Positions 1 to 64,000 of a stretch of 64,000 nt of DNA are shown one piece after another; position 1 is the first letter of the stretch; each line of letters opens with the position of its first letter. The notes below the pieces were generated by a model. The model had not been told where the DNA came from, did not search any database, and saw nothing but the letters and a program-made list of their open reading frames with translations. This DNA comes from Podarcis tiliguerta (Eukaryota): NCBI GenBank assembly GCA_965153285.1, contig OZ229110.1; one strand, given 5' to 3'. Both the position numbers and the translations under genes were made by a program.

Positions 1-166
1 GGTGGCCTACGTAAAATGCCTTTCTGAATCTTCCTGCTTTTAAAGGACTCTTCAGTGATGCCATAGATTGAATATGATAAAAAGGTGTTGGTGCTGGAAA
101 ACTATGTACTCTGACTGAAAAAGGTTGTTGAGATCTTTTCTCTTGATGCTTCAAATTACCATACTA

Positions 167-578
167 CCGTATTTTTCGCCCTATAGGACGCCTTTTCCTC
201 CTCCAAAAATGAAGGGGAAATGTGTGTGCGTCCTATGGGGCGAATGCAGGCTTTCGCTGAAGCTTGGAGAGCGAGAGGGGTCGGTGCGCACCAACCCCTC
301 TCTCTCTCCAGGCTTCAGGAAGCTATCCATAAGTCTGGAGAGCCCGTGGGAGTTCCCGCAGGGCTCCCTAGGCTGCGGATAGCAGCCTGCTTGCCCGAGC
401 GCGGGGCGGACTGAATCAGAGCGCCCCGCGCTTCGGGAAGCTATCCGCAGCCTGGGGAGCCCTGCAGGAGTTTCCGGCTGGGGGGGGGGGGATAAATTTT
501 TTTTCTTTATTCCCCCCCCCCAAAAAAAAACTAGGTGCGTCCTATGGGCCGGTGCGTCCTATAGAGCGAAAAATACGG
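167..578. mobile_element. Non-autonomous Tc1/mariner(pogo)-type MITE
   Basis: TIRs CCGTATTTTTCGC(C/T)CTATAGGACGC at both ends, flanked by TA on both sides. Confidence 0.85.
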
Positions 579-670
579 TAATTGAGACATATTTGCAGAA
601 TTGCTTTATAGGCTTAGCTCTTTTTGGGACCTATGTTGTTGAAAAATGCAATTGATTGCAAAATTAGTGA

Positions 671-998
671 GGGCCCCTCCAGACATCCTTTTTATTGTAT
701 ATTCATGATTATTTCTGTTCTTGATCGTAATAGAGTTGTCCCAAACTTTGGGATGGTCATCCTGCTTCAGTTCCAATCAGTGCATATCCTGTGCTGAAAA
801 CCTGTAGCTCTTTTTAACAAATGTTTAAAATGTTCATTTTTGTTCTTTTTTGTTGCATGATAGCTTCTCCAGACATCAGTAATGTGGTAGCATTGGAGAA
901 GCATCACAGCAGCATAAATCCGCCATTTATGCACTATTACCGTGTTTAAAAACATATTGCAGAATATACCTGCAATGAACACCAGTCTGGAGGGGCCC
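671..998. mobile_element. MITE with 14-bp TIRs (possibly PIF/Harbinger-like)
   Basis: GGGCCCCTCCAGAC (671-684) and its exact reverse complement GTCTGGAGGGGCCC (985-998); flanks TGA and TAG. Confidence 0.55.
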
Positions 999-1049
999 TA
1001 GCCAGATGAGAGATTGTCAATTTTAACCAGTGAGTGGTTGTTTCCTCAG

Positions 1050-4000
1050 CAATCCAGGAATGGGTAGATTCAAAACCTCTACCACTGTACCCCTCTCAGC
1101 TGCTCTCTGCCCTAGCAAAGTTACTCCTGGAGAAGATGGGGGGTTCTTCGGGGGCGGTGAGTGTTAGAAGAATTTGGATAACCTGTTTAAGGTTGCTCCT
1201 TGCTCTTATGTAAGGGTGATTGGTACTACTAGAATTTGTGTGTGTAGTGGGAGAAGGAGCAACAGTTAGGAAAAAGTAGCAAATAAGCATTTTTACTGCT
1301 GACACATATTCTCTAAAAATGTGGCTCATGTTAGGATACGGGGTGGGAGATGATCAGAATATTTTAAACACTTTCAGATGGAGAAACTGGGAGCTTCCTA
1401 GTTGTGAGACTTAAACTAGCCCTACAACAAGCAACTCTTTAGAATGCAATACTGTTTCCCTTTCTCATCAATAAATGCTCTTTTGGTGAGAAATTAAGTT
1501 TTTAAATTATAATATCTAACACAGAGAACCGGCATATTCTCATAACTTAAAAATATGTAGTCTATTCATGCAACAGACGGTTGTAGTAAAATAGACTGTG
1601 CTACTTCGGAGGTGGGGCACATTTTGGAAAGAAGTTCTAACATAAAAGGAGTACAGTTAGGCTAATTTCTACTTACAAAATGTTTTTAGTGTAGAGGAGG
1701 ATGCACAAATGTGATCTCTTGCCTACAGTCAGAAGTGCTACAATTCATTTTACTACCTCAGGACTCTAGTCCATCTCATTCTGTTGTGTTTAGAGGTCAA
1801 AAGCTATCACATAAGGGAATTCATGAAGCAACGGTGTTGGACAATGGAGACACAGGTTTATATCCCCTTTTGTCTGATACTCAATGGGTGCCTTTGTGGT
1901 TCGTTAGTCTCACAACATGGCAGATACGCAGATAGAAAAGATGTGCCATAGGCCTTGGAACTAGGGTGGGCTGTAATAATTTGTTTTACTAGGGCCACTG
2001 AATTCTGATTTTGATCTGATAGCTCTTAGACTACCTTGACTATGGAAACTTTATTAAAAGGTTCTTTGTTAAGATGCTTATTGCTAAAAAGAAGTTCCAT
2101 TCAGCTTATTTTGTTAGATTTTATTGCGTTTTAAACTATTTTCTGTCTCAAGCTGTAGGAGTAGATAAGGAGAAAATTGTAATATGCTAAAGAGAAATAC
2201 TGCATTTGATTATTGTATTATTCCCCTAGACTTTATCAGAGATGAAACCACTTTGTTTTCTTACAGCTCTATGGACTGTTTCTAACAGCAGCTGCTCAGC
2301 CCCTACGGACTGGTGATGAATTGGCAACTTGGTCAGCGGCTGTGGATGCTGGTATTGATGCCATGATGCGGTGAGTGTGACCCTTACATGACTACAGCAG
2401 AGTAATTATACATGTGTTCCCTTGCTACTTCCATCCTTGCTATATGAGTGAGACTGCCTACAGTGGGAGGGATACACATGTGGAACCTACACTACTAACT
2501 GTATTCATCTGACAGGTATGGAGGAGCTGCACCTGGAGACAGAACTATGGTGAGTAATATGCCCTAGCACTGTCCTTCATTAAGGCCCCTTCCATTCCAG
2601 CTATTTGCTGCATATCTGCAGTGTCCCAGGAACTAATTTTAGGGGATATCTACATAATGCCATGCTTAAGTTGTTGCCTTGTTAATTCAGATTTACTGTA
2701 AATCCCAGCATAGATGCAAAAATTCCAAAGGTATGGCTTTGAATTTTTGGTGACAGTTTGTTTCTGGGGTGTTATAACACTTCTGAGGGTTGCCCCACTG
2801 CCATGCTGCCTCACTTGTGGTTTGGCATAGAAGGACACACTTTAGTCATTGTTTTTCAAGGAACAGCCATGGAAGGTTGTTACCCTTGCTTTGATGTGAA
2901 GTATGGAGAAAGGAGGGTCTGTGCTCGAAGAAAATGAGTACTCTCAGAGACATGGTGCAGATGGGATACCATGAATGCAAAAACACAAAATTCAGGAAGG
3001 TATGAGCTGTGTCATGCTGTCCCATAAGAGCGGAATGAGAAGGGAAAGAAATCAGGAGAAGCACCTGAAATTTCTTCTTCTGCCATGGAGCTAGCTCGAG
3101 GCAAAAGTGACACCACTTATTTTTTGGCTTTACTTAGCAGTCATGGCTTACAGTCTTAACTATGGTTACTTTAGAATGCTTCACACATCTGCATATGCCA
3201 GACACTTGACACTAGCAAATTAGTGTAGTGTTAGTTAGCACAATTTATCTAAACAATAGTTACCAACATTAACTTGCCTTGTCCAGAATGTATGGAATAT
3301 TTCCCATAACATTCAGTTTCAGCAAACATTTCCAGGTGTTCAAGGTTCAGATAGGAGACTATCCGTGTCAAGATAATGACTGTCCATAACTAGCCCTGAT
3401 AGAGCTATTGTCCTCTTAATTATTCTTTGTCTCTTTGCTAGCTGGATTCACTCTGTGCTGCTGCTGAGCAACTCAGAGCCCTGAAGAACCCACAGACTAA
3501 TCCACTGAAGGTTCTGACCAAAGCTGTAGAAGTGAGTATGTTAATGTACCTACAACCCAAAGTGTAAAAAAACAAACAAAACCCTTTTGCATCATTTAGG
3601 AAGATGAGAGCAGGGAACTATAAGCAAGTTTTCTCAGGTTATAGATATGTAGTATATGTCCCATATCTGTAGTTCTGTGCATTCTCATATTGTCCAATCA
3701 GCATAAGTCTTATTATCAGGCACACAGTATCAATTTCACTAGTAGTCCATCTGCAATCTGAAAAATTACCAAACACTTAAAATCATTAGGCAAAATCCTA
3801 AAGTGGTTTGTTTGCAGCATTAGGACTAAAAGGCATCACATCACAACAGAAATGGGGAGGACTAGTGTCCAGATGAGGGCTTATGGTTTCAAATTTAGAA
3901 GCATATGAAAGCTTTTGGTGGTATTCTATCTACTCTTAATTCCTTGCAAATGGTGAGCACATAGGTATCTGTTTCTCCTCTTATAATGTCTTGCTTTTTT

Positions 4001-4165
4001 CTCCAGGAGGCAGAGGCTGCTGCTGAGTCTACAAAACATATGGAAGCAGCTGCAGGCAGGGCCAGTTACATTGGCTCATCCCGCCTAAATCGACCAGACC
4101 CTGGAGCTGTAGCAGCTGCAGCTATTCTTCGTGCAGTGATGGAAGGATTGCAGGTTAAAATTTAA
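1050..4165 (+). CDS. TKFC: Triokinase/FMN cyclase (dihydroxyacetone kinase), 3' part (DhaL domain); 5' exons lie upstream of the window
   Basis: Exons 1050-1156 ([35 protein letters not shown]), 2267-2370 ([18 protein letters not shown]), 2516-2549 ([11 protein letters not shown]), 3442-3531 ([17 protein letters not shown]), 4007-4165 ([44 protein letters not shown]). All GT-AG with phases in register; MGGSSGALYG, GDRTMLD, GRASY and DPGA are DAK/TKFC motifs. The C-terminal few residues are uncertain (see findings). Confidence 0.95.
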
Positions 4166-4169
4166 TTTA

Positions 4170-5165
4170 GTGGTGATTAATTTATTGTATATATTTATAA
4201 AAGTATATACCACTAAATCCCAAAACATATCAAAGCGATTTCCAACATTTAAAAGATAAAAACTACATTTAAAAAGCAAATATAAAAACTAATTTAAAAT
4301 AAAAAGAAGTTAAAAACAAGCATAAATAAACCATGGTGGAGGATGAACGCTTAATTGTCTGCATAAGCCTGGTGAAATAAAAAGGTTTTCAGCAGGCATT
4401 TAGAAGATGGCACAGAAGGTGCCTGCTGAAACTCTCTTGGCAGAGTATTCCAAAGGACTAGGCCAATGACACTAAGGGTTTGGTTTCTCATTGTTGTCAA
4501 ATGAGCCTCACCAACTCAGGGAACAATCCTGCTGCTAATCTCATACAGTGGTACCTCGCAAGACGAATGCCTCGGAAGACAAAAAACTCACAAGACGAAA
4601 GAGTTTTTCGTTTTCTGAGTTGCTTCACAAGACGGATTTCCCTATGGGCTTGCTTCACAAGATGAAAAGTCTTGCGCCTTTTTTTTTTTTAAACCGCCAA
4701 TGCATTCCTCTGGGAAACCGTCAATACACAGCGGTGCTTCGCAAGACGAAAAAATTCACAAGACGAAAAAACTCGCAGAACGAATTAATTTCGTCTTGCG
4801 AGGCACCACTGTAAAGGTTCAGGCGATCCCTGAGGTACCCCGGACCTAAGTTGTAGTGAAGCAGGCTGGGAGATTATTCTGCTGCCTCTATTGTATCCTT
4901 GAAGAGCCATGCAGCAGAATTGTTTTGTGTGTTCCAGAGTATGGTTGTACCAGAAGTTGGCAGCATGCTGTGAGCCATTTGCACAATGCTTTGGGGATAA
5001 AATCACACAGCTCTGTAGTGCCTTGGATGTCACTGTTACTGCAACTCTAGTTGAGATGCCCATTGCAGTACTCTGTGGGGTCAATTTCAATTTATATGGC
5101 TTGATGATGTGGACAGAACTCTTACAATGATGTGACCAGCTTCTTGCTCGACTGCCCATCCTGAC
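4170..5165 (-). mobile_element. Degraded LINE (L2-like) 3' fragment, interrupted by a MITE
   Basis: AT-rich tail at about 4170-4330 followed by sequence resembling the reverse complement of an L2 RT C-terminal region (AAAAAGGTTTTCAGCAGGCATTT..GAGTATTCCAAAG). Recognised by pattern only. Confidence 0.45.
4546..4811. mobile_element. Tigger/pogo-like MITE
   Basis: TIR CAGTGGTACCTCGCAAGACGAA ... TTCGTCTTGCGAGGCACCACTG; TA target duplication; internal repeats of CAAGACGAA. Confidence 0.85.
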
Positions 5166-8100
5166 TGGCAGAAGCTGGTTGGGAGGGGTCCTGGGTGCAG
5201 TGATACCTCCTTCCTTTGATTTAGCTCATAATTCAAGACTTGCTAAAATGTTGAATCACCATTCCTCTCCTGTGCAGGGCTCTCCATTGAATCGAAGTAG
5301 CTTCAGAATGGCAACATGATGTTCTTATAATACCTTGCTTCTAATACTTCAGGCTCAAGAGCATCCTTGCAGTGAATAGTATCTGGTGTGTCTGTAACCC
5401 CATGCATAAGTACAGGTCTATGCTTTATATTCTTAGTTTTGTGATCATTACTTTGTACTTTATGAAATTTGGCTGTAATAAAGAGTCCTATCTTTGGAGT
5501 TGCTTGTGTTGTCATTCTGCTGCTTCATAATTTTTGCAGCAATACCTCCCCACTTAGGAGCTGTTCCTGAAGATCTTTGATTAAAGCCATGCATTGATAA
5601 CATTTAACAAAACAGGAAGTTTGTACATCTGTTACTCAGCTATGCTGACTGAGGTTTCTAGACGCCACCCCGCTGATGAAGCCAGGGTGGGCTTTTTTCA
5701 TAACAGAAGAGAGCTGTGATTTAGATAAATCTGTGGCGGATAAGATGGTTATTAGTCATGATGACCATAATACCTCCAGTATCAGAGATAGTGCCTCTGA
5801 ATAGCAGGGGCTGGGGATCACAAGCTGGAAAGTATGGCTGTTCCCAGGTCCACAGCACTGGACTAGATGGGTCTTCAGTCTGATCCAGCAGGCCTTTCTT
5901 ATGTTAGTATGTTAATGGTGGGTGCGGCTAGAGGCAAAAGTAAGCAGAGCAATGGATTTTGGACACATTTTGTTTACGTTATGGACACACAATTGTCAGA
6001 GGTTTCTACCCATACGCCCTCTCCATCCAGGTAAACAAGAGAAAGCATTATCTTAGTTCAAGGACACACTCCAGCTAGGAAAAGCACTCAAGGAGAGCAT
6101 GGATCAAGGCTGGTGATGAGACATGGCCAAGGGAGATGCTTCCATTTGGCTCCTAGCCCTGAGGTTCCCTAGCCCTCTATACAAAGAGGATGCTCCTTTG
6201 AAACTACATTTTGTAGAGAAAAACTGTTTCATGGGAATAGATAAGCTCATATTTGACTTGGGCTAATCACTGTCCTCAATAAACCAGGTTTGTACTAGTG
6301 GCAGTAACTAAGGAGAATGAGATGTGCACACATATATACCCAAGTAGGAAAACAGAAATATTCAGACCTTAGAAATATTGCACCTTTTCAAATGTTCATT
6401 CTTAGCTTGCTAAATTACTTCCATGCATACAACAGTCCTGATAAGTTTATACTTCTGTTTCCTGTTGTATCTCAAAAGGGGGAACAGTGGCTTAATATCT
6501 AGTTGACAAATACTGGAATAATGCAACTCAGTCAATTTCTTCATAGAAAGCTTACCTGATATTGAATGGTTTGCCTAGGCAAGGAGAAATGGTATTAGAA
6601 TTATACTAAGGAGCTAATCACTACATTTGCAAATAACATTTGTCAAGAAGCAGATCACTGAATGGAACTTTCTAAACAGCATTAAGGCTTCAATCCTAAC
6701 CCTGCTTACCTAAGAGTAATCCCTGTTCAGATCTATAGGATTTAATGGTCTATAGACATGGTTAGGATTGCACTGCAAGACAATATACTGGTCTCATGTT
6801 GCTTCCAAATCACCTTTTTATGGAGCATTCATCCACATCTTTCTGTACAAAGTTTGCAGGGAGGTTACATGATATCCACTGTTCCTGAGCATTTGTTTGC
6901 CAGGAGGTTGTACTATGTTGCTCAAGCAAGTGTTACGTTGTAGGACATTTCCTCCTTTTCTTGCCACAAAAATTCCAACTTGGGGGTGGAAGCATGTTGA
7001 TATATACGGCAATGTTCAAAATATAATAAACATTAAAAGTGAATTTGGTGCTCTCGCACAACCCCGCCCACAAAATAGCAACACTGCAGAAGCACTATTA
7101 GTACTTTTAAGGTAAAAATGCCAAACAACAGTTTTAGACAAGAGACTGAGTACTCTGCTCCCCTCCTTTCATTTTGTCTAGGAATAGAAGAGAAGACTAG
7201 GCATGCCCCAACCCCTACCTAGCCAAGGTTGCCTCCAGACGACCTGCGTATTGAACATTCAATTTCCTTGCACAATGCATCAAGCATGTGTTATCCCACC
7301 CTTTCCAGTGCTTTTCCCTTTTACTTTCATTATCACAAAAGTATGATTCGGGGTGGAAAGGTTTGTGGTCATGCTGTATCAAATTAACTTTAATTGCACA
7401 AACCTAGTTTTCAATTCCCCCTGAAGATAGCAACAGCATTTTCTACTGTTTGCCATAAGCTTCATACATAGTGGCAGCATGTACAAGAGTTCTGAAACAC
7501 ATTTGAAACCAAGAGAAGAAGAAATCATTGCTTGTTTTAGAAAGGTGGCAAGAATGAGACTTAGGAGGAGCTGTTGATGACTGAAAGAGTATTATGTATG
7601 TTTATGGATGGGTCTGGGGTGGCGGGGAGAATTATTTCACCAATCAGCGTATATTAGACTGTGATGGCCTTTTACCAGTTCTAACAGACTGAAATCTACA
7701 AAAAAAAAAAAAAAAAAACCAGCACGCACCACATGCTAGGAATAACTACGCCAGATACCAGTGCTCTGAATCAGGTGATATCAGTAAGTGTTATTCAAGT
7801 GCAAATTTAGCTTCATGCCAAGAAATAGTTCTTAGCCAGGAAGAGACCATTTCCCACTGCTTGTTTCGGTATGGGAGGGAATCTTTATGTGGTTAACTGT
7901 GGAGAAAGCAATCTGTCTTTCATAAGCACCCTCAAACACTACTGACATTATAGTACATAGTTTATAGTTCAAAAAATGATAGATGAGGTGACTCAACAAA
8001 ACAAGATATATATCAGAGAAAGAGAAGTCACAAGTATATAAATGCTTGGCCTTGAACTAGGAGAGCTAATCTCATACCTAGTTACTAGAATGGCAGGATC

Positions 8101-8355
8101 GAAATTTCTATATAAAAATTTAAATAATGACTTGTCAGCTTATGTCAGGCTAGTTGAAGATGAGCTGTTTAGTAAGAATGCTGGAAAAAGGGATGTGGTA
8201 AAACATAGTTCTAGAATAATTCAAACATCGTCCTGAATATCACTTTCTAATTTGTACCTCTATATATTCCATGTTGCCATGGGGGGGAGGGTGGAATGGC
8301 TCCCCTCCCCAAAAGAAGGTTATGATCATTTGTTACTGGAAAAATAAGCAGATCA

Positions 8356-8676
8356 CTGATCAGAAGGTCGGCAGTTCGAATCCCCGCAACAGGGTGAGCT
8401 CCCGTTCCTCGGTCCCTGCTCCTGCCAACCTAGCAGTTCGAAAGCATGAAGTGCAAGTAGATAAATAGGTACCGCTCCAATGGGAAGATAAATGGCGTTT
8501 CCGTGTGCTGCTCTGGTTCACCAGAAGTGGCTTAGTCATGCTGGCCACATGACCCGGAAGCTGTACGCCGGCTCCCTTGGCCAGTAAAGCCACAACCCCA
8601 GAGCCGTGGAGCACCACAACCCCAGAGCCGTCCATGACTGGACCTAATGGTCAGGGGTCCCTTTACCTTTACTTTA
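8356..8676 (+). mobile_element. Sauria SINE, 5'-truncated
   Basis: GGTCGGCAGTTCGAATCCC B-box, CCTGCCAACCTAGCAGTTCGAAAGCA core and ACCTTT tail; homologous to the copy at 37728. Confidence 0.85.
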
Positions 8677-11093
8677 CAGGAAGTATTTAGGAGGATATAA
8701 TAAAAACATAAATGCATGACATCTTGAAAAAGCGGTGTGCATTCTGCAGACTAGACAAGGCATCCCAATACATATTATGCATTGGCTGCTACCAATGTAG
8801 AATCACCAAGAAGTAGCCCCATGTGAGAGCAAGGCCAAAGTGTCCCTTGCTTTGACTCTAATGACAGATGAACCAGATGTATTAAGGAACTCTTACTAGG
8901 TGGTAGCTGCAACAAAGTAAAAAAGAAAAGAAAAAAGGAAGGCATAACACTTCGTGTAGCACCAGTGGAGGTATGAATCAGGGCACTGCCCCACCAGTCC
9001 CAGTCTGCCCCCAAATGCCTGCCATCCTACTTTAGCATCCAGTCCAGGAGTTGGTCCTGGCTGCCTTAGTCTCAGTATTGCTTGTACAACTCAGCAGAGA
9101 GGAGGGTGGCTCTGGCTCTATCTTTAACTTTCTATCCTACCAGTCACCACGGTGTACCAGAGTCCTATGGTAGAAATATATATGCTGTGTATGTGTGTCT
9201 ACCAACAAAATAAACTACAGAGCTAAACTAACAATGAGTGAAAAAAATGAATGGGGTTGATATAATGACTCCAACTAGAAAGATAACAATAGTACATTGA
9301 ATGGCAATATTGTTGTTAGCCGCTCTGAGCCCAGCTGCGGCTGGGGTGGGCGGGATATAAATAAAAATTTATTATTATTATTGTCCTTGCTTATAGATCA
9401 TGGCACACACTGGCTGCTTCCCTATGAGGCTTTCAGTATATGTGTTCATTATGCCTTCTCTGAAGCTTTTAATGTGTATTTGGTATGCCTCCACCATGCA
9501 GTTTTACAGGGCATCTGGATGTAAGCCAAGTATAATCCTCCCATGCTTTCCCATTGCTTCTTCCACCTTTTTTCTTACTGTTAAGGAGGGAAAGAGCAGA
9601 AGTGCACAGCAATCTCCTTGCAGTTGTGCACAGGAAAAGTCACATCTGAACCACACTGGGATTTGTTTTCCCTGAGGAAGGTAGCTGACATGTTGGAGAT
9701 GACCGCTCCTTTCTCTAAGGCCTGCCATGTACTTCTGGTTTAAAAAGCATTTCATGTCCTGCACCCCAACTCCTTTCTACCAGATTTCAGTCTTAATAAA
9801 TTGTTCCCTAGAACGAGGTTCCCTACACACTTCAGTTAGCTATTTTACTGGTAAACTGCATTAAGATAAAGTAGTGCTAACTTCCAAGTACCATGGTGTA
9901 GGTTTCAGCAGTAATCCTGCAAAGCCACAATCCTCCAGCCCCTGTGCTGCAGACACTATTAAAAACATTTAACAATTGTGCTGTGGTAAAATACTGCAAC
10001 CAACAAGCAAGGGGACGGGGAATCAATTTAGCATGCTTTCTAGCTGGGTTGTTGAACTGGCTACACTGGATTGTCCAATTAGATCTGGTTATAAAATTGA
10101 CTGAAGTAGAGATTAGTCATTCTCAAGTGAAATCCACGGGATTTAGAGCCTGATCTCTAATGATGTTTACTTGGAAGTAAGCTGCAAGCACTCTTTTTTA
10201 CTTCTTAAGTTTTTTTGCAATTGTGCTAATTGTGTAAACACATTCACACAGAAGGGCACACAAAGCAGGAGGTTAAAATAGTGCTAAGAAGCACCCGCTT
10301 CAAAATGTGAGGAAAATAAGACATGTGACAGCCAACCAGCAGGTGAAGAAACAGAAGGCTATAACCTTGTCCATACAGTTATGGTATGCCCACCATGTGG
10401 ACAAAATATAATGAGATGCAGACACTGCATTGGAGCACCAGAGGCAGGTGGATAATCAGTTGCAATTCTGCTTATAACGGGAGAGTAGGAGACCCTCATC
10501 TGGACACACTCATTGAAACTCCGTCCCTTTAAGAAGATGAATGAGTAATGCTAAGGCTGCAGACACCTTCGGAATTGTGCTGTTTTTCTGTTATTAAACA
10601 TGTACAAATACCTGACAAGAGTCACAGGAAAACACAGGAGGACAATACATGGATGTCAGCACCGTATGGATGCCCCATTCAAAAGTGACTGCCTGAAGCA
10701 TGACAATTCCACGCTGAACACCTAGTGTGGAAGCACCTGCAAATCCAACAGCAAAACCATTAGAAGGAATCATTTATTTCATCTGATAATTTAGGTTTCT
10801 AATAAGTCCATGAAGTACAAAAATCTGGGAACTTGTCATAATGGCACAATAGCAACTAAGAAATGAATTGTTCAGAGATACCTGGATTTCCAGCAGCTCA
10901 GCAACTCAGCAAGAGCAAGAGCAAGTGGGGTGGGGTGGGGGGAATTAATAAAATACCCAGAAGGCCAGACAATTCAGTGCCACAATTAAAGTTTCAACTC
11001 TTGCTCTGAAAACAGAAGCAAGAACGGTTGAAGATCTCAGTGGAGAACAGGCCGCCACACAGGTCTGGATCACAATCCTTCCTGTTTGCTGCT

Positions 11094-14000
11094 TCATTTA
11101 TCCTCCTGTAGCAAGGGCTGTAGAAAAAGAACACCAGAAGTAAATAATAAAGCTTGATTCCACAAGCTTTCTATCTCACTCTCAGATATTAAACTCTCTC
11201 AGAACATATTGTCTATTGCTTATGATGTTCAGTCTAGCCCTCTTGCAGAGAAAATCCAGACCAGGTTTCTAGGATTTAGCTCCCATACTGTTGCTCCTTT
11301 TGCCAGGGATAAGTTCCACTACTATACACATGTGTCATTCTATGTCTGTGTTGTCAAAACAAATGTTCTGCAATATAAACCCATGGAGGCTATGGGGGAA
11401 GAGGACAGAGAACTTTTGGAAGCCAGTCAGACTAATAATTAATCCACAAGGAACATGTCTTATCATTAATCGAAAATGAAATCTCAAAAATACGCCCCAC
11501 TGTTCAGTTCTTTCCTTCGTTAGGGTGGTATGCAATGAACATTTTTGCATATGTGTGTGTGTGTATAAAATAAAACAAAAAAACCCACAACCCAAAATCT
11601 AATGAAGTTTAATGTCTCCTGTCCATACTATCGGTCAGTTCTTGATGGGCTATACTCATACTATGTGTTATTGTCCCCGCTCTCCTCAATTAGTACTTCC
11701 CCATTAGTACTTTGTAGAACCCCTCCCTGACTTAAGGACACCTGCGGTCCATTATGAGCATTTGCACAGGTATTTGCTTACGTGTGCACAGCCATTAAAA
11801 GAAATATAGATACAAGTTTTCTGATATACCAGATTTGCAGAAAACAGCAGATTTTTTAATAAAAAATGAAAGGGGAAAAAAGCATATATGAGGTCATACT
11901 CAGCCCCACCAGAAGCCCATTGAGCCTTGTCATCAGAAGTAGAGGTGATGATGAAAACATGACACCCAGCAAAACATCATCACACACGTATGTATACGGG
12001 TGTCACTCACATAATGTGCTTTAGTACATTCATATTTGGGTAGCATGTGGTTTTATGTTGGATTCTCCCCCCCTTACTGCATTATCAAATACTGCCTTAT
12101 CATGTCTCAAATAAATCTGAATCATTGGGAGGTGGTGCAAGTTTCTACTTGAAGGAGGATAAAATCATGTGGATGACAGAAAAAAAAAACATGTAAACAT
12201 GGGATGCACCAAATCTACTTGGAACTCTTGTTTGTACACAGCGAAAATACGCTGCTCTCATCCTAACAACAGTTGAACAAGAGTTTCATTTTCTGAAAAA
12301 TTCTTCCCCCATCCCTCCGCTACTTTGTCCAAGCTAGTACACACTACCATTTAAACTCAACAGACTTCAGTGGGTTTGAGCCAGTATGGTATAGTGACTA
12401 GAGTGCTGGACTAGGACCAAGAAGATCCAGCTTCAAACCCCCTCTCAGCCACATAGCTCAGTGGGTGACTTTGGCCAGTCCCTCTTAGCCTAACCTGCCT
12501 CACAGGGTTGTTGTTAGGATAAATTGTAGTGGGGGAGACAGAAAACCTTGTGTGATGCCTTGAAGGATAGGCAGGAAATAGTTGTAGTAAAATAAATAAA
12601 TCTTAAAGGTCAATAATAACAACAACAACAACAATAATAATAATACCACCTCTTGGGTATCTTGACAATTCACATCTGGACGCTTCCATACTGGCATGGC
12701 AAGGGCAAACAGCACCAGTAGCCCAAAGACCAGGATCAGCATCCCCAATATGTTGGCAAACCATGCCTCTGCAGGAAGCTGAGCGTAGGGTGTGGTTGTG
12801 TTTGTTCTAAAAGTACAGACAAAAAGCAAAAATGCTTGATGAAAAGCCAATAGCACCACAAACACCTCCCCAGAGACCCATAAAGAAGGAAATATCTGGA
12901 TAGTGCCAACAATCTATATTAAGCCATGTAATCTCTTTCACCATATGTAGCTTTGCTCCAACAGCCGTTCTACTGTCCCAGACACCCAAGTAATGCATTT
13001 GGGTTCAAGGCTGGAGCACATCTTATATTCAGTTAAATGTGTACAATGACCTATTGAGCAGAACACTATCTTCACATTACAAGCCTCCAGACACTAGCTC
13101 CACATTCCTGTCTGCTGCTGCTACATGTGGCTTAACCACCTTCTCAGGTTCCCCATTGCCTCAGGGACACATTTCCCTTTTGTACTTCTAAAACAGGGAT
13201 GGGGAACCAGTGGCTTCCCCAATGTTGCTGAACTATATGTTCCTTATTCCTGGTCTAAAAGCTATCATTGCTTTCAAACTTTATAATGACTGCTATCGAT
13301 CCGGACCAGGCTGAGCAGCTTCCTCTTCATCCCTCATTATTTGTACCCCAGAAGACTGCCAACTCTCTCCAGTGTAAATAACCAGCAACATACTCTCCAT
13401 TGTCTTTTTAGCGTGGACTATTTCCTCCTCCCAGTATCAAGCCCTCTCTGTTTTGCTACTCACAGTTTGAAGAAAAGCTTCTCATTGATGCCTGAGATGC
13501 AGGCGGCCACAACTAAAGGGATGATGGCAGAGCCAAAGAAGACATGGATGGGCTTGTACAAGGCTCGGAACCAGGTGGGAGCCCAAGGCAGCAAGAAAGA
13601 AGCAAAGCCCATGGCCCACTGGATGGAAGAGATAAGAAATTGGGATCTTTTCAGAAACCTATATTGGAGGAAGGGCTCAGCATGGTATCTGCAGAGGGAC
13701 TGAGCACAAGTAATGCAGCAACCAGATTTGCAGAAGTATTTGTTTTATTATATTCATGATCTAAAATCTCAAACTAGCTATGAGAGCTTGGGGGCGGGGG
13801 AGAGATAGACAGCCACCAGTGAACAATTTAGGTTAGTTTTTTCAAATATCTACTGCGCTTTTACAGATAAAATAAATAAAATGTTTCAAACAAACTTTTA
13901 ATACCACATGTGCACATGGTGAAGGGATTAAAGGGGGGGGGCGAGATTACCCAAGAGGGAGGAAAGCTAATATTTATGAAAAGGGTGGCTGTAACAAATT

Positions 14001-15683
14001 ATTCGCTCGCACAAAATACAAGAAGTGTCAGGCAGCAGGTTTAAGACAAAAGTATATCTTCTATGCAATGTGGGTGACAATCAGTGCTTTTTATCTTTAA
14101 AAAAAAATGTTTAGGAGTACTCTCATTTTCCTATTCATATTGAAATACTGCCCCTCAATGAGGCCAAAATTAAATTCACAAAATGTTTAGGGGTATGCTT
14201 ACACCTGTGTCCCCCCAGAAAAAAAGCATCGGTGACAACCCACCAAAATACTTTGCTTTTAGAAGTATTACGATGAATTCAAGGAGGTTAGATCTATAAA
14301 TGGCAACTTTCCCAGTACTGTGATTCATGGGCTGAGATTGTGCTAGGAGGCAACCACCTTATTTAATTCCAAATATGTCTTTTGCACCTAGTTCTGGTTG
14401 GTAGCTCTTGGGATTCTTGTGAAGAAAAAAAACCCAAAGTAGATCCAACAAACCTGAAGTTTGTGTATCCCTCCCGAACACTAAAAGCGGTGGTTTCAGA
14501 CAAGTTTCCCCCTGTTCTGACCCTACATAAAAGTGACTGAGACTGAACCAAGTACCCTCTGCATGTAAAACAGGGGTGGGGGGCGTTTGGCCCTCAGATG
14601 TTGCAGCACAGCAACTCCCATTTGCCCTAGCAAGCATGGCCAATACTCAGGGATGGTGAGATGTGTAGTTCAGCAACATCTGGAGGGTGAATGTTCCCCA
14701 CACCCGATGCAAAGTATGTGCTCTGCCACCAAGCTACAGCTTCTTAGGTTCTTACCCACCTGACAGGAGAAGAGCAGCACAGCAGCAAGCCCTAGCCAGC
14801 TGTGGAGGGAGTACATGTTGGCAATGCCCTGTTTGTTGTGATATTCAAAGACAGCCACAAGTCCCAGGACAATTAGGATGAATGCTGCCAAGGTCAGTCC
14901 TGCATGCAGCAGCTTCCATGGCAGTTTGGGCCCCGACCAGGAGAGGGGCACGCGATACACTAGCACCGCTGGAGGAGAGAGAGGGGGAGAAGTCACTAGA
15001 GCCAAGATAGCTCAGGCACCCATCCCACATCCCCCAAAATAGCCAAGTCACTGATTCCCAGGTTTGCTTGTTTTGTATACTGCCCTTCAGCCAATGATCT
15101 CAGGGCGGTTCACAGCATAAAAACACCAGATAAAAACACAAGATATATAATAAAATAACCCCCGCCCTCACAAACACACTTAAAAGGATACAGTGGTATC
15201 TCAGGTTACAGATGCTTCAAGGTACAGACTCAGCTAACTCAGAAATAGTACCTCAGGTTAAGAACTTTGCTTCAGGATGAGAACAGAAATCGTGCTCCAG
15301 TGGCGCGGTGGCAGCGGGAGGCCCCTTTAGCTAAAGTGGTCCTTCAGGTTAAGAACAGTTTCAGGCTAAAAACAGACCTCCAGAATGAATTAAGTTCTTA
15401 ACCTGAGATACCACTGTATAGGATGTTAATATCGGTTCTGCTACTGGGGCAGGAGGAGGGGAAATCAGAAAAGGATTGGATCCTCTTTTCACTTACCTGC
15501 ACCAGTCAAGACCAACATGCCTGTCACCATGAAAACTGGATGCCAGTTAAACATCTGAGAAGAACCATCCCAGGCAAAGCCACCAAGCCAGTGTTGGGTC
15601 CAGTAGACTGTGAACACCACACACAAGATCCCCAGAATTCCCAGTAGGATTGAGAGCAGCAAGAATGAGACTCTGGGAATCAT
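11094..15683 (-). CDS. CYB561A3: Lysosomal cytochrome b561 family member A3 (ascorbate-dependent ferric reductase), 243 aa
   Basis: Coding exons (minus): 15683-15497 (MIPRVSF..FNWHPVFMVTGMLVLTGA), 14968-14760 (VLVYR..KLLHA..YHNKQGIANMYSLHSWLG..SCQ), 13618-13464 (WAMGF..KPIHVFFG..GINEKLFFK), 12806-12650 (TNTTTPYAQLPAEAWFANILG..WKRP..QE), 11117-11094 (PLLQEDK*). Heme-ligating His motifs FNWHP, LLHA, SLHSW and IHVFFG are present, plus a C-terminal D-x-x-x-P-L-L dileucine-like signal. Synteny with TKFC and TMEM138. Confidence 0.95.
12378..12600 (+). mobile_element. Older tRNA-derived SINE (Squam3-like)
   Basis: GAGCCAGTATGGTATAGTG head, GGGTGACTTTGGCCAGTC..CTCACAGGGTTGTTGT body and (AAAT)n tail; a diverged relative of the copies at 16822 and 41967. 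Confidence 0.7.
14082..14231. mobile_element. hAT-type MITE
   Basis: Ends CAGTGCTTTTT / AAAAAGCATCG with an 8-bp near-perfect TSD GTGACAAT (14074-14081) / GTGACAAC (14232-14239). Confidence 0.65.
15191..15416. mobile_element. Tigger/mariner-like MITE
   Basis: Perfect 18-bp TIR CAGTGGTATCTCAGGTTA / TAACCTGAGATACCACTG; TA duplication. Confidence 0.85.
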
Positions 15684-16821
15684 CCTGTTCACAGGGAGCA
15701 CACCTGAGAAGGCAAGAAACCAGCTAGCTGTAAAAGCTATCCAACCATCTGCTGGTTCTGGCACCAGCAAGATTTTTGCCTCCTCCCTTTCCTTACTACC
15801 TAGTTCTGCTTTCCTCCCTTCAGCAGAGAACTGTTTTTCTGTCACACAGTTTTGTAACCCAAAATGGGGTGGAGTCCCAGAAGCTGGGTAGGAGGAACTG
15901 ATTTCAATAGTATGTCCACCACAGACCATGAAACATCAAAACTTCACAGCTAAGTGGAAGGTAGATCTGGAATTTCCCCAGGCTGGTTAAGGCAATTCAC
16001 ATTCTAACCACTATTCTCTCAAAAGTCAAGGTTGGCAGTTATGAGCAGCTTGTCCAATGGGATAACACACCTCACAGACTATATCCAACTGTGTCAGCAG
16101 GGGCTTCTACTTTCTGCAGCCCCTGTCTACTAAAAGTAAATGGTACTGAAGATTCCATACTTCCCAAAGCCAAGTCACACAGAAACACCAAAGGAGTACA
16201 CATGTTACTGAAGAGAAAGTTTCCAGAGAAACAAAACAGTCCCACAGTTGTTGATCAGGAACCGGAACCTACACTGAATTGATCATATGATCTGGCAGGA
16301 TGCAACTCCAATTTAGTTAAATCTAGTTAGGCAGCAGAGACCATGTGTTATGTCCAATTCTGATATCCAAGGCTCTTCTGTGAACCAAGGCAAACTTTTG
16401 TGTAAGCAACACTGGCACTCATAAAGTGAAATTAGATTGGCTACTACTGGATCCAACTTGATCTAACTCATAGCTGAGTTTCAGCCAAAAATAAAGGTCA
16501 CTGCAGTCAATTGCATAAGAAAAGAGATAGCCTCACGTTAGATTTCAAATTTATTTACGAACTGTCCCCACAGTGAAAGGTGCAAACCACAGACTTTTTC
16601 TACCAACCCAGCAGCCCTGCACAGATGCTGCACCTGCAACCACTGGGTCCTGGAGGGAGACAACGGTCACAAGATCATCCCAACTTCTGCTTTCAAGACA
16701 GAAGTGAGAAGCTTGCAGAGTGTGTGCATTAAAAGACTATGGCAATGAGTGAAACATTGCTCTTCACAGCGCAAAGGTGGGCTGGAAGTTAAGTGAATGA
16801 CAATCTAGGGTCACACACTGT

Positions 16822-17068
16822 GAGCCAGTGTGGTGTAGTGGTTAAGAGCGGTAGTCACGTAATCTGGGTAAGCGGGTTCGCGTCTCCGCTCCTCCACATG
16901 CAGCTGCTGGGTGACCTTGGGCCAGTCACACTTCTGTGAAGTCTCTCAGCCCCACTTACCTCACAGAGTGTTTGTTGTGGGGGAGGAAGGGAAAGGAGAA
17001 TGTTAGCCGCTTTGAGACTCCTGAAGGGGAGTGAAAGGCGGGATATCAAATCCAAACTCTTCTTCTTC
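16822..17068 (+). mobile_element. Young tRNA-derived SINE with (TTC)n tail (Squam3-like)
   Basis: A-box TGGTGTAGTGG, B-box-like GGGTTCGCGTCTCC and TCCAAACTCTTCTTC tail; near-identical to 41967-42241. Confidence 0.85.
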
Positions 17069-17896
17069 GTTGTCTAACTGCAGCCAGACTCTCAGTTTGG
17101 ATGGCTGGCAACTTCTCCTAGCACCTTCTCATGAACTGGAGAGCTCTGCTGAAACTTTTGTGCCATTAACTCACCACGTACACCAAGAGGAAAATGTGCT
17201 GATGCAAAAGTGAAAGCTGCTGAGCAGCTGTGTCCTGTGTGGTTTCTGTGGTGGCATAGCCCACAAAAATTTGTTTAAAGTTGCCAGTTCAGTTTGGGGT
17301 AACACCCATACCATACATTTACATTCAAAGCTCATGGCTTCTTCAAAATAAGCTTGGGAATTGTAGTTTGCCTCTCACTGAGCTACAATTCACAGCACCC
17401 TTTACAAACTACAATTCCCACAATTATATGGGGGAGTTTTACAGTTCAGGAGGGCCCTGTTTCTACCATTGCTGCCACGCTGGATTCAAACTGTCAGCCC
17501 ACATTGTGCTGTGACTGCCTTTTCTCCAGAGACTCTGCTTCCCTACCAAAACTATTTTCCCTCTTGCTTACTGCAACTGAAAAATGGCCATTTGTATTAC
17601 TATCTACCTCTCTAGAAGGAGAAGGGGCTCACACCCCTCTGCTGTCCAGCACAGAGTAACTACTGTGTTTTTGTTTGTTACTATGGCATGCATTTTGGTG
17701 CTTTTATATTTTAAACCGCCCTGTGATCCTTGGATGAAGGACAGTATAGAATTGTTGTTGTTGCTGCTGTTAATGTTAATGTTTCAGTGGTTCAGTGGTT
17801 CAGTGCTCGGCAGTTTTAACTCCCCAGTCCTTGATTAATTCTAACTTTTATTGGACCCAGGAATTTAGAGTGTCTCTCACCCCACAAATTCATAAC

Positions 17897-17898
<2 letters not shown>

Positions 17899-17926
<28 letters not shown>
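17899..17926. repeat. (CA)n microsatellite
   Basis: About 14 uninterrupted CA units. Confidence 0.9.
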
Positions 17927-17928
<2 letters not shown>

Positions 17929-19099
17929 AACCCCATCAAAAGATTTAGAACAAATATTAAAACACCCTTAGGAAAGGAAGTGTAAACATCAAGGGTAAGT
18001 AGGTGTAAGATAAGAAAAGAAATACATAGAGACTACAGCCAACTTTGGAAATGTTTCATTCAAAATATGGTTTTGCTAACATGTTTTGACCCAGCTACCC
18101 GACTAGAATCATTTATATTTATGATCAACCTTTTTACTTACAGTCTTACAGCTTTACTGCAAAGTATAACCCGGGTCAAAGAGAAGAGCAGAAAATGGTC
18201 ACTGTGGCAATAACTAATAAACACTGATGCACTACCATGCCAAAGAGTCCCTTTTGAAAATCGCACCAGGTGGTTGCTGCTTTTGCTTTCCTTTCCTTCC
18301 AAAGAGATGGAGGACTTTAAGAACTTGTGGGTTGATATTTAAATTAGAATAATTTCTGGCATCGACTGGTGAACAGATTTAACTTGTGACAAACTACTCC
18401 GTCTTTTAGCCGTGAATTTCACCGTCTCTCGGTTTCATGAACATAACGGCAGCCAGTGCAAAAAGAAAAAGAAAAAACCTTGGATGGGAGAGAATGCTAA
18501 GCTGGCACTACTTATAGCTGGCAGTCTCTCGGGGTGACGCTGGCAGTGAAACGCGGCTGCCGACAACATATCGCAAGGCGCAGAAGTGTGCAAACGTCAG
18601 TTTCATATTCAGGCTGCTCCCTCATGCGTGCTGAACACGGAACCAACTCCAGCCTCATAAAGTTAACAATAAAGCACAAAGTCCCGTGACGTCCAGTGCT
18701 CTGCCGCAAGAAAGCTGCTGGCATTTAAGCGATAAATTGGTTTGCTGCGGCAACAGCCTTCGTAAGCAACATACAGTCATACAGTACAGTTACCTTGCAC
18801 AACTGGGGCACCTGCTACTCTCCAGATACTGATAGACTACAACTCCCATCACCCAGGCCACCTCCCCCTTGTGGCTGAAGCTGATGGGAGCTGGAGTCCA
18901 GAAGCACCTGCAGGGCGGCAGGATCCCCGGTCGCATCTCTGTTCAACTAGCACACGAAACATCTATTGGATCCAGGCTGTCGAGCGAAGCTGTACCCACA
19001 GCAGTGCCAGAGAGCAACTTGCAAGCAGTTTCAAGCACTGCGGGTTCTGCTGCCCAGTGCACACCCCCGACCGCGCCATTAAAGCACATATGAGGAGCA

Positions 19100-21150
19100 A
19101 TAAGGAAGTGACACTTGCTAGATAGCATAACGTATAAATGGGTAGCGGGATCGCCCCTTGCAGGGAAGCGCCTGGGAACAGCCGCAAGAGGGATTGCGCG
19201 CACACAATGGTCAAGATTTGCTTTAGCGATCCAGCTGCGACAACGCACCAAAGAACCGAGAAATACAAGCAACAGCTCACACCTCGCTTCCGCCTGAATC
19301 GCGGGGAGCGCCGGGAAAAGTAGTTCCAAAGCTCCAAGTCCCCTTCAGCTCCATCGTCTCTATTCATGACAGGAGGCACTCAAGATTTGTCTAGGCGCAG
19401 TTTATGGCACTGCCCAGCCAACGCCACGACGGGTTTCTGGGAAATGTAGTTTTCTCGGCAAGATCTGTACAGTACTATACAGTATATTGCTGGGCATGAA
19501 CACGGCGGGGAATCGAGCCGGGAAAGTTCTCATTTAAGGATGCTTTACAAGCCTCTTCGTTTGCTTCTGCCTGTACCTAGGTGCACCCGTCATTACTGTT
19601 TTCCCTTGCGTCAGATGAGGGACTTCCTGGATGCCTAAGTACCCGGCAAATTGAGCTGGTATAGGTATATTGCAGGTATGTATGCAGGTGTATTAATAGG
19701 AAACGCGTCACGTGACGAAGTTTTGATTGTCACACAGGAAGAGCTGAAGGCAAAGGAGGAGCTTTGACAGGTTGGCAACCTTTTCTATAACTCCCTGTTC
19801 CACGCCAGTCAGTTATTATTGTAGAGTGGCAGCGGCGTTAGGTGCCCCTTAATCTGCTGAAATCGCGCTGCAGGATTTCGCTCTGTAGCTGTGATATCAA
19901 AACAAAAATAGATTTCCGGTGGTCTGATTTCACTGGAACGACTGCATTTTAAAAAATTGAGGCAGTAAACACGGATTGATTTCCTCAAATGGTGGAATGC
20001 CTCTCCAGCAGCTGGAAGTTCCAGTTAAGTGTGCTGAAGGAGACCGAAGGAAGGGAAGGAAGGAAGGGGAGAATTATTTCTTTCGCACCGAAGTGGTAAT
20101 AACCCACCAAGAAAAGCTCAAAAGCCACATCAGCGGCAAAGGGTAAATAAAGGCAAAAACAAAAAACACGCCCTCCGCACTATGTATCACACAGATAGAG
20201 AAAAAGAGCGCCAGCGGCCGTCGTCTGCACGCGGAATTTCAGCTGCTCATAGAAATCAAAGGAGAAATGGAAGATTTTACTCTAGTAATAGTTGGGAATC
20301 AGGTGCCCACATAACGAGCAAAAATTAGCAGCAAAGAAAGGAGTCCATAATCTTTCTAACTCGGGTTCTTGTATCAGGTGAGAGGCGCGCGCACACCCTT
20401 GTAAACATTTGCGAGTGTAAGCGTAGGGTCTACGGAGTTTAGTGGATGAGGGTGGTATGAAGAGGCAAATGAACTAGACTGCTGTAACCTGCAAATGCAA
20501 ACGTTCGTGCTACTTCTGACCTGCACCATTAATAGTGTCCTTGCAGGGCTGTTATAAGCAGCTCTCCAAGCCACAAACCCCGACACACACAATTTAGAGA
20601 TGGTGAAATGTGATCCGAGTGTGCTGGGCCATGTTTTAATTTTTATTTTTTTAAAAAAAAACCAAGCATCAAAAAAAGTAGTCCCCTCTAAGCCGCTGTA
20701 GATTCATGGGTTTCTCCCAGATGCATTCACTTCCGCCCCGTGGAAGACTTTATAAATGGCTTCCAGAGGCAGGGCGGAAGTTTCCTACCCGGGCCACGAG
20801 AATCTCCGTCCGCTCTGTCATTTACAACTCTGTGACCGTGACCGCAAGCGCGGCAGCTTCCGGCCAGGCTGCCTCCTACGCTCCCCTGAGTGGCTGCGTC
20901 GTCTCCATGGGAACGGGCAACTGCCGCGCCAGGTGAGGGCCGGGAGCAAAGAGCGCGAGCTGGAGCAGCGACGGGCCTATCTTTCGCGACCTGTCGTGCC
21001 CCGTTACTTAACACGGGGAGCGTGAGGTCGAGGGCGCTTGGGAACCCACAGAACGAGATCGCGTGTACCCGGATCGAAATCTTGATCACCAAGGAGATGA
21101 GGTCCGTAGGGCTTGATCCGTGTTGCCTAGGAAGAAAAAGCGCCTTTTCC
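19100..21150. promoter_or_regulatory. Divergent CpG-rich promoter region of CYB561A3 / TMEM138
   Basis: CpG-dense blocks at about 19140-19460 and 20720-21120; ZNF143/SBS-type motif CTGGGAAATGTAGT near 19437-19450; CLEAR/E-box palindrome at 19706-19717; ETS motifs CACTTCCG (about 20728) and GCGGAAGT (about 20774); X-box at 20901-20914. Confidence 0.75.
20901..20914 (+). promoter_or_regulatory. RFX X-box in TMEM138 exon 1
   Basis: GTCTCCATGGGAAC fits the X-box consensus GTYNCYATRGNAAC typical of ciliary genes. Confidence 0.7.
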
Positions 21151-21623
21151 AGCCCTTGGAGGTGGCTGTGGCCAGTCAGCCCTCGCCACCCACCCTCGTA
21201 CTTTGCTTTCCCCTGTGTAGAAATAGAAAAGCTGCGGAGGGGCAGCAAGAGTAAAGTTCTTAGATCACCGAAAAGTGTTAAGAACAGTGTTAGGCAATAG
21301 CAGTTAACGGTGCAACCAGTCTTACTTCAACAAAGGGATTCTTATTCGTTGTTTGTATTTCTGACTGGTTTATCTTTGCTCTCTAGTGCTAGATTGTGTG
21401 TGGTGTGCTCCAGATTTGTGATGCCCCTCTCCTCCCCGCTATTATTGCAAGTGTTGTTCACCTTATTCTCCCTCTTTCCCCCCACCTGGTGTTTCTGCAG
21501 GATTCAGGTCTCTGCCCAAAGGGAGCTATGAGTGATTGCGCTGGAGTAAAAAGTTTGTATCCCTCTGTTGTGTGAGCATGAGGTGTCCCTCTCATCTGGG
21601 ATGCAGACACTGAGGCAAGGAAG

Positions 21624-24600
21624 ATGCTCCAAACCAGCAACTATAGCCTGGTTCTTTCCTTGCAGTTCCTACTGCTGTTCTATGACCTCTTTGTCAACTC
21701 CTTCTCGGAGCTGCTGCGCATGGCGCCCGTCATCCAGCTTGTGCTTTTCATGTGAGTATGGCACAACAGTGGGTGCTTGTCACTGTCTGCTTTTTTTTAA
21801 AGGGCTTGTATACATTTGTCTCTGAAAAGATGCTCAACACTGCTATGAGCGCTTAAATAAGCTGTAGGGATCAAAAACGTGGTTACTCTTCAGGTCCTTG
21901 GATAGAACTGTAGACTAGTGCTTGAATAAGTGATTTGGAATGGAGAAGAGATGGTTAGTATGTCTACTCAGGAGCAACAGTGCAATCTTATATATTATGT
22001 GGACTCTGAAGGAAGTCCCATTGTTTTCAGTCATGCTTACTGTTGTGTAAGTGTGCATAGAATTGCAGTTTAAGCCTTTATGTATACAAGAGGACTTGAT
22101 CCATAGTAAATGTGCTTAGGATTACAGAGAATTTGCCACATTGAACACAGTGGAACTTTTTTGAGTAAACATGCACAGGAATGCACTTTCTGTTTGTTTC
22201 TCCTCTTCTTGGGACACTCTCATTCAGGAAAATGGGAAGAAGAGAGTGCGAGAGAAGAGACGAATGGAGCAATGAAGTAGAATAAAAGATACCAAGAAAA
22301 TTATTATTCTTTCCCTACTCCTGAAACATTGGCAGTTAATAGGCTATATTGTGTTGAATGATATTTTTAAAAGGGTGGTGCTATTATAATCCATTCATTC
22401 TATATTTTCTCTGTGGGTATTAGCAGCTATTAGCTCAGTTGCCATTACATAAAGTTCTACCCCCAGATTATGAGAATGAGTGATAAGCAGGGGGGGGGGG
22501 GAATAGAGGTAGCTGCAGCAGGTATTATTTCCATTGTAATCTTCTAGCAAGGGTTTCGGGGTTCCCTTTCCTCTGCAATTGGTGGACTAATGTCTCAGTT
22601 GGCAGCATGGACAGTGAAAACTTCTGCAGCTATGTTAATCTGCTTTTTGTTCTCCAAGTACTAGGCTTTAGCCACAATTGTGGGGAGTCTGCGGCCCCCA
22701 AAAGTTGCTGGACCACAACTCCCATTATCTCTGACCATGGGTGGTGGGGGAGAGCTGGTGTCCAGTAGTATTGGAGAGCCACAAGCAGGGGCATACCTAG
22801 GAGTTGGTTAGCTGAGCCCCTGCCAAGGGTGCAGGCCTGGAGTGTGTGCACAAAAATTGTGCCTCTCCACTCTGGCTTGGAGTGGCTAGGAACTTGCTCG
22901 CCTGTTCGTGTGCTCCCTGGGGCGCTCTTCCAATAATATGGGTGTCTGGGCAAAGCATGCAGGCTCCTGTGGGTGCTTCGGTGGAGAAATGCAATTGTGC
23001 AAGGGACCAGGGTGTGTGTGTGTGATGATATAGCTCCTTGCCAAGGATGCAGGGGAACCTAGGTACACCTCTGTGTATAAGGTATCTATCAATCTCTGTC
23101 TCATTAAAATGTTTGCCTGTCTTACAGCATTCAGGATATTGCCATCCTCTTCAATGTCATCATCATCTTCCTCATGTTCTTCAATACCTTCGTCTTCCAG
23201 GCTGGCCTGGTTAATCTTCTGTTCCAGAAATTTAAAGGGACCATTGTCTTGTCAGCAACATACCTTGGTTTGAGCATATCCTTCCACATCTGGGTCATGG
23301 TAAGGCAGGAGAGGATTGTTTATACTGGTTATCACGGAAGCCCAAATTCTGAATATAGGAGTAATTGTGCAAGCAAAGAAAACACACGTTGAAACAAACT
23401 TTATTTTATGCTCCCCCCAGGTTTAGCGCTGTGTAGTGCTAAATGGAAGAAATGTTGTGCAAGAGCAGGGATGAATAGAAGAAACTAACAGGTTAGGTTA
23501 GGACAGGTAGCTGTGGAAGAGTAGAAGTGCTCTCTGTTGAACCCTAGGAATCCCTTGCAAACACCACCTGTGGATTTCCAAATTTGTTTCAACACCTAGT
23601 ATATCTTTAAAAGAAGCTCAGGTTTTTGTACCAACTTCTGTGTGATAAATAATGTGTGCATAATTTGTAGAATTTGTAGAACAGTAACTGTCTCATTGAA
23701 TTGGTTGAGGAGTTCCCAGGAATAAAAACCTGGGAAGGAGTTGGATTAGATAAATCAAATAGTATTTAAGACATTTAAAAGCTTGTCTGATGAAACAGGA
23801 TAAACTGGAAGGGATCCTAGCTGTTGCAACTGTTATAATGCCATATATTATTGTGGCTTGGCATGTTAATTCACCTTCCAACCTTTCAGAATCTTGTCAG
23901 TCTAAAGCTAGAATTTCCTATTGATAGGGTTAGTTGGATACAGGAGGCCTTACAGTCTTCTTTGACCAGTGTACCCCCCCCCCTTTGGGCAGTTCTGTTT
24001 TTCTCAGCTGTCCTTCGTTCTTCACCATCACACCCTGGACTTCCTGCATACATACCAATCACTTCTTTTTCTAAGATCTTTTTGAACAAGCATACTTTTC
24101 TTTTGCTCTTGATGAGCATAATTTACAGTGTGCTCCATTATTCTTGTTTTCTTTGGACATCTTGTTACACTGACTTCTGCTCACATTAATTTATTCTTTT
24201 TATATATCTGTGTCTGAGATCCATGAAAAATGATTGGCCTTACAATAATTGCCTAAGCTGTCATTTAAGTGGTCTATTGTACGTTTTGTTAATACTGTAT
24301 TCATATGATAGCAAATCACACAAAGCACCCCAAGTTAATGTATTGCATCCTCCATCACAGTTGCCCTCTTATGGTCTTTACTGAGGGCAAGCTTGTTGGT
24401 TACATGTGATTATGTGTAAGTTGAGTGGTTATTAACATTTGTTTGACTTGGTTTACTGGCGCTTTTTATGATTTGGAAGCTGTGTAGGCAACAGCTCCTC
24501 CTTCAGATTCCCCCCACCGCCCAATTTCCTGGTTTCTCTTGTTGCTTCATGCACCAGAACATTTCACCTTCATGCTGCCTTCACATCTTTTCAATGTAAT

Positions 24601-27354
24601 GTATAGACTTTGTATCCCTTTACACTGCTCAATATGCTTGTAGCAGAATCTCTTCTTAATCTTTTAATTCTTTCTTATTTTAAGAAGCAAAAACAAACAG
24701 TCCCAACAATAAGGAAGGCTGATGTCTTTTTCAAAAGAACCAACAAGAAAATTTATACTTTGATTCTTAAGCAGACTTCCAAACTTTATCTGCAGTTTTG
24801 TCATGACTACATGACTACCCATGCTGATTTGCAGCTGCAGCTATGGACACAAATGGAGTATTGGAATGTGACTCACTAAATTGCTCAGTACTGACGTTAG
24901 TCTAGTTCTAGTGAAGTCTAGTTGAAATGTTGTATGCTTACTACTATTTTGTAATATTGTATAAAGGTGGCCTCTCTAATTTATTGATCATTGGCTGCAT
25001 AAGTAAGTTTCTTGTCAGCAGCATTGTTCACAGCCCATATTCCATTGAATCTTGTTGTGCTATTAGTTGATTGGGGTGAGCCCACTGGATCATTGAAATC
25101 TCATAGAATGAACAATATATTCTTTGTTCTGACTCTATTTGCTCGGTTCTGTAGTTATCTCCTAGGTTTGTCTTGTCCTTCTAGGCAGTGTGCCTGGGCA
25201 TTTGTCCTATATCACATATCTTGAGCTTTAATAACTGTTATATCATTCACCTTTTTTCTGGACAGATTTGTGAAGTTTAACAGAGGTCACTGTAATTTGG
25301 GTAATTAAAGGGAAGGAGGGCAGAAGCATTTGGGACAAAAGATTTGTAGGTTTCCAGGGTATTTGGAAGCGTCAGGAAGCTGTGCAGAAGTTGTCTTGGA
25401 ACAGTGGCCAGGAAGTGTATTTGGTCTCTGAGCTTTTAGTTGATCAAACTGTATTTTCTGTTTGACACCCTGATCCATTGTAAGCACTCAGCATTTTTGC
25501 TGTTGTCGCAATAGGCAATGATCTGTGTGATTTACTTTTCAAATATCAACAGATGTTGGATTTAAAAACGAGGTCCTTATTCCTGGTTCTTCGTGTGTCT
25601 TGCTATCCAACTGCCTAACTGAAGGATACATATTTCAATTCAGTCCAAGTTTTGTTCAGTGGAGCAAACAACTACAATGAACAGGTGTCATTGACATGCA
25701 ATGACTTACCACTGATGATGGGCTATATTGCCAAAGAGTCATAAAAGTTCGTGGTACAGCACCCTTGGCTTCTTGGAACAGAATGTTTAAATTCCAAAGC
25801 AGTGCTTGCATTGATATGAATTCACTGCACTGAAGGCAAAAACCTTCTCATATCTACAGCCTCAATAGTCTAGTACCTCCTTATGGATTTCTTTGGCTCT
25901 CTTTAGATGAGTGAGGGCTTTACGGAGGCTAACAATAGATTTATTTCAATCTCACCTCATTTCCAGTTTGAATAACTTAGTGTGCCTATTTTCCTTCTCA
26001 TTCCCCATCTCTTTTTTTACTCTTTCTTTTAAGATTGCATGCCATTATTTGTAAATGGTAAACCTGCCTAGAATACACTGGACAAAATGGTACACATTGT
26101 AGTTAAGTCCCAGTATCTTGTCATCTGATATTTAGGGAATTAATATCTCATCTTTGAAGTTAGATGAAGCAATCTAGCTTGAAAGTTGGGTACTACTGCT
26201 TTCCTAAACCTTGCTTGGTGAGGCAGGAGGATTTAAGAGGATTTTCTGTGATCAGTTGTTGAGAGCTAGAATAGGTCTGGTTGTTCTGTATAAATCTGCT
26301 GATCCGATTAACCTTTCTTTGCTCCCTGAGCTGCTCCTAGTGCTGGCATTCATCCCACGTGGTGTCTGGTTGCCTAACTGTTAAGAAAGACTTGGAATAG
26401 CCTATTATGACTGGGAACATGAGTTTTGGAAACTCTCTAGTAGTGGAACTAACATCATTACACTTTTTCCCCCAACAAGCTCAACAAATATTGTGTCTAA
26501 TTTTAATGTGGCTCAACTTTCGGTTTTTATTTTATCTGTGAAAGTATTTTTATAGATACAATTGCATAAGTCCTGGTTTACTATACTTGGAAAAAATGTG
26601 GAAGCTTTCCTGAGTGGGATGTAGGAAGGGGGCACACCAATCAATGGGATACCACAGGCCTTCCTTACTCTCCTGGATTGTTGCATGGTTTCTAGAATGT
26701 TTATTTGAGATTGTAGTAATCTCTGAACTTTCAAGAGAAGGTGTTAGGAATGTTGCTGCTTCCCAAATTTATAAATAATTATTGGGAGTAGGAAAATTGG
26801 ACCCATGTTTCTGAAGGAATTTGGTAGAAAGATGGGGCACTGAAAAAAGTCTGAAAGGATGGTTGGTATTGTTTTGTGTTGTTCTGGGAGGAACAGTCTA
26901 TTTCCTGCCTTTAACGTTTCATACATTTCTTTCCCACAGAACCTCCGCTGGAAAAATTCCAACTATTTTGTGTGGACAGATGGGCTGCAGACTCTTTTTG
27001 TTTTCCAGAGAATGGGTACGAGGCTGTTTCATTTCTCCTCTGTGTCATGACTTCTGAGCAAAGCTTAAAAAATTATCAATGAGGCTGGTTCCATCTGTGC
27101 TTCCCTACAAAAAGTAGATGGGACAGGGAGCAGGGGGAGTGTAGCTAGGTGGATAATGGTGAAGCTGAATGTAAGAAAACCAGTAAAGTTGCTACAAGTG
27201 TTGACCTTGCTGGCTTGTGACTTATTTCTGATTGGTTGCAGTGGCTGTGCTGTATTACTACTTCTATAAGAGGACGGCTGTGCACTTGGGAGATCCCCGT
27301 TTCTACCAGGACTCTCTTTGGCTACGGAAAGAGTTTGCACAAGCGCACAGTTGA
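21624..27354 (+). CDS. TMEM138: Transmembrane protein 138 (ciliary; Joubert syndrome gene), 162 aa
   Basis: Coding exons 21624-21751 ([31 protein letters not shown]..), 23128-23299 ([33 protein letters not shown]), 26940-27015 ([24 protein letters not shown]), 27242-27354 ([36 protein letters not shown]), 489 nt in total. Non-coding exon 1 ends at 20932 (CAG|GTGAGG); exon 2 acceptor at 21501; AATAAA at 27920 and 28061. Confidence 0.96.
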
Positions 27355-28499
27355 CAGCTGCTTCTGAATCATTTGGAGCAGAGGCCAGCTTGCCAGAATG
27401 TCCAGAGAGATTTTACCAATATCTTACAGCAAGTTCCCCTCCTCCCACTACAATTTGTCTCCTGCAGTCAAGTTCTAAATCTCATGTGGTCAAATGACTT
27501 CATCCCTTTCCTACATTTGTGCACATTAGGCTACTCATCAATGAAACTGCTCTTTTGTGGATACCCTGCTTGCTACTATATGCTTCTCAGTCTCCAAGCA
27601 CTCCACAATCCTCCTTTCAGTTCAGCAAACTGCACTCTGGATTTGGCTGCAGCCTTACTGAGGAACGATTTGAAGTGCCAAACAGATTTGGCTGACAACT
27701 CCCACTGAGTAGCAATGCTGCATTTTCCTCCTTGAGAATATTTTCTTGCCCTAAGCTCCCCTGTGACAGAAAAGGATTCCTGCCTTCACTAGTACCTCTG
27801 ACAGTGTGACAAGGCATAAAGACTATGGTTTGGCTTTGCAGTTTTCAGCCTGAGCAAATGTACTCTCATTGACTTGTTAGATTCCCCTTTTGTACTTGCA
27901 TTTTTATAAATGGTGAGAAAATAAATTGGCTCTTTTTCAGAAACCATAGTGTGGTGATCTTGCTTTATTGTTTTTCCTCTAATGTGTAAAAGGGTGTTCT
28001 TTCCATTCCAAGGCTTGATTTATTACCACCAATTCTCTGTGTTGTGCTGTTGATATTAAAAATAAACCATATAATTTAGCAACATTCCAATACAGGAAAC
28101 AAATGGATGTTTTCGTTATGCCTGGCATGTGTGTGGTTTAGGGTAAGATAATGAAATTCACAGAAAAAAATAAACGGAGGGGGAACAGAAGCTTGTTCCT
28201 AAAGCGCAATAACCAGGAAATCTTGTACTCTGAAATGTGGGTCAGGACTCCTAACAGTAGAATTAATTGTGGAACGCTGTGGGCCTTTGATGGAATAATA
28301 ATAAAGCTTTCGAGGGCAGGAGGTGATGCTGGGTAACTTGTTAAGTGATGGATTTGGGAGTGGATTTTCGGATATATACGAGCTAGGTGCCATTTGGGCC
28401 ATGTGAACTGAGCAATCCGAGGTGCTTTGTATGATGTGCGTGTGTGTATGTTGTCCCCACTTCCCGGGGGGGGGGGGACTTGTAAAATCTAAAATAAAA

Positions 28500-29350
28500 A
28501 TCTGTGTGTGAGGAAAAAGGGCGGGAGGAAAACGGGGCCGTTACATAACAAGCAAAGAAATAGGTGTCGCTCTTTGTCAGAAGGCGAGAGAACGGAGCCC
28601 CTGCGTTTATTTCCTGCCTCTACAACTCGCGCGGAGGAAGCGAGGGTAGAATTCATGGGTTACCATGGAGACGAGGCGACGCCGTCCCCGCTCGGAATCT
28701 GGGCCTCCGCCCCAAAGAGACGCAGTTCGATATCCGGTATCGCATGGAGCTTTTTGCCTTTCTAACGGGTCTTCCGGCACAAAGAGGCCAGGGATAGAGC
28801 GGCTCCGCTCTGCGTCCATTCGGTCTAACGCTCCTCTCCGACCCAGACCTTTCTGCCTCCGCGAACGCTGCGCGCCACTCCGCCCTCTCCCGCTTCCGTG
28901 CCGTCAGCTTCGCCGGAAGTGGGTTTCCTGCGTAGCGGTTTCCATGGCGATGGAAGATGGCGCCTCGGAGTAAGTCGGGGTCCCGGCAGCGTTCTAGGGC
29001 CCTGGGGGCTGCGAGGTCACGTGACCGCGACTGATCCCCGTGGAAGGCTCGGCTCTTCTTCATTCCAACCCCGCTCGCTCAGGACCTCCCAGGACACCCC
29101 GAGTCCTGCAGCAGGGACAGGAACCGGGCTCCGGCTGCAGCCCGGCAGCGACGGCGGGGATCCGATGGCATCCCGCCAAGCGCTCCCCAGGCGGGAGGAA
29201 TAGCCGGAGCGAAGGGGAAGGAGGCAAAGTGACTCCCGGGTCCCCAGAGCCTGATGCGGGCCTCTTGGCTCACCCTCGCTCTGAGCTCCCCTAGAAAAAC
29301 CATCCTGCCAAAGGAGGGTGGTAGACTTGGGGCCACGTCCTGCGGGAGGC
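28500..29350 (+). promoter_or_regulatory. TMEM216 CpG-island promoter
   Basis: High CpG density; X-boxes GTTACCATGGAGAC (28659-28672) and GTTTCCATGGCGAT (28938-28951); ETS CCGGAAGT at 28913-28920; YY1-type AAGATGGCG over the start codon; E-box palindrome GGTCACGTGACC at 29015-29026. Confidence 0.8.
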
Positions 29351-32300
29351 TGCCCCTTAGCAACCCTCTGGTAGTGTAAAGTGCCCAAATACGGGTTTTG
29401 GACCCATCCAAGGGGTTCTCAGATCGGTGGGCTGGGGTTTTTATTCTCTGCTGCTGGTTGGTTTCCCTTTGCCTGAGGTATGTTAGACCATTTGCTGAGG
29501 TTCCACGCTAAGCTGGTGAGGCCGCAGCATCCCAAGTTTGAGCTCACAACGTCCAGTGCAAATACAAGAAAGGCAAAATGGAGAGTGGCTGCACACAGGG
29601 CTTGTGTTTTCTGCCCTTGTCCAGCCCTGTACAAATATTGGCGTCCCCTAATGGCTGTTGTCATCTCAGGGCTTCCATTTTGACAATCTTCACCTGGCAC
29701 CGGTCTCTGTTGACTGAGTTTAGAACTGAGACTGTCTCATTGCTGCTTGGCTTCTTAGCAGCAGTTTCTGCTTGACTCACACCCTTTGCCCATCTCCTTT
29801 CCGAGGGAAAACCCACCTTGGGGTAGATTGGAACAAATGGCAGTCCTGGGAAACCAGAATTGCCATTGGCTCTGATTCAGCTCGAAAGCAGGGGGAAAGC
29901 AAGGCGACAAGAGGAAGTGTACATGAAGCCTAATATAGTCCCTCAAGAAAGTTTGTACTGCTCCTCTTTGAGAGAAGGTGAGAGTGGAACACAAAATGTG
30001 TACCCCATAGATAATCATGTTCTGGTTTCACCTCCTAGATCGCCAGCTCTCCTCCACCCCTCTGGAGATTCTCCTGTTTCTGAATGGCTGGTATTACGCA
30101 ACATATTTTCTGCTGGAGATTTTCATATTTGTCTATAAAGGTGAGTCTTTGAAGGGATGATGTGTTTGGGTTGCCTGCAGAAGGGTTTTTTTACGCATTT
30201 ACCTTGTGGCTCTCACCTGAAGAAAGTGAAAGAACAAAGTGGATAGTGAAATTATTTATTTCTCACCTAGCTGCTTGAGAGTTCACAGCCTTTTTCAGAA
30301 CCATCCATGTCCCAGTGTTTGTTGCTTTGCTGTTCTCTTAATGCATATGTCCATTTGTGCACCCACTTAGGACTCCTGTTGCCCTACCCCTCTGCCAATT
30401 TGGCTTTGGACCTGATAATGCTTTTTCTCTATCTTGGGATTGAAGTGACCCGGATATTTTTTGGTGAGTATTCAATAAAAATGTTCTTACGAGTAGTGCA
30501 CTCACCTGCCATTTTGTGAGCATCTTTGATGGCACTTGACCTGAAAAGATGAGTCCTGGGGAAACCCAGCCAGATGGGCAGGATATGAATAAAATTAGTT
30601 GTTGTGGTAGTGGTGGTGGTTCACTCATCGATAAATTCTGTTTCTCCAACAGCAAAGGTGTTTGAGAGTAGAGTAGCTGAGCAGAGTGTAAATTGCTGAC
30701 AGTGCCTTCACTCCCATGATTCCAGGCCTTCCTAATTATTCTGCTGAACTGGAATAGGTGCCTCCAATGAAATGATGCCCAAAGGCTGAAAAAGGGGCTC
30801 TGTGGTACATTGCCTAATTCGGGAGTAGGTAGGAGGCAAGACAACATTATGCGGTTGGAAATATGAGATCCCATTCATCCAGTCTGACTGTCCTTCCTGA
30901 CCTGAGACTAGCTTATGAACTACAGTACAAATCTTAAATGCAAAATCCCATTCCTTATTCTCAGTTAAATGATTCTTGATTCAGGTAGATAGCCGTGTTG
31001 GTCTGATGCAGTCGAAATAAATATATATATTTTTTAAAAGTTATTTTTTTAAAAATTGTTCAGTCGTCAACAGATTTACCATACCCATTGAGTCAATCAC
31101 CCATCTCCTACTACCCTTCCGAGAAATACCCCACTCCACCTCCCATTATATGTAAGGTTCTGGTGACTTCTGTTTCAGTGTATCTGAAGAAGTGTGCATG
31201 CACACGAAAGCTTATACCCAGAACAAACCTAGTTGGTCTCGAAGGTGCTACTGGACAATTTTTTAACTTAGTTAAATGAAAACTGATCTCTGAAAAGTAG
31301 AGCTATTCATTTTGTGCCCTCAGATTCCAAATATTGTGGCTTTTATGCTGAAAAGGTCTATGCATTTTCTTTTTCATATTTTCTGTGTATGGCAGGCTCA
31401 AAAGGGAACCTCTGTCAACGGAAAGTGCCACTTGCTATCAGTCTGGCTTTAACCTTTCCAGCAGCAGTGATGGCAGCCTATTATCTGCTGCTGCAGACTT
31501 ATGCTCTGCGGCTGGAGGCCATCCTTAATGCTATCCTCCTCCTCTTCTATGCTGTGGAGCTGTTACTGGGTGTTCTCACTCTGGCTGCCTTCTCCAGGTA
31601 CTTTACTTCCCTACCATTATGGTATTTTAGGGAAATATTTTTTTATGTGCATTGATTAGATTTTGTTTCTTAAGACACTGACTGTATTTACATGTAATGT
31701 TGGGTTTAGTGCTAAGTGAAGTTTCAGGCTTGTGTGAGAGTCCCCATATCCTCTTCCTTTATGGCTGGGAGGACTTGGAAGGATTTACTTTCACTTTTAA
31801 ATCCCTATTTAGCATCATGTTGGAACCAAGAATCCTGGTTTAAAACAACAAAAGTCCTGTGGCACATTAAAAAGTAACAAATTAGTTATGACATAAGTTT
31901 TCATGGACTAGCTTAAGCTGTAATAAATGTGTTAGCTTAGCCTTTAATGTCCCCCAAAGACTGGACAATATTCAACCATATATCCCAGTGGGACTTCTGT
32001 GCCCCATGCCATTCCCAGAGCAGATTTAAGGGGCATGCAGGTGGGGAATATGCTCAATTGCACAAGGAGAAATCTTTCTTCTTAGCGCTGTGTTGAATGC
32101 AAGCCTTTCTGTTATACTCTCTGGAAATTGGTATACTGTAACTCTGATCAGTTTAAGAAGCCAACTTCATAACCCATAGTGTGAAGTTGATTTATTATGG
32201 TACTTACCAGAGTTTTAAACCAGGATTCCTGGCTCAGACATAATGCTAAGCTAGGATTCTTTAAAAGGAGAATTAAATAGAGAACATAAAATCCTGCTGA

Positions 32301-32680
32301 AGTCCTCCTTGGCTGTTGTGGGAGAACATGCAAGTTTGACGTTCTTTTTCTGATTGATTCAGGCTCAGTGGTGTAATGCTAAATTGGACAGGTGGCTTAT
32401 CATATATTTATGTTGGTTGGCTTATTTCTTCAAACAGGGGAATCAATGGAATAGAACATGGGCTCCCCAGATGTTTCTAGACAACTTCCATCATCACTGA
32501 CTATTGGCTATGGTGGGAGTTGGATTCCAACATCTGGAGGGCTGCAGGTTCCCCATCCTTGGAATAGGTGTTCAGTTTGTTCCAATGTAAATTGGGTAAG
32601 AAGGCAGAGGTATTTGCTGTCGCTGTTGCTAAGATCTTCAAGTTTCGCTCTCTATTTTCTGCAGTTTGGACTCTTACTGA
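28957..32680 (+). CDS. TMEM216: Transmembrane protein 216 (transition zone, MKS2/JBTS2), 141 aa
   Basis: Exons 28957-28969 (MAPR), 30039-30140 (RQLSSTPLEILLFLNGWYYATYFLLEIFIFVYK), 30371-30463 (LLLPYPSANLALDL..EVTRIFF), 31396-31597 (SKGNLCQRKVPL..QTYALRLEAILN..AAFS), 32665-32680 (LDSY*), 426 nt in total. AATAAA at 33288. Confidence 0.95.
30982..31263. mobile_element. Penelope-like element fragment
   Basis: CAGGTAGATAGCCGTGTTGGTCTG at the left end and CTGAAGAAGTGTGCATGCACACGAAAGCT..GTTGGTCTC.AAGGTGCTACTGG at the right end, typical of reptile Penelope termini. Recognised from memory. Confidence 0.6.
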
Positions 32681-33716
32681 GAACCTTTGTGGGCTGCAAT
32701 GTATCGAACCGTGTGCTCTTCAGATTGGAGAGAGGCTGCATGAACCCTCCATTTCTGTGGCTGGAACAAGATGAGGTGTGGGTCCAATTCCCCCAATAAG
32801 CTGAAAGAAGGCGGCTCAACTTCTCATTTCAAGCTCATTCAGGTAGAGCACCATTAGCAGGGTCTCCAGTGTCTGGAAACAGTTTTCATGAGATGACAGA
32901 CCCACCCACCCTAACTAAGCTTGCAATCCTCCTGGAGGGCGCCAATTGATCCATTCCAACTTTGTACCTTGAGTAATTGACGCTCGCAAGTCAAAAGACT
33001 ATGGGCCAGTGAATGCCACCTAATAATCAGACTTTGCCTGCAGCTGGTGTGTCCTTTGAATTCCCCAGCGTGGTACATTCTAACAACTCAAGACTCTAAC
33101 ATGTGTGCAGTGACTCAGGAGGGCAGTCTTGCTCATCCTCTCTAATTGTTGTGTTACCTCCTGTGCCCTTTTCCTGAAGGGGGGTAGGGATAAGGGCAGC
33201 AGGCCTTGTGCCCCTTCCCCCCAAATCAGTGTTGTTATTGGTGTGTATTGACAATTTGTGATACTTGGTTTTCTACTGCATCCTTGGAATAAATATTTAT
33301 TTTTAAACTACTGTAGCTATGTGGAGCTTCAGACAAACATTGGTACACTGAGAGAACAGTGGTGCTCCTAGAAGCATGGGGGACCCCTCTTGGGGTGAAG
33401 AGAGGTACACATCTTTAAGATAACTGAGGCTTTGCAAATCATCCTAACTGCATGAAGGCGGTTCAGAAGGGACCTCATGGGCACAGAAAGTTTTTGCATA
33501 AGGAAATTCACATTCAAGGGTCCTGGCTTGGGTCTGCTGTAGGTAGCAGAGCTTTCATTTAGAGTTCAAGTATGCCCTGTGTGAGGGAGGATCTACGGAG
33601 GAAGGGTCATTTCCAAGAGGTCTAACACATGGGCCAATTGGGCATCAGTTGAGATAAGCATGAAGTAAGCCCACACAGAAAAAGTTTATTGGTGGGAAGA
33701 GCAAGGTCAGATGCTC

Positions 33717-36700
33717 TCAGAAATGGAACAGTGTTGCTCCAGATGCGTCTGAAGCCCCTGCCCATAGTCGGCCTCCTTGCTCAGCCACAAAAAACTTGTT
33801 GTTGGGTGCTTTGATGATCAGGCAGCTGGAGGATGCAAACTGGATGGTGAAATTGCTGGGACGGTCACTGTTTACCAAGATTTGTCCATCGTTATCCAGA
33901 GCCCAGTACTTGCTGCCTGCAGGTCAAGTGGCAGAATTAGTGGAAGGAAGGGTGAGGGTCAGGGAAGGTTAGAGGCGTGGCAAGACCAGCTCTTAGATCT
34001 CTCCGACTTTTACGAGGTAAAAGAATCACAGGTAATTAGGATATGCTTGTCATGGCAATACTAGGTATGGTTTAGAAAGAAAGCATGTATAAAGGGAAAA
34101 CATGACCGACACCTAGAATAATAAGAGTTGGAAGGGACCCAAGGGTCATCTAGTCCAACGCCCTGCAACACAGGAATCACAGCTAAATCAACCATGGCAG
34201 ATGGCCATCCAACCTGAACAGTAGTTTATCCTTAATTGGGCCTAGGAAACTATTGTCCAGGGGTCATGGAGCAAAACAAATGGCAAAGGGGGGAAAATAG
34301 TGATGATGCGCTCTTTTGCATTGTTTTGGTTTGGGAAAGCAAGTTTTGGCTCCCTCTTATGGCTACGTATAAACTAGGCTTGTTTTTATAAAAATCCTTT
34401 GATGGCAGCTCCCATTTATGAGTAGGTCATGTTTCTCTCGCAACACAGATACTAGGAGACCCCAACCCCTTGGAATATACTTAGTCCCACCTGGAAACAT
34501 ACTAACCAACTTGGAAGTTGTAGTAGCCTTCCTCGGTGAGCGACAGGCTGCTGGCAACATAGCTGACGCAGTTCCCTTCCAACTTCCTCATGTCAGAACA
34601 CAGACCCACGTAGCCGGCATCACTGTGCAGGACAAGCAGGGGCCGGTTCACCAGCACCAGCAGGAAATCTTCACTCTTCCCTGAAGGTACAAGGGAAACC
34701 TTTAGCATTGGCCGCACCTGGCTTTCAAAGAGAACTATTTTGCCACCCTTCCTTTTGCTCTCAAGAGGCAATCAGCTCCCAAGGGAAAGTCAACTTCAGT
34801 GCTAAAGATCAGGAGAAATCGCCCCACACTGAGAAGCCAGGCTGAGTGTTGTAACAGGGGCCCAGAATTCACAATGTCTCCCTCTAGTCTTTCTTACTTG
34901 ATTCAAGGTGCTGCTTATGGCACAGAAAGCTTTTAATGGCTTGGACTTCAAATACTGTTCTTCCCTTGGGTTTTATCCCGATTTCTACTGTCAGTGGCAT
35001 TTGCCCTAAAGTTCATTCAAATAACCACTATGGACAACAACTGCACAGCTGTTTCTGGTGGTGGTTCCCCCCAAACTGGAACTCATTCTCTGACTGCTTC
35101 CCAGATCATATTACAGAAACAATGTCAACCTACTTGGTATGCAGTTCTGGGGGCCAGGATTATATGCACAGAGGGGCAGTGTTTTAGTGAGTCTTAGGGT
35201 GTTTTTTTCTCTTTCATCCAGGCTGTATTTGTAGTGATGTTAGCTACTCCAAAGCGTAAGGAAGGGAGTGTAAACAGAACTCATTCCATCTTGCAAGAGC
35301 AAGATTATGAAAGTTTTGGTTGCTGATTTCCAACAAGAAGCCCTTGAGGTGTCTAAAAAGCCATTTCACAGGATGGGCTTAAGGTTGGCTCCCCATGTTC
35401 CAGTTTTATATCCAGGGACAGCTTGGTTTCTGTGCAAAGACTTTCCCCACATTATTCCTCTAGAGGGCTATCTAGGGAGTTAGTGGAAGGCTGTCGCTTC
35501 CATTCCTTTCCCCTAGAATTACCTAAAGCTAATTTGCAGCTGGCAGTGTGCAATCTCTCTTCCCACCCTAGCTGTGTTCACCTGTCCACACTGATGCCCT
35601 GGTGCTTGTAAGAGAAGCTCTCTACCAGTTTGTACCTGCAGCTTTGGGAATTGCCAGGAGCTGTCCATTGGGCCGCATGGACACTTGCTTGTCTGCTATG
35701 CGGAGACACACCTTTTGGTCTTGGTACTGGATGTCGAACCAGACATTCCTGTCCTGTTTGGTGTTGCTGTTAATACAGTCATTAGGACCCTGCAAAAGAC
35801 AGGATGCATTCGTTGGAAAGTGCTTTTTGTGTTTTTGGCTTACTTTGTCTGATAGAAACCTCCTGCAGCAGTCCCTTTATCAGCTACGTTCTGAGATCCA
35901 TGTTGATATATTTTCATTGGAAGGTATTTGGTGCTGCATCAAGACTGAGAATCCCATTGTGGTGGGTGACACAACACAAGAGTACAGCAATGCATGAGCA
36001 TCTCAATACCAGGGAGGTTAGTCCAGCAGTAGTTACCTCCAAAAGGGTAGTTTGGAGTTTCTAGCATCAGCAAGCTAGGGATGGTGGTGGACCTTGGCTT
36101 TATTCAAAGCCACTTTCTTGTTGACTTCACACTTCAAGTTGCACTATGTGAACCATAGCCTAGACTGAAGCCAAACTATAAGATTTCTAAATGGTATGTT
36201 AGATGTGCAGTATAGATTTTGAAGCACAACAGAAATCTGCAAAATTTCTGACCAGGGTCCATAGCAGATGGTGTATGTGCACACCATGAACAACAATGCA
36301 GCCAGAAGACCACCTTCAACTCTACTTATAAGTTTCATTTAGTTCAGCAAGTTTTACTCTCAGGTAAGTGAATAGCAGACCTGAAAAAGATGTCTCCAGC
36401 CCTCCAGGCTTAAGCAGTTAGCTTTTTCTGAAGAGGTTGTTCAGGAAGTTGTGCATTCCTACTGCACTCTTACATATTTCATCTGTGGCAGGGATGAGAA
36501 ACCTGAGGCCCTGAAGATGTTGGAGTAATAACTGCCAGCCAATGATCAAGGACAATAGGCATTTGAGCCACAGGTTCTTCATCCTCAGTGTACAAAAAAC
36601 AATTTTTCACTTTTCCACAAGGAGGATTGTGTATAATACCCTGCTTTGCTTTGTAGAATAGAGTAATTCCCCCCACCCGCACTAAAGTTGACAAAAATCT

Positions 36701-39700
36701 TTTGGAAAAGGATTGAAACAGCCCTTACTAACATTAACAAATAAGTCCAGGACCAAGAGCTATCTTCTGCTATTTAACAAGCCTCCTTTTATCAGTTCCC
36801 TGCTTGCTACATTATTATCCTCTTGATTTGCAGCCTGCCTTTCTGTGTTAATACATACACAGCGCAGATATATCTTCTTCATCAGGGGAGAGTTGGTGAA
36901 CACTTGAGGTGGCAAAGCCTCTACTACATCAAGTTTCAAGCTTAAGTCGTTTTGTTTTTTTGAACCAGGCCACAATTTTTGTGAATGCTCGCAGCCAAGT
37001 GTCGAGGATGCAGCTCACCCACCTCCTTGCTCACATTTAAAAGAATTCCTGATTAAGTTGGTGCGCCACAATCTGGGCACAGATGTATCCAGTGGAGGCT
37101 GATCCACTTGGGCAAAAGGGGCCCTGCCCTACCATCCTCACTCTGCCCTTGATCAGTCCCCACATTCTCACAACCAGTCGTGGGGTGGGGCTGCCTGTCA
37201 GCTTCCTCCCTCCTTAGTCTCAGTGTTGCCCATTGTAGAATATAGTCGGAAGGAGGTTGGGGACAAGACTGGAATGAGTGACTGTGGCTGAAAAAAGCTT
37301 GGGGCTTTCTGCATGCAAAGTAGGTGCTCTACCACCTACGAGCTGCCATCCTTCTCCGTAGTTAGGAAACATAGTTAGGTCCTGCCTGATCGCTGCTGTT
37401 CCTCGTAACGCGTGGCAGGCACACTCACCAAGGACATATATGCGCCGCTGTGGCTACGGAAGCAGACCTTCTTTGTGGTGTCATCAAACAGCACCTGGAA
37501 GATCTCTGTGTTGCCGACAGCCATAGCATTGGCGTAGAGATCAGCACCTGCAGGGGGCAGGGAAGAAACACCCTAGGTCAGCATTCCTACATATGCCATT
37601 GCCCACTCCTTGCAGGCTGAAATCAGTGGATCGTGGATCGAAAGAGGAAAACGTCATGCAGAGAATGGGGGCATTGTCTGTGTGTCAACTGACCTAGGAT
37701 CATTTGGACCTTCCTATCTTTGGAGACTGGGACGCGGGTGGCGCTGTGGGTTAAAGCCTCAGCGCCTAGGGCTTGCCGATCGAAAGGTCGGCGGTTCGAA
37801 TCCCTGCGGCGGGGTGCGCTCCCGTTGTTCGGTCCCAGCGCCTGCCAACCTAGCAGTTCGAAAGCACTCTCGGGTGCAAGTAGATAAATAGGGACCACTT
37901 ACTAGCGGGAAGGTAAACGGCGTTTCCATGTGCGGCTCTGGCTTGCCAGAGCAACGATGTCACGCTGGCCACGTGACCCGGAAGTGTCTTCGGACAGCGC
38001 TGGCCCCCGGCCTCTTTGAGTGAGATGGGCGCACAACCCTAGAGTCTGTCAAGACTGGCCCGTACGGGCAGGGGTACCTTTACCTTTTTATCTTTGGAGA
38101 CAGGCTGGTTTAAGAGCACAAAACGTCACGTGCAAGCTTCCCTAGCACTTCTGTCACACCACTTTTAATAAGAAATGCTGTGGGTTTTTTCAGGGACCGT
38201 AATCTTACTGGATCCTTGCTACTTCAATTGTATGTGCCCTTTTCCTGCTTCTTTACTTCTGCACCCTCTATCAGCCATCTTGCCTCTGAGGTCCCAGCAT
38301 CAGAATTCTGGTCCCCCTCAGAATGTGGACTACCACTGTGCCTCATTTTCTGAGCAGGTGGAATGGTCACAAACATTCCATCTCAATCAGCCAATCAGCT
38401 GCAGAGGCTTCACAAAGTGCAATGCAATATAGATAGTGCTGTTTTCTCCTGACTTACCTGGCCTGCAGCAAATGAACTTGTTAGTAGAAGAAGAGCGTAT
38501 AGAGACCTGGGCAGGGCTGGATTCCATGCTGAAGAGTTCCTCCCGTCCAGGTTTGTCCATCTTTACGGTTCTCATGCTACCCTCTCGCCCAGTCAAGTAC
38601 TTTCCCTCCTCATCCCGCAGAGCGACCAAGCCACCATGCACCTCCAGGGAGTACAGCGTTTGTGGGGTAACATCTGGCACCAGTGAGCCATTGGAAGCCA
38701 ACAGTTTGCCAGCCCCATTCCTCAATCCATACTTCTTTGCTGGAGACAAAGGCGAGAGAAATGAGAGGTTGACAGCAGCTTGATGTTTAGTCCTGGAAAA
38801 CAATCTCCAAATCAATTGTCTTACAAAGTAGCATCAGAGTTGATGCTTGTTTCACTGCAGAATTGCCACACAGGCCCACCCTGCCTGCAGTTCCAAACAC
38901 CAACCCTTTCGAGTTCCCTATTCCTGTATGCCCTTAACATTTCCCATTGTATTTCCCTTACCTAGAATCTCATATATCATTTGTACATGTGTGTAAACAG
39001 CCCCCTGTGCTTTGTTCTGATAGGCAAGTTGATGTTCATTGGGTCTCAGCTTTGTACAGTGTTGGTGGTGCTGACACTGCATTTGTTTCCTTGTAGATTA
39101 CACCCTATTTTTCTTGCATAGTTACTTTGGGGGTTTACGTGTGTGCTTGATAAAGCTAGAGGCCATGACCCCCAACCCAGGTATAGTGAGATGTGCCATG
39201 GGCACATGCAGGCTAAGATTAGGATTGAAGTCATGTTCTCATCTGCACTAACACACGCCTTTATCCACACTACATGTGTGTTTTAAAAACTGGCTGTATT
39301 AGATTCTTTAGCCTAGTGTGCAATTTCACTTAAAAGTGTGTGTGTGAGAGTGGGGAACCTCCAACATCAATACGGTCAGGAAAGAGGATTTGCACTTGGA
39401 AACTTCTCTGCACAGACAATTCCCTTTCTTGTCTTATTTGGAAAGTTTGCACTGGTGTCTAACTTACCAGAAAGTCTTGCATAGGGCAATTAGTAGTTCT
39501 AAGAATTACCCAAGCTAATTAATGATGTTAAGGAAATCAAAATTCCTGCCAGCCACAGTGACTTCTTGGGTAAACAGAATTTGAATTCACCTGGTATGTA
39601 TGGGGAAAATTGCCTTCTCTCACCATTGGATTCCAGACCTATTGGAGGAGATGCAAATGACTCAAACTGAACTTTTTCACACATCAATAACAGAGGACTA

Positions 39701-41589
39701 TCTTAGAAGGTGCTTGGGTGGCTTTTGGATTGAGATGTGTAAATAAGGCAGTGTCACTCAAACTTTTTGAATTAAGACCTTCCACTTAGAAACACTTTCT
39801 GCCTTCCCAGGCCACCCCACCCACCTGTAGCACTTAGAAATCCTCATGTACAGGTAAAATCACAAGCAGACAAACATCTGTAGAATAAAGCAGCAACTTT
39901 CTCACTGTGGGAGGAGAAAGCCTGTGACCAGTACAGACTTTCTCCATCTCTCAAGTCTTTCCAGGTGTTCAGACTTACCCCAGGTGTCTGCTCCATAGTT
40001 GGAGAGGGTAACAGAAAACTTTAAACAATCCTTAGTTCAGAAGAAGCAACTTTCTTATTAGTATGGTAGCTATAAGTCCTCATCTGCAACAGGAATTACT
40101 GTAAGTGTGTGTGTGTGTGTAACCCTACAGCAGAATGTTTTGCTTCTTTAACACGCTCCCCCAACAAAGGGGGGGGGGGAGATGTGTGTTACAGTATTAG
40201 AGAGAAAAATGCACATATCAATTGAAAACAAAATAGGAAAATGCCACCACCCACCTCTGAAATCATAGTAGATAGTGATGACTGATTCAGCTCCCCAGGG
40301 CATGTCACGGTCACAGCGCAGCACCCCCGTTTTATCATCACACCGCACATAACGCTTCCTGTTGGGGTTGTACATGGCAACATTGGGGTGCACAGCCAGG
40401 TGGAGGGTCCATTTTTCAGTTTCGGTGGCAGCCTGGGCAAAGCAAGTGACGTTCTCCTCTGCTCCACCCAGGTAGCGCTTGGACTGTTCATTTTGCAAGG
40501 ACACCTGCAGGGAGGGAAGGATGTCTGGTCAGCTACATTGCCCAAGACAAGAAAAGCAGGAACACTCTCAATGAGAGCAAAGAACATGGCAGAATAAAAT
40601 TCAGGTATCATTACACCAATTACGTTACACCTTTGGGCTTATGGAGTTGCCATGATCACCCAAGTTCCATTGTGCAACAGTTGTTTCCAGTTGTGCATGG
40701 GACATGGCTAGGGCACCTTGAAGGATACACCAGGCAACTAACTCTTAGCACAGGTACTCAAATAAGCTATTCAGACACATTCTCTCCCCTTCAACCCATA
40801 GTGGCTGACTATCATACTGTTTGGCTGACAGGGGCAAAGAGCTTTGGCTCATGTGACTGGCTTCCCAAGGAGACCATGGGGAGGAAAGTCCAGGGACATT
40901 TTGCACTCTTCCTGATGCACTTTACAGCCCTGCAGGTCAAGTGCAGGAATCTGCTGCCTGGACTTACCTGTAAGAATCTAGAAAAACCCTGCTTCTCACC
41001 ACAGCAAACTAGTCTGCAAATCGAGCTCAATCCTGCCCTCATTTCCGCCTCTTAATTGTAAAAAAACATTTGTAAGCAAAACAAGAGGCCCACATTTGGG
41101 CAATAGCGGCATAGTTTTGAGGCCCTATTGAGGCAACTTTCAGCATTGTTTCCCTACCTTCTGCCCTCCGTCTCACTCACCCAACCACACCCAACCCTCT
41201 TTGTCCAGAATTCCAGCCCGATAATATCGGACATAAGCTACACTTGAGAGATAGGATGCTTGTGCCTGGGTGAGAGACAGCACCTTGCCATCTGGATACT
41301 GATGCAAGAGGAAGAAGGTCTGAGGCCCTGGTTTGTCCTGGTCACAGGTGACTTTTCCATTTGCGTCAGCCGCCAAGTAGCGTTTCAGTGCACTGATCAG
41401 GTGAAGCTTTTGGCCAGCCCCTTCTCCTGGGCCAGCTGCCCCTGCTCCCTGTGGGCTCACAAACTGCAGTATCCACAACTGGCGAGGCTTCAGTTGCTTG
41501 CCTGTGGCTGCCACCTGGAAACGGAAAGGTTCAGCAGTCAGGTACCGGTTGGCCGCATTAACAAGGCCAAATTCTAGTGAGTATGTCAT
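33717..41589 (-). CDS. Divergent fascin-family actin-bundling protein (four beta-trefoils), 494 aa; not assignable to FSCN1/2/3
   Basis: Seven exons (minus): 41589-41284 (MTYSLEFGLVNAANRYLTAEPFRFQV..YLAADANGKVTC..PDGK), 40504-40255 (VSLQNEQSKRYLGG..CFAQ..EKWTLHLAVHP..RKRY..DRDMPWG), 38739-38458 (KYGLRN..VALRDEEGKYL..EELF), 37547-37429 (ADLYAN..EIFQ..KKVCFRSHSG), 35789-35636 (WFDIQY..PNGQL), 34680-34507 (LVNRPLLVL..GYVG), 33916-33717 (KYWALD..KAPNNKF..TLFHF*). Total 1485 nt, no stops or frameshifts, all GT-AG, Kozak ACCATG, AATAAA at 33690-33685. Colinear with fascin-1 along its whole length. Confidence 0.92.
34116..34216 (-). mobile_element. CR1 LINE 3' fragment
   Basis: AGAGTTGGAAGGGACCCAAGGGTCATCTAGTCCAAC is the reverse complement of a CR1 3' end; it lies in fascin-like intron 6. 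Confidence 0.65.
37728..38088 (+). mobile_element. Full-length Sauria SINE
   Basis: GGGACGCGGGTGGCGCTGTGG head, GGTTCGAATCCC B-box, ACCTTTACCTTT tail; 13-bp TSD TATCTTTGGAGAC at 37715-37727 and 38089-38101. Confidence 0.92.
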
Positions 41590-41966
41590 GGTGAGAATAA
41601 CAAGAGACTTGAATGGTACCCATTCATCAGACCAGTTATCTGGGCTCACTTGAGATTAATCCTGGTCCCTTAGATCACAATCATCACCTAGCAACCAGGT
41701 AAACCCACCCACTCAGCATTAAGCCCCTCCCACAGACTGTTCACCACTCAAGCTGCATTCTGAAAGTACTACCACCTCACCCGCCAGTCACAGGCAGATG
41801 CCCTTTTATGACAAACCTTCAGGAAGGTGAAACACAAACCATCTGTGCAAGCCTATGATGCCCAGAAACATTTCACTGAATGCCACTAGCAATCAGGACA
41901 ATATTCTTGTAACTGAACCTTTTCCTGCCATAGACAGAAAGCCCTTATATGCTATTGTATTTCCTT

Positions 41967-42241
41967 GAGAGCCAGTGTGGTGTAGTGGTTAAGAGCGATA
42001 GTCTCGTAATCTGGGGAACCGGGTTCGCGTCTCCGCTCCTCCACATGCAGCTGCTGGGTGACCTTGGGCTAGTCACACTTCTTTGAAGTCTCTCAGCCCC
42101 ACTCACCTCACAGAGTGTTTGTTGTGGGGGAGGAAGGGAAAGGAGAATGTGAGCCGCTTTGAGACTCCTTAAAGGGAGTGAAAGGCGGGATATCAAATCC
42201 AAACTCTTCTTCTTCTTCTTCTTCTTCTTCTTCTTCTTCTT
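41967..42241 (+). mobile_element. Young tRNA-derived SINE with long (TTC)n tail (Squam3-like)
   Basis: Near-identical to 16822-17068, with about 12 TTC tail units. Confidence 0.85.
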
Positions 42242-42814
42242 GCATCCTTGCCTGTAATATTCAATTTCACGTGAAAGGCACAATCCCTTTCAAAGTGTTT
42301 GAGTTTCATCTGTTTCCATCATGGCTTCATTTCCCCATCTCTGTTCAGCATAATGCTTATCCCTTTTTATGAAACCTGTCATTTCTGTTCATGTTTTCCA
42401 GAGCAAATATTTTTTAAAGGAGCTCCTTAAAATGATGCTGAGCATCGAATCTTCATTCAGTGTACTGATTTCACAATGGCAGAAATTCTCAAGGGTCTCA
42501 AATCTTTCCTTGGCTTGCTACCAGACACTCCCCTTTAAATGGAGATGACTGAGAGATAGAAGCTTTTAAAAAATCATTTTAATCTGTGTACATAAAGTGG
42601 GTTTGGAACTAGTTTAGCAGTACATAAAACCATGGTTGTACAAGGGCTACTACCCAGCCAAAATATGGCACCTGTCTTATCTAGCCATCCTCTTTTCCAT
42701 ATCAAGGTCTCCCCCCTGCCCCCCGCTCATATTTAGTGGAGATTCCAGAAAACAGCTCACCCAGCATTCAAAATAGTTACAAAATGAAAAGAAGCCATAC
42801 AATGCAGTATAAAA

Positions 42815-44781
42815 GATTGACAATATCATCAAGTTTATTACACAATTTCCAACCTATCAGAAAAAGACAAACAAATCAAATCACGAAGAACAGGGGTGGG
42901 TGAGTTGAGAGGAACCAAGGCTATGTTTCTGTTGTTTCATTTCTTTCTTTTCTTACTTCCATTATTTCAAAACAAACTAAAAATGTCCATTATGTAAAAA
43001 GCAACTTTTCCAATCATCAATTTTTAATATATTTTACATTTTAAGTTGTCACTCCATTGCTTACACAACTTTCCCCGTTTTATTTTTTTAAAAAAACCAC
43101 ATTTAGAGCTGAGCACCTCTGTGATCAACAGTACAAAAGGAGGTGCCACATCACACAAGAACATCCTTTGCCAGACACCACCCCTTCCGCCTTAGGCCAC
43201 AACATTGTTCTGTGAGACAAAACAGGGTCCTTCTACAAGGGAGGCTTCACCATGCAGCTGAACAATCACATTAAGTGTTCATGAACACAACAGATGCTTG
43301 GCCTCACTACCGAGATCCAGTTGCTGGAGACTGCATATTCCAGGGTGTAACATGTTACCTTGATTTTAAGTAACTGGGTGCTCAGGCTAGGATGGAGCAA
43401 TGAAAGCTGAAAATGAACACCCGAAGGGTTGCAACTCAAAGATGAGAGCTTAATCAAGAACTCTGCAGGTGCTTTTGTCCCATAATGCTCCGAACAAGCA
43501 GGTTTTTGCTGCAACTGGTCTCAAAGGGCTGCCTGGTGACTAGAGTGGCTCCAGAAACCCTACTTACGATTACATAACACAGCTAAATATGGTGGTGTGA
43601 AGAGACACCTCCCACTGTCTCTAATCGTCTCCCTAGACTGGCATGCCAGAGATCAGTGAGGTATGGTGCTATCTGAAGCAAACTCATGAGTGAACCACTC
43701 CAAAAAGGAACTCCTTTTAAAAGGAGGCAGGGGCCAAGGAAAGCTCTGGACCTTAAATCAACACATTCAACAAGTACATCACATAGAATTTAAAAAATGC
43801 TTAGGGTGTGCTGCATTCGGTAACTTCCAGGTAGCCCCAGCTTGGCTTTGCCCCTTTCCATTCTATGGTCTCCGTTCACAACACTTCCTCTACAACAAGG
43901 AAGGCGGCAATCTGGGAGGGGCTGGCCCCAGAAACAAAGGTTTACATCAGAAGTTACAACTGGAGCAGCTATTGCATGAGACAAAGCGAGGAAAATGGTT
44001 AGCAAATCAGTGGAAAGCGGACCTGCAGTAGCCAGATCTATTTTTTAAGGGAGATTCAACGTTGCGAGCCGGTTGACCAATGCAGGCCCCTCTAGAAGAA
44101 GCCAGGTAGAAAGGAGCTGACATTTTCCCGCAACTAAAGGAGGAAAGGAGAAGAAGGGGTCACCCGAAGAAGCAGCAGCCAGCCTGCCTTCCATCCTAGC
44201 AGGGAAATACTGTTTTCTAAGCTGTGTACAACGGTGCTGGAGGGCGAGACTGAAGCTGCTTTGGAAAAAGGAGGAATGGATGCCTCGATGCCTAAGAAAA
44301 CAATGCAGTGTGGATCGTGGACACGAGTTCCGGGGAGAATAGGGTCAGACATCTCATACTGTGCTGAAGCACCAGTTTTTCTCGCAGGAGACGAGCTGGA
44401 TGGGCTCCTTCCCCAGTGCTCCTAAAAAAGCCACGGAAAGGAAAGAGGCGAGAGACCTCTGTGGAAAGCACCATTCTCTTTGGGTCCAAGAATCCATGGA
44501 TTGAAGTGGCCCCCTGGTCACGGTGGCTCAGACAACCAACCCCTCCCACCCTCCAAGTCATTCAGTGCTTCTCCATCAAGCAGCAGCGACAGCACACAGG
44601 CAGAGCTCAGGTCCCAATACCATGGTGTGCCAGATGGAGTTCTGCAGGCAAAGTCCCTTCCAAGGGGTCCGGAAAGAGCAGAGGGCAGTGGGAAGGAGGG
44701 GGTGGAGAAGCCTCCGTATTTTAGTCTTGATTAAGGAGAGGAGATAAGAGTCCATAAAAACACTGAATGCTTCCCACGCTC
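42815..44781 (-). other. CPSF7: CPSF7 terminal non-coding exon (3' UTR)
   Basis: Donor GTGAGA 5 nt after the stop codon (exon end 46948); strong acceptor TTTTGTCTCTTTCTAG at 44783-44782; AATAAA (minus) at 43084-43079 and 42839-42834. The 3' end is estimated. Confidence 0.75.
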
Positions 44782-45872
44782 CTAGAAAGAGACAAAACAA
44801 AATTGGAAATGCTAGTAAGTTCTATAGCACTTTCAAAGAGGTATGTTGAGAATTTTGCCCATTAACCCTGGACTGTAACTCTGTGGGGAAGTCACAGTTA
44901 TTTCCACATGCAATAGGGAACCAAAGCTACAGGGCTGTCTTAGCTCATGGCTGAACTGGACTAGACTCAGCACTTTACCCACTGAATCAAACTTACTCTC
45001 AAGTCAGACTCATCGCCACCTTAGGTGCTAGTCACATTCATAAAGCAAAGAGGGTGGTGAGATTGCAAGGCTATGTTTTACTTATTTTTGTAGTTTCTAC
45101 TCCACTTTTTATTCCAGGGCACCCAAGGCAGATTGCCATTGGAAAAAAATGGCTAATTTTCAAGTTAGAGAAGTTATTCTGCCAATACTAGTCTGTGATG
45201 CGCCTCTTGTAATAAAAGATCTGAACTATTTTATTTTTTTTGCAATTTCTTTCCCTTATACTAGGTCTGAGAATTCAAAGTAATATAAGTGAGTTGGATT
45301 TGTTGGTGGGTTTATTGGTTTGCTTTACAAAGAGGCAAACAAGACCAGCAAACATGAACACATGTAAAAACTCTTCAAAGAGATAGTTACGTCTTTGAGT
45401 CATAGCTGGGCTCATCAGGGATTCCATAAATCAAACACACTAATGATGACTGAATTTGAATTTAATGCTTGCAGAGGTACAGCCTAAGACACAATCAATA
45501 CAGTCAGGAAGGGCGAAAGTAGCTTTCTGCACAAACGTAAAAACAAAACTACCCAAGCACTCCCACTTTGTTTCTCCCATGGCATGGATGGGAGCAATAA
45601 GCCATGGAGATTGGCTTGTCATTAACATGCACATTGGAATCGCAGCTTGTTTCTCTTGAACAATAGTCAGTAAGTCAAGAACAAACTTTGGCTTGTGGAT
45701 TGTGTCTTGTTCAGATTATTGCTGTCATTCATGGCAGGGCAGCAGCAAACTGGCAGCTACTGAGCAGTTTGCATTAGCATGCTACTAGTTCACAGTAACC
45801 AGGACTTATTGCAATATATAGACTGGGCCCTTGACACATTTACCACGCATCTGATTCTAACCTACAGAAATA

Positions 45873-46472
45873 CCGTAGTTTTCACTCGGTAAGACGCACC
45901 TAGTTTTTAGAGGAGGAAAACAAGAAAAAAATATTCTGAACAAAACAGTGGATGTATGATTTTTGTGGTTCATGCTGTGGCCACAAACATGTGATTTGAT
46001 GCTGAGTTTGGGGTAGCCCAATGCAAAAATCCTGAGAATCTATGTGGATCCGTGCTTTGTAACCACATTTTTGCGCCATTGCAGCCCCACAAAACAGTGG
46101 GTGCGTGATTTTTGGGGGGCAAGCTGTAGCCATGGACATGCTATGTGATCTGATGGTGAATTTCGGGTGACCCAATGTAAAAATCCTGAGGATCCATGGG
46201 CTTTTACCTCCCCCATCCCAGGCAGCCTCCTTTATTGTTAGCGTCCCTTATCTCCCTCCTGATCACTTGCCGATCAGCAGCTTTGTTTCAACACCCACTT
46301 CCCTCTTTTAAAAAAAAAAAGAAGAAGAAAAAGAAAGAAAAAAAGCATGATCTGCATTTCACCCCTGGGCAATTCGGCTCCAGTGACCACACACTCGCTC
46401 CATAAGACGCACAGACATTTCCCCTTACTTTTTAGGAAGGAAAAAGTGCCTCTTATGGAGCGAAAAATACGG
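45873..46472. mobile_element. Tc1/mariner(pogo)-type MITE, same family as 167-578, opposite orientation
   Basis: Ends CCGTAGTTTTCACTCGGTAAGACGCACC and GAGCGAAAAATACGG; shares the CCCCTTACTTTTTAGGAAGGAAAAAG subterminal sequence. Confidence 0.75.
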
Positions 46473-46952
46473 CAATCCACTGGTCACAGTACAAGGAATA
46501 AGGAAAAGTACCCTAACAAAGTTGCATAGTTGCCCTGAGACACATAGTTATTCCGAGCCCAGCTGAATATACTATAAATCTCCTAAGTGAGAAAATAAAC
46601 AGTTCAAGCATGTACTCAAAGTGCAAGTCAATCAGGGAGTAGGCAGCTCCCTTATTTTTGAAAAATCTTACCTAGCAGAACATACTGCATGGAGAACACA
46701 ATACAATATGTATTTGCCCTGGTAGCTTAAGATCTATGCATGACCAGTCCACTCACTGAAGAGAAGTGTGAGATTATGCCATGGAAAGTCTTCCAGAGCA
46801 TAAGGGAAATCAACCTTACCTAGCCAGCATCTACAAGAGGGATGATACTCAACTTGAAGAGAAGGGTGCTTTTTTCGGAAAGGAAAATACACTGGGTGGG
46901 GGCTGGAGGGGATGGGAAAGGTAAAGCACCCTGGAAACATCTCTCACTTCTC

Positions 46953-49900
46953 TCAGTGATGTCGGTCTCTTTCTCTGTCCCTGTCTCTATGTCGCTCATG
47001 ATCCCGGCTTCTTTCCTGGAAATAGTCCTCATGCCGATCTTCATTATGGACGACGTCTCGGTGCCTCCTACTGCTCTCACGAGACCGACTGGGTGATCTA
47101 TCCCGAGACCGGTGCCGTTTTCTGGAAAACAAAGAGGTATCTAGTTACTGGCAAGCTGTAACAAGACCCTTTCCCCTACCAAAAGCACTTATTCCTACCT
47201 AGCTGTACAAAGCCCAGGAAGGGGACCAGAGCACAACTGAGACTCGCCCATCAGCAACATGAGTCACAGTAGCTGGATGACTTGGCAATAACTGTGCCTG
47301 AAGCTCACCTGGAGGAGCTGCTGCTGGTGCCCATGCTGTAAGACTTGGCTTCAATGCCATGAAGACAATCCTTGAGTGAAGAGATGAGGACTCTACACCG
47401 CTCATCATTTGCGACACGTGACTGTTTAATCACAGCAATGGCTGTGAGCAGGGTCTCAATGGCATCGCTGTAGTCCCCTGCAATATAACAGAGCAAAGGC
47501 GGCATGGTAAGAATGAGACCAGGAGCGAGAAATGGCAAGAGGTAGCAAAAGCCAGCTCTGGTTACCTGCACTGGCACCAGACACAGCTTTGGAAATGGCA
47601 CTGCTGGAAATTGCTCGATTCCTGTTCATGATATCTTCAAATTCAGCTTCACTGACAGGAGGTGGCAATGGGCCCAGTTCCCGGCTGTAGTACACAAACA
47701 CACACCCATCACACACAGAGGATAAACAGCTTCAAGCAGAACTATGACACAGTTCCTTATTCATAGACATGGCAATTCAAGGCCTTTCCAAACAGCAATG
47801 TGTGGTTGACCAGGTACTGCCCCCCTCCCCAAAGCAGACACTAAGTAGCATCCTTTAAGAACCAAGTTGTCAGCTGTCGTGCCCTAGAGCTATGCAAGGC
47901 ATTTTCTACCACCAACAAGAAGGTGGTTTCATGTCTAGTCGAACCATCACTCTTTGCATAAAAACAAAATAACTAAGCCCCTGGAGAATTAGGTCTGCAG
48001 CCTTGCTAAACAAGAGGCTTAGCTACTGTTCTTTGCACTGCTTAGTTTGGATTTTTTTCTTCTCAGATTCCTGGGAATGGGCTTGCGCTCACCTGCTGTG
48101 GTTGTATGCTGCAGAGGTCTTGTTATAGGTGTCTGGCGGGGGCCCCATTGCTGCATTGGGTGGGGGGAAGAAGGCTGGGTTGAGGTGCAGCGCAGGTGGC
48201 ACGGCCCCAGGAGGTGGCACAGTGAGGTGTGGAGGAAGTCGAGGGGGAGGGGGCATGAGGTGTTGGTAGTGGATTCCTGGAGGGGGAGGGGGAACCCCAA
48301 AGCTTGAGGAAAGAGGAGGGGGTGGTATGGGTGGAGGTGGCAGCCCCATGAGAGGAAGCGCAGAAGGAGGGCGGTTGAAGAAAGGCAACACAGGAGGCTT
48401 CTCAATGCGTGGCGGCGGCACAGCATTCTCTGTCGGAGTGGCTCGGCCGTCTACCGAGTCGGAGGAATCCCTTGAGTGAGCCCTCGGAGGCACCCCTGTC
48501 AGACATCACAGAAGAGGAAAAGCGCTCAACACTGTAGCAGTTGGGTAGGTCAGTTTTCTGACAAAATAACCCTCTCCCCGCTTTCCAGTAAGTACACCCA
48601 TGTCAACCATCATGCCTCTGAATTGCAATAACACCTTGCCCAAATATCAGAACTCTTATCTCATACATGTGAGAAAAGGTGGGTTTCACTGGTATGTGCA
48701 CACAGATTTTTGGGTTGATTTGGGCAAATGTTGAGGTATCTAGAGAGATACCTTCCTGCTCTGGAACTGGGCATTCCCAGTCTTGGCCAAGAGACCTGTA
48801 AGAGCTCTCTTAAGTGTTGTGTGCTGAGTTGACAGAGATAGTTGTATCAGGCACTGATTAAGAGTCAGATGGACAGGCAGCATAACATGCTAAATAAATG
48901 CTTAACTTTAATTACAATTTACAATAGCAGTGTGTCCAAACTGAACTGAGAACATTTTATTTATGGTCTTAGAATGTCTTGAGTGTATTTTACACTGTTC
49001 ACTTTCAGTGAAATAAATTTTGCCTGAGCATTCAAGTAATACTTATCATTCATATAGTGCTTATAGTGTGTTCAAAATGCTTTATGTATTAGCACAGTAA
49101 ACTTGCTAATAATCCTACTTGACAGATCTTTATCGCAAAGATTCTAGATAGGTGTTTAGGCTGAAAAAGTGTGGCTTACCTAATATTACCTAGTAACTGA
49201 GCTTATAGCCAAGGGGAAATCGGAACTGGTGTCTATGTTGTTTACATCTCAGCCATAGTCAGTATGTTATATTATATATAAAGATATATTAAAATATTCA
49301 TTTTTAATGTAACTGATTAGAACATCACATACTATCACAGACAAATGTATTGAACTTTCTCATTTAAGGAAAAGCAAAATCAGGAAGCTTCAAGAGAAAA
49401 GAACGAAAATGTGACAGACAGCATAAAAATTAATCAAACCATGCTGAATATAAGGGGAATATTTGACTAACCCACTCTTTGGTACAGTGACAACTGAAAT
49501 AGACGGTGTTGTATCCAATGCTGCATGAACAGAGTTCAGTGTGTTAATGGAAGCCCACTGTGCAAACGTAACACCACAAATGGGTTATCATTTGATGCCT
49601 AGGAACTTGGAAGTTGACTTAATCCAAGTCAGAACATTTACAATTCTGCTTCTGTGATCGACACATCTTGTTCAGTATACTCTACACTGACTGGCAGTAG
49701 CTCTCTGGGACTTCAGAGAAGACTCTTTCCAACCCTACATGGCGATGCCAGGGATTAAATATGGAAACTTCTGCAGACAAAGCAATTGTTCCACCATCTG
49801 AAAACTGCAGGCAACAGCCACAAAACTGTACATGAATGGCCTTCTCACTGAGCTAATTCTCTTAACTAATTATGTAAAATGTGTCTGAAATTCTAGCTAA

Positions 49901-52900
49901 CACTATACAAGCACTGGATTATGCAAGAATGGTCTTCTTCAGTAAAATCACTAATTGGCTATGGTGTTATCCCTACTCCTTTCCTATTATAAGTATTCTA
50001 ATGAGTGGAAACCTGAACATTCTAACACTACACAATTATACAGAATCCTCAAGACCCATAATTTTGGGAGATATGCTTAACTCCCACTCCTCCCCTGTCC
50101 CCTGAAATAATGACCTCAGGAACCTACTGCTTAGTGAATACACTCAGCAGAACATTTGGTTATTTTAGTAGAATTCTTCAATAAAGTGAAATATTAAAAC
50201 CTAATATGCCAATATCAACTACCTTGCAATATATGCGTATACGTTGCTTTATATAAAGGCAAATATCAACAGGCTTATATACATATTGCTACTTTTAAGT
50301 CACTGAACTACTTCCTGAACACCTACTGCAAACTGAGTGTTTTCCACTACATCCAGAAAATAATCAACATTTCCATTCTCATAGAATACAAAATGTAGAT
50401 GTAGAGAAGTCTCTGAACCTTAATCTGTAATACAAACTGCATCTCCTTCTACATAAAATAAGCAACTGAAATAAGCAACTATCTGTGGAATGGAAGAAAA
50501 CTTATGGTCCTTGTGAGAGCAATATAGTTTTAGATTCATCAGCAGATCCTGACTAATGAATTAAACTAGATTCAGTTGTCATGAATACTTCTGGCTACAA
50601 TTAAAAAATCGACATTCTTAATAAATGCAACGTTAGAAAAACAAGGGGACAATACCCAAGTACTGGAAGGCAATCAATACTATCCACCATTGCTCCACCA
50701 GGCCGGTTGCTTGGCCTCAAAGTCAGAAAGCTTCCTAAATCTGGAAACATGACTCCTTTATTCTTCCCAATGAAGAGTTATTGACCCCAGAGAAATAATC
50801 AAGCCATGCTGACCAAAGTACTGTACTTAGAGTCAACTTTATTTTACACAAACCAAGATGGCAATAATATGGAAGGGCATTACAGGAAGTATTTACAAAG
50901 ATTTACAATGTCTGCGTAAAGCAAAAATATATTATTTCAAAAACTCCAAGTTAAAAAAAGCTGTGTCATCTTAATTTGGAATTTTAATGTACAATAAGCT
51001 CAACTATAGTATGTTATGAGATTTGATACATTATTTTTTAAAAATATTAAGACCTTTATTCAAGATAGAGAATCTAAAGCATAATTGAAAGAAATCAATA
51101 ATCAAAAGAACTAAAAAAACACACCATGGAGAGCATGTTGAGAAGATGGATTTTGAAACATATTGCGATCTTGTCCCAATGTGGCAAAATTAATTAATTG
51201 CAAATATAGCCGAGAAACATTTCAAAAGAAAAAAACCATGATCATACAATTGCAATGACACACAATAATTAGGGACACAGAAATCTGTTATACCATCACC
51301 ACGTGAGACTTGGTGACAGCAAGTCTGGGATAATCTAATAACATTCATATTTCAAACTCAGCACGTGTCTGAATTACATTAAAAATTCACTTCATGGTCA
51401 CCAAACGGAAGCCACTTTTAGGTTTCCTTTGTGATAAATAGGAGAGTGCAATAAAGAGAACTTCAAACGTTTAACTTGTGCATGTGTTTTTCTTTATCGT
51501 ACTGGCTTGTCTGCTTTACAGTTCGCCACTTTGGGGGTTAGAGAGAGGCAGAGTGTAAATAAAATTACTGAAAACAGCAAATTTGTATTTCTCAGGCCCT
51601 TTGGGCGAGGAATCACAAAGTGGTGGAAGTCATTTACGAAGGCCTTGTCAAAAATGGTGACGTGCCATGGTTACTGTCAGGCGTTGCCATTCACCAGCGC
51701 GACCTCCTAGTGAAGATAAGATAAGCCCCTTTAAGCAGTTTTTCACAGGGAAAAGCTTGATGAGGGCTAAAAGCAGCTCTGCTTCATCTTATGATTCAGC
51801 AACAATGACTGACCTTCCTACCACAGAGAAATGGACCACAGGCACCATGACACCCCGTGGAGATAAGGGACATAGGAGCAACATGACTTTCTGCACTGAA
51901 ATTCAGTCAATTTCTAGGGCAGACCATGGAGGCCATTAAAGCGCAGCTGTGCTAAAGCTAAAGGCTGCAACTCTATAGTCAGTTGAGACTATGACAGGAT
52001 CATACAAAACGGTGGATCCTAACTGTCCAGATTAATTCTGCAAACAACAGAGGAAACTGTCCTCTTCTCCACTTACTAAGTCAGATAGTACATACAACAG
52101 CATACCTTTCACAGAAATTGACAAGCAGGGCCATCTATTATGGTTCTCCTTTGCCACCCTGGGCTCCTTTGGGAGAAAGGGTGGGATATATGTTTTATAA
52201 ATAATAATAAATGAATTATATGACCAAGAGGTAAGGCCCCAGCTGGAGCATTGCATCCAATACAGGGCACCTTACCTCTTCAGGGCTCCACAAATTCTGG
52301 AGAAGGTTCAGAGAGGAGCCGGGGGTGGTCCTAGCTATAACAGCTTCAAGAGCTTAAGCCCATTCAGTTTCAAGGGTGCCTCAAATCATGCAACATAGAA
52401 GGGGATAATAAAATCTACTTAGGCGTCACTCAGCAGCAACAGAAAAAGAAAATATACATGGACACTCCCTGGATATTCACACACATCCAAATTGTTTCTG
52501 GCTTAAAGCTCTGCTCAGGTTTCTCTAAGACCTAACCAATGCCCTGTATTTCTGCCTTGTTCCCTACTTAGCAAACGCAACCCCCATCTAAACTTACTTT
52601 TTCGAGCCTGAGCCTCAAACTGTGCAAGGTTCTGCCGGGTAGCCAACTTCACTTCCACTTTATCTCCATTGAGAATCTTCCCTGGTAGCAGCTCCAGAAG
52701 TTTGTGGACGGAGTTCTCAGAGGCAACCACCACTTCTGCGTACCTGGTCACAGAGGAAAAAGAACTGAAGACTGTCAGCAACTTCTAGTAAGGAAAACCA
52801 TCTAATCCAAGACAAGAAATCTTCCCCCACCCAAGGTCTACAAAATGTCACTGCTATGTAGCATTGGTGGGTGGGACGGGAGGAAAAATTAGACAGGGCC

Positions 52901-55216
52901 ACACCACTCCCTCTCTCACCCCCCCCCATCCTCATCTGCTCACACATATGAGCTCACATCATTACATTTATCTCTCTCGCATACACACAGATGCATTGAG
53001 GGAAAACCTCCCATTTGTTCCTATGGGAGTGCCCCCCTCCAGCAAGGGGTTTCATCCCTTTATCTCCCACTGCAGTACTTATCCAGATGAAGTTCCTGTG
53101 CCTCTTTCTGTGATAGCTTGGGAGACAGAGAGCTCGCTCCACCAGGGTTTGAAATTAGCGGGCACCAGTCACATTTTGCAATTGGCCTTTTGCAACTTGA
53201 TAGAGGTGTCCAGGCGCCACTTTTGGTGCCTAGCATCTCCATCTGTCTTTGTTTTTTGCTGCTGCCCCGCTGCCAGGTGACCCAGGTGTTTGGCAGGGTA
53301 GAGAGGTAGCTTGTCTTTTGCTGCCACACTACACTGCAGACCTCCTGAGTCACCCAGCAGCAATTTTTATTTTTATTGCTGTGGGGCTACCTGGTCGGGA
53401 GGGGGGAGCAATAAAAATGGCCCACTACACATTTTGGTTTGGCACCCACATGGCTCCTAGTATTCCTATCCCAGTTTCTAACACTGCCCTCCACAGCCAG
53501 CCCAGGAGCCAAGAACAAGAGGCTGTGGAGGCTGGATGGGAATCCTCTGACGGCCAGATGTGGTCCACAGGCCCAAGGTTCTCCCATTCCTGATTTGATT
53601 GATTTCTCAGGCCAACCCCGCTGTCCACAAGCACAGTGTCATTAACAGTGCAGAATTTTCAGCTCCACGCCCTCCAAATTAAAGCTGTCATTAAGAGCAG
53701 CAGCAAATAGCACATTGACAAGGGATCGCTCTGCAGAATTGGACAGAGCCCACCGCCTTCGTGAATCACATATAACAAGTAGTCATTTAGTTTGAAGGGA
53801 GTGGCATCCAAACCGGACAGTTACAAGGACTTCTAAGGCCACCTTAAAAAAATAGCAAGAAAACCAGACTTATATGCACACCGTTATCAACCACACTGGT
53901 CCCTAGATCATTCCTCCCACAATAACAGCCCCTCATGATGGGTCCTTTTATGAAGCAGTCTTGGAGTGCTCACCCTTTGGACTGGCCATTGGCTCTGTTC
54001 TCAGCAAACTTGAGTTCCACCACATCATAAACACCCACAGAACGGATTATTCGGGTCAGCTGCTGGTCAGTTGTCCACTATGTATGAAGAAGCAGAAAAT
54101 TACATTATAACCTGAAACCTTTTAGAGAACCCACATCATCTTATATTAGTAAGAGAACTCATCCTTCTCAAGCTCCTATATTGTTCCTGGTATAGTCTAA
54201 AGAAGGAACATTTGATTAAACCCCTCCCACTACAGTCACTTTTGGAGCTGCAGATGTGTGAGCACGTACATGTGTGAACATGTATCCTCCTAGAAGATGA
54301 AAGTTCTAGACAGACCTACGTAATTGAAGGAGCAGCAGCAGCAATCCCTTTCCCAACACATACCACAGGTATTCAAAAGAACTGCATGCACTTAGGGCAG
54401 TGATCAGTCTACATACCCTAAATCATGACACAGCAGGCCCAATATGACTTACTCAGGTACTAAGAGATTCATTCATAGAAAACTCTCATGCCAGCTACAG
54501 AAAATTTTGTGAAAATGTCTGTATCATGGCGTTTTAAGGGCCTCAATTCTACTATTATCATATTTTCTGATGTATCTTAAATGTGTTAAATCCTCTTCTC
54601 TTAAAAGTTACCCTGCTAATGCAAGAGCATCATATTCTCCAACTCTGAGATGTGCTGCTTTTTAGCATAGTACGGAATACTTGCTGGAGAAAATTCATCC
54701 ACAGTTGCTGCAGCTTATTTATTTGAAGCCACTGTTGAGTCTTTGAGAAAAGCAGGGTAAAAATGTCCTAAATAGAGCAATGTGTCATAACGAACAATGC
54801 TTCTAGTTATTTATCCAATGTGTTGTGAGGACTGAGGGTGGCAAGCAGCATAAAACCTACCCACTCACATGGGGCACTATACTCTATTAACATTAAAGAA
54901 CAGTAGTAAGATTAAAGTGCAGATGCAGCCTTTCCACACAAATGTTTTGTTTTTGTTAGGCCCTTTACTTTCTGCTCCGATTATGGAACGCACTCACCCA
55001 AGAGAAGCTGCCTACATAAACAGCAGCCCTCTTATTACGCAGCCCACTGTAGGTATACAGGATAGCAGGTGATTTGCTGTTTGGCTTAGGAGACTGCTCT
55101 TGCCGGTTTTCGGGTGGTGGCTCGGAGCTGCTAGGGCAACTTTCAGAAGGTTGTGAGCTGGCAGCTAGCACGTCGTCATATAGATCCATCTGGTCAGCAT
55201 TACTAAACTCAGAGTC
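46953..55216 (-). CDS. CPSF7: Cleavage and polyadenylation specificity factor 7 (CFIm59); first coding exon not found in the window
   Basis: Exons (minus): 55216-54998 ([26 protein letters not shown]), 54077-53974 ([20 protein letters not shown]), 52743-52598 ([19 protein letters not shown]), 48495-48093 (Pro-rich, [11 protein letters not shown]), 47684-47566 ([29 protein letters not shown]), 47477-47309 ([27 protein letters not shown]), 47121-46953 (RS/RD/RE tail ..RDRHH*). RRM + proline-rich + RS architecture. Confidence 0.96.
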
Positions 55217-58121
55217 CTAGAAGACACAAGATATCACTGAGCACACGCAGAGGCAAAGCAGAGCCAATCCTCCACATTCGTTCTTTTCGTCACAGAATAG
55301 TAGCACACCTATATCAAATAATAACTTCTAGAATTTAAGTAATAACGTAAAACCTGCTTCTCAAAAAGAAGCATGCTCTTTTTGCTAGTTGCAAGGAAGA
55401 GCAAAGAGGACTAGCTATTTCATGTAGCCCCAAGCACCCCATCATTTTCTCTGAGATGAGGAGAATGCATGTTTCACTGCCATCTATTACTGCACAAGAC
55501 GTTTTGCCTCTCCATTCTTTGTGGAGGACTGGGTAATCAAACCACATTTTTACATCCCCCCCTCCCCCAATCTACACTGCGTGCAGACCCACCTCATTTT
55601 CCTCACTGCTCCAATGAGCGGTATTTCCTTGTTGCATATATGCAGTGAAGGAGACTATCACATATAGCATAACCACCAACCTCTATAAGAGGCCACTCAA
55701 CTTGGCAGAAAGGCCTCTTGGTTTCTTTCCCTATTTTGGATTATTTGAGCAGTATCATGCTGTAGGCTGTTCATGAAAGGTGATCAGGTTGTGTCAAGAT
55801 TTATACTGAACCCCGCTAGAAATCAGCCTCTACATTTTTCTTCAGAGGAGTTAGGTATCATGCAGTATTATTTCATCCTCACAACATTTAAAGAGTCAGT
55901 ATCAGAAGCAAACAATTATACTGGAACTCTAATGATATTTCACTGGTCTTCTGAAAATGTAGTTATAGTCTACTGTGATTCACACTGCAATCCTTTGCTA
56001 GCTAAAAAAATGCACCGTAAAAGAATTCTAATGCATGAATATGCACCTTATGCACACACATGTATAATTCCTGTCAGCCTAAAGTTATCTAGAAGCTGGA
56101 ATTCAGTAACAATGGGATATAACTGTAGATATATATATATATATATAAAATAAAAAATCCAGTATTATGTAGAGTGGTATATAAACTTTTCATCTTCCCA
56201 CGCAACATAATCTGACCCAATTTGTATACACAGCGGCAGCTAGAACATAAAGCTTGCACTGCCTTTTAAAACCAGGGTTATTTTTCAGATTTTTTCCTCT
56301 TTTCCTTTATGCCAGTTTTAATATGTGTGTCTGTTTATATACTCAAAGTCGCTTTGTGTTCTTCTGATAAAAAAGCAACTAATAGATTGAATAAATAAAA
56401 CAAATACACATTACTATTACTGTAATTCACAGATTATTGTAAGGTATGGCTTCCCACCTGAAGGATTCTTCAATGTTTTAAATTAGCAAGACTGCAAAAA
56501 CTCTTGCAGGATATAAACAATCAAATTCTAACATTTGTTATGGGTCTGAATTCAACTATTTGGCCTATGTTATCAAGAACATCAGAATTCTGGCATGTAC
56601 TGGATCATGGTCACTGTCTAATTTCATATGGAAGTGCTTAACTCCACTGAAATCAGTCGAACTTTTAATCAGAGTTAGCCTGTTACATAGTTTTCAATGG
56701 GCTTTAGCCTGAGTATGCTAAATTGGATTAAAGTAAATATATTGGGATGCAGGTCACAACCATTTGTTGGTTTCATAGAACTAGTGATATGCTTGTTACA
56801 TTCCAATTATCTAGAATAAAAGAAACGGGTGTTATTTTAAACATAACAGCAGCTCCTGCTTCAAGCAAACTTTATAAAGTCAAATACTGGGAAGTCTTCA
56901 AGTAGAAAGTGGTACATGCTACAAAAAATTACTAGCAGCAGAAATAGTTTTACATAGTAGAACGAGACAAATCTGCAATAATGAATGGATATTACGCACA
57001 AGAAAAAGAAAAGTTACTACTAAACAAAATGTTATCAATTAAGAACAGCAGTGATATTAAAGGGTGATAGGAAAATCAAGTCACTTCAACATCTTCAAGC
57101 TATCAGCACTTCAAGCTATTTTTAGGATACCTCTTAAATCTGCAAAGCAGAAGATTGGAAACTTACTTATTGTTAGCTTCCTGACATCAAGAAAAATATA
57201 TTTAGATTTCCTCAGTAAAGACCACAGTACAGCTTGTGATACTCACTTTCAACTAAACTAAGACAGTAGAGGCACAAGGCCACTCTAGCCTTGTAGCAAA
57301 TACTGCCAATGCAAGGCAATGAAAAGCCCACACCATCAGAAGAATGTCCCCAATAGCCTCCAGGAACCCAAGACAGAATCACATAAGCTACAGGGGAGGA
57401 GAAAACAGTGCATATCCAGCAACACCACCCACACATATACTACAAAGTAGTTTCCTGATTAGGATCATCAGGAACAAAGGTAGTGGCTGTTGATGATGCT
57501 GTTGAAACCTTCCAAAGATCATGTTAAATGTGTTTGCAGCCATTCATGTAAGCATGACCTGCACATTCTTGGTTATCTGGTCATGTCTCACACAGGTAAC
57601 ACCTTTTATTTTATTTGCTGTATTTCTGGGCAGTTATTGAACCATGCAATAGGCCTGACACAAGAGTTCTTCCCTACACACTATACAGTATAGTCTCAAT
57701 AAATAATACAGACCTATTTATTTTCAGCAACTTCCCTGCAACACCTAGAGATTCTTTCCACTGGCCACGGTTCCCAAGGAGACAGTGCTACACGTTGTGT
57801 CTCTTCAGACTCAAACTGCATTCTTTTGATACTACAATGCTGATATCCCCCTTTTCAAGGCAAGAGGGAATTTCAGAGTTTATTCATTTCTAATTCCACA
57901 AATAGAGAATTGATGATTTGCACAGTTTCTCCCTGCATCCTAGATGGCTCTCAATTTTTTCCTTTTTTGCCAAACAATATTTATTGGAACTTGAAAAAGT
58001 GGATCAAGACCATTAGATGCAATTGGTAAACCAGAGACACAACAGCATACAATTTCTTTTTTAGCAGTATAGGAAGAGATTTGGGGTTAATTTTTGTTTT
58101 ACCCCTACCCTAGTACTTCCA

Positions 58122-58459
58122 GGAGGAGTCTCCTGAGAGTCCCATGGACTGCAAGAAAATCAAACCTCTCCGTTCTTAAGGAAATCAGCCCTAAGTGCTC
58201 ACTGGAAGGACAGATCGTGAAGCTGAGGCTCCAATACTTTGGCCACCTCATGAGAAGATAAGACTCCCTGGAAAAGACCCTGATGTTGGGAAAGATGGAG
58301 GGCACAAGGAGAAGGGGACGACAGAGGACGAGATGGTTGGATAGTGTTCTTGAAGCTACACACATGAGTTTGACCAAACTGCGGGAGGCAGTGGAAGACA
58401 GGAGTGCCTGGCGTGCTCTGGTCCATGGGGTCACAAAGAGTCAGACACGACTAAACAAC
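58122..58459 (+). mobile_element. BovB/RTE LINE 3' fragment
   Basis: Encodes an RTE C-terminus (LQYFGHLMR..LEKTLMLGKMEGTRRRGRQRTRWLD..AVEDRSAWRALVHGVTKSQTRL) with a (CAA) tail; 10-bp TSD AGTACTTCCA at 58112-58121 and 58460-58469. Confidence 0.9.
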
Positions 58460-60056
58460 AGTACTTCCAAGTGAATCAGGAACTGTTAAGACATTTTTCA
58501 GAGTGAGCTTTTGGAGTAAGAAAAAGCTCCGTATAGGAAATATGCAGCTGGAATTTCACCGGCTTCATACTTTGCTTTTCATTACTTTGGACCCTTTTCA
58601 AATTTGAAATATGACTATCTTATTTCTTTTTACAATCAGAGTAAAGCTCAATTCCATGGAAAGCCCGACCCTTTTCTTCAAAATTTAAATGCATGAGGCT
58701 TCATCAAGAGTTTCCCTTCATTTGTGGAAGGGATGGCTCCTGCTGGAGGGAGGCCGAGATGGCCATTTTTGCTGATTTCCTCCTGCTGCCACCTCCCATG
58801 AGGTTCCAAAGGGTCTTCCTCAACACCCTCGCCTCAGAGCAGTTTTTCAGGGCGCAGGAAGCATCAGTGGAGATTGCTTTTCCTTTCCTCCAATGGGAGC
58901 ACAGATTGAGCGAAGTTCTGCCTGCAGGAACTCTGGACCCAAGCCATAGTATGTGCTTCTTTACTTCTGCATGGAACACAGGCTTTGAATTCTCTACAAA
59001 TGTGTATTTTTCATGAAGCTGCATTTGCAACACATTCTTGTTTGCACTCCGAATCTGAAGAGGAAACAAATAGCTTGCTGAAAGTTTGATCAAATCTTTA
59101 GCCTACTGCCATACATTGAGATTTCCATTTCCAAAACTTGATCCTAGAACACAGTGCTGTATTCTTGGCTCAACTATTAATTTATTGTAAAAACCTATAA
59201 CCTGCCTTTAAGGTGAAAAAATGGAATCAGGGTGGTTTCCAAAACAAAGTTTCATACAATATCTAAAAACATAAAAGAGCAGCAATTCTAAAAAATAGTG
59301 GTAATGAGCAATTGTTAACATGCCAGGTCGAAGAATATAAGTAATTCCTGAAAATCACATAAAGGCACAACATTAAACAAATTAAACTGAGAGTGGGGAG
59401 AAGACAGTCAAAAGTCTTCTTAAAGAGTCATGTTTCTGCCTGCTACTTAAAAACAGTGTGAAGGCCTGACTGATCTCATTGGGTAAGGTATTTAACAAGG
59501 TGTGTGCCACAACTGAAAAGGCTCTAAGTTGACAAAGGCCTCCAGATGAATCCCTACATACAGTAAGCTCACAGGCTCTTGGTCCAATTGTTCTTGTTAT
59601 TTAGTCATGTCTTCTCTAGTTCTTCAGTGGATTCTCTTATGGACAAGAAAGCTTACAGGCAACTTTTGCATCTCTGGGTCCAAAGGTGTATTCCCACATC
59701 CATGTAATACTACTGCACTAGTGAAGTTGTGGTGTGCAAATCCTAATGCTGCTAAGATGGAAGAAAAGGAAACTAATGGAAAAAAATATGTTGCTCATTA
59801 GCATTCTATCCAAGGACCATGAGTATACATTGATAACCATCATACTACCTCATAGGAAACAGCACACACCCTCCACCGTTAGACAAGCATGAATAACCCT
59901 CCTGCCAAAACACACAGGGACAGAACTCTGAAATGAAAGGGTTAGCATATAAAGATAACCCATTGAAAAGCTATTGGAGCCAAGTTACTCTTAAACGAGG
60001 GGAAATAACATGGGCAGCAGCATCCATTACATCAGAACCCACTCCAGAGAGGATCT

Positions 60057-60253
60057 GGGACTGGGCCATAGCTGAAAGGTAGAGCATCAGCACTGCATGC
60101 AGAATATCAAAAGGTCAATCTCTGGCATACCAGATAGGGCTGGGAGATACCCTCGTCTGAAAATTCAGAGAGCCACTGCTAGTCACTGTAGACTATACTG
60201 AGCTACTGAGACAAATGGTCTGATTTAGTATAAGGCAGCTTCCCATGTTCCTC
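60057..60253 (+). mobile_element. tRNA-derived SINE with CR1-like tail (Squam2-like)
   Basis: GGCCATAGCTGAAAGGTAGAGCA head and AGTATAAGGCAGCTTCCCATGTTCCT tail; degraded minus-strand relatives at about 49670-49800 and 62985-63140. Confidence 0.6.
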
Positions 60254-60876
60254 AAGCAGAGGTTCAGGTACAGCCCCAACTGAAAAAAAGAGCATAGCTA
60301 ATCATCATACTCTTGAACAAGCACATGGAATCACAAGGTGCCACACACCAAACACGTAACCAGACTCAGTACATAAACTATTCTGGAATACATGTAAATA
60401 TGAGCTCTATGCACACAACCTGATCAGACTGGTCGGACAGATCATGAACTGGGAATTCAGCATCTAATGTGAAGACAGTTCCCTGCTATCCATAGTGGGG
60501 AAAACACGTGATAACTTGACAAGTTTTGCACCATGGAAAGGAGCCCTACTCCTACACAAATGGAACATTTACACCTGCACATAGCTCACATCTGTCAAAA
60601 CCATTGTGGTGGTGCAACTCTGCACTTGTGTAGCAGCCAGAGATGTCACAACTATGGCTATGGGTGAGATTCAAATAAGAAAAAGAAAGGAAGAAAGAGC
60701 AGGTGCCCAATGTTTACTATGTTTTCAGGCTCTCCAGAAGCAGCCTGTCTCATTGCTCAGTACACAAACAGCTAAGAAGTTCAACTCCTGTACTTACAAA
60801 AGGAGATGCACACTAGTAAGCAGGTTCCCATGAAAGGTAAGCAATGTGGGGAATAAGCCATACATAGTAGCAAATA

Positions 60877-61135
60877 CCGTATTTTTTGCTCTATAAGACT
60901 CACTTTTTCCCTCCTAAAAAGTAAGGGGAAATGTGTGTGCGTCTTATGGAGCGAATGCAGGCTGCACAGCTATCCCAGAAGCCAGAAGAGCAAGAGGGAT
61001 CGCTGCTTTCGCTACGTAGTGATCCCTCTTGTTGTTCTGGCTTCTGAGAGTCAGAATATTTTTTCCCTTGTTTTCCTCCTCCAAAAACTAGGTGCGTCTT
61101 ATGGTCTGGTGCGTCTTATAGAACGAAAAATACGG
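60877..61135. mobile_element. Tc1/mariner(pogo)-type MITE, same family as 167-578
   Basis: TIR CCGTATTTTTTGCTCTATAAGAC ... GTCTTATAGAACGAAAAATACGG; TA duplication. Confidence 0.85.
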
Positions 61136-61381
61136 TAACCCACCACAAAACACCACCATCCAAGTTGAAGTTGCTATCCTCAGCCAGAGTACGCCCCCCC
61201 ACCTGCCCCCAGGGAAGCTCCATCCATGTATACAGTGAAGAAATGGGGAGTACATTTTCACTATTCTTCTTATCCTGCAACAGATCAAGTGTGGCTGACG
61301 ACATCATCGGCAATACATGATGAAGAAGCAACTATAGGCCTCTAAATACTGTTCTTTCTTTCTCACCATGTACACTGATGT

Positions 61382-61660
61382 GGTCACATTCAAATCATAC
61401 ATTTAAAGCACTCTTGAGGTGCTGAAAGTTGTTAGGAGACTCCTATTCCCTTCCCATAACTTCAATTCCTAGAGTTCCCTATGAAGAGGGGCTGATTGTT
61501 AAACCACTGTGGGAACTGTGGTAGCTCTGTGAGGGGAATGGGGATTTCCTAACAATTCTCAGCATGCTTAATAAACGACAGCTCCCAGAATTCTTTGGGA
61601 GAAGCCATGACAGTTTAAAGTGGTATCATAGTACTTTAAAAGTATGCCGCGAATGTGGCC
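61382..61660. mobile_element. Hairpin-like non-autonomous DNA element
   Basis: Imperfect inverted termini GGTCACATTC..CATACATTTAAAG / CTTTAAAAGTATG..GAATGTGGCC, with internal inverted segments. Confidence 0.5.
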
Positions 61661-64000
61661 TAAATCTATCCACTGGGGAACAAGCCAATATGGGTGAAGA
61701 CTAGGTAAGCACACATTAAAGAGGAGAGTGGCTGAAGGTATACAGAATGAAGTGTATGGTAGGCAGAAATACTACAGGAAATAGACATAGCACACACGAT
61801 AAATGTGCACAAAAGTCATATAAAGTTTTTGAATTATGTAACAAATACCTGAACAAGAGGGTTTGGTCTGCAGTATATTTTATGTTTCTCCTCTTGCCAC
61901 AACTAGGAATTTTAAATAAATATATAAAACATATTTGTCTGAAAGCTATAATGGTGTCATCTACACCAGTGATTTGTTGTAATTAAAACTTTTTCAGGAT
62001 AGAACACCTTCACCAGAACAGATTACCAAGTTTACAAGAACAACCCTTTACTCTAGAAAACTATTGTAGAAATATGAAAAACTCTTATAGATAAAATTAA
62101 TTCATTACATACTCGTTTTATACTTCTTTTACTCTTGATAGGGAACAGAATATTTAAAAATGGGGTACTATAGGCAGAATACAATAAATTTTCCCTGATC
62201 AAGTGGAACATTTAACATACACCCCACGCCTTCCAGAGACAAGCATCCATCCATCCAATGCTCCCAGAGATGAAATGTGGTCATTACCTAGAGCCATGCA
62301 GTCAGAAAAAACAGTTAGTGCAGCAGCAGAAACCCTGTGTGATGTTGCGACAACTTCACCAGCATTCATATATTCAAAATTACTGAAAACAGCTAAGTGC
62401 CTTTGCACTAGTTGTGAATGCAAGATGGCATGTACATGAATACACCTGAATGTACACCTGACATTGGAGGGAATTAGCACTGGGCACCCCTAACGTCAAC
62501 CCAAAAAAGGAAATGTTCCTACACATCCCAAACCAAGATACAGGAAAGCTGACATATAGGTATTAATCGTCTCTTGTACACCAATCAATCTAGTGCTATA
62601 ACCACATACAGGGATACATAATGAACATAAACTAGAACCCTTGTGAAATGAAACTTATGCATAGTAGTAAATAAATCAACAGGAAAGAATGGGTGTGACC
62701 AGGAATTAATGACGGGACAAAATGGAGATGCTTGGAGGTGGCAAGATCAAACTTGGGACCTTGGCAATATAAACTATATGCTTTATCTTTACCTGGAGTA
62801 AGGACTATGAGTACTCCACATGTAGGAAGCCTGTGATCCCCCCCCCCCCAGATGTGCTTAACTACAATGCCCATCATCCCTGAGCACTAACCATGCAGCC
62901 CAGGACAGAAGGTAGCAGAGGGGCCCTAAAGCATATGGAGCTATATGTTCTTCAGCCCAGGTTTGTGGGAATATGGGGTGCTGGTTTAAGGCAAGTCAGA
63001 CCACTGTCCATATAGCTTAGTATTTGCTAGATTAACTGGCAAAGGTTCTCCAGGGCTTCAGACAGCAGTCAGTCACTATCTGGAGATGGCAGGGACTGCT
63101 CTTGGGACCTCCTGCGTGATTTGTTGTGCTCTGCCACTGAACAATGCCACTAAAGGAGTTATTATGAACAAACTGGCTGCTGGTTGCCATGTTTCTGTGG
63201 TTACAGTATAATTCTGTTCAGTGTAAGTTTGGTTCCAGTTCTACTGCTTATGGAATTGCATGGCCTTCTTAATGTTCTATTTAAAGTAATACATAAACAC
63301 ACACTTGAAACACATGTGGGTGTTTATTTCTATTTATTTATTTATGTATTTATAATCCACACTTTCAGCAAAATATACCAAAGTGGTTAACAGCATATAA
63401 AAATAATAGCAGCAAAAAGCATCAATAAAACATCATTAAAGAGAAAAATTGTATTGCAAAGGCCTGTACTGTTTAGGGTTTTGTGAATTAATGTAAGTAC
63501 CTTGAACCTAGGCAGGTAACAAACAGGCAACCACAACAGCTCCCTCAGCAGCAGTTGTATGTTGCTCCTTTGAGCAGTCTGGCCACTGCATTCTGCACAA
63601 ATTGAAGCTTCCGGACTAAATAAAGGGTAGCCCCACATAAAGCGTGCTACAGTAATCAAGCCTTGAGGATTGAAATCAATAGGGAACAATATACACCACA
63701 AACCAGATTTGATTTCTAGTGCAATGCACTCTCACACAAAGTTAGTACATCAGACAGAAAAGGTTATCCTGTCTTCCCACTTCTTTCTCCCATTAAACAC
63801 AGTCATTTCAATAACTAAGATGACCCAATTTATAATTGTAACAAAAAATATTAGGTATAAGCAGGCATGAAACATGGGAAGTAGAACTGTAAGGTGGACT
63901 AAAGTTGCTGTTACCTACACCCCTAACATCACTTAACTGTTCACTTTTTAGGCTATAAAGAATATGTACTGCAAGCAATGTGTGCACAAAACTGAAGGAT

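Follow-up and report, generated by a model that had tools for sequence, protein, structure and literature searches.

Gene structure at the TMEM216-CPSF7 locus

In a 64,000-nt stretch of the Podarcis tiliguerta genome (GenBank contig OZ229110.1), hereafter called the window, a gene predicted to encode a divergent fascin occurs between TMEM216 and CPSF7. The last coding exons of TMEM216 (30307..31655, plus strand), identified by ORFs and two Pfam Transmemb_17 matches (3e-15 and 2e-5), are convergent with the fascin gene. The coding exons of CPSF7 (47305..55189, minus strand) are located upstream of the fascin gene on the same strand; here, Pfam RSLD_CPSF6 (7e-24) covers 47308-47601, and ORFs resemble the RRM and proline-rich parts of CPSF7, parts for which Pfam returned no match. 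The position between these two genes, as given in the initial annotation, is thus supported by a domain match on either side.

The fascin coding sequence is divided over seven exons, all on the minus strand. The gene belongs to an unnamed lineage, labelled “fascin-like” in RefSeq, that we have termed clade X. Sequence searches were done exon by exon, with the RefSeq “fascin-like” protein of Lacerta agilis (P0152) and the orthologous python protein (P0148) as full-length stand-ins for the joined protein. Exon 1 (41589-41284; 306 nt) starts with the ATG at 41589-41587 and codes for the greater part of beta-trefoil 1 with its Gly/Ala-rich insert; it matches Pfam Fascin (39 bits) and the fascin-1 chains in the PDB (9e-18), and is 99% identical to P0152 residues 1-102. 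Exon 2 (40504-40255; 250 nt; phase 0 in, phase 1 out) also matches Pfam Fascin, its peptide being 97.6% identical to P0152 residues 103-185 and 100% identical to the Podarcis muralis protein P0162. Beta-trefoil 2 is encoded by exon 3 (38739-38458; 282 nt; phase 1 in and out), with matches to Pfam Fascin and to fascin-1 in the PDB (4e-17) and 98.9% identity to P0152 residues 203-295. The next three exons are each 100% identical to P0152: exon 4 (37547-37429; 119 nt) to residues 297-335, exon 5 (35789-35636; 154 nt) to residues 336-386 and exon 6 (34680-34507; 174 nt) to residues 388-444. Exon 7 (33916-33717; 200 nt, including the TGA at 33719-33717) specifies the end of beta-trefoil 4, matches Pfam Fascin and is 96.9% identical to P0152 residues 446-510.

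The introns are all of the GT...AG type with pyrimidine-rich acceptors, and the phases (0,0,1,1,0,1,1) are compatible; the first three exon boundaries fall behind codon 102 (phase 0) and inside codons 186 and 280 (both phase 1). The acceptor of exon 5, TTTTGCAG at 35790, coincides with the acceptor of the RefSeq orthologue; an alternative acceptor at 35754 is in frame, but it has a weak pyrimidine tract and is unused by the RefSeq orthologue, and 35790 was preferred. The seven exon peptides occur in order along P0152, with 96-100% identity each. As none of the seven exons contains an internal stop and, by lengths and phases, they add up to 1485 nt (494 codons plus the stop), the claim of seven GT-AG exons with an uninterrupted 494-aa ORF could be confirmed.

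An alternative, in-frame cassette exon of 48 nt (16 aa) is located in intron 2 (39638-39591, minus strand), where the acceptor ends in CCAATAG and the donor begins with GTGAAT. This cassette is absent from the initial exon list, and the 494-aa model skips it, whereas the L. agilis RefSeq model includes it. The cassette peptide is identical in P0152, related peptides occur in long isoforms of Python, Erythrolamprus and Eublepharis, and the AlphaFold2 model of P0152 renders it as a disordered loop (pLDDT 42). The predicted protein is 494 aa long, or 510 aa with the 16-residue alternative cassette.

The start codon has been described as a Kozak ATG; its context, ACCATGA, has the A at -3 but lacks the G at +4. 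The poly(A) signal claimed initially is present in two candidate copies of AATAAA on the minus strand, at 33690-33685 and 33301-33296, respectively 29 nt and 418 nt past the first base of the stop codon.

Family membership and predicted fold

Each searched alone, exons 1, 2, 3 and 7 scored above the cut-off for Pfam Fascin (PF06268), while four Fascin stretches were recognised in each of the two orthologues, with 165 bits for P0152 and 184 bits for P0148. The python protein P0148 (494 aa) aligns end to end with residues 11-493 of human fascin-1; this alignment and the exon order on P0152 sustain the proposed colinearity with fascin over four beta-trefoils. The structure prediction for P0152, the closest orthologue (96-100% identity per exon), is confident (AlphaFold2; pLDDT 91.3, pTM 0.88) and, in a Foldseek comparison, matches the crystal and cryo-EM structures of fascin-1 (3P53, 7ZAU, 1DFC) over the full length with TM scores of 0.86-0.92 and 35% identity. 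On this model, the lizard protein is predicted to have the four-trefoil arrangement of fascin-1. The PDB matches were to fascin-1 only.

Human fascin-1 (PDB 1DFC/3LLP/3P53/8VO5) and the lizard protein are alike in their four beta-trefoils, their size of about 490 aa and their colinearity over residues 11-493. The clade-X protein is nevertheless only 35-37% identical to fascin-1, from which it differs by two indels (+2 and -2), by the Gly/Ala-rich insert in trefoil 1 and by its locus. The matching region of FSCN1 is a single first coding exon; there are three exons in the lizard gene. With FSCN2, family and fold are common, but the identity is 37% and the clades are separate.

Orthologues and distribution of clade X

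The gene is already annotated: “fascin-like” models of it exist in RefSeq and Ensembl for dozens of species, one lacertid among them, although the lineage is still without a name of its own. The database proteins of L. agilis (P0152) and P. muralis (A0A670HS48 = P0162) represent the same gene with the same exons (96-100% identity) and group together in the trees; from the P. tiliguerta gene they show no difference of substance. Annotated “fascin-like” orthologues, full-length in more than 30 species, occur in squamates, turtles, alligator, two basal frogs, sturgeon, coelacanth and cartilaginous fishes, the last with two clade-X copies. The name “fascin-3” is carried by one chimaera protein in nr, and “Fascin-3, partial” by a king-cobra fragment; a protein atlas also lists a “fascin-3” cluster. 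We found no paper on a fourth fascin, on FSCN4 or on the reptile “fascin-like” gene, and none that names the lineage.

No clade-X member was found in mammals, birds or teleosts, either in a HMMER search with exon 1 or in word-index searches with turtle and frog queries. The retention in sauropsids and loss in mammals proposed initially hold in so far as no mammal was found, but the gene also occurs in cartilaginous fishes, sturgeon, coelacanth and two basal frogs, and none was found in birds. Because cartilaginous fishes, sturgeon, coelacanth and basal frogs belong to it, clade X is at least as old as the jawed-vertebrate ancestor. Judged by sequence relationships, the P. tiliguerta gene is the lacertid orthologue of clade X and descends from a gene present in that ancestor. 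Intact orthologues across about 450 My indirectly suggest that the gene is under selection.

Phylogeny and rate of change

Clade X received an SH-aLRT support of 100 in a quick tree of 70 sequences. In the careful tree it is monophyletic with 100/100 support, along with FSCN1 (99/97) and FSCN2 (100/100). Both of these well-supported clades exclude clade X, so the gene belongs to neither the FSCN1 nor the FSCN2 orthogroup, and nesting within one of them, which would have pointed to a simple translocation, was not seen. Amphioxus groups with the invertebrates, across a 98/99 branch from the vertebrate fascins, clade X included. Within clade X, a species-tree-like split was not rejected (AU p 0.31).

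Five characters are found in all clade-X proteins and in no other sampled fascin: an insertion of two amino acids in a loop of trefoil 2, a deletion of two after “YLT”, and the replacements R389 to Q/H, W491 to F and E492 to H/R/L. Over its full length, the lacertid protein is 84% identical to that of gecko or snake, 61% to turtle and 45% to chimaera; its identity to toad FSCN1 is 37%. For the same species pairs, clade X evolves 2-3 times faster than FSCN2, and its identity to amphioxus fascin is 33-37%, against 47-50% for FSCN1/2. The old, intron-containing paralogue, not a retrocopy, that had been postulated for this locus is supported.

Actin-binding and regulatory residues

In fascin-1 numbering, K41, R149-K150-R151, K241, K244, K247, R348 and K353 are kept, and conservative replacements occur at five positions (K22R, K43R, K250R, R271K, K358R). 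Basic residues of fascin-1 are lost at six others (K42P, K313, K359P, R389H, R398C, K399S), and the C-terminal W-E-Y is replaced by F-H-F. Crystal structures of fascin-1 mutants exist for S39, K41, R149-R151 and K358 (PDB titles). Residue mapping revealed neither of the fascin-1-type regulatory sites, Ser39 and Ser274, in the window's gene, the latter being Cys. Gln takes the place of Ser39 in 12 of 12 squamates; turtles and alligator have Val there and copy A of cartilaginous fishes has Ile, while copy B of cartilaginous fishes, Ascaphus and sturgeon retain the serine.

The fold and these residues suggest that the protein would probably act as a monomeric cross-linker of parallel actin filaments, as fascin-1 does. 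The basic patches formed by R149-K150-R151, K241/K244/K247/K250, R271, R348, K353 and K358 would be kept or conservatively replaced, while the actin site in the N- and C-terminal trefoils appears remodelled (S39Q, K42P, R389H, R398C, K399S, W-E-Y to F-H-F). Since S39Q is among these changes, an off-switch through PKC phosphorylation at Ser39 would be missing, and the remodelled site may bind actin with a different geometry or affinity. With several residues of the N/C-terminal actin site not retained, bundling activity cannot be taken for granted.

A probable fourth fascin lineage or an orthologue of FSCN3

That the locus is an expressed or silent pseudogene in this species, or an artefact of gene prediction, is highly improbable: seven of seven exons have open frames, canonical splice sites and phases that fit, each agrees at 96-100% with a protein from a different lacertid genus, full-length orthologues are found in more than 30 species, and the fold prediction for P0152 is confident. 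That FSCN1 or FSCN2 was translocated or recently duplicated to give this locus is less probable still, to the point of being negligible, and is refuted by the trees. General family resemblance, at about 37% identity, is all that speaks for such a copy, whereas clade X, with full support, excludes the FSCN1 and FSCN2 clades, clade X resembles FSCN1/2 no more closely in identity than it does amphioxus fascin, and the same gene exists in sharks. Moreover, clade X and FSCN2 coexist in Pelodiscus and, at the genus level, in Lepidochelys (clade X in L. olivacea, FSCN2 in L. kempii). The gene is probably functional; it contains introns, encodes a divergent fascin and is an old paralogue distinct from FSCN1 and FSCN2.

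The remaining alternative, which we consider unlikely although by no means negligible, is that the gene corresponds, outside mammals, to FSCN3, the testis fascin of mammals, as its orthologue. Vertebrates would then have three fascin lineages, and the gene would have moved from TMEM216/CPSF7 to ARF5/PAX4 in the mammalian stem, followed by very fast evolution as a testis gene. By description, the two are alike: both are divergent, faster-evolving and outside FSCN1/2. Orthology predicts the very pattern of occurrence, in which mammals have FSCN3 and lack clade X, while other vertebrates have clade X and no known FSCN3; clade X is already fast-evolving and divergent, as its distance to amphioxus attests, and the “fascin-3” labels on the chimaera protein and the cobra fragment point in the same direction. 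FSCN3 also has seven coding exons, as in the lizard gene, and shares with clade X a G-to-A change at python position 473. Yet FSCN3 shows the ancestral state at four of the five signature characters of clade X: it is not known to carry either indel, and both R389-G and the C-terminal W-E are retained. To descend from the clade-X stem, it would need to have reversed all these changes. The probable independence of clade X from FSCN3 is based on these characters.

The frog query, the annotation and the chromosomal context also argue against orthology with FSCN3. In the word-index search, the frog query got as far as cnidarian fascins (28-31% identity) but to no FSCN3; nor was an FSCN3 among the matches of the HMMER search with exon 1 and of word-index searches with turtle and, at E<=10, a 100-residue region of the Varanus orthologue. 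Annotation pipelines that project human names gave no FSCN3 call, and neither RefSeq nor Ensembl-derived UniProt entries for clade X bear the FSCN3 name. GCC1-ARF5-FSCN3-PAX4 is described as a conserved block (PMC3759438), unlike the neighbourhood in the window, where the gene sits between TMEM216 and CPSF7. In the fascin literature, FSCN3 is 27-29% identical to FSCN1, and reviews characterise it by its testis expression.

On balance, we regard it as rather probable that the gene is a functional clade-X fascin of a lineage of its own, and not an FSCN3 orthologue. If clade X is a lineage apart from mammalian FSCN3, the ancient vertebrate fascin lineages would be four. It appears likely too, if by a slightly narrower measure, that jawed vertebrates had four such lineages (the 2R set), with clade X as the fourth, lost independently in mammals, birds, teleosts and most amphibians and encoding an actin bundler without the Ser39 switch.

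Significance

Reviews count three vertebrate fascins. The conserved paralogue described here is real, and it probably represents a fourth vertebrate lineage. A fourth ancient lineage, if true, would change the three-fascin picture and complete the set of duplicates predicted by the genome duplications early in vertebrate history. As a fascin variant made by nature, with its N/C-terminal actin site remodelled and the Ser39 switch gone, it would also be useful for learning how fascin takes hold of actin and lets it go. Two questions follow: which cells use clade X in sharks and reptiles, and what took its place in mammals, birds and teleosts. Should the gene be an FSCN3 orthologue instead, it would fill in how a poorly understood testis gene evolved outside mammals. 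Either way, it merits a name and a survey of its expression.

Structure and Surroundings of the Gene

Seven coding exons (E1 to E7) of a fascin-family gene were delineated by three-frame translation and splice signals on the minus strand of the window, at 41589-41284 (E1), 40504-40255 (E2), 38739-38458 (E3), 37547-37429 (E4), 35789-35636 (E5), 34680-34507 (E6) and 33916-33717 (E7). All six introns start with GT and end with AG preceded by a pyrimidine-rich tract; exon entry phases are 0, 0, 1, 1, 0, 1 and 1, and three-frame translation revealed no internal stop in any exon. The exon lengths add up to 1485 nt (494 codons and a TGA), bearing out the seven-exon, 494-aa reading frame of the initial annotation, a confirmation made through exon lengths and phases only. 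The start codon lies in the context ACCATGA, and two AATAAA motifs occur downstream, 29 nt and 418 nt from the T of the TGA stop. An alternative E5 acceptor, an in-frame AG at 35754 (minus strand), 36 nt into the exon, that would yield a 482-aa product, was rejected: its pyrimidine tract is weak and the RefSeq orthologue does not use it.

The gene had been placed between TMEM216 and CPSF7, rightly so, since exons of both were identified on either side: those of TMEM216 (plus strand, up to ~31.7 kb) are convergent with the fascin gene, and those of CPSF7 (minus strand, ~55.2 to 47.3 kb) lie upstream of it. In human, TMEM216 and CPSF7 are direct neighbours. A perfect (TCT)12 microsatellite, which mechanical ORFs translate into poly-Lys or poly-Glu, occurs at 42205-42241, ~620 bp 5′ of the fascin start codon. 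In intron 3 (37620-37900), mechanical ORFs on both strands resemble a tRNA-derived SINE; ARAGORN and Rfam reported nothing there.

The seven exons stand, but their listing was incomplete: it missed an alternative, in-frame cassette exon of 48 nt (16 residues) with good acceptor and donor sites inside intron 2 (39638-39591, minus strand). Its product corresponds to residues 186-202 of P0152, the Lacerta agilis RefSeq “fascin-like” protein, in which it is included, and Python, Erythrolamprus and Eublepharis have long isoforms with related cassettes at the identical point. The exon appears to be conserved and alternatively used, so that lacertids would have forms of 494 and 510 aa.

Identity and Fold of the Encoded Protein

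Exons were searched singly, and full-length orthologues were used in place of the joined window protein. Pfam Fascin scored above cut-off on each of E1, E2, E3 and E7, and E1 and E3 matched PDB chains of human fascin-1 at about 1e-17. All seven exon peptides cover P0152 in order, with 96-100% identity, and four match the Ensembl Podarcis muralis protein at 100%; by these matches the window comes from a lacertid, probably Podarcis or a near relation. The 494-aa python orthologue (P0148) aligns with residues 11-493 of human fascin-1 without large gaps, and P0148 and P0152 each include four Fascin-domain stretches.

From a 63-sequence alignment, AlphaFold2 predicted the P0152 structure with a mean pLDDT of 91.3 and a pTM of 0.88, and Foldseek matched this model to crystal and cryo-EM structures of fascin-1 with TM scores of 0.86-0.92. 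Poorly ordered are only the cassette residues 186-202, modelled as a disordered loop, and a Gly/Ala-rich insert in trefoil 1. The latter (pLDDT 62-71), encoded in E1 at 41410-41460, is about 9 residues long as compared to fascin-1 and is found in squamates, turtles and alligator. Open exons, Pfam, orthologues and the fold model of P0152 together confirm the core observation of a fascin-family gene: as judged from sequence and modelled structure, its product is a fascin.

Distribution of the Lineage

A HMMER search with E1 against 1.8 billion representatives returned six close matches, followed by a sharp fall to ordinary fascins; further searches used turtle and frog orthologues as queries. 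Full-length relatives, grouped here with the window gene as clade X, occur in about 20 squamates, turtles and Alligator, in the frogs Ascaphus and Discoglossus, and in sturgeon, coelacanth and many cartilaginous fishes. The lineage is not confined to sauropsids, in which its retention was initially suggested. None of these searches (E1, turtle, frog) yielded a clade X protein from a mammal, bird or teleost, and the fascins reported in zebrafish are fscn1a, fscn1b, fscn2a and fscn2b only.

Sharks and rays carry a pair of copies (P0166/P0168/P0169/P0179 versus P0008/P0132/P0133/P0184/P0186), ~56% identical within Carcharodon. Copy B has a long stem in the tree and keeps Ser39; it was not seen among the chimaera proteins found.

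Clade X gene models, under names such as “fascin-like”, “fascin” or “Fascin-like domain-containing protein” for the full-length relatives, are thus already part of public databases; the lineage lacks a name of its own and dedicated studies. Our literature search found no paper on the lineage, and reviews count three vertebrate fascins. One cluster (P0019/P0138), left out of all analyses, consists of a JGI metagenome “hypothetical protein” that is the first coding exon of mammalian FSCN1 running into its intron, along with a beaver entry.

Phylogeny and Relation to Other Vertebrate Fascins

Two trees, a quick one (70 sequences) and a careful one (46 sequences, LG+C20+F+G4 PMSF), sampled FSCN1, FSCN2, lamprey and invertebrate fascins and clade X, with P0152 as proxy for the window gene. 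Clade X is supported by 100 SH-aLRT in the quick tree and 100/100 in the careful one, and its stem is long. In the careful tree, FSCN1 (99/97) and FSCN2 (100/100) form separate clades, and invertebrate fascins, including those of amphioxus, sea cucumber and abalone, fall on the far side of a 98/99 branch. The order among clade X, FSCN1, FSCN2 and the two lamprey fascins is left unsettled by the tree; both lamprey proteins (P0007 and P0016) lie outside clade X. Branching within clade X is compatible with the species tree, grouping the bony vertebrates costing 4.2 log-likelihood units (AU p 0.31), and the two copies of cartilaginous fishes group as sisters (99/98).

Four rare changes set clade X apart and occur in no other sampled fascin: a trefoil-2 loop longer by two residues, the loss of two residues after “YLT”, R389 to Q/H, and the C-terminal W-E to F-H/R/L. 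Clade X evolves at 2-3 times the rate of FSCN2 in the same species pairs, with identities of 72% versus 91% between two turtles and 71% versus 84% between crocodilian and turtle; identity to amphioxus fascin is 33-37% for clade X and 47-50% for FSCN1/2. These trees, rare changes and distances refute a translocated FSCN1 or FSCN2, the window gene nesting inside neither, and show, on sequence grounds, that the lineage predates the divergence of cartilaginous and bony vertebrates, in agreement with the “old paralog” first proposed. Intact full-length orthologues spanning some 450 million years suggest that the gene is under constraint.

Clade X could also be the orthologue of mammalian FSCN3, which we deem possible but less likely than a separate lineage. 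The two have complementary distributions, clade X evolves fast, one chimaera protein and one cobra fragment are labelled “Fascin-3”, and the coding-exon numbers of FSCN3 and the window gene are equal. Their neighbourhoods differ, however, FSCN3 residing in GCC1-ARF5-FSCN3-PAX4, described as a conserved block (PMC3759438), and the window gene between TMEM216 and CPSF7. Moreover, RefSeq and Ensembl, whose pipelines project names, do not call clade X genes FSCN3. FSCN3 is not known to have either clade X indel, and it retains both Arg-Gly at 389-390 and Trp-Glu at the C-terminus; these four states are lost in all of clade X, sharks to lizards, and a descendant of its stem would need four reversals. 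Taking these characters as a lead, we consider clade X to be probably a separate, fourth vertebrate fascin lineage.

Actin-Binding Residues and Predicted Function

The gene is real, old, outside FSCN1/2, more widely distributed than sauropsids and already annotated; the initial interpretation of it is partly supported. As compared to fascin-1, many basic residues of the actin-binding surface are kept or conservatively replaced, among them K41, R149-K150-R151 and K358 (Arg in the window gene), which were probed in fascin-1 mutant structures. In the window gene, Gln replaces Ser39, Cys replaces both Ser274 and R398, His replaces R389 and Ser replaces K399, and the C-terminus reads F-H-F instead of W-E-Y. 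The window protein is predicted to cross-link actin filaments; regulation via Ser39 would be absent, the N/C-terminal site may operate differently, and the disordered cassette may tune the protein.
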